Under the pieces are notes generated by a model that was not told the DNA's origin, ran no database searches, and saw only the letters and a program-made list of their open reading frames with translations. A program made the translations under genes and the position numbers. From assembly GCF_964188315.1 (NCBI RefSeq), contig NC_135659.1:27776001-27840000 (forward strand): DNA of 64,000 bases, given 5' to 3'. This document shows, piece after piece, positions 1-64,000 of the stretch. How positions within the stretch are numbered: position 1 is the first letter of the stretch; the number at the start of each line of letters is the position of its first letter. This DNA is from Podarcis muralis (lineage: Eukaryota).

Positions 1-32
1 AATGCTTCCTCATAGCTTTATTAATGTACATG

Positions 33-68
<36 letters not shown>

Positions 69-714
69 ACACTAATTCCAGTATTTCTGAAACTTGGATA
101 TAAGCACACAAAAAAGGTTCTGTGCCTAATGTTTTAATTCTGTTCAATATTCATATTCACACACACACACAATCAAATAAAGAAAACTTTACCCTATTTT
201 TTCCTGTGGCATCTGGTGTTTGCTGAAGAGGAAATAAGTTTATGGGCTGAGATGATGAGAAAATGTGAAGTACTCTTGCAGGACTGAGCTGGGAGCGTTG
301 ACGATAGTCGTGGGTTAAGACTGTTATGCATCAGTTGCTTACAACCCAAATTGTTTCACTGCCAGTTCATTACTGAATGACAGCACAGAAGCAACAAGAA
401 TGCGACTGTAATCATGATATTACAGACTCGCTCATCATGCTCTCAAGATGAACACCTCTGTCTTCTCAAATTTTTTATAGAGCCTCCATACATGATGAAG
501 CTGAAATGTTCCTGCAGTCAAAATGGTTGGGTGATGAGCAAGACCTTCCACCTGAGACCCAGGAGAGGCACTGCCAGTCAGAGTGGACATTATGGGGCTG
601 GATGGACAAATAGACTGGCCTGGCACCCTATGTTCCATGTCTGCATATTAAATTTAAGTTAAATTGAATAATTAACCATGAATTCAATGTTGTTGAATAT
701 AAATATTCAGCATA

Positions 715-956
715 CAGTGGTACCTCGGGTTAAGTACTTAATTCGTTTTGGAGGTCCGTACTTAACCTGAAACTGTTCTTAACCTGAAGCACCATTTTAG
801 CTAATGGGGCCTCGTGCTGCCGCTGTACCGCTGGAGCACGATTTCTGTTCTCATCCTGAAGCAAAGTTCTTAACCTGAAGCACTATTTCTGGGTTAGCGG
901 AGTCTGTAACCTAAAACGTATGTAACCTGAAGCATATGTAACCTGAGGTACCACTG
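715..956. mobile_element. Tigger-like (Tc1/mariner) MITE
   Basis: TA|CAGTGGTACCTCGGGTTA ... ACCTGAGGTACCACTG|TA. Confidence 0.9.
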
Positions 957-1234
957 TACCACCAAGTCATAGAGTGGAATTCAGGGCTACACTATGATCA
1001 ATGTTTCTCCAGTAGAAGCACTGCACCTAGCCAGATAGAATGATCCCTCATCTCCTCCCTCTGGTATTTCCCGACATGCACATGCAGCCAATTTGGGGGT
1101 GCATGCAGTGGGTGGAGAGGAGGAAAAGCCCCATTGTGCAAGCAGAAGTCCTTCCACAGGGCTTCCACTCACACGGCTCATTAGTTGGATACAACCCTTT
1201 GAGCAGGACTCACCTAAGTATTACTCAATTAGCT

Positions 1235-1500
1235 TCAATTGGGAAAATAGCTTCTACCAAAGGCATCATAGACTTTGAAGAAGGATAAAAGTGAGAAACG
1301 AGCTAAGAGGAAGGCACATTCGGCAAATCTTCACCGTGATCAACTCCTGCCCGTAAACCTATGTCCCCACTTTGGAAAGAGGTGTGGCTTCAGAATTGGC
1401 CTCCATAGTCACTTGTGGACACACCGTTAAGGCCGTGTTCATGGAAGACAATCTTACTTGGCTACGAGTGATTGCCAAAGAAGAGGATGACTCAACAGGA
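1235..1500 (+). mobile_element. Degraded RTE-clade LINE 3' end (C2H2-type C-terminus)
   Basis: Frameshifted KGIIDFEEG...KRAKRKAH...NLCPHFGKRCGFRIGLHSHLWTH resembles the CPxCxRxxxSRIGLxSHxRxH end of RTE-1-type ORFs. Confidence 0.7.
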
Positions 1501-4500
1501 GACCTACATTGAAACCTGGAGTCTTTATTCAGATAGGGCTGGGGAAAAATCCAGCCTGAAATCCTGGAGAAAATACTGAGCTAGATAGAAGAATTGTGTG
1601 AGTCACTATAAGGCAGTGTCCTACGTTTTGTCTCTTACAGGCCTTCGGATATTTATTTATCTGGTCATTTAATATATATATAAAAATAATGGCCTGCCCT
1701 TTGTCTGTAAATCTCAGGATAGGTTGCAACAGTAATTACGGAAATCAGTTTACAACCATCACCCCATGGTCGGCAGCTATCTGAAGACAGCTATCGTGTC
1801 TTCCCTGAATCTTCTGTTCTCCAGGCTAAACATGCATTGTTTAGATTGAGGGAAAACTAAAAGTCTTGCCTGTGGACCCAGCTGGTTGGCATGTGGGTTC
1901 GTCAGAGGTGGTGACGGGATGAGTCAGCACTCTGGGGCCTTGGCATCCATCCTGGAATGTCAGGTGCCGACTCTGGGATTGTGCTTTTCATGCAGGACGG
2001 ATATTGCGACCACACACACAAAGTGCAAGTTACACCAATTTCCTAAAGGACATGCTTCTCAGTATGAGTTCTTAGGTCTGAAGAATGAAGAAAAGGTCAA
2101 GGAATATGTACAACAACCTTAAGCTATTATTTAGTATCGTGATTTATCATCCCTTGTTTAGGGGTGAGATGACGATGTTTGTCACCACAGAGTCTTTTCA
2201 TATAGTGAGAGACTGGCTTAAAAATATATATCTGTTTTTCAGGTTCTACAGCAGCCCTCCATGCTTTCGGCAGGCTACTCATCTTTATTAAAGCTGAAAG
2301 CTTGGTCTGCATGTTTATCCACTTATCTTTAAAAAATAATAAACCTGCAAATATTTTTGAGAAGACTTGCAGAGCTGCTCCAGGGATCAGAGTGGGTAAG
2401 GGGCTGGTGACATTATAGCATTGGCCAATAAATGACCTCCACAAATTCATCTTCCCCATTCTGTATCCTGCCTGCTAAACTGTTTTGTGTTAAGCGCTTG
2501 CATAGGAGCTGAAGAAATGCATGTGTTTACAGAACAGCAAAACTGCCTCCATTGGTCAAAAAATGGCACATTTGTACATGCCGTTACTGAACCTCTCAGG
2601 AAGTCTGGGAAGGAACTTAGTAATTTCTTACTACCCTGTGATGTCATACAGTCAGTTTTATGGGTACACAGGAGACCTGGTGGGTCTGTTATATCCAAAT
2701 CCAATAAAACTATTCACTGTTACGCCAACCCCATTAAATAAAATTAAATGAATGTTCAAATAATGAACGAATAACTAAATAATAAAAGACCAATAGATTC
2801 TTCAAATTAATATTAGCATCTATCTACTCAATAAATATATTATTAGGACACGTTTCATCAAAATTAATTCCAGGGTGGTTTACAACAAGAACAAATTATA
2901 TAATATACATGTGCCTGTATACACTAACAAAGACCACACAAAACCCAGCAGATAGAAAATCAGGAACACTGTGGCGAATGGTTCAGTAAGAAAAAGTTTT
3001 ATAACTAGCATTAAAAGGTAACAACGTTGGCATCCACATGCATTTGCAAATTATTATTTTTTTGTCCTATGAAAAGTCATCAGTATTTTAATGTGTATTT
3101 CTGATATACAAAGCTTGGAATGTGATTTTTGCCTAACATACACCTATTTACAAAGCAATTTTATCTAGTATGCTGCTTTTTTGGTATGGTATTTTACTAA
3201 TGAATGCATTTTTTAGGCACATGTTCCCCTACCATTTATGGATTTTTGTACACATAACTGGGGGGGACTGGACCGCATTTCAAATTTCCCAGGACTGAGA
3301 ATGTCAAAGGATGGCTCTGTTTCAGTTCTTGTATTGCTTTGGAACGTGCAAATTAGTTAGGTTCACCTTTAAATGAGAACTGATTTAATTTTTTCCCTCA
3401 TCCCTCTTTGTGACCCTCCAGATGTTGTTGAATTCCAATCAGCCCAAGCTAGCACAGCCAATCCAGGATCAAGGGTGATGGGAGTTGTAGTCTACTAACA
3501 TCTGGAAGGCTACAATTTAGCCACTCCTTGCTTAGGTTACAACCGTGGTTGTCTTAGTTTTGTTTGAATGTCTGCTTTTGGTTTGAAAGCTTATTCTTTA
3601 CTTAATTGTTTTTCAAACAGTGTTCTTCTTTTGTTACCTGCCATGATGTAGCACACATAGAGTGACACTCCATTACATCTGCATAATTGGATTGTTAGAA
3701 ATCAACACCTTATATACTGGATTCCTAAAGTAACACTAAATTTCACTGAAGTAAAATATCGCTTGCTATTTACAAACTGTGAAACTATGTACCATTGGGG
3801 GGGGGATCTCCATACATAAGGTGCGTGGAACAGCGTTCCTAAATAATCCCCAGTTGTTAAAGGGGCAGGTTGTGGAAAATGATATATGTAAGAATGAAGA
3901 TGCAAGGCATAGCTTATAGTCCCCGAGTTACACAATGAATTACATGGAAATCTCTAACGAATATGACAATCAAAATCTCAGATGCAAAGCACAGCGTATC
4001 ACGGAGCTTTCTTCATTAAAAATGGTCTACCGCTGATCTGAATAAAGGGCAAATAAGGTCAGCAGGGATGAGGCATAATTATTTTAAGCGTCAGTTTTCA
4101 AAATACAGAAGTGCAGTGAGAATGAGTAAGATTCCAATAAATTAATAGGATGCTTCCCAGAATCTTTTTGGCTACTGCACTGCTGTAACATGTCCCTGAG
4201 TTGTTAAATAGGGAGAGGCTGAAATCCTATACTTACTGGGGCGGAAGGGCTACTGTTAATGTTAATTATATATTTTTTCGTAAACTGGGCAATGCAAGAA
4301 GTTAGCCCCTTCAAAAAGGCAACCTAAATTTTGCAGCCTGGATGTGCCTGAACTGGCCACTCACAAGCCTGCAGGAGTTTCTTCAGCTCCATTTATAAGA
4401 GCTGGAGTACAGGATGCACCAGGTTAACCGCCTGTGAGGGAATGGGAATATGCGGTCAATGTGCACATCTATTTTGGTGGAAGACAGTGGCATAGCATGG

Positions 4501-5248
4501 GTTGGAGGGCCACGCGGAGGGAGGGAAAGGGACAGAGTATGCATGTGCATTCAACTGCCTAACAGTGTCTGTGTCACCCAGGAGATCCCATCTGCAGAGA
4601 TAAGAAAAGAGGAGTCATTCTGTTGTCCGGAGGGGTCACTTCTTGGATTGCATGGAGAAGCTGCTTTCATCGGAGCCCAGCAATGGAAGCATGCAACTGT
4701 ATTGAGGCAGCATTGAGTGTTGAAATTTTGTGCACCTAACAATTTTGCTCCTGGGGCAACCGAACCTGTGCCACCCCCCCATGCTACACCACTGTTGGAA
4801 GATGCCTGCTAATTGACGTATGCGTGTACCAGAGAGCAAATCATTGTCATGAGGAATAAAGATTGGACATGCACAATCAAAAGAAATATTAGTGCATGAC
4901 AAGAAAGTTAACTTCTTGTCACAGCTCTCATAGATAATCAAAATGTTCAATTGCGTAATGGTTTAAATTAATTGACTTTCAAAACTTCTGATCAACTAAA
5001 AAGGTCACCTGAAAACAGGAGATGGCAAACTTCACCTTCTAAGAACACTTAGGATAACCCACCTTCTAAGATGGTATCTGCTGAAATAAACACGTGCTGA
5101 ACTTAAAACAAGGATGCAGCATCTTTGGGCGAGATGTTGCTGAACTGCAACTCTCATCATCCCTGACCATAGTAGACCATGGAAGGTGGGGGAAAGATGG
5201 GAGTCAGAGTCCAAAATCTGAAGGGCGACAGATCCCTGATGTAAATAA

Positions 5249-5298
<50 letters not shown>

Positions 5299-7097
5299 TT
5301 GTTTGCTTCAGAACTACTGCTTTACTTATATGCAAATACAAATTAATTAATGAATCAACTAAAACCCACGTGAGTAATGACTAAGATGGTGACACAGCCT
5401 TGATTAAAATCATTCTTTCTAAACAAGTAGATTAAAACCATTCTTTCTAAACAAGAACTTCTGTTTCCCAGTCTGTTCTGAACTCCTTTCTGCTTAATAG
5501 CTAGTTGACAACAAGAGTGAGCCATAAATGAACACAATGAATGCAGCTATTTTTTGCAGATTTGTCACAGTGGAAAAGAAAAACTCTGCATCTATTGTGT
5601 TTCATAGTTATTGGTGCTCCCCCCCCCCCTTCAGTGATTTTCCAATTGAGGACTGCCTGCCCAAGAACTCCTCTATATGACCTGTTTATTGAGCATTCAT
5701 ACAGATTTGCTTGCACAAAGCTTATGCAGAGGTTATATGGTGTCTGTGGTTTATTGAGCATTTGTTCCAATTTATTTGTGGGGATGTTATATGACAAATA
5801 ACATTCATCCTGATTTTTTTATGTAGAGGTTTTCAGTTTCCCCATCTGTCTATTGGGTTTAGTGCATTTCCCATCCTTTTCCTAATCATATAAAGTCAGT
5901 ATTTTTAAAAAGTGGATTTGTTGCAACATAACACGTTAATCCACTTTAATTGTGCAAACTTAACTTCCTGGTGCGTGACTGAATTCCTCCCATAAACGGT
6001 CTGGAGACAACCCGAAATTACCAATGAAATAAGAATGCTAGTCAAAGTAAGAGTGAATATATACTGTAACATACATTAAAGTAGCACTTCTAAGAAATGT
6101 TACTAAATAAAAGGAGAAAAAACTAAGCAACTAGACCCTAGTTGCCATTTGGCCATTATCTTAGTGTTCAGTTAGCCTCCATCCCTAAAATGAAAGTAAA
6201 AAAAATGGTCCATTTCAAAAGGGTGTTTGTTGTACGGGAAACAAAATGAAATGGTACTAAGTACTTTCCATATTACAAGTGCAGTTAAACAATTCTATAA
6301 TAAGCGATTGCAATGCATTTATGCAATGGACAATTTTGAATATGCATTTCACTAGTGCAATTCAAATATTCTACAGTGCTTTAGACATAACAAAAGTTGA
6401 GGTGTGGGGAGAGAGAAAGATATGGAAAGCTTGCTCTGAATTTAAAGAACTGCCCTTCTCTGCCATTGAAGAAAATTCTTCCACCAGCAAATTCCGGCTG
6501 ACTGCTATGATGAATGCTTTATCACTAAGATCCAGGCTCCCTTTAAAACAGTGATTATTATTCTTGTCATGACCCCTCCGGTCATCAAATCATAGGGTCT
6601 TTTGTCATGAAACAACTGTCCAATAAGGAATAATCTAGGGGAAAGCCTGTAGCATAATATCTTCTACCTCTTTATAGTCACAGTAGGAGTTGGAAAAATC
6701 TACTCCTTCAAGTTATTGCTTGCTTAAACCCTTTTTTTGGAGGGGAATATATCTTTAATTATGTGACATAAGAAACTGGGCTTTTCAAGTTCCAGAGCAG
6801 TTGGAAAAGAACAGTTTCTGTTTCAAAACAACCTGAAAGTACTCTCAAGATTCAGCAAAGGTTCAGATCTACACAGATACTAATAGTCTGGCATATTTCC
6901 CAAATAAGCATGGCAAGAACCTGCCCCAGTGGGACAGGTGGAGAAATTAAACCTCATTTGAATTTTGCACTATTTGGATCAGACCGAGAGCAGGTCCTAC
7001 TCAAGAACTACAGTGCAGTTGCCTAGACAAAACCATTTCAAAAGCAAGGCTTGTTTACAGTAGGTTCTCAGATGGCCTCACCCAAGATATAATGCTA

Positions 7098-7165
7098 TTA
7101 TTATATTATATTATATTATATTATATTATATTATATTATATTATAATTATATTATATTATATCAC
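7098..7165. repeat. (ATTAT)n microsatellite
   Basis: Direct reading. Confidence 0.9.
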
Positions 7166-7822
7166 TATTGTATCTTGTTGTTTATATCTACCTATTTACC
7201 TATCTATCATATCTATTTATATAATAAAAATTATCACTACTTAAATGCATATATAGTTGTGCTGCAACATTCAGAAATGTTGTTGTTTCAATGCCATGCT
7301 ATGCATTTTGTGTTTTCATACTGTAAACTGCCCTTTGGTCTTTAGATGAAGGGCAGTATATAAATTTAATAATTATATTTATATTAGCCACGGCTTCTAC
7401 TTTAATTTACTACAGAAGTAATAAAAGGTGACTTATTGCTTTTGACTTTCTTGAGCTCTATTCACTTAGAAGAAAGCTCCATTATGGCCAGAGCCCCATA
7501 ACCTAGTTATACCTGCAATCCAGAGCATCACGCATGCAAAGGCCTCCCATTTTCTGCCACCAAATACTCCACTTGAACACGGCTTCTTCTATTTATTATC
7601 TGTGCCGAGAATTTTCCCATCTCACAGACTATGAAGCTACATGACTCTGTCATACTTTCATGTTCAATTATATATGAAATATCCCACCAGCTTTTCAGGC
7701 TGTAGTTGGCTTGCAACAATGCACAGAACACCATACAATGATAAGAAAGCAATTAAAAACCACACCATCAAAACAACAACAACACATTAAACAGCAGCAA
7801 TAAAAATCTATAGGATCATATT

Positions 7823-8270
7823 ATCATAGAATGGTAGAGTTGGAAGGTACTCTGAGGGTCATCTAGTCCAGTGTTTCCCAACCTTGGGCCTCCAGCTGTT
7901 TTTGGACTACAACTCCCATCATCCCTAGCTAGCAAGACCAGTGGTCAGGGATGATGGGAATTGTAGTTCAAAAACAGCTGGAGGCCCAAGGTTGGGAAAC
8001 ACTGATCTAGTCCAACCCCATGAAACACAGGAAAATCAACTAAAGCATCCATGACAGATGGTCGTTCAGCCTCTGCTTAAAAACCTTCCAAAAAAAAGAG
8101 AGTCTGCCACCACTCGAGGGAGACTGTTCCACTGTCAAACAGCTCTTAGTGTCAAAAAGCTCTTCCTGATATTTAGTCAAAATCTCCTTTCTTGTAACTT
8201 CAAGCCGTTAGCTTGTTTTTATTTTTTACTGGTGCATCACATTGCTGACTCACATTAAATTTGTGGTCTA
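7823..8270 (-). mobile_element. CR1 LINE 3' fragment (interrupted by a hAT MITE)
   Basis: Plus-strand ATCATAGAATGGTAGAGTTGGAAGG...CCTCTGCTTAAAAACC...GACTGTTCCACTGTCAAACAGCTCTTA is the reverse of a CR1 3' end. Confidence 0.8.
7869..8004. mobile_element. Palindromic hAT MITE inserted into a CR1 3' end
   Basis: TIR CAGTGTTTCCCAACCTTGGGCCTCCAGCTG. Perfect 8-bp TSD ATCTAGTC (7861-7868 and 8005-8012). Confidence 0.93.
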
Positions 8271-8277
8271 CTATGAC

Positions 8278-8527
8278 TCCTAGCTTCTGCCAACCTAGCA
8301 GTTCGAAAGCATGTCAAAGTGCAAGTAGATAAATAGGTACCACTCCAGCAGGAAGGTAAACAGCGTTTCTGTGTGCTGCTCTGGTTCGCCAGAAGTGGCT
8401 TAGTCATGCTGACCACATGACCCGGAAGCTGTACGCCGGCTCCCTCGGCCAATAAAGCGAGATGAGCACCGCAACCCCAGAGTCAGTCACGACTGAACCT
8501 AATGGCCAGGGGTCCCCTTTACCCTTA
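8278..8527 (+). mobile_element. 5'-truncated Sauria SINE
   Basis: Central and 3' core ending GGGGTCCCCTTTACCCTTA. Confidence 0.85.
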
Positions 8528-8737
8528 ATACTCCTAGATCCCAAAATGACTGTTCTATGGTGCCTGGCCAAGCAAAAGCATCTTAAATGTTTCTACTTGG
8601 ATGTTCCAGAGGTGGGGGCTGCTACCAAGGATGCCCTGCCTGCCCTAATTGTGGTGCCAGGCCATTGCTCTGTAAATTATAATGCAAAACTGATGGACCA
8701 TTAAAAAGTAAGGAGTTACAGTTTCAGAGGCTCAGTA

Positions 8738-8990
8738 GGAGCCAGTGTGGTGTAGTGGTTCAGAGCGGTGGACTCGTAATCTGGTGAACCGGGTTCGCTT
8801 CCCTGCTCCTCCACGTGCAGCTGCTGGGTGACCTTGGGCTAGTCACACTTCTCTGAAGTCTCTCAGCCTCACTCACCTCACAAGAGTGTTTGTTGTGGGG
8901 GAGGAAGGGAAAGGAGATTGTTAGCCGCTTTGAGACTCCTTAGGGTAGTGATAAAGCGGGATATCAAATCCAAACTCATCATCATCATCA
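8738..8990 (+). mobile_element. tRNA-derived SINE (Squam3-like)
   Basis: A-box TGGTGTAGTGG, B-box-like GGTTCGCTTCC, body GGGTGACCTTGGGCTAGTCAC, (CAT)n tail. Confidence 0.82.
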
Positions 8991-9785
8991 CATACCTATA
9001 TTTTGCTAGGCACTGTACTCCCCGCCCCCCAAAAACCCATACACAACATTCCTGGCCTGAAGGCTTGTAATCTAAAAGACAACTCAAAAGAAAAAAATGT
9101 GGAAAGGGGGAGAATGGGAAAGCCAGCAACTTCAGGCACAAATTCGTCAAAAAGTTATAGAAGTATTAAATGGCCAGGTAGAATGGTCGCAGAGGAAAGG
9201 AGAGGCCAAATGGCAATTGGCTCAAGCCAAGCTGAAGAAGCAAGCCGCACTGTCCCAGCCCTCTCTCCAGGTGGCTGGGTTTCAGCATCAGCTAGGTGAG
9301 TTTCAGCATCAGCTAGGTGACCAGGTGGCTACTAATAGATGAAGATGAGGAGGAGCCAAATAGCAGATGGTCCCAGCTGAGCAAAACAAAACTAAATCAC
9401 AAAGAATCAAGTTCTGGCAGTAGGCAGTCTTGCCTGACGAATGCTGACCACAAAGGCAGAAAAACAGGACATCAAGTCAGAGCAGCACAGGATTGTATGA
9501 TGCAGTCTTACAGGACAATAGAAGCCGAGTCAGATCAACGGCCCACCTGGCTTAGTATTGTTTACACTAACCAGCAGCAGCCCTCTGGGGTTTCAGACAG
9601 GGAGCCTCACCCAGCCCTACCAGGAGATGCTGGGGACTGAAGCTGGGACCTTCTGCATGCAAAGCAGTTGCCATACCACTGACCTATGGGCCTCCCTCCC
9701 AAATATGTTATGATAACATGTAAAGGGGTAAAGAGCTTTGGTCATGACTGGCAGCACCCCTGCCACAATAAAGGTGAATATTAAA

Positions 9786-10152
9786 AAAGTAAAGGTAAAG
9801 GACCCCTGACAGTTAAGTCCAGCCGCAGATGACTCTGAGGTTGCGGCGCTCATCTCACTTTACAGGCTGAGGGAGCCGACGTTTGTCCGCAGACAGTGTT
9901 TCCGGGTCATGTGGCTAGCACGACTAAGCCGCTTCTGGCGAAACCAAAGCAGCGCATGGAAATGCCATTTACCTTCCCGCTGGAGCAGTACCTATTTATC
10001 TACTTGCATTGGTGTGCTTTCAAACTGCTAGGTTGGCAGGAGCTGGAACCAAGCAATGGGAGCTCACCCCGTCATGGGGATTCGAACTGCCGACCTTCCA
10101 ATTGGCAAGCCCTAGGCTCAGTGGTTTGGAGACCACAGCGCCACCCGCATTC
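9786..10152 (-). mobile_element. Sauria SINE
   Basis: Reverse complement of the 19768 element, with AAAGGTAAAGG tail. Confidence 0.88.
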
Positions 10153-11025
10153 AAGGTGAGTATTAGAAGGAGTTAAAGCTCACATTATGAGCTTGTTGTT
10201 TCAGGAACTTTCTTAGCACTTCAGCATTAAAGGTTATGCAAAGAAATGAATCAAAAAATAATAGAAAAGGGCCACAAATAGGCTGGTTTACCCCCAGAAT
10301 TTTTCCACATGACCATACACACCATGAGCCAGCATTTATCACCATGAACCTAGTTTCTGGAGGGAAAGCAGACCAAGCCTATCTACCTGCGTCTGTGATC
10401 GTGGAGAAAGATTTGGTAGCAAACGACTTCAACAAACGCAAACACAAAAATTGGGATCGGAAGGCTTGCCACCACAAGTCATTTGTTTCCTCATCGTTTG
10501 CCTCGCTGCTGCTCTTCCTGACGACGCAAAAACCCAAGGCTCTTTCCTTGAAACATCCCATCTATTAATCTAACCCTAAGCCATGAAAAATATGTGTGTG
10601 TGTGGGGGGGGGAATGTATCGAGTGAAGCTACACTTAGTGCGAAGGGGTTGATGGAACATACAGAGATGTTATGTATGGCAAGAGGTAGAAGGGGGTAAG
10701 GGTTCGTCGTTAATAGGAAAAGATGTCAAAAAAATTGAAACATAATAATAGTGCAATTTATCCTTGCTAAACGTACTGCAGTGCACTGTAATTAAATATG
10801 AAAACCTAAATTTATCTCTGTGTTCGGCTGTCATTAATTTAACAGGGAATGCACATGTTGTAATCTAATGGCTGATTCCACCAGTTCCCCTCCCAACGCG
10901 CAGCATATTAAAATGTATATTAGCCTCAAGGTGCATAAACACAAAATAATAGGGCAAAGGTTTTGGTGTGTGGAGTAGGGGAGAAAAAAATCCATGCTCA
11001 AAGGCCGTCAAGTAGCTGGTGATGC

Positions 11026-11374
11026 NNNNNNNNNNNNNNNNNNNNNNNNNNNNNNNNNNNNNNNNNNNNNNNNNNNNNNNNNNNNNNNNNNNNNNNNNNN
11101 NNNNNNNNNNNNNNNNNNNNNNNNNNNNNNNNNNNNNNNNNNNNNNNNNNNNNNNNNNNNNNNNNNNNNNNNNNNNNNNNNNNNNNNNNNNNNNNNNTGG
11201 GAGCCACGTNNNNNNNNNNNNNNNNNNNNNNNNNNNNNNNNNNNNNNNNNNNNNNNNNNNNNNNNNNNNNNNNNNNNNNNNNNNNNNNNNNNNNNNNNNN
11301 NNNNNNNNNNNNNNNNNNNNNNNNNNNNNNNNNNNNNNNNNNNNNNNNNNNNNNNNNNNNNNNNNNNNNNNNNN
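11026..11374. other. Assembly gap (two N runs separated by 12 bp of sequence)
   Basis: N at 11026-11197 and 11210-11374; island TGGGAGCCACGT at 11198-11209. Confidence 0.98.
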
Positions 11375-11570
11375 GGGTATGACCAGGCCGTTGTTGTAAG
11401 TAAAACAAACTGGAGAGTACAAAAAAGAATTATGTATTTTTGGCAGGGCTTGACTTATTTTTAAATCCTTTTGCATCAGGAGCTGGATTTTTCTGGCACC
11501 GTCTCCAACGCCAGCAGTGAACACACTAAAACTGCCAAAGCTAAAGAGTTAACTGGAATACATTGCTGTT

Positions 11571-11573
<3 letters not shown>

Positions 11574-11623
<50 letters not shown>
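11574..11623. repeat. (CT)n microsatellite
   Basis: Direct reading. Other dinucleotide arrays lie at ~35-66, 5249-5294, 13955-14015, 22591-22630, 48037-48075, 56468-56510 and 60358-60405. Confidence 0.9.
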
Positions 11624-11624
<1 letters not shown>

Positions 11625-12115
11625 ATGGCTGTGTTTACTAGCTGAAAAAGACAAAATCTTAAAACACAGCACTCCCAGCAAATGTAACACACAGCCCACG
11701 AAGGCACACACAGATTAAATCATTTTAAAACTCACCTCGCAATCATTTTAGCATCCTTTGTTTAAAAGTTGCTGCTGAAAATAGCTTGGCGCTTTGCAAG
11801 AAGTACATTTTATAACAACCCACAATCTCACGAAGGGGTCCTAGATAGGGACAGTGCACACACACACAAACACACTGTGCATACAGCACCTCCTCCTCAC
11901 CCCCAGACTGGTATGGGCACAAGCTTTAGGATCGCGAATACATAACATGCAGAATCTTCACTGATATCGGTCTCATGTGAGTGTTCATCCCTGGGCACAA
12001 ACTCGCTATATTCAGATTCCATTTGACACAATCAAGGATGGGCAACTTGGACAGAGGCGCATGCTAATGGGCGCGTTCACTCGTGACATTCCTGGGAGGT
12101 TGGGGGGGGGGCTTG

Positions 12116-12450
12116 CAGACCTTCCAAGTGTCCTGGATTTACAGAAACCAGCCCGGTTTCTGATTTGATCCCGGAATGTCCCCCTTTTCCTTAGGATGTC
12201 CCTATTTTCATCAGGGAAATCTTGGAGGGTGTGGCAGGAAATTCTTATTTTCATCAGAGAAATGTTGGAGGCTATGGAGCTATGCAACCCCCGAGCCAAG
12301 GAGATAAGTAACTATACAACCTTTAGAAGACATCTGAAGGCAGCCCTGTATAGGGAAGTTGTTTAATGCTCATTATGTCTTTATATATGTTGGAAGCTGC
12401 CCAGAGTGGTTAGGGCAGATGGGAGAGGTCAGATAGGCGAGATATTATTA

Positions 12451-12501
<51 letters not shown>

Positions 12502-12547
12502 TGAATAGGACTAGCATATTTTCATCAGAGAAATGTTGGAAGGTATG
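12116..12547. mobile_element. Composite DNA-transposon-like element containing an L2 3' end and (ATT)n tract
   Basis: Ends CAGACCTTCCAA ... TTGGAAGGTATG. Three copies of a TATTTTCATCAG.GAAAT.TTGGA.G motif surround an L2-like block CTTTAGAAGACATCTGAAGGCAGCC...GCTGCCCAGAGTGG. A related copy ends at 60181. Confidence 0.6.
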
Positions 12548-13705
12548 GGCTTGTGAGGGCAGAGACTCATTTCCTGCTCTCCACTATACACCAGAGAGCT
12601 CTGTGGACTGGGCTGCCAGAAAGAAAGGAACGCTAGGCATGTCTGCACCTTTTTACACAGTGGTGAGATTCAAAACTGCTGCATGCTGTTCAGATTCTTA
12701 CCACTTTGTTTATAATTGGTGAGATTTCTCCTCACTGCCCCGATCGCACGTCCTGCCTTAATGCTGCAATAACGAGGGGGTAGTATTTTCATTCTTTAAA
12801 ACGGCACGCTGCCTTCTTTACACAAGCACAAATCTGCTATGCGTAGTATATATCTATAACAAAGTTATGCAATTATATAACTTACTAATCTATCTAGCTG
12901 TTTCTAATCATGTGTACGTTTGTAATTTAATAACAATAAATTGAATGATAAATATGTGGTCTGCCTCAAATTATGTGTATATGATGCATATGATTTACAT
13001 GTATAAAACACACATGCCTAGTGAAGCACTGATTTTTTTAAAAAAAACCAATAGCCATTGGGGTGGGCAACTGGGCAGGTAGAGGAAGGTATTTAACCCT
13101 TTTCCTGCCTCTGCACTTTCTTCTCAAAAATGGCCTCTCCCCAAACTGGTTTTCCCACTGCGGGACTGCAGGTGCATGCTTACTGAACGTGAACCTCAAA
13201 TTCCAGCAGCTGCACGGGGATAATTTTGTGAGGAATGACACTAAAGGGTGGTGGAAATAGTAAGGCACTTCCTGCATCTCTTCCATTCAAAACACAGGCC
13301 TCCCAACGCTGCATCTCCTCCTCAGGACAGGACTTGGCTGCATGTAACACGCTGCTTGCCTCGCAAGAGGGTTTTTCAGCAGCTCAGCCTATATCGGCTC
13401 AGAATCAATAATGGAGCCGGAATGCATATCTCAGAGGTAAAAGTAAACAATGGAACCGAGCTAGCCCTTTAACACAGAGTGATGGGAATGTTCTCCTCCG
13501 GGAGTCAAAAAGCAGCTCATGGATTTTTCAGTTCTGCTGAAAATTATCAACTCTTGTATTCCAATACCTACAACACATTTCGTTTGGTGGCCAAAAGGCG
13601 CTGGGTTTTTTTGTGTTTGTTTTGTGTTACAAAAAACTGACTGATTTAAAAAGGCCAGAATGGAATTTAATCTGTTCTGGTTTCCTAATTATTTTTTTTA
13701 AAAAG

Positions 13706-13854
13706 CAGTGCTTTTTTTCCTGGGGATACACAGGGGTACGCATACCCCTAAACATTTTGTGAATCTAAGTTTGGCCTCATTGAGGGGCAGTATTTCAATA
13801 CGTGAAGGAAAATGAGAGTACCCCTAAACCTTTTTTAAAAAGAAAAAAGCACTG
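13706..13854. mobile_element. hAT MITE
   Basis: TIR CAGTGCTTTTTT/AAAAAAGCACTG; 8-bp TSD with 7/8 match (TTAAAAAG/TTTAAAAG). Confidence 0.8.
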
Positions 13855-13954
13855 TTTAAAAGTATTGGATTTCCTATCTTGTGCAGCAAAATAGTTTGGT
13901 GTCATACACAATAATCCTAAACTGATGCTACATAATAATTTTGTATTGGTTTGT

Positions 13955-13998
<44 letters not shown>

Positions 13999-15515
13999 TG
14001 TATGTGTGTGTGTGTTTGCAAATGTGTGTGGTGGTGGAGGGGAGAGAACCAGCTTTATTTACATGTATACTGGTGGCACCTGAATAGGTAGATGAACTGA
14101 CTTAAAGGCGGTTATAGACTAGAACATTTTTGTTACCACCAGCAGACACAAGTACATTTTTCAAACATAATTGCAGAAATTCTGCAGAGAGCGATCAAGT
14201 CAGCAACCAATGAAAGACTCTTGGAAGAGACAGACAGCAGCAGATAGTGACTACTTATCGATCCAATTCTACTATGGGGAATATGATGTGAAAACACACA
14301 CACACGTTTTAGCAGACTATTTTTTACACTATCCCCAATGTCCCCTGGAACATTAGTTTGAAGGCAACAGCATCCTTACACCTATATTAATCAGCTAATC
14401 CTGTTTTATATCCAAAGTTTTTATTTCTGTTCCACAGTACAGTTTTGTCAGGTTGCAAGGGAATACCAAATGAATCATGGAAATTAATGAAAAACAATGT
14501 GTCACGTTTGCTGCGCTGGGTTTTCACATGAGAAGTTAGATCCCTTTTCTTTCCCCCACCAAAGGTTTTCCACAATTCACTGTATTGTATTACAAACCTT
14601 TCCCTCCAAACTAATACTTGCTGGATGAAATGACATCAGAGTCCGATACAAACAATTGCTGAAGCTTAAAACATTTCATGGACAATGCAAAAGAATCAAC
14701 AAACCCACAACAAAAAAAATAAGCTGTTATTATTACCAATTAAAATTAAAAAAAATAATCACCACCAGCTAACACAAAAGTTAAGTAGAAGCAATTCACA
14801 GCAGGATGTCTGACAGCACCTCAAACAGCACAAGGCTTATGAGAGCTTTTATTAAACTCTTTAATACACTTAAATTCTAACTAACCTATGATGAAAAAGT
14901 GATGCAGAGAAAGAACTTCAGTCAGCAACAAGAACAATGAAGCAAATTTGATAAGCGCAAGTCACAAACTGCACTGATGGAGGCAACAGTTGATATTCGT
15001 GCTATTGCTGCCTTTGACTTGAGTGAGATAGGATAGGCAAGAGCTAATATAGTGAGTACAGGAGTATGCTACACAAGGCATTGTCGTTCTCCACTCCAGC
15101 CCCCCACAAACCCCCGAAAAACTGCTCTGGAAGGGGGGGAGGGTTCTCCAGAACAGATTCTTTCTTTTGAGGGGGGAAGTACGGGGTCTGGAGAGAAGAA
15201 ACCCAAAGTCCAGTTGCACAAGCAAGAAGATGTAATTGAGTCTCGTCCTATATCTTTGATTGACAACACAGTTCTGTCCTTGTAAATTTCTGCTCAGAGG
15301 TAAGAACTATTTAGTTCAGTGGGGCTTATTCCCAAGTAAGTTTGTATAAGATTTAAGGCTTGGACCTATCTCGTTAGCAGGGCTGTGCGAGATTCTTCAA
15401 GGTTCTTCAGAACTTCCCCTCTTCCTTCCCCTGAGTCAACCTTTTTGGCATGCTTCTAGAAAGCAGCATTCAAAATCCCATCTACATCTTCTCCATATCC
15501 AAAATATTTAATCTA

Positions 15516-15751
15516 CAGTGGTACCTTGGTTTACGAATTTAATCCGTTCCGGAAGTCCGTTCTTAAACCAAGGCGTGCTTTCCCATAGCAGCGAGGGACT
15601 CAATTTACAAATGGAACACACTCAACAGGAAGCGAAACATGTTCTGCTTCCAAGGCAAAGTTCACAAACCGAAACACCTACTTCTGGGTTTGCAGCATTC
15701 TTAATCCAAGTTGCTCATAAACGAAGCTGTTCTTAAACCAAAGTACCACTG
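15516..15751. mobile_element. Tigger-like MITE
   Basis: TA|CAGTGGTACCTTGGTTTA ... TAAACCAAAGTACCACTG|TA. Confidence 0.88.
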
Positions 15752-16950
15752 TATACCATTAGCTAGACACGCAATAGGATAGTTGTCCACATGGTGGAAA
15801 CAAAACTCACTATTTCATTTAGAAACTTCAAAGTAAAAAATAATACCCTCCAAATGGTATACAGATAAAATTATACATAAAACCTGATCAAAATCTATAA
15901 ACTATTTAAAAACAGACTTAAGAGCTGCTACACTTTCTCTTTTAAAAAATCATACCTTGGCATTTTGTTTTATTTTTAAATTGTGGTGCATCCCTTTGAA
16001 AATAGCAACATAATTATGAAAACCATACAGTGTTCTGACCACTTTACTCATTTGGAAGTAGATCCTTTGACTGAAACTAAGTGAGATAATTCCCTTTTAT
16101 ACATAGTTATAACTAATTTGTCAAGTTTTTGAATCATGGGTTACACAGCTGTGGGGTTGAGCAGTCTGTCAATATTTTTGTTCAGATTCTCCTAGTAAAT
16201 GACCTACGTTGCTGGGTCACATTAACAGGGAAGGGAAATTTGGATAACATCTGCTAAATGTTTACGGTGGCTGGGAGCAGGCAAAGCATTCCAAATTCAT
16301 TGGGTGTTCTCCAGGCACAGTTAAGCAAATCATTGGCACTTAGCTGTGCCCTTCAATAGAATATAGGGAGTGGATTACACCCTTTTCATTTCTTTCTGAT
16401 TTATAGGCTGCTGCACTAAAAATGGCTTCCAAAACGAACAGGACTTTCGATTAAACATGTTGAAGATCAGACGGCAAATGACAGGACATGGGTGGGATAA
16501 TTTACTTACTTTATTCATTTAATTTATATCCCCCCTCACCCTTCCTCTCAAATGAAGGGTTTCAGAGAGCATTCCTGAGGTAGAAGGCAAGCTTCCAGTT
16601 CCTGCAGGGGCCACATTGCCACTTGATGCAGGATTCTGTATGTCAATAGTTTTAGATGACACCCAGATGCAAGTTTTGCCACTTATCTCCTTCGCCAGCC
16701 TTCTCACCCCAGAAAACGAACGTGATGCCTTATCTGCATCCAGAAATGGATGTCGGAAAAGAAGACTAGAGGATGAGATGAATGGTTTTGTGTTTTGGGG
16801 TTCAGACCCCATTTGCATTTAGTTTTTTTTGGGGGGGGGGGAGTGAGTCCCTTGTATCTCAGCATCACTTTGCCATCTATGAAATGGGTGTTTTGTGGCT
16901 GGTTACTCCATCGGCAGCCATTTGTGAATGAGCATGACCCCTCATCCAGG

Positions 16951-17157
16951 CATAGCTGTCAACCTTCCATTTTTTTGCTGGAAATTCCCTTATTCCAGTG
17001 CCGTTTCCTGCTGCTTCCCGCTGCTATCCCAGATTGTTAGATATCCTGTAGACTGTCCCCGAGACAGGTGAGGCTGCTAATCCCTTATTTTTGAGGTTCT
17101 CCGGGACAGGTGAGGCTGCTGATCCCTTATTTTCAAATCTGAAAGTTGACAGCTATG
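16951..17157. mobile_element. hAT MITE
   Basis: TIR CATAGCTGTCAAC/GTTGACAGCTATG; perfect 8-bp TSD CATCCAGG; internal ~30-bp direct repeat (GACAGGTGAGGCTGCT.ATCCCTTATTTT). Confidence 0.9.
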
Positions 17158-17940
17158 CATCCAGGGCACTCATTTTGTAACGGCACCCAAGGTGCACTCT
17201 CAAAATTCCAAATGTATCCCTCCATGGGCCCCCGAAAAAGCTGGAGAACCCATGCATTAGACTCAGGGCTGTGCCCAAACACCCACTAACCATGGAGTTC
17301 ACCAGGCCACTCACTACATCTCAGCTTAAACGTGTCTCAAAAAGTTGTTGTGAAGATTAAATGGGAGGAGAGCCAGGTGTGCTGTCCTGAGCTTAAGGAT
17401 AAAGAGAAGGGAAGGATAAAATTGTAATGCTACAATCCCATTGGTGATCTGCAAGGGCTTTTCAACCAGGTGGAAACATTCACAAAGGAGGGAGGAGGAC
17501 CAGAGGAGGCAATTTTTCAAATTGTCCATCCCTCTTGCCATCTCCAGAATCCACCCCCCCCAAAAAAAATCTGGAGGATGTCACAACCCCACCCCACAGA
17601 ATAAATTTTGGAGGTGAGGTGGGGGCCTGCATTGGGGAGGGGAAGTCAGCAAAAATTCCTTTTCTGCCTGCATCAGCAGACACCTCTGCTTCAGCAGCAG
17701 TGCAGGGAGACAACTTGGATTCAGCCTGAAAACAAATATATAATAGAGTATTGGACTAAATTGTTATTTTCAATAATTTAGCCTGGGGAGAGCGGACACA
17801 GGGGTTTTTGTTTTTGTTTTTAAAAATCTGCTAAATAATTTAATGCTTGCATCCAATGTTCTTTAAAACAAGATTAGTCCCTTTGATTTTCCATTCATGG
17901 TAGATTTCCAACATAGCCATGTAAGCTAAAAAAAGAAGAA

Positions 17941-18317
17941 GTTAAAGGACTCCTGGATTGTTAGGTCCAGTCAAAGGTGACTATGGGGTGTGGCGTTCAT
18001 CTTGCTTTCAGGCCAAGGGAGCCGGCATTTGCATTTGTCCACAGACAACTTTCTGGGTCATGTGGCCAGCATGACTAACCCGCTTCTGGCGCAATGAAAC
18101 ACCGTGACAGAAGCCAGAGCGCATGGAAATGTTGTTCCCACTACAGCGGTACCTATTTATCTACTTGCCACTGGTGTGCTTTGAAATTGCTAGGTTGGCA
18201 GAAGCTGGGAAAGTGCAACAGGAGCTCACTACCATCAAGCAGATTCGAACCGCCGACCTTCTGATCAGCAAGCCCAAGAGGTGCAGTGTTTTAGACCACA
18301 GCGCCATCTGCATCCCT
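17941..18317 (-). mobile_element. Sauria SINE (diverged)
   Basis: Shares GGGTCATGTGGCCAGCATGACT and GGTACCTATTTATCTACTTGC core. Confidence 0.85.
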
Positions 18318-19767
18318 TCTAGCCAGCTGAGCTACCTTGGATATGACAGTATTCCCTCTTCCCTCACTCACTTCAATCTTTTTTATGGCATCAGCCTTTG
18401 GGTTAAGATTCATTTACATTACTAAATGTTTAAGAAGCTTTTTGCACCATACCTTTATATAGAATTATTTCTTGATATAGTGACAAGCTGAGAAAGCTAT
18501 GAATTGCAGTCCCTCTTCTCATTCAAAACACTGGAAAGTGGGGGGAGATGGGAGGGGGAGATTCTCCCACAAGTGCTATTTTCCTTAATGCAAAGATACA
18601 ACAAAAGATGAAAGTCCTTGTGTTTCTGGATGGCCCTGTGTTAGGCAGATGTGAACAAGCCTTGTGATACTATGAAAATAAGTGTCTGGGGAGGGGGCTG
18701 CTAAGCGGGGTGGGGTGGCAAAGAGACCCCAAGCAGAAGAGAGTCATTACATAACCTCAGGCACCTGAGTTTAACCACTGAGCTTTAGAAGTTGAAACAA
18801 CAACCCCCCAAAATGTTTAATTATTATTCTTTTTATAAAAAAAGGCCTAGAAAGACTGTACTCTCCAGGGCTTAGTGATAGGATTGTCTCTACAATCGAA
18901 AGGTAATGTTATAATTTTCAGAGCTTCACAGAGAACAAAGAAACCTTCCCCCCCTCCCACTAACACCTTCCTGAAAAGAACTCCAGTCTCCAGCAATGAT
19001 AAGCAGAGATTTGGAGGTATCTGACACTCCAAATCCTATTCTTTTGTAAATCTTTGCTTTATACAACATTTTCAACCATGTTATATTAGATTTTTCGAAG
19101 GATAATCAATAGGCATGATGTATAACTGAAAGCACTCTTCAAAGTGAATCTCTTCCAGAAGCCAGAAACAAAAGCCTAGTGCTTTCTTTCTTTCTTTCTT
19201 CCTCTCTCTCTTTCTCCTCCTCCTCTTGCTGAAAATCTAGCCTGAGCAGTGGGGGGAGGCAAAAGCCGCCGGGGAGCAAATTAAAAAGCCGGTTTTGACC
19301 ACGGCTCTCCTCGTTGAAAGCAAAAGTCACCCTGAGCCGGCTGTAACTTATTCCAGCTGGCAACAGTCCCCGAGGAATCCTGTTGCAAATTGGGAATGCT
19401 TAAGCATGGCAGCGACGTGGAGAGAATTCCGACATGGCTACAGTGGCGTGAGCTTTCTGGGTTTCCTCTGCACCAACCAGATCAGCTGGAAAGGGAGGTG
19501 GAGCTCCTCCAGGGAACGGGTCTCAATGTTCAAGACTGTGACCCAAACTCTAAATCTGTTTTAATTGGTGTGACATTTTCAAAAAAAATAAAATAAAATT
19601 GTTGTATTTGCTAATGGGAAATTATAAGGAAATAAAGGTCTGCCCTGATATAGCCTGAATGAGCCCCACATACATCAGGACTGGCTTAGTTCAAGGTATT
19701 GCAGATGACCTACAAAGCTGGAAGTGGCCTGACTCCAGCAATATCTGGAGACTTGGCTGCCTCTGTA

Positions 19768-20134
19768 GGGACGCGGGTGGCGCTGTGGGTAAAACCTCAG
19801 CGCCTAGGGCTTGCCAATCGCATGGTCGGCGGTTCGAATCCCCGCGGTGGGGCGAGCTCCTGTCCTTTGGTCCCAGCTCCTGCCCACCTAGCAGTTCGAA
19901 AGCACCCCTAAGTGCAAGTAGATAAATAGGTAGCGCTTTATAGCGGGAAGGTAAACCGTGTTTCCGTGTGCTGCGCTGGTGCTGGCTCACCCGAGCAGCT
20001 TCGTCACGCTGGCCATGTGACCCGGAAGTGTCTCCGGACAGTGCTGGCCCCCGGCCTCTTCAGTGAGATGGTCACACAACCCTAGAGTCGGACACGACTG
20101 GCCCGTACGGGCAGGGGTACCTTTACCTTTTACC
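19768..20134 (+). mobile_element. Sauria SINE (full length)
   Basis: tRNA-like head GGGACGCGGGTGGCGCTG...GGTTCGAATCC, BovB-like GAGTCGGACACGACT segment, (ACCTTT) tail, approximate TSD TGGCTGCCTCT. Confidence 0.9.
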
Positions 20135-20410
20135 TGGCTGCCTCTACTCTCACATGCCTTTAAGACCCATTGGCAGTCCCATGAACAGACTAGGTGCCAG
20201 TGGGGATCCCTTCTATCTTGACAATTCCATGGTTCCATGAAACCCCACATTACCAAGCTGTAAGGTCTCGATGGAATTTGATAATAGTGTGTTCCCATAC
20301 CTGTACACCATATAATGATGATGTTTAATGGATCAGCTCAACAACTGCTTCTCTGGCATGTTTTTTTAAAGGGGAGAAAAACTGAAGTTGGCTTGACAAC
20401 CATATGTCAG

Positions 20411-20511
20411 GCGTACTCTGATGGTGTTTCCTGCTTGGCAGGAGGTTGGACTCGATGGCCCTTGTGGTCTATTCCAACTCTATGATTCTATGATTCTATT
20501 CTATGATTCTA
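20411..20511 (+). mobile_element. CR1 LINE 3' end
   Basis: CCTGCTTGGCAGGAGGTTGGACTCGATGGCC followed by an (ATTCTATG)n tail. Confidence 0.85.
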
Positions 20512-20740
20512 AGTGGGAGGTTAGGAATGTGGCACAGCTTGGATTGTGAGACCAAAACTTACTAATTAAATACTTGGTTTTTTTTCCTTCTCCACCCCAG
20601 ACAGTAGCATAGTGGCAAGCTTCATACTATATTGAAAGGTGGCATAAAAATCTTATAAATAAATAACTAATTAACAAGCCTCGGAGCCCAGTACCCAGCA
20701 TAGGCAAGCATCTGAGAGTGAGTGGTCTAATGTAACATAC

Positions 20741-20920
20741 CTTTCCCACCAGGTCAGCGATTTTGGGCACAGGTTTTCCCTTCTGATGCCTTATAGTTGG
20801 TGGGCTCTGTCCATCCCAGTCTTGAAATTCTTCTATGCTTTGCAGATAAAGCAGAGCTCTCAGCCCAGTGCAGTAATCCTCAATCACGGTAAAATCTTGA
20901 TTCTGTATTGCACTGCAAAC
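20741..20920 (-). CDS. DPYD: DPYD coding exon (equivalent to human exon 20)
   Basis: Minus strand tctattgtag|GTT TGC AGT GCA...GTG GGA AAG|gtatgt translates to [60 protein letters not shown]. It is 180 bp, phase 0, and joins in frame to the exon at 36251-36393. Confidence 0.97.
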
Positions 20921-21246
20921 CTACAATAGAAGATGCAAACTTTGTTACTATGGAAATGTGTATCTATTGATGTCAGAGGCAGAAGGTACGGAACTCATGA
21001 ATGAAGATGACCGACCTTTCGTACCCAAGTCTTTTTGAGGCACTTATTGATCATGGATTGTTATACTTGCTGTAGGGTTTCAGGTAAATTGGTAGCCATG
21101 AGTAGGTTCAAACAGGACAAAGTAATCAGTTGTTCTTTACTCTTTTCTTTGTTTTAGTAATATGGATTTGGCAACCAATCCATTGGTCCAGTTCTATTTG
21201 TCAGTAAGCGTTCATTGAATATTCAGAATTTTTAGCCCATATTTTT

Positions 21247-21314
21247 TGTTGTTGTTTAGTCGTTTAGTCGTGTCCGACTCTTCGTGACCCCATGGACCAG
21301 AGCACGCCAGGCAC
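21247..21314 (-). mobile_element. BovB extreme 3' end (~70 bp)
   Basis: TTGTTGTTTAGTCGTTTAGTCGTGTCCGACTCTTCGTGACCCCATGGACCAGAGCACGCCAGGCAC. Confidence 0.85.
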
Positions 21315-21835
21315 TTCTACCCATATTACTGACACACAATAATGCAAGTACTTGGATGTATTCACTGATAAGCAAGCTGCAGCAAAATAACTGGAACTTG
21401 CCCCTTGTACATTTTATTAGTGTGTGGCATAATAATGCTTTCCCTGAACAAAATAACTTGAAAGCTTGCCATTTCCAGTTACTTTCCTACCTGCTTGTTC
21501 CAAACTTTAATTGGAAATGAGCCTTGAAGAACCCCCGAAAGAAGAATTCAATATTATAATATACCTCCCTGGCTTCCATTTGCATTAATAACAAAGAACT
21601 GCATTATTGAGTGCTGTGCTGAAATGTGTTCTCCAATTTTTTCAAAAATCTTCTTCCCCTATGAAAGAAGCTTCAGTTTTTCTGCCTCTTTGTCAGAGTG
21701 CTGTAGAAAGTCTTCAGAACTTCCGTTGTTTTTTAAAGATTTGGAGGGTGTGGAATTGAGCTTAACTTTATTTTTGTGAGAGTGGCCATGGATGATATGT
21801 CTGTGTTTTTCTTTCCATTAGACATTACTCTAGAA

Positions 21836-21962
21836 CAGCCTTTCTCCACACTGGGTCCCCCACACTGCAACTCCCACCATCCCTAGCTAGCAGGACTAGT
21901 GGTCAGGTATGATGGGAGTTGCAGTCTAACCACATCTGCAGACCCAGTATGGAGAAAGGCTG
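21836..21962. mobile_element. Palindromic hAT (Charlie-like) MITE
   Basis: TIR CAGCCTTTCTCCA/TGGAGAAAGGCTG; perfect 8-bp TSD CTCTAGAA. Confidence 0.92.
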
Positions 21963-22589
21963 CTCTAGAACTTTGCAGCCTCCCTGGCTGCCTGCACTCT
22001 CTGATCTGAAAAAGCCACATGGAAGGAGGTGGCTCCTTCTGAACTTTCATTAAAGCATGGGAAGTCAGAGAGGTTTGCTTCTGAGCACCTGAGACCAATA
22101 TGCTCACTGGTTTTGCTTTTAAAGAAAGGGTGTCCTTTTAGCTGCTTTTTTTAAAAAAAGAAAAGCCTGCACTGATTTGTTTACAAGTAAAAAGACTTTA
22201 AAAAGAAACAAGGAACAGTGTTACACACACACTAGGCAGCCTCCCCAACTTCTCATGTTCGTAGCAAAACCAAGCTGTGGACATGAGTTTTTCAGGAAAC
22301 AAAAGCATCCAGGAGAACTGCCGAGTGCAGAGAAATGGTGAGTAGTCTGAACGAAAAGAAAAACACTCCAGGCCACTTTAAAAGGTAAAGCAAGCACACA
22401 CATTAAAATGGCACATTCCCCCCCCCCCCCATGTCCACTTTGATCTTTTTTGAAAATAACTTCTTCTCTGATTAATAGACTGAGAATAGTAAAATAAAAA
22501 TGCAAGAAGAATTTTCAGCACAGGGCTAGTATTATTCCAAAGCACTCTTGCACATTTGGACATAATATGAAATGCCCAGCTATTCCAAA

Positions 22590-22631
<42 letters not shown>

Positions 22632-23592
22632 ACCCGACCACCTAAATTAACTTGCGCAACTTTGAAGCCACAACTGATGAAATCCTAGGTAACATCATCA
22701 AAGCTTTTTGGGTGCCACCCGCTATATCATACAAGCTACTGTTCATGGGGCAGGGTGGAAGGGATGGGGGAAGAGTATACTTTGAAATACTGTACACTAC
22801 AGCTGCTCAGGAAGAAACAAGGAACAAGTATAAAATATGCACAAGAACATTTCCTATGCAGCCCATTTACATTACACAAAATCTGTTTCTCTGGAGGAAC
22901 AGTGTGAGCATTAATTAGGTCTGTTATACCTTCCATAGATTTAAGCTTTATCTTTCTCACTCTCTCTCCCCCGCCTCTCTCTCTCCTCCTCAGAACAATT
23001 ATAGAGAACATCATTATAATTTCCTCCACAGGTTATTTAACTGTAAAACTCAACCAATGCTTTATTTAAATTTCTTTGTTCACTAAGGGCTTCTAATTTT
23101 TAAATATATGAGTAATATTATTTTTTTCCTGGATGCTGGGGAAAAAAGAAAGGGGGCATTGAAAATGCAGGTAAAAGATATGCTGGCTTATATAATTCAA
23201 ACACGCCAGATTCCCATGCCGAAACATTATGGTATTTTGACAGTTTGTATGCAGTTGAAATACGCAGGGGCACAACTATTCTAATTTTATACACAATGTG
23301 ATTTTTAATGTGTGGTTTTTTACCTTATTTTAATGGCACCAGTTGAAATAGTATCAGGATGCACTGCCTTCATAGAAATAGGGAGGCCAGCCAATCAAAT
23401 TCCCAGCTGTGCATCAAAGCATATATCACGACTGATCCAGGCTGGCGGAGTTCTCACAATGGACAAGAAAGCAAGGCAGGGTGCTGCGACAATTATGTAT
23501 TAGGAAATGCAAAAACCAATCGGTAGGGCACTGCATGATCTGGGATAGCTCTTATGGCACAGTAGGAATTTATCCAACAGATTATATATATA

Positions 23593-24248
23593 TCGTATTT
23601 TTCGCTCCATAAGGCGCACCGGACCATAAGGCGCACCTAGTTTTTAGAGGGGAAAGCCTGGGTCCCCCCCCCCCGCCCCAAAGAGCAAAGAAGCCAAGAC
23701 AGCGAGTGGGATCCATCCCACTCGCTGTCTTGGCTTCCTCTTTAGCCACACGCAACCTCTCCAGCCGGGAGAGGCTGCACAGGGCTAAAGAAGCCATATC
23801 TGCGTGCAGCCTCTCCCTGCTGGAGGGGCTGTGCACGGCTATCCCTGAAGCCTTCAGAGTGCAGAGCAAGTTCCCGCTGCACTCCGCAGGCTTTGGGTTC
23901 CTTTTGCTGAAGCCAGGAGAGTCTTGCTCTCCCGGCTTTAGCAGAAGGAACCTGAGGCCTGCGGAGCGCAGCGGGAACTCGCGCTGCACTCTGAAGGCTT
24001 CAGGCGGCTATCCCTGAAGCCTGGAGAGCGAGAAGGGTCAGTGGGCACTGACCCCTCTCACTTTCCAGGCTTCAGCGAAAGCAACGCGGAGCCTCCGGAG
24101 TGCAGAGGGAGCGCTCCCTCTGCGCTTCGGAGGCTTCGCGTTGCTATTGCTGAAGCCAAGGAGCCTGCATTCGCTCCATAGGACGCACACACATTTCCCC
24201 TTAATTTTTGGAGGGGAAAAAGTGTATCCTATAGAGCGAAAAATACGG
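23593..24248. mobile_element. Non-autonomous Tc1/mariner-type element (CCGTATTT-type TIR) with internal hairpins
   Basis: TA|TCGTATTTTTCGCTCCATAAGGCGCAC ... GTGTATCCTATAGAGCGAAAAATACGG|TA. Confidence 0.82.
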
Positions 24249-25934
24249 TATATAATCTCAGGTGAAACTAAATTCTTACATCCCCAAGCAGGGCCAGTGC
24301 CCCCCTTATGAAGGCAGCATGCGATTGAGCATGTGTGAGATCACCACGTGGCATGGATCCAGAGTTGTTTACTGCGGCACAGTACTGAATGCCCCTCCAC
24401 TTGTACCTCCACCAACAAGGCATTAAAGAGCGTGGGCAGTTTTGGATGGTTGCTGTTTTGATTAGGAGTCCTTCCCCCCCCTGCCCCCACCCCCCGTATT
24501 GCTACACCCATGATCTTTATCAGAGAGACAGCTCGTTAGTCAAGGCTGGCCTGAGACATTTTGCTGCCCGAGATGCTGCAGAAAATGTTGCCTATCCCCA
24601 CTCCACGTCAAGGTGCATAGGGCCCAAAGGTGGTCAAGTTATTTCGGCACCCGAGGCAGGAAATCCCACAAGAGCTGCTCCCTGAGAGTAAAAATACATG
24701 GATAATAACAACTGTCCTTTCGTGACACCCCAAATCAGCCACATCTTTCTCACTCTGCTTAATCATAGGGCTGACCGAGTGAGCTTAACCTACCACTTAA
24801 ACCTGTAGATGGCACCTGTAGATTTACCTGTCATGAAGTGAAGGGAAGAGAAAGAATGAGCTTTTCTGTGCCCCTGTCTCATTCCCTCTGTTTTCTGCTG
24901 GGCCCTTCATTCAAGGCAATGTCCCTTATTGATGTGCTTTACTTCTGCACATTCCCCATTTATTAGCCACATCACCTACTGCATGCGAAAGAGCATGTTT
25001 GCCTGTGCTTATGTACATCCATCAGCTAACATTATAAATATTTGTTCCCACTTGTTGTATCTGTACAACACCAAAAACAGCGATATCGCTGTGTACTGCA
25101 TTTAGCAAAAAAAAACGTTAACAGACAATCAGCGGAGATCAAAGTGAGTTTCCAAGTAGTTTCCTGGCAATTGAGACAGCAGCCTCTTTCATCTGTGCTG
25201 TTACGGTGGCAGTGTATTCTTTGGAGATCACAAATGTTTCACTCGACTATCATTTCCCCCCTTTGTCAAAGTGATAAAATTCTAGCATTTACCAGAATGC
25301 CACCTTGCTTCCCCCAAAAGGTGGAGGCTCGGTTCAGCTTTGCTACTGAACTGCAGAAGATTGCCAAGTAAAAGAGCTTTCCAAATGCCATCCTATTAGG
25401 AAGCCAGCCTTTCACCTCAGTGTTTCTAATATTCTCAGCGTATCAATGGGATAAGCAACAAAAACTGTACTCAAGGTACCTTAGAAAGGTCCTGCAGTGG
25501 ATAGGTTGTTTTGATTATATTATGTTTAATTTGGCTGACTTTGAAATGTTACTCAGTGGTAATACACGGAAGGTAAGTAAAAAGTTATGCACGCAGTCCA
25601 TTAAGCACACTTGCCACATTATTTCCTTGCATTTTAAATTGGCAATGAGAGACGCAAAATAAATCAGCCTATGACTTCAGGGTTACAAAAGTGCCAAGGT
25701 AAGCCTTATTCGTTTCTTTTTGCAAAGTCTGATCAAGACCATTTCCATTTTTGCTCACTTGGGTAATATTTTTGGAACTATAGAAAATGGCATGAAAGCA
25801 CATCATGCGGGTGTCATCAAAACTTCAGTAGATGCTGATGTGTCTAATACAAATTAACACTTTGGGTGGTGAAAAAGTGCATATCAAGGGTGGGATTTAC
25901 CTAACACACCCGGTCAGTGGAAGCCATTAATAAT

Positions 25935-26185
25935 AGTTTTATTATTTGTACCCCAACCATCTGACTAGGTGGCCCCTACCACTCTGGGCAGCTTCCAGCA
26001 TATATAAAAACATAATAAAACATGAAACATTAAATCCTTCCCAGTACATGGCTGCCTTCAGATGTCTTTTAAAGATTGTGTAGTTCTTTCTCTCCTTGAC
26101 ATCTAAAGGGAGGGCATTCGACAGGGTGGCTGCTATTACTGAAGACCCTCTGCCTGGTTCCCTGTAACCTCACTTCTTGCAAGGT
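25935..26185 (-). mobile_element. L2 LINE 3' fragment
   Basis: Reverse complement of the 31192/52245 family (CACTCTGGGCAGCTTCC, GCTGCCTTCAGATGTCTT). Confidence 0.75.
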
Positions 26186-28102
26186 GTGGAGAGGGGGACT
26201 GTTTTATCTGATAATCAGAAATGCTCGCACTATTGGAGGGATCTGCTTAGTGCAACACTGCATTCTAATCCATGCACAGATGGAATGTTCAGAACAGCAC
26301 AGTGTTGAATTCCACCCAAGATTTTACAACATGCTACGCATATTCTAATGTACTTTCTTGAGACTGTCCTAGCACATTGCTGTGGATAATAGAATTCCAT
26401 AGCAGATGGAATCCCTGCTCCTGAAGAACTTGCCAAATAGGTTGAGGTCCATTTGCTGGAATCTACCATATATCTGGGCCGTTTCTTGAACTCCTCGTGA
26501 TTGAGAAACAAGCAACATTAGGACTTTGGAGAAGCTTCTGGGCACCAACACAGCCAAATGGCATCAAACAGCTTCTCCAAAAGCCTATGAAGAACCCTAC
26601 CTTCCAGTGAAGGATCTCAGAACCTGGTGCTTTCTGAAAAAATAAATTTAAATACACTAGGACTGAAGTAAATCTAACATTTTCAGAATTAGATCCATTT
26701 AGTGTTGGCCATCTCTATAATCAAATGCAGGGCCAAACATGTGTTTCTGGACCCCCTTCATCTTTGATTTTATATTCTTACGGTGTTAGTGATGCTTTTG
26801 TAACCTGCAACAGATCAGGCTGAGTGATTCGTTAGTGAATCCTGACTGCCAGTTGGAAACCAATGATCTAATAAACACAGTCTATGGGAGAAAGGTTGAA
26901 GATACAATGGGCGGTATCTAGAGTTCCTTTGAGTGGAAATCTACTCAAAGGATGTTCCTGTTGAAGGAAGGGGAGGGGAGTGATTTTTGCCACTTCCCCC
27001 TTCCCTTTGGAGTTCCTGTGCTCCCTGAAAGCTGCTCCAGAGGTATGGAAAGTGCCCTGGAAGCTGCAGATAGGAAGAAAAGTGTGGATTGAAATAACTA
27101 TTACATTCATACATAAAATATAGGTTTGCTAAATTCTTCTGGTTGTGAGGACTGATTCGCGTACACAGGTTCACTACCAGAAGTCTCCACATTTGCTGGC
27201 TTATCACTTGGCTCTGAGTGAATTTTGTTGGGGTGGGTGCAGAGTGCCCATTCAACTCACCAGTGGAGTGTGCCAATGGAACAGAAAAATCCCAGACAGC
27301 TCTTGGTAGGGTCAGTCCCCTTACTGACAGTAAAATGCAGTCCCACATCTTAGCAGTTACATACAATTGTAGTATAGGGTCCTTCCAGCAGCATAGAGTC
27401 TCCTTGCATTGTTCCAACACAGACTAGGTTCTGATCAAGAAGCCTTGCTTCACACAAGTGTATTTAGATTATGCTGAATCACTCTCACATGCTTGCTGAA
27501 TCACTCTCATGTGCTTAACTAGTTGCAGGTGCAGGACAAGCACACCCAAAATTAACTAGCACACTTAACTTAACCCTTTCTTCTCCTTTTTCTTTGCATG
27601 CATAAACCCTTGTACATCATCAGATTTCCTGAGAGCTAAGCTGATAGGGCAAATAAAAAATATATATAAACACCCTTGTCTCCACTGTGGTGCTAGCTTT
27701 GGATGATACAGACATTCTGAGGGAACTGAGAATACTTTATTATTGTATTCATTTATTCATAAAATTTATATATTGCTTGGTGGTTGTTGTTTTTTTAAAA
27801 AACCCCTCAAAGAATAACAAAAAGAATTACCCAATGAAATTATCAGTAAAAACAATTCAAAGCCTTCAAAAAAAGTTATAGTCAACAATAAGCTAAAAAG
27901 TAAGGTTAAAACGCACGTCAACATTCTACTTGTCTGGATATGCTTGCCTAAACAAAAATGTTTTTAGCAGAAGTCAAAGAGACTACAAGAGAAGGATACC
28001 TACCTGACACAGCACATCAGGAAGAAGCTTGCCTCTCTCTCCATCCACCCCCCCCCCGCTAATTTCGCATGCACTTATATAAGAGCAACATTCAAAATTG
28101 TA

Positions 28103-28615
28103 CAGTGGTACCTTGGTTCTCAAACAAATCCATGGAAGTCCATTCCAAAACCAAAGCATTCCAATAGGAGCGTTTTCCCATAGAAAGTAATGCAAAATGG
28201 ATTAATCCGTTCCAGACTTTTAAAAACAACCCCTAAAAGAGCAATTTAACATGAATTTTACTATCTAACGAGACCATTGATTCATAAAATGAAAGCAATA
28301 CACAATGTGCTGCAGACACACAATCAATCAATCAATCAATCAATCAATCTATCAGTAGTTGAACTGGGTTCCACACAGTCACAAAAACAAAACAAAAAAG
28401 GCACAAAAACGCAAAATAAATAGCAAAAACAGACAGACCTCAGTGTAACACTCAAAACAGAAGTATGGCACTCAAATCGGAACTGTAACACTCAAAATGG
28501 AGCATGGTTGGCTTCCGGAAAAAGGTTGCAAACCGGAACACTTACTTCCGGGTTTGCAGTGTTTGGGTTCCAAGCTGTTTGAGTACCAAGGCGTTTGAGA
28601 ACCAAGGTATCACTG
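28103..28615. mobile_element. Tigger-like MITE
   Basis: TA|CAGTGGTACCTTGGTTCTCAAAC ... GTTTGAGAACCAAGGTATCACTG|TA. Confidence 0.88.
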
Positions 28616-31191
28616 TAATTTCTAACTTGCCAATTATAATGGTTCTGTCCATATGATGCTCTGCTGCTTGAGTTTGCCAAATGCACAAGATGGCCCAGAG
28701 CCTAAGATTGCTGTCAAAAATCCAAGACCACTTGAACATCAACATGTTCATGTATCTGCAAATGGTCTTAAAACATTTAGACCAAAAAACTTGAGGTAGA
28801 GAAATGGAAAACAAGGGCGGGACGAGCTCGAATGCAAAGAATTTCAGTATTTTTGGCTGAATTCAGGATGGACTGTCCTTGGTCCACGGAGACGGCATTG
28901 TGGGCAGACAGAAATCTGTAATGAACAATATCATTACAGCAGGAGCCTGTTGTTCCCTTGAGGCACGTTCCCATGGGGCCATATTTTTGTAAACTGCAAG
29001 TCTATCAAAACCAGCCAGCAAAACAATTTTTCTGTCTTGGGACCTCAATTTAGTCCTGGAGTGATTAACCTCTCATCCTTTTGAGCTTCTTCCTTCAATA
29101 CTGCTATATTTTCTTTCCGTTAAAATTGCTTTCGGGCTCCATCAGCTTGGCTATAAGAATTTGTGAACTCAATTTGGTGTCCACGAAAGAAACTTATTTG
29201 TGATCTATGAAAGGAGAAAAGTTCTCTGACCCCTAGAGTCCTACAGGAATAAAGTAGAAAACCCACTTTCACACCACCCAAGAGACTGTTTTCTACTTCT
29301 TGTCTTTCTACCCAGATAATAACTTTCAAGAAGAAGGAGTAAAATGGAGGCTCTTGGAACGTTTTTACAAAAATCTCAGTTTCTACAATATTTCTCTTTC
29401 TTCCTTTCTTCCTTTCTGCTTCTGAGAGATCACTTCTGGGCAAGGTAGCCCATGTGCTATTTCACAGAAGGTCAATTTTGGAAAAGATGTTCATGGGCCA
29501 TTCTATAAGATGGTGCATTAGTTCCTCCTTGGAAGAGAAGACCTCAAACGTAATTGAAAATTGGGCACAGTCAACCTTTAGTGATATAGCCAAACTGTGG
29601 CTATACCTACACAAATAAGGGCTGTGCTGTGAAGTTTGAAAATTATTGCACTCTCACCAACAGATTCCCCCCTCCCCCAATACAGAAGAGAATTAATGGT
29701 TTTTCTCCTATTACTTTCTCTTGCATTGAAGAACAATGAACACATGGTATTTCGCCATGGAACTAGAGGATGCTAAGACTTCCAAATAAGCAACACTTTC
29801 AAATATTATTTATTTGTTATTATTTTTAGGGACTTAAGCCTGCTGAAAAGCAGCAGCAGCATTCATGACATGTTTCTGAAGCCACTTTTTCATTCAGTGG
29901 GCATCAGAGGTCACCCATGGAAAAGAAAGAAAGGCACATCGCTAGGAATGTGCATTATATCACATGTCTGATATCCTGTCCGAAAGGACAAATGCATTCA
30001 TCCAGCTAAGAAGCTAAACATGCAAAAGTTTCTAAAGCAAAAACAGGCCAGGTTTCATATTCTAGAGCTGCTGCTATATAAAATGTCCACACGGTCAAAA
30101 TAAACCCCTTCATTCTATTCCCTTTCCGGTTACAGCTGCTAGAAATAATGACTGCAGAATCCTTTTCAACAAAAGGTCATTTATGTCAATGGACAGCACA
30201 TAGAGGATCAGATCACCTGCGGTAATTGCAAATTAATGCTCTACTGCTAATGCATTAACTACACACTATTGATCTACAATTGAATCATACGGGCTGCTGT
30301 GAAGTGATTTTTTACTTTAATATTTTTTGTGCTTTTATGGAGTTTTCCATAATGCATTTTCTCTTTCAACTGGAGTTTTCTATAATTGTCTCCATTTTTA
30401 ATTTCCTACAGTGAGATGACTTCTAAAAATGCATGTCTCTGCCTCAAAAGCTTTTTTTAAAAAAAATAATAATATATAAATATATTTTTTAAAATCTACC
30501 AAAGGGAAAGATGTGACTCAGTAGAGCACATACGTGAGAGAAAAGAGATATGCGAAAAGGGATGAAAGTCTTATTTGTCAAATCAAAGATTTAGGGGAAA
30601 GAACTCTCTTTTTAAAAAAGCAAAACATATGTTGAACTGGAATGCTACACTTTGTTAAAAATAACTAAATCTAAGGATTAATTTACCTCTCATCAAAGAA
30701 ATATCAAGCATCTGGAGTGATGTATATACCAGGAACTGACTTTTTCTTAACACTGTTACCTTTGGGCTTTTTTTCATATGTACGCAGCAAAGGAAATGAT
30801 GGCTTTACTGTGTTTAAGCAATAACTATCCCCACAAAAACTCCATATCCCACTAATTAGAAAAATACCTAAGAATTTATAATGCTCAGAAAGAGTCAGAG
30901 GTTGGGTTTTGTCTCACACTCCACCTACATCACCAAAGCAAATTCTTTCCTTAATTAAATATGTTCAATTCAGCTGTTGAATGTGCTTAAATTAACTGTA
31001 CTGGCATTTGTTCAGATGCTGATCTCCTGGTTATGTAAAAAAAAGAAGAAGAAGAAGAAGAAAGGGAGGGGTGAGAACCCTAAAAGAAAACCTCGGTTAT
31101 ATTACGGAGGGTGAAATAGGTCCCATAAAAATCCAAGCCAGGTGTCTCTGTTTTCCACAAGACACACCATAATGAATCATGCTGTTCTGTA

Positions 31192-31512
31192 GTATACCTG
31201 AAGGAGCGTCTCCACCCCCATCGTTCAGCCCGGACACTGAGATCCAGCACCGAGGGCCTTCTGGCGGTTCCCTCATTGCGAGAAGTGAGGCTACAGGGAA
31301 CCAGACAGAGGGCCTTCTTGGTAGTGGTGCCCGCCCTGTGGAACACCCTCCCATCAGATGTCAAAGAGATAAATAATTACCTGACATTCAGAAGACATCT
31401 TAAGGCAGCCCTGTTCAGGGAAGTTTTTAATATGTAACGCTGTACTGTTTTTAACACTGATTGGGAGCCGCCCAGAGTGGCTGGGGAAACTCAGCCAGAT
31501 GGGTGGGGTATA

Positions 31513-31567
<55 letters not shown>

Positions 31568-31575
31568 TAATAATA
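31192..31575 (+). mobile_element. L2 LINE 3' fragment with (TAA)n tail
   Basis: YLKERL-like coding end, GGAACACCCTCCCATCAGATGTCAAAGAG, GGGAGCCGCCCAGAGTGG and a (TAA)n tail. Confidence 0.8.
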
Positions 31576-32280
31576 ATACTAATACTACTACTAATAATAA
31601 TAATTATAGTATCTTAGGTATTTATTCACTTTGAACTTTAAATTTTCACTCAATAACTTCATATTTAAGGCCACATACAGAACCATTTTTAAGGGGTGCA
31701 TGCATACACACACACACCAACCAAAGCTGACCTGCTGCCAAGCTGACCTGACCCAGATCTGGGTCCCAAATCAACTCAGGGCCCACATCCGATGTTTAAT
31801 TAGGAATTTAAACCTTAAGTAAACATGCAGCCAGGAACAGAAGTGCAGCAGCAGGAGGAGGAGGCATTGTGTTTACCTCCTCCCCTCCCAACTCGGTGTT
31901 TAATTAGGGTTCTAAACCCCTAATTAAACATATGGTCAGGAAGAAGAAGCAATAGAGTGGCTGGAGGCAGACAGAGAGGGATAAGGCAGCAGGGATATCA
32001 GGGTGGGGTGGAAGCGGCAGTGGAGCCAATCCAACACTCCGGCCACAACACCCACACCACACAGAGCTTCCTCCTGTCTCCCCCTTTCGATAAGTGTGTG
32101 GCATTGGAAAGCCAGGTAAGCAACGCTTCTCCTCCCATGCTGCCCCCTCAGTCACTGCAAGGCAGCCCTGCCAAACACTACTGCACATGTTTACTTGAAA
32201 GCAAGTCCCAGAGAATGAAGGGGGTTTAATTTCTAGTAAGAATGCATGTCTCTGTCCACCCCTCACCCCAGAGCTACCGC

Positions 32281-32696
32281 CAGGGCCGTCTTAAGTATAT
32301 CCGGCGCCGTGGTGTAAAGATCCCTCCGGCGCTCCCCCCCCCCCCCCGTTTCCCAGAGTTGCCAACTTTTTTATGGTGCTGCTGGCAGCTTTGTGGGGCT
32401 GGAGGCTCCTCTGGCGGGGAAGAGGCGGAGGCTCTGGGCGCGGCGCTGCTTCAGTGAGGCGGGAGAGGGCGGCAAGCTGATGCCGGGAGGCACTATGCCC
32501 AGTCTCCGCCTCTTCCCTGGCATCCGTGCCACAGTGGCCACAGCAGGCAGAGGCTCCGGGCGTGGCGTTGCTTTGGCGCGGCATGGTGGAGGCGGGCATG
32601 GGCAGCGAGCTGATGCCGGGAGGTGCCACGTCCAGCCTCCGCCACTTCCCTGGTGCCCTCTGGAACTTGGCGCCCCGGCGCCCTGCGCCTCTATGG
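32281..32696. mobile_element. GC-rich non-autonomous DNA transposon-like segment (CAGGGCCG start)
   Basis: Abrupt GC/CpG-rich block beginning CAGGGCCGTCTTAAG. The right end was not resolved. Confidence 0.45.
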
Positions 32697-32947
32697 CAGG
32701 GGTCGGCAAACTTTTTCAGCAGGCGGCCAGTCCACTGTCCCTCAGACTTTGTGGGGGGGGGCAGACTATAGTTTGGGGAAAAAATGAACGAATTCCTATG
32801 CCCCACAAATAACCCAGAGATGCATTTTAAATAAAAGCATACATTCTACTCATGTAAAAGCATGCTGATTCCCAGACTGTCCGTGGGCCGGATTTAGAAG
32901 GCGATTGGGCCAGATCTGGCCCACGGGCCTTAGGTTGCCTACCCCTG
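32697..32947. mobile_element. hAT MITE
   Basis: CAGGGGTCGGCAAAC ... GGTTGCCTACCCCTG; TSD CTCTATGG/CTCTATGT (7/8). Confidence 0.85.
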
Positions 32948-33944
32948 CTCTATGTTCAAGATGCCCTCCTTTTTCATAGCCCCAGGCTGATCTAGGGTCA
33001 TCTCAATCTGATTCGCCCAAAGACTGGAACCACCCAAATTTGTTTCAGAATTCAGACCTCAGCTGAATCTGGTGCTTAGCTCTAGTGTTTTTGCTTTTAA
33101 AAGAAGAAAACTGGCTTTTAGTACAGCAGGTGGAACCAGTTCAATGGACAGATAAATCAGGAAACATCTTGCATGCACAAGCTTAAATTTGTTTGTAGAG
33201 AAGAAAGCATGGGCACTGTGTTAAGGAAACAAACATTGGAAGGATCTGTGCTCTTCAAAAGGTTTTGATAGGGGAAATTGTTTGATAAAGATTGATAAAG
33301 CTGAAGTCCAGCTAAACTTGTACTTTTTAAATTGTTGCAATCCACCTGGGATGTTATGGTGAAGGGTGAGTAAGTAATCAAATAAATACATAATATATAT
33401 CTAAGCGCTTGCTTTAACCTACTGGTACCATGGGATAACTAAGCACCAGTTTAACTCTCTGCCCCTGAAAACAATTTGGCATGAAAACGCTTAATATGAG
33501 CAGGGCTAACACATGCTTGCATCCACATCTTGTCACTCTCTTGTGGGATTGTCACTGCAACAAACTGAAGCAGTAGAAGAGAACCCACGGTTCATTTCAG
33601 TGGGGCAAGATTGAAGACATTTCCTATGTGCTGGTTCCTTTGCCTTTATCATTGCACACGCCTAGATTCTGCAGAAACCTCTTCTGCCAAGTTGTTTTGG
33701 TAAAGCCTCTCCTCCTTGCAGAGGGGAGGAGTTGTGAGCAGGAGCCATTTCCCGCATTGGCAGGGGGTGTTTCGGCCCCTGCCCAGCCATTCCAGCTGCC
33801 CCGCCATGCCCCCGGGTAGCCAACCAACCAGGTGGAGGCTTGGCGAGTCCTTGAATCACAATTGCTTTTCCCCACCCTCAACAGAAAGGTGTTGGAGTTC
33901 AAGCACAACCGGGAATAACACCATGTGATAAACCTGGGCCTTGT

Positions 33945-34079
33945 CCACCAGTTCCCAGCTCTCTGGAATCAGTGAAAATTGACTCTCCCATCCAGCAGTT
34001 TCCACAACCACCAGTTCCCAGCTCTCTGGAAACTGGTGGTTGTGGAAACTGCTGGATGGGAGAGTCAATTTTCACTGAT
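33945..34079. repeat. Perfect 49-bp inverted repeat overlapping a 24-bp direct repeat
   Basis: Arms 33968-34016 and 34031-34079 with a 14-nt spacer; CCACCAGTTCCCAGCTCTCTGGAA at 33945-33968 and 34008-34031. Confidence 0.93.
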
Positions 34080-34141
34080 CGCCCCATTCCCCTGTGCTCC
34101 CCACGCAGTGAACTGCCCTGAAACCTGTGGGTATAGGATGG

Positions 34142-34196
<55 letters not shown>

Positions 34197-35174
34197 GCAT
34201 GGGGTGGGTTCATTGCTGCTGGTTACCAAGAGGGAGAGGTGCAAGGCAGCAGGGAGCTCAGCATGGTGTGGACACAGTGGTAGAGCCCATTCAACCCTCC
34301 TGCCACTGGATCTGTACCACGCCAAACTCCTGGTGCCTTCTCCCTCCTGCTCTTGGTAACTGGCATGATCACACTGCCAGCTATCACACTGCTATCTGCT
34401 ACTGTCCTCCACACTAATTCAGAGGGTCCCTTAACCCTCAAGAAGAACATTCCATGGGTCACAGGCAGCTACAGTGAGAAGGAAGCATTGGTGACAATAA
34501 TTTCCTCAATCCACTCATGGTTATTCTGGATCCGACCCATCGCATGCACTTCTTTGTGTCTCCATAGTTAATATTTTAAAATGTATCATTAGAGACAAGG
34601 TTGGATTTTGTTTTTTTTTAAAAAGAGTAACATTGAACCTATTCACTTTTGCCTAACTATACATTAGTAAACTAATCAAGTCATCAATTTTTTAACGTCA
34701 AATCAAAGTCCTTAAGCAAGTTGAGTACAAATGGAAGGAGCATTGCAATATATTTCAGCTAATATAACATTTTAATGGAAATCTTCAGAGGCCTGGTGAC
34801 AAATTGTAGGAAGTTATATACTCCTTTGGTTGAGGTTCAGTTCTAATTAGCAGTCATAAATGAAATCAATGGAATATTCCCCTGCTGATCATACTTTTCT
34901 GCAGACATAAATGCTGCTTTAGATTCAGGAAGGCAAAACGAGAAAAAGGCAGGCTCAAAACTGAAGTCTCGGAAATTAGCTATTTTTATTTAGACAGTCC
35001 CGTGGCATATAACTACAAGACTCTCTAAATAAAGCAAATGTAAGTTTCTCTACAGCTATAAAATAATATTAATAGCAGCAAAATTAAAGAGTTTGAGACA
35101 TGGAAAAGGGACACCTAGGTTCTAATCTTCTTCTCTGAGCCTGGTCTTGGCTGGGGAGGGCGGGGTATAAATAA

Positions 35175-35229
<55 letters not shown>

Positions 35230-36235
35230 TCAGACTCTATTCAGTTATTATCACTCAGCATAATCCAGCACTTGAATTATGGAAGGAAGACAGAGGTCCC
35301 CTAATTATATCCTTAAATCACTCCCTGGTTTCACCCAATTTTAGGCAAATTGGCTCTTCCTGGAAGGGGACCATCACAAAATGTATGGAACTCCTACACA
35401 CCTGAGCGCTGATCATATCTCCCTCACAGGGTAGTTAGGAGAGAACTGTGCAATAAAATGCACACCATCCACGACTTTCTTAGAGGAACAGTGTGAGACA
35501 AATCTGTTAAATCAATCAATATGTGTGCACAATAAATTAATTACCAACACACCCAAAGTTGAAATGCAATGGCTCTCAATTTACCTGCCCATCCTATATG
35601 TAACTTGAAATTTGCCATGACTGTAGGTAGCAAGAAGAATTTTAAGCCCACCAAAGCTTAGAACATACCGAGTAGTGGGATTGAAATACTTTTCTAATAT
35701 GGCAGCTTGGCAAATATTCAGGATGTGGTTCCGAACACTGGAAGAAACATTTGTCCCAACAGCCTGACCGAGCAATAGTTTATACTACCCAAAGTTCAAA
35801 ACTGAACTCGGTGGAGATTTCTCTATTAGGGCAAAGAATAAAATGACTTTACAACACAATATTATTGTCAACAGCAAATGTTCAGGTGCTCATTCATTGC
35901 ACAGACATACCCTTGCCATTCCTGGTATGAGTAACATCCTAAAGTAACAAGTTGATCAAACAGTGTTGCCATGGGAGCTACATGGAAATCCAACTAGAGA
36001 AGAGTTGGTTATTGTGGCCCCTGCAGATCTTGCTGGAGTATAACTCCCAACATTCCATTGGCTCTGCTGGCATGAACACATTAATTTTCATAACAATTCC
36101 CAGAAGAAGGAGATAAGGGTAAAAAGATATATTTGGACTTATCATGGGCACGTCCCCCCTCCCACTTTAAGGCCAAATCTCAGTTGTTGTTTTATTGTAA
36201 AACATATTACTGTGTGTGTCTTTTTTAAGCTATCA

Positions 36236-36454
<219 letters not shown>

Positions 36455-37076
36455 TCAACTCTCCTCTTTCCTCTTCTCTCCAACCAGTCGCAGGCTTCAT
36501 TTCCTATCCTGACACTTTTCCATGCTTGGAACCACCTCTTCACCTGTTATTTCTCCAGCCACACCCACCAACCAACCAACCAACCAACCAACTTTCCTCC
36601 TCAGCATAGTTTTCCCTGGACTCCCACAGAGTTGCCGTGCAGACCTGGAAAACCTGCTCTGTTGACAGGGTGGTTGTTGTTTTCTTTCTGGAAAATTCCA
36701 GAAATCTGGATGAGTTGCTAGAGAAAATCCTGTGTGTGTCTGAGGATCTACAGCCGTGTTCGGGTGTTGATAAGACTGTGGAGGGCACAGTGGACACACA
36801 ATCTCGGTATGGGAAGGTCAAGGTTGTAGTGGCCAGGAGTGGCAAATGTAGCCCTACAAAAGTCTGTCTTCATCTCTATATTTATTATTATTAACCACAA
36901 TCCTTACTTTAATTAGAAGCATTTATGGACCACTTAATCATAAACTCTCTAAGCAGTGCATATATTAAATTTATCTATTTATTTAGAAAGATGTCTAGGA
37001 CAGCGGACCAGAAACCTCTCTAAGTTTATAGTATATCACTTATATGTATAAACACGTGTGTATAATAATGCATATA

Positions 37077-38692
37077 CAGTGGTACCCCGCAAGACGAACG
37101 CCTCGCAAGACGGAAAACCCGCTAGACGAAAGGTTTTTCCGTTTTGGAGACGCTTCGCAAAACGAATTTCCCTATGGGCTTCCTTCGCAAGACGAAAGCC
37201 CATAGGGAAATCTCCGGGACAGGGCGTCTTGCCCACTGTCCTCGGACCTCCTCCCGCCGCCAGGCTTCGGAAGGCTGCTCTGAAGCCTGGCGGGGGGCGG
37301 AGAGGTTTTTTAAAAACCCCGGGACAGCGGAGGACTTCTCTGCTGTCCGGGGCGATTTTAAAATGCTGCCGGGCGGCAGCGCTGCCGCCCAGCAGCATTT
37401 AAAAAAACCCCGGGACAGCGGGGGACTTCTCCTTTGTCCCGAGGTTTTTTAAAATGCTGGCGGGCGGCAGCGAAGGCTTCGCTGCCGCCCGCCAGCATTT
37501 TAAATTCGCCCCGGACAGCGGAGAAGTCCCCCGCTGTCCCGAGGTTTTTTAAAATGCTGGCGTCTTCCCCTTTCTCCCCGGACCTCTTTTGAAGCAAGGG
37601 GCGGCAAAGGGGAGAAGCGATCTTCTCCCCGTTGCCGCCCCTTGCTTCAAAAGAGGGGACAGAGGGAAAGGCGCGCGCCTTCTCCTCTCTCCCCGGACCC
37701 CTTTTGAAACAAGGGGCGGCAAAGGGGAGAAGCGATCTTCTCTCCGTTGCCTCCCCTTGCTTCAAAAGAGGGGACAGAGGGAAAGGCGCGCGCCTTCCTC
37801 TCTCTCCCCCCGGACCCCTTTTGAAGCAAGGGGCGGCAAAGGGGAGAAGCGATCTTCTCCCCGTTGCCGCCCCTTGCTTCAAAAGAGGGGACAGAGGGAA
37901 AGGCGCGCGCCTTCCTCTCTCTCCCCCCGGACCCCTTTTGAAGCAAGGGGCGGCAAAGGGGAGAAGCGATCTTCTCCCCTCCGCCCCTTGCTTCAAAAGA
38001 GGGGAAGGCTGGCGGGGGGCGAAAATCTTTGTCCCCCCTGGCTGCCTTCCCGGGAGGGCTTTTAAATCGCCCCGGACAGCGGAGAAGTCCTCCGCTGTCC
38101 GGGGCGATTTTAAAATGCTGCCGTGGGGGGGGGAGCAAAGACTTTCGCCCCCCCAGCCTTCTGAAGGCTGGCGGGGGGCGAAAATCTTTGTCCCCCCCTG
38201 CCTGCCTGCCTGCCTTTAAAAGCCCTCCCGGGGGAGCGGAGAAACGCGCTGCGTTTCTCCGCTCTCCCGGGAGGGCTTTTAAAAGCAGGCAGGCAGGGGG
38301 GACAAAGATTTTCGCCCCCCGCCAGCCTTCAGAAGAGGTCCTGGACCTCTTCTGAAGGCTGGTGGGGGGCGAAAATCTTTGTCCCCCCTGGCTGCCTTCC
38401 CGGGAGGGCTTTTAAATCGCCCCGGACAGCGGAGAAGTCCTCCGCTGTCCGGGGCGATTTTAAAATGCTGCCGTGGGGGGGGGGGGAGCAAAGACTTTCG
38501 CCCCCCCCCCCAGCCTTCAGAAGAGGTCGGGGGACAGATTGTCCCCGGACCTGGTCTGAAGTCGGTTTCCATAGGAACGCATTAATTGATTTTCAATGCA
38601 TTCCTATGGGAAACCGTGCAGCGCAAGACGAAAAACTCGCAAGAAGAAAAAACTTGCGGAACGAATTAATTTCGTCTTGCGAGGCACCACTA
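37077..38692. mobile_element. Non-autonomous Tc1/mariner (Tigger/pogo-like) element with GC-rich internal tandem hairpin array
   Basis: TA|CAGTGGTACCCCGCAAGACGAA ... TTCGTCTTGCGAGGCACCACTA|TA. Its termini are shared with the short copy at 62388-62700. Confidence 0.88.
37578..38004. repeat. Minisatellite of 115-117-bp palindromic units (3 full plus 1 partial)
   Basis: Unit marker CCGGAC at 37578, 37693, 37810 and 37927. Each unit contains a long inverted repeat. Confidence 0.92.
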
Positions 38693-38734
38693 TACTATGA
38701 AAGAATTCAAGGCTGGACTGGATGAATCGAGAAA

Positions 38735-38744
38735 CAAGATGGCG
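38735..38744 (+). promoter_or_regulatory. YY1 consensus motif (CAAGATGGCG) near the LINE 5' end; candidate internal promoter element
   Basis: Exact YY1 core at +28 to +37 of the element. An ETS-type ACTTCCTG lies at about 38808-38815. Function is inferred. Confidence 0.5.
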
Positions 38745-39359
38745 ACGGAGACAGCAGCCTAGCCAGTCTCCTCTGCTTTTAACTAAGCTTTTAAGTAGTT
38801 TTTAGCCACTTCCTGGTTTTAAACTCTCAGTTTTAACGTCTTACTAGATGTTTTACTACCTCCTCGCTTTGTTTTTAGTTTATTTAGTTTTTAGTTTATT
38901 GTTTTATTGTTTTACTGGAGAACGGCAGGGCGGAGCAGCGGGTCGAGGGAAGCCACTTTCTACCTCCGAATAGCAATGCTCCGAGCTCGCAGAGAAAGCA
39001 CCTCACTCTCAAGTTAAAGAAATCTGGAGCATAAACTGAAGTCTGGGAGCAACAAGGAGAACCGGAGGGGAAAAAAAATTCGTGGAGTTCAGCTGACAGC
39101 CGAAATCAGCACAGACGCAAACTTATATGCAGAGCGGAAAAAGGAAAGTGAGTTGCCCTAACGGCTATTGTTTCTTTCCCCCTACTAACCTTTTAAAGAG
39201 TAACTTTTTAAGAAGATACACTGAGTGTTTTATCATTGTTTTAAGTGATAAGGAAGACTAACAGCTGAAGGAAACCTGCTGTGAACTTTTACTGCAGCTG
39301 AGCATTGTAGTGTGTTTATTACAACAATAAAGAAATAATTTTACAACTTTAAAGAAACA

Positions 39360-41468
39360 ATGGTGACGACCAGGAGTGGCTGCAAAACCTCAGGCTTTTC
39401 TCTGAAGGCTGTAAGACCCACCTTTAAAAGAACCACTCTAAAGAATGCGCAAACAAAAATCACCCGCTTCTACATAAACAGAGCAAAATGTGGAACAAAT
39501 GAGGAAACGACTAAAATGAGTGAGAACAAGAACAAGAAGGGAAGAGAAATTCTACTCTCTCCTACCAATCTTTCTTACAGCCATAGTGAAGGACTGGTTA
39601 TGCAAAGAAAGGAGTGTACTAAAAGCAGTGATAAAAGCCTGAATATAGTGGAAGCAACACAAAATATCCTCGATACAGCCGATGAGGCATCCCCGAAACT
39701 GAAAGCCAAATCCCAAGTTCCCCCCGAACCATCGTTAGATCAAAAAATGGAGGAACTAATGTTAAAACAAATTTCGGAATTGGCCTCGGGAAATATTAAA
39801 CCTTCGAAAGACTCTTATCCTCATTCCCATGAGACAAATGAAGAGGATCTCTCAATCATCAAATGGCTAGTGCTCCTTACTGAGGACATTGAATCCATAA
39901 AGTCCTACCTGGACATTTGCACAAAAATTTTTACCATCATGGCTGACTCCTGTAAAACTCTCTGGAGAAAACACGCCGGAATGCCTGCAGAATCGGAAAG
40001 TAATCATGGCCTCGCCTCCACCCTCTGTAGGAGTGGCCCATTACGGAAGGGTAAGAAAACCTGCAGAGCTAATGCTTGTAACAGGAGATCCATAGTTGTA
40101 AAGAATGTTAAAAAAAGTAAAAACATAAAAAATTTTAAGACAGTGCATTATAAAAAAATGGTTTTTAAAAAACTTTTTAACTTACTTGAGAGCACAACAG
40201 CCTCTGGGACTAGAGGGAACCTGGTGAAGTCTTTAGCCAAGAAGTCAGTTAAACAGGATTTGCCCCCAAACGTCTGTGCTGATAAAGCTCTGGATTGTCT
40301 AAAACCTTCAGCGCATGCTCCACCACCAAGCGCTAAGCAAGACCTATTGCCCCAGGATCCATGGTCCTACGTTTTAACCATAGACAACTCCAAATCCAAT
40401 AAGGAGAGCATTTCAACAAATAAGAACTGGAAGCTGGTGTTGCTTCAAAACAAGCTTGTTTTTTCAAGCTATCCTAAGCCTCCAGGATTTATATCACAAG
40501 AGGATCGCAAAGTCCATTTACTGAACTTCCTTAAGGCATATATGCCAGGTACTTTGAGTAATCCCTCGGAGTTGGACAAAGTGGAATATCTATATTTTGA
40601 TGGCTTGTTTGCCAGGGCGGTGGCTACATTCCATGATCGGAGATTGGCAAAACTGATATATAAACACAGAGAACACCTAAAGACAAGTGGTGTAAAAATA
40701 TCAAGATACTTTAAAAATGTGGCCTCTCCTATCCCACTATTCCCCAGTCCTGCAACCTCGACTGCAGCACCTCGTCAAAAGGCTGAACACCACACTTTAA
40801 TTGATATAAAAGCCACTGAGCACTCGCCTAATCACCACCCAGAGTTACTTACTAATGATCTTCAAAGACCAGACTTTCCTGGGACTTTATATGAGGCGAG
40901 CCAAGGTAACGGGTTCGAAAGTTTTGAAAATAACTTAATTAACTCCTACTGCGCTCTCCCCCAAGAAACTCAGAACAAAATACTCTATAGACTGAATAAC
41001 CTTCGTTCTTGTCTGACAAATCTGACGAAGGACCAACAGGGACTACACAACCAAAACATATCTGATTATGTCCCAGATCAGGTCTCATGCTTCTATCGTC
41101 ACGAGCTGGATTTATGGGTCGGGAAACCCTCTGTCACCCCAGGCCAATTGGTTGTTGCGGAGATGAATCCATCCTCTCAGATCTTGGAGCCGAAACGCCC
41201 CTCCTATAACCCAGCTCGCATACAACCCATCTCAGAGGCAAACCTGGTCACTACATTAGCATGGGATAAAATGAGAGAATTAAATGAGACTGAATTGGGC
41301 TCCCCAAATAAAGTCCCCAGCATGGGTGCGCCAGGTTGCAACCCTAGCATTCCACCCTCCTCAAATGTGAGCATACTGAATAAATCTTTAAACATCATTG
41401 AATTAGCATCTGAACTATCTGAACCCGCAGAAAGGGCTAATAGTAAGAACCAGAGGAACTTGGTGTGA
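39360..41468 (+). CDS. LINE ORF1 protein (702 aa): basic N-terminus, probable coiled coil, possible RRM-like segment
   Basis: Uninterrupted ORF upstream of ORF2 inside the TSD-bounded element; starts MVTTRS. No esterase, PHD or CCHC motif was recognised. Confidence 0.85.
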   Translation: MVTTRSGCKTSGFSLKAVRPTFKRTTLKNAQTKITRFYINRAKCGTNEETTKMSENKNKKGREILLSPTNLSYSHSEGLVMQRKECTKSSDKSLNIVEATQNILDTADEASPKLKAKSQVPPEPSLDQKMEELMLKQISELASGNIKPSKDSYPHSHETNEEDLSIIKWLVLLTEDIESIKSYLDICTKIFTIMADSCKTLWRKHAGMPAESESNHGLASTLCRSGPLRKGKKTCRANACNRRSIVVKNVKKSKNIKNFKTVHYKKMVFKKLFNLLESTTASGTRGNLVKSLAKKSVKQDLPPNVCADKALDCLKPSAHAPPPSAKQDLLPQDPWSYVLTIDNSKSNKESISTNKNWKLVLLQNKLVFSSYPKPPGFISQEDRKVHLLNFLKAYMPGTLSNPSELDKVEYLYFDGLFARAVATFHDRRLAKLIYKHREHLKTSGVKISRYFKNVASPIPLFPSPATSTAAPRQKAEHHTLIDIKATEHSPNHHPELLTNDLQRPDFPGTLYEASQGNGFESFENNLINSYCALPQETQNKILYRLNNLRSCLTNLTKDQQGLHNQNISDYVPDQVSCFYRHELDLWVGKPSVTPGQLVVAEMNPSSQILEPKRPSYNPARIQPISEANLVTTLAWDKMRELNETELGSPNKVPSMGAPGCNPSIPPSSNVSILNKSLNIIELASELSEPAERANSKNQRNLV

Positions 41469-41537
41469 CATCCGGAATGCACCACGCATACCTCACTAGC
41501 ACCCTTAAATCAAAGATCTTTCCAAACTCTTTCTATT

Positions 41538-44500
41538 ATGTCCTGGAATGTAGCTGGACTCTCATGTAAATTAGCTGATTCTGATTTTATAAATTTTCTT
41601 GGGTCTTATGACATAATACTTCTGCAGGAAACCTGGGCTCTTAAACCTTTAAATATTCCTAATTTTATTACTTATAATTTACCTGCTACTAAAATGTCAA
41701 CAAAAGGTCGCCCTAAAGCTGGTTTGATCTGTGGTATCAAACAGTCTTCTAACCTTAAAATTAATTATATCAGAAATATTGGACAGTATGCTCAACTGTT
41801 ATCATTTTCCATTGTTTACCGGGAAATTATTCTTTTAAATATATATTTTCCTCCCCTAGAGTTGGAAAGTAGTCCAGGTTATGGTTGGAATATAGTCTCT
41901 GAAGAGTTGTATCTAATACGTAGTAAATCCCCAAATATCCCCCTGATTGTAACGGGAGACACCAATGCTCGAATTGGATCAGATAATACAGCTCTCTATA
42001 AACACTATGTCTCAAATCTAGCTGAAGATGCCCCACTTCCATTGAGAATAGGGAGGAATTCAAAGGACATCATTATTAATAAAGCAGGAGGAAAACTCTT
42101 ACAATTGGTTTTAGAATTTAACCTCTCATTTTTGAATGGCTCAATGTGGCCGGATATTCCAGGAAATTTTACCTTCAGCTCCAAAAGGGGTAGGAGCGTT
42201 ATCGATTATTCTCTAGTTTCCGTTGAAATGTTAAATGAAGTTGCCTCTTTTACAGTTGTACCTCGCTCAGAAAGTGACCACTTCCCAATAGTTTTAGAGA
42301 TGTACAGGAATCCTAGAAATAATGGTATTAGTCCTCTTATTAGTATTGATAAGACTGTCTATGCCAAAAGAATTTATATAAGTGATAAAAATAGGGAGGA
42401 TCTATTAGCAGTATTTGAAAATAACCCAGTTATTCTCGAACCTGCGGCTAACCAAAATTTGATGCCCTTGGAGGATAATGATTGTTATTATAAGAGTATC
42501 CAGGAATTATTTTCTTCTTTTTTAGACCCTCAGTTCAGCAACAAACCTTCAAATAAGTATAACTGGTTTGATAAAGGTTGTATTAACTATAAGAAAGAAC
42601 TTAGAACTTGTCTAAAAGAAGCCTATATTACCAACTCTCAAGGTCTCTGGAAGACTTATTTTGAAATGAAAAAGGCTTTTAAGAACATGCTCCTGGAAAA
42701 AAAATCTGAGTTTGCACTAGCCAAATGGTCTAAAATTGTTACTGCATTAGAAATTAAAGATACCAAAACCTTTTGGTCACTTCTCTCAATAAAAGATATC
42801 ACTGATTTCCCTAATATAAGCGATGAGGCTTGGATTTCACATTTTACTGCTGTTTTTTATGATCACCAAGTTTGTAAAAAGGAAAATTTTAAATCTTCTC
42901 TGGCAAAAACCACACAATTTCAAATTACTGTTGAGGAGATGAAAAGGATAATCTTTTCGTTTAAGCAAGGGAAATCACCTGGTATGGATGGCATTCCAAT
43001 AGACCTGTTGAGATTAGATGTAGAATGGTGGGCCAATAAACTTGTACCGCTTTTTAATTCTATCTATCACTCAGCCCTTGTACCTAAGTCATGGAACAAC
43101 TCAATAGTGGTACCGATCTTTAAAAAAGGTGATAGGAATTGCCAAGAGAACTACAGGCCTATAAGTTTGTTACCATGCATAAGTAAGATATATGCCAAAT
43201 CTCTGCTTATTAAATTGGAAGAATGGATGCTGACAAAAGGTCTACCTGGTAAAGAGCAAGCTGGTTTTAAGGCAGGCTCGTCAACTCTTGACCAGTGTCT
43301 AGTGTTAAGTCATCTTGTGGATAAATATGTCATGAGAAATAAACGAAAACTCTTTGTGGCATTTGTGGATTTAAAAAGTGCCTTTGATTCGGTCGACCGC
43401 AATAAACTATGGACTAAACTAGAACACCTTGGTATCGACCCATATCTACTTACACTGATTCAAAGTCTACATTCTAATAACCAAATATATGTTAAAGTAT
43501 CAAAAGACGGTAGACTTGCAGGTCCTATTCTGAATAATCGAGGAGTTAGGCAAGGCTGTATCTTGGCCCCTACCCTATTTAATCTATTTTTATCTGACCT
43601 ACCATTATTTCTTCAAAACGCAACCACTCATACTCCTTATTTAAACAAGAGCCCACTCTTTTTATTACTTTATGCAGATGATGCTGTAATTATTTCACTC
43701 TCTGTTTTGGGTTTAAAAAAATTATTTAAGAGTTTCTCAAACTACTGCTCTCTCAATAATCTCAAAATTAATTATGATAAGACAAAGATTATGCAATTCA
43801 GAAAGAGAGGGAACCCAAAAGGCTGTATAATTAATGGACATCTAATACAGGAAGTTAAGCACTTCAATTATCTGGGAATCACATTCAAAAATAATATGAA
43901 TTGGAATACACATATATGTGCTGCAATAGTTAAGGCCAAAGTGACAGCCCACCATATTAAATCCTATTTTTTTTCTCAAGTAGGAAACCGATTTATTCCA
44001 GCTGTATTGCAAGTGATTGACATGAAACTCTGTGCCCAACTTCTATACGGCACACCAGTGTGGATTTCAGGTGACCTCAAGAGGTTGGATAAATTTCACG
44101 CATCCCTTCTGAGGTCATTATTAGGACTTGCAAACTCTGTAAAATATGAAACAATATGTTGTGAGCTGGGAATACTGCCTTTATCAGTAAGAGCATGGCT
44201 GAGGACCTTGAAATATTGGATCTTCCTACATTATAGAGCCCTATCCCCTAATTCTATACTTTACGATCTTTTAAGTGATAGTGCAATCTACAATCTATCA
44301 TTGATTTGTAGGAGAAAACTGGATTCGATAGGGCTCACTCTAACTGATTTTGAAATCTCTGATCCCAAAGATATATGGGAAATTATCAGGAAGACCCTCA
44401 CAGAAAAAAGTGTTCTCGCCATGCTTGAGGTTGCAAAGCACAGCACCTGCTCTCCTATCCACCTAAATCTCCCTTTGTGTAGAGATTTCCAAAAGGGATA

Positions 44501-44852
44501 CATGACAAATCTGAAGAAACATGAATTGTGTAGGCTGTTTATGTTGGCCAGATTTAACATGTTTCCCTCGGCGGTAGTGAGAGGAAGATACTTAGCTATC
44601 CCAGAATCAGAGCGTCTCTGCAAATGCAGAAAACAGGAACCCGATACTCTAGAGCATATATTCTTTTCCTGTGATTTTGGCAGCTATGCCAGAGGACAAT
44701 TATTTGAGGCCCTAAAATTTAATAGACAGATTTTTACACAACCAACTGTTCAGGACCTGCTGGCGGACAGCGATGATCAAATTACCTTAATAACGGCTGA
44801 ATTTTTAAGTGCTGTCCATGAAGAAAGAGTGGGCCATGGTAAAGAGACTTAG
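41538..44852 (+). CDS. LINE ORF2 protein (1104 aa): AP endonuclease, reverse transcriptase and C-terminal Cys/His motif
   Basis: APE motifs SWNVAGL, LLQETW, GDTNARIG, SVIDY and SDHFPI. RT motifs KSPGMDG, YRPISLL, FVDLKSAFDSV, GVRQGCILAPTLF and YADD (43671-43682). C-terminal GRY...RLCKC...HIFFSC (44619-44672). No internal stops. Confidence 0.97.
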   Translation: MSWNVAGLSCKLADSDFINFLGSYDIILLQETWALKPLNIPNFITYNLPATKMSTKGRPKAGLICGIKQSSNLKINYIRNIGQYAQLLSFSIVYREIILLNIYFPPLELESSPGYGWNIVSEELYLIRSKSPNIPLIVTGDTNARIGSDNTALYKHYVSNLAEDAPLPLRIGRNSKDIIINKAGGKLLQLVLEFNLSFLNGSMWPDIPGNFTFSSKRGRSVIDYSLVSVEMLNEVASFTVVPRSESDHFPIVLEMYRNPRNNGISPLISIDKTVYAKRIYISDKNREDLLAVFENNPVILEPAANQNLMPLEDNDCYYKSIQELFSSFLDPQFSNKPSNKYNWFDKGCINYKKELRTCLKEAYITNSQGLWKTYFEMKKAFKNMLLEKKSEFALAKWSKIVTALEIKDTKTFWSLLSIKDITDFPNISDEAWISHFTAVFYDHQVCKKENFKSSLAKTTQFQITVEEMKRIIFSFKQGKSPGMDGIPIDLLRLDVEWWANKLVPLFNSIYHSALVPKSWNNSIVVPIFKKGDRNCQENYRPISLLPCISKIYAKSLLIKLEEWMLTKGLPGKEQAGFKAGSSTLDQCLVLSHLVDKYVMRNKRKLFVAFVDLKSAFDSVDRNKLWTKLEHLGIDPYLLTLIQSLHSNNQIYVKVSKDGRLAGPILNNRGVRQGCILAPTLFNLFLSDLPLFLQNATTHTPYLNKSPLFLLLYADDAVIISLSVLGLKKLFKSFSNYCSLNNLKINYDKTKIMQFRKRGNPKGCIINGHLIQEVKHFNYLGITFKNNMNWNTHICAAIVKAKVTAHHIKSYFFSQVGNRFIPAVLQVIDMKLCAQLLYGTPVWISGDLKRLDKFHASLLRSLLGLANSVKYETICCELGILPLSVRAWLRTLKYWIFLHYRALSPNSILYDLLSDSAIYNLSLICRRKLDSIGLTLTDFEISDPKDIWEIIRKTLTEKSVLAMLEVAKHSTCSPIHLNLPLCRDFQKGYMTNLKKHELCRLFMLARFNMFPSAVVRGRYLAIPESERLCKCRKQEPDTLEHIFFSCDFGSYARGQLFEALKFNRQIFTQPTVQDLLADSDDQITLITAEFLSAVHEERVGHGKET

Positions 44853-45721
44853 TGGTTTTTAATGGTAGGTGATGTTGCTGTGTTGTATTATATTATGTAT
44901 GTACATCGATTTATTTCTTGGAGTTAAGAATAGGACTGGGTTAAATTGTGTTCACTGAGCCCGTATTTTATACAGTCTGTATATGATGTTTGTTTGTTAA
45001 TGTGAGATGCGATATGCCTAATAAAGGATTTTGAATTTGAATTTGAATACTATGAAAGAATTGTTCATTTTTAAAGCGCAACCAGTAAAAAAAAAACCCC
45101 AACATGTTCTTGTCAATATCAAGAAGTGAGACAAGGCTTAGCAAAGAACCATGAAGGTCAACTTGCTTTTGAGTTTTTTCAGAAATTTGTTTTTACTAAC
45201 TATAGTTTACTTGGGGGTCTTGAGCTCAGACATAATGAGGAATTCTGGTCAATTTAAAAACAGAAGGGAAAGCTTCTGATCTCTTGGGTGGAGGAACCCG
45301 AATCAGATTCATGCTCACCATAGAGTTATGCATGAAAAGGCCAAGCAACATGGGGAAAGTCACCCAGTAAGGTTGAATGGGGATTTGCACCTGGATCTCC
45401 CAACCCTAGTCTGAAGCTGCAGCTACTGCAGCACAATGGGCGTCACCTTTCTTGACCTTGTGCTATGTCTGGCTCTGTATAAACACTGCACACAAGACAG
45501 CAAGAGTAGTTTACATTTTAAGGGAACTGGCATAATAATGCAAATGCTTTATGGGGCACACTTGTTGCACCAAGCTTGCCGCAAACTGGAAAATGGGGTG
45601 AGAAAAGTGAGATCCAGGGTCATCAAATAGTTTTATGCATCCAGATGGATATATCCTGCAGTTGCTTCCACACACTCCTCGATTCTTTTGTGAATTGCCA
45701 ATGTTCAGTCACAGCAGATAC

Positions 45722-46243
45722 ATAAAAGCGATGACAAACCTAGACAGCATCTTAAAAAGCAGAGACATCACTTTGCCAATAAAGGTCCGTATAGTTAAAG
45801 CCATAGTTTTCCCAGTAGTGATGCATGGAAGCGAGAGCTGGACCATAAAGAAGGCCGATCGCCGAAGAATTGATGCTTTTGAATTATGGTGCTGGAGGAG
45901 ACTCTTGAGAGTCCCATGGACTGCAAGAAGATCAAACCTATCCATTCTGAAGGAAATCAGCCCTGAGTGCTCACTGGAAGGACAGATCGTGAAGCTGAGG
46001 CTCCAGTACTTTGGCCACCTCATGAGAAGAGAAGACTCCCTGGAAAAGCCCCTGATGTTGGGAAAGATAGAGGGCACAAGGAGAAGGGGACGACAGAGGA
46101 TGAGATGGTTGGACAGTGTTCTCAAAACTACAAGCATGAGTTTGACCAAACTGCGGGAGGCAGTGGAAGACAGGAGTGCCTGGCGTGCTCTGGTCCATGG
46201 GATCACGAAGAGTCGGACACGACTAAACGACTAAACAACAACA
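45722..46243 (+). mobile_element. BovB (RTE clade) LINE, 5'-truncated
   Basis: Encodes AMTNLDSILKSRDITLP...WCWRRLLRVPWTARRSN...GHLMRREDSLEK...KSRTRLND, the BovB ORF C-terminus. Tail GACTAAACGACTAAACAACAAC. Confidence 0.93.
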
Positions 46244-48030
46244 GAATACACAATGGCCACTTGGCAGAGGATCTTTCAGCCAACAAGTTTGTGGCCTGCC
46301 AGCTTCGCCGTGCATAGTGAGTAAGCAACACCCCACTAAGGTGTCTAAAGTATTTAGGGAATATTGCACTACCATTTTTCATTTTTATTATTTTTTTTTT
46401 AAAAAAAGCAGGGATCTGTTTGCTGATATGGTTTTTCAATGGAACACAGAAAAATCTGTTGCGTTGTCAATTTTCGAAAGGTGTTTCTTCTGTGCTTATT
46501 GCCTCCAGCGAAATGTCACCTCCTTCTATCAGCCCACCATTTTTACAGTCGACACTGTGGTCTTTACAAACAGGATGTCTGACAAGCCTCTCCCATCAAT
46601 GCTAGTTGCTACTGAATCAGCATCCAAATACTCAGACAAGCTGTCTGTATTGACATCTGCTCCTGATTCAGCATACGAATTATCCTCTAGGGTTGTGCCA
46701 CCTTCAGCTGCTTCAGCACAGATTCCTCTTCATTATTCACCTACGCTGGCATTTCCTCCATTCTCAACGATGAACCTGCACCCCCCATCAACAACCGCTC
46801 CAGAACCAATATTCAAGCCAGCCCCTCAGGAACCCCATTAACAACACATGTCTTCAAGGGACAGAGAACCATCAGCGACAAAGAATGCTGATTCCACCCC
46901 TCACCCCCCTTTGCATAGGTATGAAGGTGCAGGGAAATTATCCTTCAGACGGGCAGAATAGTGATTGAAGGCAACGAGGGGAAAAGATATGAAGTTTAAT
47001 TAGGCCCCTGACTCCAAACTGCAAAGGTGGTGAAAGGTGTGCGGATGTGTATGTTTGAGCAGAGGTGGGGATTTCTGTAAGAAGACCTAAAAGAGCATAA
47101 GTAAAGATCATAGCAAAACAGAAGATCTCAGAGGAAAAGCGAGAGGGCAAAGAACTCCCATTGGTCATTAATGGATGGCTTGATATTTGCAGTTAGCTTA
47201 GCAAAATCAATCTTAAGGAGACTGGGAGGAACACAAAGAGTCTTCCTAAAGTCATACCGGTGGCATGCGCTCTCTCAACACTGCAAAACCTAGTCTTTCG
47301 TGTATTGACTATGAATGGCATGTTATGTGCTATTGGGTGCGGGGAGGTTGCTGCTGTTTAATAATTTGTGTTTTAAAATTGGTTCATGGTTGTTTTTTCA
47401 TATTTGCTTTTATATGGTGCTTTTGGCATATGCTTAAAACTCAAGCACTCCTGGGCCATTAATGGCGAATATTGGACCAGCACAGATCACCATCTACTGT
47501 GGATATTGTTAACAGATAATATTGTTGATCATACTTAGCGTATACTCACTGAAATCCATCAGACTTAAGTGACCCACTTGTCCCCTTGATTTCTTTGGAT
47601 CAACTCTAAGCGTGACTAATTCTGCAATGCTAACCCTCACCCCATGCCACAGGGCTTGGCAAGGAAAACACTGCACCCAGAGTGGAAGGGCGGGGTGATT
47701 TGGCCTGATCCCTGTGCCAGGGATTGGGTCCATATCAGGCCTGATGTTGTCTCCTAACAGCAGTAATATCCTGGGCCAGCATATACACACCCCTTCCTGC
47801 CCTCAGAACACACATTTTGGGGGTTTTCTGCTGGAGGGGGTGTCATCAACAGGCCTCCCACACACACGCACAGTGGCTGGTGGCTTGCCTCTGCTCAGCC
47901 CAACCCTCCCAAAATTTGGTGTAAGGGTGTGGTTTAATTGTTCTGTCTGTCTGGATACAATTCACTGTTTGTTGTGGCATGTCTGGGTGATGCCTTTCAC
48001 TGGTAGAATGATAATTACCCTGACAAATAA

Positions 48031-48078
<48 letters not shown>

Positions 48079-48504
48079 GCCTGTCTTTTTCCTTCACCGT
48101 TAGTTCAAAAGCCCACCTGGATCTTTTGTCCTATCAACAGAAACAAAAGATACACCGTAAAGTTGGGGGCAGACCCTTCCTGCAATATCTATCGTACCGT
48201 GTTCCTGGCATAAAAATGAAATTGGATCATAATTCTCAGTAGCACACTGCATACAGCAAAGCAAAATTTAGCTTTAATTTATTTATGTTACAGTAATTAC
48301 AGCATGGATCTTCCTTGCAAAATTAAATTTAAGATTCACTCAGCACTGTATTAAACATGAACTAAGAATAAACTAAGAAGCTAACATAATATTAAACATA
48401 CAATTTATTTTTAGCGAACTGAGGGTAATTTTGGATACTGTGCTGTTATTAAAGGGAAAAAAACAAGTGACATATATTAGTACATGTTGTGTTTTACATA
48501 TATA

Positions 48505-48642
48505 CAGGGCTTTTTTTTCCAGCTGGACCTCGCTGGAACTCAGTTCCGGCACCTCTCAGGTGGGCACCATTGCCATTCCAAGAGAACGAGGGAGGTGTTA
48601 ATGGTGAGGTCCAGCATCTCTTTTTCCAAAAAAATAGCACTG
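48505..48642. mobile_element. hAT MITE
   Basis: CAGGGCTTTTTTT ... AAAAAAATAGCACTG; TSD CATATATA/CATTTATA (7/8). A reverse-oriented relative lies at ~52791-52915. Confidence 0.8.
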
Positions 48643-62387: not shown

Positions 62388-62700
62388 CAGTGGTGCCCCG
62401 CAAGACGAATGCCTCACAAGACGAAAAACTCGCTAGACGAAAGGGTTTTCCGTTTTTTGAGTCGTTCCGCAAGACGAATTTCCCTATGGGCTTGCTTCGC
62501 AAGACGAAACGTCTTGCGAGTTCTTGCGAGTTTGTTTCCTTTTTCTTAAAGCCACTAAGCCGTTAATAGCCGCTAAGCCGCTAAGCCATTAATAGCCGCT
62601 AAGCTGCTAAGCCGCTAATAGCCGTGCTTCGCAAGACGAAAAAACTGCAAGACGAAGAGACTCACGGAACGGATTAATTTCGTCTTGCGAGGCACCACTG
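62388..62700. mobile_element. Tigger-like MITE, short relative of 37077-38692
   Basis: TA|CAGTGGTGCCCCGCAAGACGAA ... TTCGTCTTGCGAGGCACCACTG|TA, with an internal AAGCCGCT-type short tandem array. Confidence 0.9.
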
Positions 62701-63462
62701 TATTAGAAGTATTACATGGGAAAGCCTAGAGCAAAATGTTCCACTGCTTTAATTATTATTATTTATTAAATTTCAATATCACCTTTCATCCTAGGATCCA
62801 GTTCATAGCATAACAATGCAAAATGAAAACACAAAATAAAATGAAAACAAAGCAAGCCAATACCCCCCCAGTATTTTTTTATTTTGCAATGTAATTATTC
62901 AACAATACATAGCATAACAAACTGAAACAACCCTCCCCCAACTGACACTAATGCTATTACAATGACCACACTACTAGATTCATGTTTGAAGGGTTCAAAA
63001 GGGTGGGTGGAAGAGCTGACCTTATAGGAGCAGGAAATCATGGGACAGGGGAAATAAAAAGCCCTACAGATACTGTCCAGAAAGACGTAACACATAAATG
63101 GCTGCTCATCAGACGAAATTATCTGACTCGTTATTACTGCTCAGCATGAAAGATGTACTACTGGATTATTGGGATGCAGTCTATGTGGGGCCGTCATTGA
63201 AAGGAGATTGGTAATTCCAGCTAGTCCACAAGGTTGGTGGACCGGAAGCCACAAAAGCAAGTGATTTCCTTATTACATCAACTCTACTGACTTCCAGGTC
63301 ACTTCTGGGCCCAATTCAAGGTACTGGTTAGGGTTAGGACCAGGTAACCTAAACAGCTTGGAACCCACCTGTCTATTAAGCTCTGCAGGAGAGGCTCTCC
63401 TCCACATTCCATCAACATCTGATGCACGTTGAGCAGAGATGGATGTGAGGGCCTCCTCAACT

Positions 63463-63630
63463 GGGGAAGGGTTGTAGCTCAGTGGCACAGCATTTGCTTT
63501 CCATGCAGACAATCCCAGGTTCAATCCTCCAAACCTCCGGGCAAGGTTGGGAATGTCATCAGTTTCAATCCCTGAAGAGCAGCTCTCATTGTAGAGAATA
63601 CTGAAGTAGCTCATTTGACTCTGTATAAAG
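63463..63630 (+). mobile_element. tRNA-derived SINE (Squam2-like)
   Basis: GTAGCTCAGTGG A-box and CCCAGGTTCAATCC B-box. Related degraded copies lie at ~9505-9692 (-), ~540-640 and ~1530-1630. Confidence 0.6.
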
Positions 63631-63825
63631 CTTTTTTTTTTTTTTTTGTTCCACTATGTGTCCAGGCTCTGGATTGAACTCCCTGCCTCCAGGTATCCCA
63701 TCCAGCTGTTTCTCGCTCAGTTTTTTCTCAATACACCAATAGCTTTTTGGTTTGGCTTACTAGGTTTTGGTTTGCTATATTGATTTCTTGGCCGTGTTAT
63801 ATGTTTGTGGTTCAGGTAGGTAGCA

Positions 63826-64000
63826 GTGTTGGTCTGATGCAGTCAAAATAAATTTAAAAAATTGTCCAGTAGCACCTTAGAGACCAACTAAGTTTGTTCT
63901 GGGTATAAGCTTTCATGTGCATGCACACTTCTTCACATCATGTGAAGATGCTTATACCCAGAACAAACTTAGTTGGTCTCTAAGGTGCTACTGGACAATT
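63826..64000. mobile_element. Penelope-like element terminus in inverted-repeat configuration (runs off the window end)
   Basis: Perfect 51-bp inverted repeat at 63860-63910/63950-64000. The spacer carries GAAGAAGTGTGCATGCACATGAAAGC on the minus strand, as recalled for squamate PLE terminal repeats. Confidence 0.6.

What the first reader, a model, noticed from the sequence alone, without database searches (positions are those of the whole stretch)
38708..45046. Apparently intact, potentially active full-length RTE-X-like retrotransposon in a lizard DPYD intron
Both ORFs are open, catalytic APE and RT motifs are present, the 16-bp TSD is perfect, and the 5' UTR retains CpGs. All point to a very young insertion. 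Complete two-ORF elements of this type are, to my knowledge, poorly characterised in amniotes, so this copy offers a full blueprint (promoter, ORF1, expression signal, 3' tail) of a candidate autonomous master element.
Basis: partly seen in the sequence, partly recalled or inferred. Interest (0 to 1): 0.8.

Follow-up and report, generated by a model that had tools for sequence, protein, structure and literature searches.

The report
Intact young LINE in lizard DPYD
A 6.3-kb jumping gene (a LINE retrotransposon) sits intact and very recently inserted in an intron of a lizard's DPYD gene; it is one of roughly a hundred near-identical copies, and comparison with relatives suggests its copying enzyme is made by ribosomes reading through a single stop codon.

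Summary
Window 38708-45046 (+) is a complete APE-type non-LTR retrotransposon. It has a perfect 16-bp target-site duplication, a 652-bp 5' UTR, ORF1 (702 aa), ORF2 (1104 aa: endonuclease, reverse transcriptase with YADD, C-terminal CCHC) and a (TTTGAA)n tail. It lies antisense in a DPYD intron.

It is young. Contigs from a low-coverage DNA run of the same species differ from it at 10 of 4914 bases, at word depths suggesting about 100 copies. No full-length RNA appeared in two bulk RNA-seq runs.

The 'RTE-X' label is compatible but unproven. In a careful RT tree the family is its own strongly supported clade (100/99). It lies outside the L1-like and I/Jockey-like groups, in a moderately supported superclade (91/87) with a BovB-like RTE. 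AU tests do not reject other deep placements, and no labelled RTE-X reference was available.

Comparison with relatives added four features:
- ORF1 and ORF2 are in frame across a single stop in 9 of 10 lineages, usually followed by C and usually with no ORF2 AUG. This points to stop-codon readthrough.
- ORF1p has an L1-ORF1p-like RRM.
- ORF1p has a conserved N-terminal PIP-like box.
- The 5' end carries a YY1 consensus, and the 3' end a conserved AATAAA box before the tail.

The parts
38692..38707 (+). 5' copy of the 16-bp target-site duplication (ATACTATGAAAGAATT)
   Evidence: Identical to 45047-45062. The 16-mer is unique to these two places in the window.
38708..45046 (+). Whole element (6339 bp): 5' UTR, ORF1, stop plus spacer, ORF2, 3' UTR, microsatellite tail
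   Evidence: No other copy or fragment of this family is in the window.
38708..39359 (+). 5' UTR (652 bp), presumed internal promoter
   Evidence: CpG o/e is 0.67 against 0.35 for the window. Promoter function is inferred, not shown.
38735..38746 (+). YY1-consensus box CAAGATGGCGAC, 28-39 nt from the 5' end
   Evidence: It is the exact reverse complement of the validated mouse L1 Tf YY1 site GTCGCCATCTTG (PMC11602158). CAAGATGGCGTC (L004) and CAAGATGGCCTC (L003) occur in the 5' regions of two relatives with only 31-36% ORF2 identity. In L003 it lies just downstream of CR1-like flank sequence (my reading of the translation).
39360..41468 (+). ORF1 (702 aa), strong Kozak context (acaATGg), no Pfam match
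   Evidence: Homologues by sequence were found only in Podarcis and one unlabelled contig. A central domain is shared with the ORF1s of L001, L003 and L004.
39450..39473 (+). PIP-like box QTKITRFY (ORF1 aa 31-38)
   Evidence: The same kind of motif occurs at aa 20-45 in all four family ORF1s that have a complete N-terminus: QSKLEKYF, QSKITQYF and QTKIEDFI in the relatives. The chance of a strict PIP match in 60 random residues is 0.001. PCNA binding was not tested.
40425..40724 (+). RRM-like domain of ORF1p (aa 356-455)
   Evidence: It is the only confidently folded part of the ORF1 model (pLDDT 77-88, beta-alpha-beta-beta-alpha-beta). The top 3 of 48,161 PDB chains are the human LINE-1 ORF1p RRM (Z 9.5, 9.2, 8.2; rmsd 2.2 A over 87 residues for the best). 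Generic RRMs score 7.5 or less.
41466..41537 (+). In-frame TGA (41466-41468, followed by C) plus a 23-codon open spacer up to the ORF2 ATG
   Evidence: A contig of depth 125 from DNA run X1 spans 41147-41828 with one change, at 41429, so the stop is a family feature. The arrangement is shared by relatives.
41538..44852 (+). ORF2 (1104 aa): APE endonuclease (41538-42281), RT (43122-43886, YADD at aa 712-715), CCHC motif C-x-C-x11-H-x4-C (about 44613-44672)
   Evidence: The model has pLDDT 78 and matches full-length LINE ORF2 proteins.
44853..45046 (+). 3' UTR with terminal box TGCCTAATAAAGG (45015-45027, containing AATAAA) and (TTTGAA)n tail (45030-45046)
   Evidence: The box is conserved next to a lineage-specific microsatellite in relatives: L001 TGCCTAATAAAGG plus (GTGAAA)n; L003 TGCCAATAAAGG plus (TAAC)n. 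L004 has a looser form, AAATAAATTT plus (CTA)n. No significant RNA fold (z 0.83).
45047..45062 (+). 3' copy of the target-site duplication
36248..36394 (-). Context: DPYD exon (DPD residues 767-815), which makes the element intronic and antisense

Best explanation
This is a recently inserted, structurally complete copy of a young, multi-copy autonomous non-LTR (LINE) retrotransposon family of lacertid lizards. It belongs to a distinct, deep lineage of APE-type LINEs whose best-supported kin are the RTE superfamily. It is not RTE/BovB proper; RTE-X or Proto2 is the most likely label by exclusion.

Proposed life cycle:
1. An internal promoter in the CpG-retaining 5' UTR drives transcription from the element's first bases. 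A YY1-consensus box lies about 30 nt from the 5' end, as in mammalian L1. (Inferred.)
2. ORF1 makes an RNA-binding protein with an L1-ORF1p-like RRM and an N-terminal PIP-like box. (The fold is predicted. RNA and PCNA binding are inferred.)
3. ORF2 (endonuclease, reverse transcriptase, CCHC) lies in the same frame behind one leaky-context UGA. It is made mainly as a rare ORF1-ORF2 readthrough fusion, in the manner of gag-pol. In this lacertid lineage an AUG at the start of the endonuclease may also allow reinitiation. (Inferred from comparison.)
4. The RNA ends at a conserved AATAAA-containing box followed by a hexamer microsatellite. Target-primed reverse transcription at a staggered nick gives the 16-bp duplication. 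(The structure is shown. The mechanism follows from established LINE biology.)
For: Anatomy and intactness:
- ORFs, domains, TSD and tail are as described.
- All residues invariant among relatives are present.

Youth and copy number:
- In DNA run X1 (1.3 Gb, same species label) contigs over the element have word depths of 75-125, rising to 200-560 towards the 3' end.
- Seven long contig pieces differ from this copy at 10 of 4914 positions.
- 20 runs from 9 studies and two species labels hold at least half of the ORF2 words.

Selection:
- L005 is 93.5% identical over 3081 nt, with no gap and no stop.
- dN/dS is 0.24 for ORF2 and 0.42 for ORF1. Off-frame controls give 0.54-1.46.

Clade:
- In the careful RT tree the family clade has support 100/99.
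- It lies outside the zf-RVT (L1-like) group (100/100) and the I/Jockey-like group (100/99).
- It lies inside a 91/87 superclade with a BovB-like RTE anchor.
- That anchor is a 3.96-kb single-ORF element with an (ATGT)n tail.

Readthrough:
- ORF1 and ORF2 are in frame across one stop in 9 of 10 independent lineages (chance about 4e-4).
- The stop is TGA in 7 and TAG in 2. C follows it in 8 of 9, often as CAA, CAG or CTA.
- There is no AUG before the endonuclease in L001, L003, L004 or L013.

Other conserved features:
- ORF1 RRM.
- PIP-like box in 4 of 4 complete ORF1 N-termini.
- YY1 box.
- 3' box and tails.
Against: - No RNA evidence. Two bulk RNA-seq runs gave zero depth over the 5' UTR and ORF1. 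The few reads near the 3' end of ORF2 carry variant letters, so they come from other copies. Tissues are unknown, and germline RNA was not examined.
- The deep placement is not secure. AU tests do not reject the family as sister to the I/Jockey group (p 0.21) or to the L1-like group (p 0.16). The RTE anchor is a single cluster, recognised only by 29-30% identity to the window's BovB-like fragment.
- This lineage, unlike most relatives, has an AUG exactly at the endonuclease start, and its post-stop context (CAU) is not one of the classic strong motifs. Readthrough may therefore be less important here.
- One relative (L012) has overlapping ORFs in different frames.
- ORF1 dN/dS (0.42) is only modestly below the off-frame controls.
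- Copy number rests on summed contig word depths and on an assumed genome size of about 1.4-1.5 Gb.
Confidence: 0.72

Rival explanations
1. ORF2 of this element is translated separately, by termination-reinitiation or leaky scanning at its own AUG (41538) as proposed for L1. On this view the in-frame stop has no role in this lineage.
For: The window element and its 93.5% relative L005 both have an ATG directly before the SWN endonuclease start, with A at -3. The context TGA-CAT is weaker than the TGA-CTA seen in L001 and L003. Unconventional reinitiation is the accepted model for L1 and SART1 (PMC5972666).
Against: Nine of 10 lineages are in frame. Spacers of 5-30 codons are open in all of them. 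L001, L003, L004 and L013 have no AUG upstream of the endonuclease. The TGA and the open 23-codon spacer are kept in the dominant family sequence.
Confidence: 0.3
2. The family is not RTE-X or part of the RTE superfamily. It is a separate clade-level lineage, or belongs to a named clade for which I had no reference (for example Proto2, or a relative of the I or L1 groups).
For: AU tests do not reject placement beside the I/Jockey-like or L1-like groups. Superclade support is only 91/87, and its sister relation to the large invertebrate clade is 61/22. The ORF1 RRM and the C-terminal CCHC are L1-like features. Structure searches match R1, Jockey, L1 and Tx1 equally well.
Against: The best tree, in both quick and careful runs, groups it with the BovB-like anchor and excludes it from the interior of the L1-like and I/Jockey-like groups at 100/99-100. 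Among the clades known in amniotes, only the RTE-group clades are expected to lie outside both of those groups (my own knowledge of LINE phylogeny).
Confidence: 0.4
3. This copy, though open, is not mobile now. It may be silenced in the DPYD intron, or carry a disabling missense change, and the family may have just ceased activity.
For: There are no RNA reads over the 5' UTR or ORF1 in two RNA-seq runs. The 10 differences from the dominant contigs were not checked for their effect on the proteins. Open frames alone do not show activity.
Against: About 0.2% divergence, a perfect TSD, all invariant residues present, retained CpGs and the YY1 box all argue the other way. The absence of RNA comes from unknown, probably somatic, tissues.
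Confidence: 0.35

Closest known systems
RTE superfamily (RTE/BovB, RTE-X, Proto2)
   Same: APE plus RT in ORF2, a microsatellite 3' tail, and the best RT-tree position in one superclade with a BovB-like RTE element. The published mean length of bivalve RTE-X and Proto2 elements (4.9-5.7 kb, PMC10294476) implies more than one ORF, as here.
   Different: RTE/BovB proper is about 3.2-4 kb and essentially single-ORF. The anchor L011 is 3955 bp with one ORF. This element is 6.3 kb, with a 702-aa ORF1 and a C-terminal CCHC. It forms its own clade apart from the anchor (100/99). Membership of RTE-X itself could not be tested.
Mammalian LINE-1
   Same: Two ORFs, an ORF1p RRM of the L1 type (Z 9.5), a YY1 box near the 5' end, a CCHC after the RT, and full-length structural similarity of ORF2p (TM about 0.57). 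L1 ORF2p uses a PIP box (my own knowledge: Taylor et al. 2013).
   Different: The RT tree separates it from the zf-RVT L1-like group (100/100). It has a hexamer microsatellite tail rather than poly(A). Its ORFs are in frame across a single stop, whereas L1 has a 63-nt spacer with reinitiation. Its PIP-like box is in ORF1p, not ORF2p.
Vingi (e.g. Vingi-1_Acar of Anolis)
   Same: An APE-type LINE of reptiles without an RNase H domain.
   Different: Vingi elements are compact and single-ORF (PMC3894237, PMC13708176; Vingi-2_Gav is 3128 bp, PMC5786205). As Ingi relatives they should fall within the I group, from whose interior this family is excluded.
Retroviral and LTR-element gag-stop-pol readthrough (e.g. 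MLV; Tca2 gag-UGA-pol, PMC3956500)
   Same: An upstream nucleic-acid-binding protein and a downstream polymerase lie in one frame across a single leaky-context stop. This would set a low fusion-to-ORF1p ratio.
   Different: It is a different class of element, with no protease to separate the fusion. Readthrough here is inferred from comparison, not measured.

Membership tests
APE-type non-LTR retrotransposon (LINE) | [quoted passage not shown] | tested here: met
   Pfam Exo_endo_phos over aa 1-248 and RVT_1 over aa 529-783. The full-length fold matches L1, R1, Jockey and Tx1 ORF2 proteins. Catalytic residues are present.
APE-type non-LTR retrotransposon (LINE) | Insertion by target-primed reverse transcription: no LTRs, a 3' tail, a variable-length target-site duplication | tested here: met
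   A 16/16 TSD directly abuts the 5' end and the (TTTGAA)n tail. No terminal repeats were found by self-BLAST.
RTE clade proper (RTE-1, BovB) | Short (about 3.2 kb) element with one long ORF, only a vestigial ORF1 and no domain after the RT | tested here: not met
   The element is 6339 bp, with a 702-aa ORF1 and about 320 aa with a CCHC after the RT. It is separate from the BovB-like anchor clade (99/94 against 100/99). It has no significant similarity to the window's BovB fragment.
RTE superfamily (RTE, RTE-X, Proto2, RTETP) | RT-domain phylogeny groups it with RTE-group elements, apart from the L1 and I/Jockey groups | tested here: inconclusive
   The best tree says yes (91/87), but AU tests do not reject the alternatives (p 0.16-0.21). 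Only one RTE anchor was available.
RTE-X (RTEX) clade | RT clusters with labelled RTEX reference elements (RTclass1 or Repbase) | not testable with these tools
   No labelled RTE-X sequence could be fetched. Searches returned unnamed metagenomic or Logan proteins.
L1 clade | RT groups with L1 elements; poly(A) tail | tested here: not met
   It is outside the zf-RVT-bearing group (100/100), although AU p is 0.16 for a sister position. The tail is a hexamer microsatellite.
CR1 / L2 / Jockey / I groups | RT nested within the Jockey or I superfamilies; RNase H in many I-group members | tested here: not met
   The 17-row I/Jockey-like group is monophyletic without the family (100/99). ORF2 has no RNase H domain.
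Vingi | A single ORF in a compact element related to Ingi | tested here: not met
   There are two ORFs and 6.3 kb. The single-ORF nature of Vingi comes from PMC3894237 and PMC13708176. No Vingi sequence was available for a tree.
Programmed stop-codon readthrough | An in-frame downstream ORF, a leaky stop context, conservation across relatives, and a measured readthrough product | tested here: inconclusive
   The first three hold: 9 of 10 lineages are in frame, C follows the stop in 8 of 9, and several ORF2s lack an AUG. The product was not measured.

The most novel reading that the evidence does not exclude
The lacertid family and its relatives form a widespread, so far undescribed design of LINE. 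The reverse transcriptase is made only as a rare ORF1-ORF2 readthrough fusion, a gag-pol strategy without a protease. The ORF1 part supplies an L1-like RRM and a conserved N-terminal PCNA-binding (PIP) box to the integration complex. This lizard family would be a currently active amniote representative, possibly a living relative of the lineage that left the fossil RTEX-class repeats (L4, L5) in mammals.
Probability: 0.35. Interest if true: 0.75.

Novelty: new variant of a known kind. Interest (0 to 1): 0.58.

Why it matters
Amniote LINE biology is known almost entirely from L1, CR1 and BovB. This is a complete, very young two-ORF element of a different lineage with all its parts readable: a promoter box, ORF1p domains, the ORF1-ORF2 junction and the 3' recognition box.

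Three questions become directly testable on a natural, intact element:
- Do some LINEs use stop-codon readthrough to set the ORF1p:ORF2p ratio?
- Is PCNA recruitment, known for L1 ORF2p, supplied here by ORF1p?
- Is positioning of transcription initiation by YY1 a convergent solution across LINE clades?

Compact APE-type LINEs from reptiles and marsupials are already being used as gene-insertion tools (PMC13708176), so a well-described further lineage has practical interest.

For the host, a 6.3-kb antisense insertion in a DPYD intron is probably neutral, but it would serve as a marker for population studies.

Tried and rejected
- Labelled clade references. Word-index and exhaustive protein searches, cluster look-ups and the ESM Atlas returned almost only unnamed proteins. 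The Vingi paper (PMC3002237) is not held. RTE-X membership therefore could not be tested.
- Structure as a clade marker. Foldseek against Swiss-Prot and PDB matched R1, Jockey, L1 and Tx1 ORF2 proteins equally (15-19% identity). The BovB-derived CFDP2 matched no better than the L1 endonuclease. This was uninformative.
- 'RNA?' runs. The small run X2 holds the element at depth 6-11. That is what DNA would give when scaled from X1 (107.5 x 76.6/1313.5 = 6.3), so I rejected it as evidence of expression.
- Insertion polymorphism. The runs have about 1x coverage and no contig bridges the junction, so this could not be tested.
- RNA structure and families. The 3' UTR fold is no better than shuffles (z 0.83). 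There were no Rfam hits over 37000-45400. I saw no shared downstream hairpin in minimum-free-energy folds after the stop; this was inspection only.
- The bacterial-type promoter/terminator scan is irrelevant for a eukaryotic element.
- ORF1. It has no Pfam or Atlas match. The hhalign match to a sister-clade ORF1 is weak, though it falls on the corresponding domain (E 0.18). Foldseek on the whole low-confidence ORF1 model gave only E of about 1e-2 for RRMs; the VIA search was clearer.
- Literature. I found no description of programmed readthrough between LINE ORFs in the held library. From memory only, some plant L1-like elements (Ta11) have in-frame ORFs separated by one stop.

Full report
**What is there**

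Window 38708-45046 (+) is a 6339-bp element flanked by a perfect 16-bp direct repeat (38692-38707 and 45047-45062). That 16-mer occurs nowhere else in the window on either strand.

It contains two long ORFs. ORF1 is 39360-41468 (702 aa) and ORF2 is 41538-44852 (1104 aa).

ORF2 has a complete Exo_endo_phos endonuclease (aa 1-248) and an RVT_1 reverse transcriptase (aa 529-783, E 2e-33). It has the expected catalytic residues: N4, E31, D141/N143, D223, S246-D247-H248 and YADD at 712-715. It also keeps every column that is invariant in alignments with relatives, including a C-terminal C-x-C-x11-H-x4-C motif. An AlphaFold model (pLDDT 78) matches full-length LINE ORF2 proteins over its whole length.

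The element ends in (TTTGAA)x3.2. The 5' UTR has CpG o/e of 0.67 (0.83 in its first 300 bp), against 0.35 for the window.

A DPYD exon lies on the minus strand at 36248-36394. It matches DPD residues 767-815 (E 1.7e-21) and Pfam DHO_dh. The next exon is near 20.9 kb. The element is therefore intronic and antisense.

**Age, copy number, selection, expression**

Twenty public runs from nine studies and two species labels hold at least half of the ORF2 words. I laid a 1.3-Gb DNA run of the same species label on 38560-44559. Contig word depths are 75-125 over the 5' UTR and ORF1, rising to 200-560 towards the 3' end of ORF2. This is the 5'-truncation gradient typical of LINEs.

Seven long contig pieces (4914 nt in all) differ from this copy at only 10 positions. 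Lacertid genomes are about 1.4-1.5 Gb (my assumption), so single-copy depth in that run is below 1. Roughly 100 copies must therefore share these exact words. The tool warns that summed depths are not copy numbers, so this is an order of magnitude only.

A 77-Mb run labelled 'RNA?' has just the depth expected from DNA, so it is no evidence of expression. Two bulk RNA-seq runs (raw reads) gave zero depth over the 5' UTR and ORF1. A few reads near the 3' end of ORF2 carry variant letters, so they come from other copies. Expression is therefore unshown, and tissues are unknown.

A contig from another run (L005) is 93.5% identical over 3081 nt, with no gap and no stop. dN/dS is 0.24 for ORF2 and 0.42 for ORF1, against 0.54-1.46 in off-frame controls. 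Both genes have therefore stayed coding along diverging active lineages.

**Clade**

The nearest named protein is a Podarcis muralis fragment (93%). The next relatives are only 31-44% identical and are unnamed. The exhaustive search found 3745 proteins at E below 1e-30.

I built RT-domain trees. The anchors were zf-RVT-bearing proteins (L1-like), RNase H- and PHD-bearing proteins (I/Jockey-like), and the only cluster with significant similarity to the window's own BovB-like fragment. The locus of that last cluster, L011, is a 3955-bp single-ORF element with an (ATGT)n tail, a typical RTE.

In the careful tree (70 rows, 373 columns) the support values are:
- L1-like group: 100/100.
- I/Jockey-like group: 100/99.
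- The remaining 47 rows as one superclade: 91/87. It consists of the RTE anchor trio (99/94), the lizard element's own clade of 17 rows (100/99) and a large clade of about 30%-identical sequences (94/79). By their sources the latter are probably invertebrate.

AU tests do not reject the family as sister to the I/Jockey-like group (p 0.21) or to the L1-like group (p 0.16).

The family is thus a distinct deep lineage. RTE-superfamily affinity is the best estimate. Among clades reported in amniotes (PMC5753468), RTE-X or Proto2 is what remains by exclusion. The label itself could not be tested for want of labelled references.

Vingi is unlikely, because it is compact and single-ORF. RTE/BovB proper is excluded by size, by ORF1 and by the tree.

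**ORF1-ORF2 junction**

ORF1 and ORF2 are in the same frame. They are separated by one TGA (followed by C) and 23 open codons. The dominant family sequence keeps this arrangement: a depth-125 contig spans it with one change.

I fetched contigs for nine further lineages with an upstream ORF1. Eight are also in frame across a single stop:
- Family clade: L001 (TGA CTA A), L003 (TGA CTA G), L004 (TGA CAA TTA), L008 (TGA CAA CTA), L010 (TGA ATT).
- Sister clade: L006 (TAG CAA), L007 (TGA CAG), L013 (TAG CAA TTT).
- Exception: only L012 has overlapping ORFs in different frames.

Nine or more of ten in frame has a chance of about 4e-4. In L001, L003, L004 and L013 the endonuclease start follows the stop with no AUG at all.

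The most economical reading is programmed readthrough giving an ORF1-ORF2 fusion, with an AUG secondarily present in the lacertid lineage. The comparative support is new here. I found no description of such a mechanism for LINEs in the held literature.

**ORF1p**

ORF1p has no Pfam or Atlas match. Sequence homologues were found only in Podarcis and in one unlabelled contig. Its central domain aligns with the ORF1s of L001, L003 and L004.

The model is confident only for aa 356-455, which has a beta-alpha-beta-beta-alpha-beta fold. The three best of 48,161 PDB chains are the RRM of human L1 ORF1p (Z 9.5, 9.2, 8.2), above all generic RRMs (7.5 or less).

The chance of a strict match in 60 random residues is 0.001. 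Binding to PCNA is inferred only.

**Ends**

Twenty-eight nucleotides from the 5' end lies CAAGATGGCGAC. This is the exact reverse complement of the experimentally validated YY1 site of mouse L1 Tf (PMC11602158). L004 (CAAGATGGCGTC) and L003 (CAAGATGGCCTC) carry the same box in their 5' regions. In L003 it lies directly after flank sequence that I read as CR1-like from its translation. YY1 positions transcription initiation in human L1, so the same role is plausible here.

At the 3' end, a box TGCC(T/A)AATAAAGG directly precedes a lineage-specific microsatellite in three lineages: (TTTGAA)n here, (GTGAAA)n in L001 and (TAAC)n in L003. L004 has a looser form, AAATAAATTT followed by (CTA)n. This looks like a combined polyadenylation signal and RT-recognition or slippage site.

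**Verdict**

This is a real, intact, very young LINE copy of a multi-copy lacertid family. The comparative features raise it above a routine repeat annotation: the in-frame stop, the L1-like RRM, the conserved PIP-like box, the YY1 box and the 3' box.

Noticed in passing
window 38560-38691: The 5' flank is an extremely abundant repeat. Summed contig word depth is about 380,000 in a 1.3-Gb DNA run, and RNA-seq depth is 200-400. It has an internal inverted repeat (joints 38622/38671) and ends at 38691-38695, right where the LINE's target duplication begins. It is probably a SINE or MITE. There was no Rfam hit.
   Followed up: partly
window 37576-38005 (also 37380-37562): A tandem array of a 117-bp G+C-rich unit (3.7 copies, 95% matches) lies upstream of the element. 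It produces several spurious overlapping ORFs on both strands.
   Followed up: no
window 45635-46234: A 199-aa ORF resembling the C-terminal part of a BovB/RTE reverse transcriptase (recognised from memory) lies about 570 bp downstream of the element. It is 29-30% identical to the RTE-like cluster P0017/P0139, and I used it as the RTE anchor.
   Followed up: partly
L012:1378-1399: One relative in the sister clade has ORF1 and ORF2 overlapping by 22 nt in different frames, instead of the in-frame stop. This suggests a switch of recoding strategy (frameshift or reinitiation) within the group.
   Followed up: no
L006:493-1347: The ORF1 of a sister-clade element starts with a heptad-like helix, followed by 'RRANIVIRGLKNPDE'. 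From memory this resembles the start of the L1 ORF1p RRM. The weak hhalign match (E 0.18) falls on the corresponding domain of the lizard ORF1.
   Followed up: partly
window 11026-11197 and 11210-11374: Two runs of N (gaps or masked); left untouched.
   Followed up: no
window 43960-44559 (RNA runs X24, X35): Low RNA-seq depth (1-5) near the 3' end of ORF2 comes from reads with fixed differences to this copy (e.g. 44175 C>T in all reads). Some other, probably truncated, copies are therefore transcribed, perhaps within host transcripts.
   Followed up: no

What the first reader, a model, noticed from the sequence alone, without database searches (positions are those of the whole stretch)
41466..41540. 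ORF1 and ORF2 are in frame and separated by a single leaky-context TGA: candidate stop-codon readthrough
After TGA (41466-41468) come 23 sense codons (HPECTTHTSLAPLNQRSFQTLSI) with no stop, leading directly into ORF2's ATG. The +4 base is C (UGA-C is the most readthrough-prone context). The residues LSI just before the Met complete the conserved first APE strand (L-x-I-x-S-W-N-V), suggesting the endonuclease domain begins upstream of that AUG. Readthrough would give a 1830-aa ORF1-EN-RT fusion. Human L1 instead has two in-frame stops in its spacer and uses reinitiation. Alternatives are reinitiation, or a nonsense mutation in a natively single-ORF element.
Basis: partly seen in the sequence, partly recalled or inferred. 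Interest (0 to 1): 0.78.

Follow-up and report, generated by a model that had tools for sequence, protein, structure and literature searches.

The report
LINE genes joined by leaky stop
A young lizard jumping gene (a LINE) has its two genes in one reading frame, separated only by a leaky-type stop codon; a dozen distant relatives keep the same layout, so its enzyme is probably made, at least partly, as a rare fusion to the first protein, much as retroviruses make Gag-Pol.

Summary
ORF1 (39360-41468) ends in TGA followed by C. Twenty-three stop-free codons then lead in frame to the ORF2 ATG (41538).

This is not a private mutation. A high-depth collapsed contig from the same species, a contig from a second species and a sister subfamily about 7% diverged all keep the TGA, the C and the 69-nt spacer.

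The strongest evidence is comparative. In the clade that holds this element, 12 of 14 families with a visible ORF1 have ORF1 and ORF2 in frame with a single stop. That stop is UGA or UAG, never UAA. The linker is stop-free, varies from 1 to 78 codons, and runs straight into the first strand of the endonuclease. Most of these families have no AUG in that stretch. Three relatives carry textbook readthrough contexts (UGA-CAA-UUA, UGA-CAA-CUA, UGA-CUA-GGC). One nested relative instead has a -1 overlap with the HIV-type slippery site U UUU UUA.

The best reading is Gag-Pol-like recoding that yields an ORF1p-ORF2p fusion. It is inferred, not measured. This copy has a weaker context (only +4 C) and its own AUG, so reinitiation remains possible, and no downstream RNA structure is supported.

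The scan had already noted the same layout in other LINEs of this genome (s1-192000, s1-189838).

The parts
38692..38707 (+). 5' target-site duplication (16 bp; the first 2 bases are ambiguous with the tail)
   Evidence: An exact 16-mer occurs only at 38692 and 45047
38708..45046 (+). Full-length non-LTR retrotransposon (LINE), about 6.3 kb, the only copy in the window
   Evidence: Flanking duplications; self-BLAST and tblastn find no other copy
39360..41468 (+). ORF1, 702 aa, with no Pfam or PDB match; homologous to the ORF1s of five relatives
41466..41469 (+). ORF1 stop TGA plus the +4 C (UGA-C tetranucleotide)
   Evidence: unchanged in contigs of two species and in L009
41469..41528 (+). 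Stop-free in-frame linker of 20 codons, predicted mostly disordered (residues 1-16 have pLDDT under 50)
   Evidence: no amino-acid constraint against L009
41529..41549 (+). Codons of the first endonuclease beta-strand, L-S-I-M-S-W-N; the ORF2 ATG is its fourth codon
   Evidence: Alignment A3; AlphaFold model strand 21-27 with pLDDT about 95
41538..44852 (+). ORF2, 1104 aa. It holds an AP-endonuclease (aa 1-250), a reverse transcriptase (aa 529-783, nt 43122-43886) and a Cys/His motif near the C-terminus (C1028-C1045, nt 44619-44672)
   Evidence: Pfam PF03372, PF14529 and PF00078; invariant C1028, C1030, H1040 and C1045 in A4
41477..41569 (+). Out-of-frame AUG 9 nt after the stop, opening a 30-codon ORF that overlaps the ORF2 AUG
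   Evidence: the ATG is kept in L009
45019..45046 (+). 3' end: AATAAA followed by a short (TTTGAA)3 microsatellite tail
   Evidence: relatives end likewise, with AATAAA plus a short repeat
45047..45062 (+). 3' target-site duplication

Best explanation
The ORF1-ORF2 junction is a Gag-Pol-like recoding site. Most ribosomes terminate at the UGA and release ORF1p. A small fraction decode UGA-C with a near-cognate tRNA, continue through a 20-codon flexible linker into the endonuclease, and make an ORF1p-linker-EN-RT fusion of 1830 aa. This would set a high ORF1p:ORF2p ratio and tie the enzyme to the ORF1p particle on its own RNA.

Shown here: the layout, its status as the family majority, and its conservation across a deep clade. 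Inferred: that the stop is decoded, by which tRNA and at what rate, and that the fusion is the active form. In this particular family the AUG at 41538 may add a second route to ORF2p.
For: 1. Family trait, not a private change. In a DNA run of about 1.3 Gb, a 682-nt contig with word depth 125 spans 41147-41828 with a single difference, so it represents many near-identical copies. A second species' contig keeps the TGA and an open spacer. L009, at 91-96% nucleotide identity, keeps TGA-CAT-CCG and all 69 nt with no indel.

2. Deep conservation of the reading frame.
- In a clade with 98-99 SH-aLRT support, 12 of 14 families with a visible ORF1 are in frame with exactly one stop.
- These are the window, L012, L005, L008, L007, L013 and L014 (UGA), and L001/L004, L002, L017, L003 and L022 (UAG).
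- Linker lengths range from 1 to 78 codons.
- Binomial P for at least 12 of 14 at 1/3 is about 8e-5.
- Long linkers are stop-free only in this frame. L002 has 0 stops there against 1 and 24 in the other frames (shuffle P 0.0015). L014 has 0 against 4 and 9 (P 0.027).

3. No AUG. Eight of the twelve (L002, L003, L007, L008, L012, L014, L017, L022) have no in-frame AUG between the stop and the catalytic Asn. In L007 and L008 the endonuclease strand starts 1-2 codons after the UGA.

4. Stop identity and context.
- UAA never occurs, although it is one transition away from either stop.
- Six of the seven UGA lineages have +4 C.
- L007 is UGA-CAA-UUA, L005 is UGA-CAA-CUA and L012 is UGA-CUA-GGC.
- CAAUUA and CUAGGC are the hexamers reported to drive more than 15% UGA readthrough in HEK293T cells, and a single C after UGA is the Sindbis virus signal (PMC13517186).

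5. A nested relative (L010/L011) replaces the stop with a -1 overlap. It carries U UUU UUA in the ORF1 phase and has no AUG in the ORF2 frame. This is a different recoding device with the same fusion product.

6. In the window itself, three residues of the first endonuclease strand lie upstream of the AUG. An out-of-frame AUG 9 nt after the stop overlaps the ORF2 AUG.

7. More distant LINEs fetched in the same way (L079, L085, L074) have ORF1 in another frame. The in-frame layout is therefore not general to LINEs and not an artefact of the method.
Against: - There is no direct evidence of translation through the stop: no ribosome profiling, reporter or peptide data.
- The window's hexamer (CAU-CCG) is not a known strong context; only the +4 C fits.
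- No downstream RNA structure is supported, either here (z -0.05 and 0.23) or in any relative (absolute z below 2). Pseudoknots were not searched.
- This family keeps an AUG in a usable context (A at -3). A Met at the same strand position in the unrelated L001 family could equally be a start codon.
- The spacer shows no amino-acid constraint (3 nonsynonymous, 0 synonymous changes against L009), and the close comparisons are too shallow to test frame conservation.
- Human L1 ORF2 is reported to be translated without needing its AUG (own memory of Alisch et al. 2006; the paper itself was not read here). Lack of an AUG alone is therefore not diagnostic.
- The hosts of most relative contigs are unknown. 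Lineages share ancestry, so the binomial figure overstates independence.
Confidence: 0.6

Rival explanations
1. Termination-reinitiation. Ribosomes finish ORF1 at the UGA, and a fraction restart at the AUG at 41538, as proposed for human L1 or for SART1-type coupling. They would produce a free ORF2p that begins with M-S-W-N. On this view the in-frame layout is tolerated but not used.
For: - The AUG is present with A at -3 and is kept in L009 and in the second species.
- L005 and L013 also have an AUG 5-6 codons after the stop.
- The reviews read here list reinitiation or coupling as the known routes to LINE ORF2 (PMC5972666; PMC3894237).
- The spacer shows no amino-acid constraint.
Against: - Reinitiation does not require a shared frame or a stop-free spacer, yet 12 of 14 families keep both across linkers of 1-78 codons.
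- Eight of those twelve have no AUG before the catalytic Asn.
- An AUG-started protein would lack three residues of the first beta-strand.
- An out-of-frame AUG lies first in the scanning path and overlaps the ORF2 AUG.
- ORF1 is 702 codons long, which is unfavourable for reinitiation (PMC3894237).
Confidence: 0.25
2. RNA editing of the stop. An ADAR-type A-to-I change would turn UGA or UAG into UGG (Trp) in a fraction of transcripts, as at the amber/W site of hepatitis delta virus, giving the same fusion from edited RNA.
For: Only UGA and UAG occur, never UAA, and both become UGG with a single A-to-I change. This is my own inference from general knowledge of HDV editing.
Against: - No double-stranded structure around the stop is supported here or in relatives.
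- Contigs of the runs guessed to be RNA carry TGA, although contigs cannot show minor variants.
- The textbook readthrough hexamers and the +4 C bias in relatives are not explained by editing.
Confidence: 0.05
3. A natively single-ORF element in which this copy, or this family, acquired a nonsense mutation.
For: Some gene predictions in arthropods fuse an ORF1-like region to EN-RT without a stop (P0142, P0171, P0095). These are automatic gene models that may have spliced a stop out.
Against: - The TGA is the majority state in a high-copy young family and is present in a second species and a sister subfamily.
- Twelve diverged families have a stop at the same boundary.
- The copy has intact ORFs and perfect 16-bp target-site duplications.
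Confidence: 0.02
4. Chance. The frames coincide and the short spacer happens to lack stops, with no functional meaning.
For: For this copy alone the joint probability is about 0.12.
Against: The same coincidence recurs in 12 of 14 families, including linkers of 67-78 codons that are stop-free only in this frame.
Confidence: 0.03

Closest known systems
Gammaretrovirus Gag-Pol readthrough (Moloney MLV, UAG-G plus pseudoknot)
   Same: The structural/RNA-binding ORF and the enzyme ORF are in frame with one leaky stop. The enzyme is made as a low-level fusion. The UAG-side relatives even share UAG-G (PMC13517186).
   Different: This is a non-LTR element with no protease to release the enzyme. No downstream pseudoknot or hairpin is supported. 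The stop here is UGA-C.
Alphavirus-type (type II) and TMV-type (type I) context-driven readthrough
   Same: It shares UGA followed by C, the Sindbis virus minimal signal. Relatives carry CAAUUA, CAACUA and CUAGGC directly after UGA.
   Different: The window's own hexamer, CAU-CCG, is not one of the characterised motifs. No extended stem-loop is present.
HIV-1-type -1 programmed frameshift (U UUU UUA)
   Same: The nested relative L010/L011 has this exact heptamer in the ORF1 phase, and its AUG-less ORF2 lies in the -1 frame.
   Different: This does not apply to the window's element, which is in frame. No significant downstream structure was found in L010 (z 0.36).
Human LINE-1 ORF2 translation (unconventional termination-reinitiation) and Bombyx SART1 UAAUG coupling
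   Same: All are bicistronic LINE RNAs in which ORF2p must be made far less often than ORF1p (PMC5972666; PMC3894237).
   Different: SART1 overlaps its stop and start codons. Neither needs nor keeps a shared frame with a single stop and a stop-free linker into the endonuclease.
Plant L1-type LINEs (Arabidopsis Ta11/ATLN), reported with ORF1 and ORF2 in frame across one amber codon
   Same: This would be the same layout and the same proposal of suppression. It rests on my own memory only; the papers were not held and could not be checked.
   Different: Those belong to a different clade and kingdom, use UAG, and to my knowledge were never tested. Nothing comparable for vertebrate LINEs was found in 10 literature searches.

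Membership tests
Programmed stop-codon readthrough | Downstream ORF in the same frame, with no further stop before the functional domain | tested here: met
Programmed stop-codon readthrough | Leaky stop (UGA or UAG, not UAA) with a favourable 3' context | tested here: inconclusive
   UGA with +4 C is met. The hexamer CAU-CCG is not a characterised motif. Relatives carry CAAUUA, CAACUA and CUAGGC.
Programmed stop-codon readthrough | The stop, the frame and the open linker are conserved among diverged relatives | tested here: met
   Twelve of 14 families; linkers of 1-78 codons
Programmed stop-codon readthrough | Stimulatory RNA structure downstream (needed only for type II/III sites) | tested here: not met
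   z-scores range from -1.7 to +1.8 in 11 loci; pseudoknots were not searched
Programmed stop-codon readthrough | A measured readthrough product | not testable with these tools
   All runs are held as contigs; no ribosome profiling or proteomics data are available
L1-type termination-reinitiation | ORF2 start independent of the ORF1 frame; spacer not required to be open | tested here: not met
   The frame and the open spacer are conserved across the clade
APE-type non-LTR retrotransposon (LINE) | [quoted passage not shown] | tested here: met
   Pfam; duplications and tail; catalytic N, E, D and H columns conserved
L1 clade | Poly(A) tail; ORF1 with the Transposase_22 RRM | tested here: not met
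   The tail is (TTTGAA)3. No Pfam hit was found for ORF1 or for the relatives' ORF1s. The best PDB hit of ORF2 is nonetheless human L1 ORF2p at 1.7e-24.
Vingi clade | Compact element of about 3.1 kb (Vingi-2_Gav, 3128 bp) with a single ORF of about 993 aa | tested here: not met
   This element is 6.3 kb with two ORFs. Vingi sizes come from PMC5786205 and PMC3708506. No reference RT sequence was available for a tree.
RTE-X (label given by the first-stage note s1-152599) | RT phylogeny placing it with Repbase RTEX references | not testable with these tools
   No Repbase references are on hand. The G-V-R-Q-G-C motif in the RT seemed to me, by eye and from memory, closer to the L1/RTE groups than to the CR1 or I groups; this is not a test.

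The most novel reading that the evidence does not exclude
A whole clade of animal LINEs, from lizards to invertebrates, makes its endonuclease/reverse transcriptase only as an ORF1p-ORF2p fusion by translational recoding. Stop-codon readthrough (UGA or UAG) and -1 frameshifting would be interchangeable devices within the clade, just as they are among retroviruses. That would be a third route to LINE ORF2p, beside reinitiation and 2A skipping, and it would imply an active fusion protein with no protease to separate its halves.
Probability: 0.55. Interest if true: 0.8.

Novelty: new variant of a known kind. Interest (0 to 1): 0.68.

Why it matters
How LINEs translate ORF2 from a bicistronic RNA is a long-standing open question. 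The reviews read here list coupling, reinitiation, IRES and 2A skipping, but not readthrough.

A young, high-copy, apparently intact vertebrate LINE with a Gag-Pol-like junction makes the question directly testable, especially alongside relatives that carry textbook readthrough hexamers or an HIV-type slippery site. It would show that non-LTR elements arrived at the same stoichiometry device as retroviruses. It would also imply that an ORF1p-ORF2p fusion can carry out target-primed reverse transcription, which bears on cis-preference.

There is a practical consequence too. Gene callers truncate these AUG-less ORF2s by 24-135 codons, removing catalytic endonuclease residues. Annotation, and any engineering use of such elements, would therefore start from the wrong protein.

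Tried and rejected
- **Other copies in the window:** none found.
- **Downstream RNA structure:** not supported in the window or in 10 relatives.
- **Codon-level constraint in the spacer:** not detectable. Against L009 there are 3 nonsynonymous and 0 synonymous changes. The second species has one synonymous and one F-to-L change.
- **ORF1 identity:** no Pfam, PDB or Atlas lead. An L1-like RRM ('RRNNLIF' in L001 and L002) is seen by eye only.
- **Clade assignment:** Vingi was rejected on size and ORF number. RTE-X could not be tested.
- **The search for related loci with the first alignment:** failed because no conserved stretch was found. A closer alignment worked.
- **Literature:** 10 searches found no paper on readthrough in LINEs. 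Kojima 2005, Kojima 2011 and Wright 1996 are not held, so the plant precedent rests on memory.
- **Selenocysteine:** considered and dropped, because the sister clade uses UAG. No SECIS search was done.
- **Expression:** the runs guessed to be RNA are held only as contigs, so nothing can be said about expression.
Full report
**What is there.**
The window holds one full-length LINE at 38708-45046 on the + strand. It is flanked by an exact 16-bp target-site duplication (38692-38707 and 45047-62) and ends in AATAAA plus (TTTGAA)3. No other copy lies in the window.

ORF1 (39360-41468, 702 aa) has no Pfam or PDB match. ORF2 (41538-44852, 1104 aa) has an AP-endonuclease at aa 1-250, a reverse transcriptase at aa 529-783 and a C-terminal Cys/His motif.

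The host is a lizard. The best protein hit is a partial Podarcis muralis protein at 93% identity, so the host is probably a lacertid.

**Checking the observation.**
TGA is at 41466-41468 and 41469 is C. Both ORFs are in the same frame, and the 23 codons between them have no stop.

Taken alone this is unremarkable. The chance of being in frame is 1/3, and a 69-nt stretch is stop-free with frequency 0.35 elsewhere in the window.

The claim that the endonuclease begins upstream of the AUG holds. In an alignment of post-stop peptides from 12 loci, L-S-I-M-S-W-N-V aligns with the consensus L-K-I-L-S-W-N-V. An AlphaFold model (pTM 0.83) places the first strand at residues 21-27, L-S-I-M-S-W-N, with pLDDT about 95. 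Residues 1-16 are disordered.

**Not a private mutation.**
Contigs of four public runs were laid on 40700-42400.
- In a DNA run of about 1.3 Gb from the same species, one 682-nt contig with word depth 125 spans 41147-41828 with a single difference (41429). It therefore represents many near-identical copies, and they carry the TGA and the spacer.
- A contig from a second species spans 41385-42267 with 13 substitutions and no gap. The TGA is kept. The two spacer changes are a synonymous Leu change and F-to-L.
- A sister subfamily found through ORF1 (L009, 87% ORF1 identity, 91-96% nucleotide identity, no indel over 3 kb) has the identical TGA-CAT-CCG. Its 69-nt spacer carries three substitutions, all nonsynonymous, and it keeps the ATG.

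Between the window and L009, pN/pS is 0.14 in the endonuclease and 0.45 in ORF1. The spacer has 0 synonymous and 3 nonsynonymous changes. The spacer peptide is thus a free linker, and these shallow comparisons cannot test frame conservation.

**The deep comparison.**
Word-index and exhaustive protein searches with ORF2 gave relatives at 25-38% identity. Their contigs were fetched, and a metagenome scan added more. Junctions were read by direct translation.

In a clade supported at 98-99 SH-aLRT (quick IQ-TREE searches, because the careful run did not finish), 14 families show an ORF1.

Twelve are in frame with exactly one stop, and the frame stays open into the endonuclease strand.

| Side of the clade | Family | Stop and context | Linker (codons) |
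|---|---|---|---|
| Lizard side (UGA) | window | UGA-CAU | 20 |
| | L012 | UGA-CUA-GGC | 17 |
| | L005 | UGA-CAA-CUA | 9 |
| | L008 (sequence almost identical to a second Podarcis muralis protein) | UGA-CUC | 2 |
| | L007 | UGA-CAA-UUA | 1 |
| | L013 | UGA-AUU | 17 |
| | L014 | UGA-CUU | 67 |
| Invertebrate/metagenome side (UAG) | L001/L004 | UAG-GAC | 10-19 |
| | L002 | UAG-GCC | 74 |
| | L017 | UAG-GAC | about 72 |
| | L003 | UAG-AGG | 23 |
| | L022 | UAG-GAC | about 21 |

Three points follow.
- **Frame is selected.** Linker length has changed repeatedly, always by whole codons. Binomial P for at least 12 of 14 at 1/3 is about 8e-5. This overstates independence, since the lineages share ancestry.
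- **Long linkers are open only in this frame.** L002 has 0 stops against 1 and 24 in the other frames (shuffle P 0.0015). L014 has 0 against 4 and 9 (P 0.027).
- **AUG is often missing.** Eight of the twelve have no in-frame AUG before the catalytic Asn. Gene callers had begun those ORF2s 24-135 codons too late or at non-AUG codons.

Two further features stand out.
- UAA never occurs, although it is one transition away from either stop.
- Six of the seven UGA lineages have +4 C.

According to a 2026 review, CAAUUA and CUAGGC after UGA give more than 15% readthrough in HEK293T saturation mutagenesis, and a single C after UGA is the Sindbis virus signal (PMC13517186). L007 and L012 carry exactly those hexamers.

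**The two exceptions are informative.**
L010/L011 is nested inside the UGA clade (97-99 support). Its ORF2 lies in the -1 frame and overlaps the end of ORF1. The heptamer U UUU UUA sits in the ORF1 phase (G-UU UUU UUA, L010 2289-2295), and there is no AUG in the ORF2 frame before the endonuclease. This is the HIV-1-type frameshift site. It is a different recoding device that gives the same ORF1-ORF2 fusion.

The L016/L018/L021 family is also in the -1 frame. A run of six U lies at its ORF1 stop (AUU UUU UAA), and it has an AUG further on. I leave that family open.

More distant LINEs fetched by the same method (L079, L085, L074) have ORF1 in another frame. The in-frame layout is therefore neither general to LINEs nor an artefact of the procedure.

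**Mechanism.**
The simplest account of a conserved frame, a single non-UAA stop, a +4 C bias, known readthrough hexamers, AUG-less endonucleases and a frameshifting sister is this: ORF2p in the clade is made as a C-terminal extension of ORF1p by recoding, as Gag-Pol is in retroviruses.

For the window's own family the signal is weaker.
- Only the +4 C fits a known context.
- No RNA structure is supported (z -0.05 and 0.23).
- An AUG with A at -3 sits in the first strand.

A free ORF2p started at that AUG would lack three strand residues. A ribosome that resumes scanning would first meet an out-of-frame AUG at 41477, whose 30-codon ORF overlaps the ORF2 AUG. Neither point excludes reinitiation.

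| Reading | Probability |
|---|---|
| Readthrough fusion | about 0.6 |
| Reinitiation at the AUG | about 0.25 |
| Editing of the stop to UGG | about 0.05 |
| Nonsense mutation or chance (together) | about 0.05 |

Nothing here measures translation.

**Comparison with what is known.**
The reviews read on LINE translation and on recoding list SART1 UAAUG coupling, L1 unconventional reinitiation, IRES proposals and 2A skipping, but not readthrough. Ten literature searches found no report for animal LINEs.

From memory, Arabidopsis Ta11/ATLN LINEs were described with an in-frame amber codon between the ORFs and suppression was suggested. Those papers are not held and I could not verify this.

The same scan had already noted UGA-CUA in-frame junctions with AUG-less ORF2 in other LINEs of this genome (s1-192000 with a follow-up, and s1-189838). 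L012 shows that context independently.

Clade name: this element is not L1 by tail or ORF1, and not Vingi by size or ORF number. The RTE-X label of note s1-152599 could not be tested.

**Verdict.**
The finding is a new variant of a known kind: Gag-Pol-type recoding in a vertebrate non-LTR retrotransposon clade.

Noticed in passing
window 39450-39473; alignment A2: The PIP-like box at the ORF1 N-terminus (Q-T-K-I-T-R-F-Y) is kept as Q-x-x-I-x-x-aromatic-hydrophobic in all six ORF1s aligned, at only 18-25% overall identity. Q31 and I34 are among the nine invariant columns.
   Followed up: partly
L010 2283-2400 and L011 2205-2320: A relative nested within the readthrough clade has its ORF2 in the -1 frame, with the HIV-type slippery heptamer U UUU UUA in the ORF1 phase. 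The heptamer lies inside a conserved ORF1 motif (N-G-C-V-F-L-D). There is no AUG before the endonuclease. The downstream fold is not significant (z 0.36).
   Followed up: partly
L021 740-800 (also L016, L018): In a sister family, ORF1 ends AUU UUU UAA and the -1 frame reads GAU UUU UUA AAU onward into ORF2. This is a possible -1 slip on a U6 run at the stop codon. ORF2 also has an AUG 28 codons further on.
   Followed up: no
L001 544-1533; proteins P0142, P0171, P0095: A 2A-like motif (D-x-E-x-N-P-G-P) sits at the N-terminus of ORF1 in a metagenome relative and in arthropod gene models of the same clade. The 2013 survey reported a 2A within ORF1 for only one element.
   Followed up: no
window 38300-38385 and 38614-38697: Just upstream of the LINE lies a long GC-rich near-perfect palindrome. 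An 84-bp stretch there recurs at 62622-62705 with 84.5% identity, so the LINE is inserted in or beside another repeat.
   Followed up: no
window about 45740-45900: By eye, this stretch reads like the C-terminal part of a BovB/RTE-type ORF2. It was not tested.
   Followed up: no
L007, L008, L012, L014, L002: Automatic gene calls start these ORF2s 24-135 codons after the true beginning of the endonuclease, or at GTG/TTG. This removes the catalytic Asn and Glu from the predicted proteins.
   Followed up: yes
L039 1406-1480: A distant LINE that groups with the RNase H-bearing outgroup also has a 257-codon ORF1 in frame with an AUG-less endonuclease across UAG-G. The layout may therefore have arisen more than once.
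   Followed up: partly
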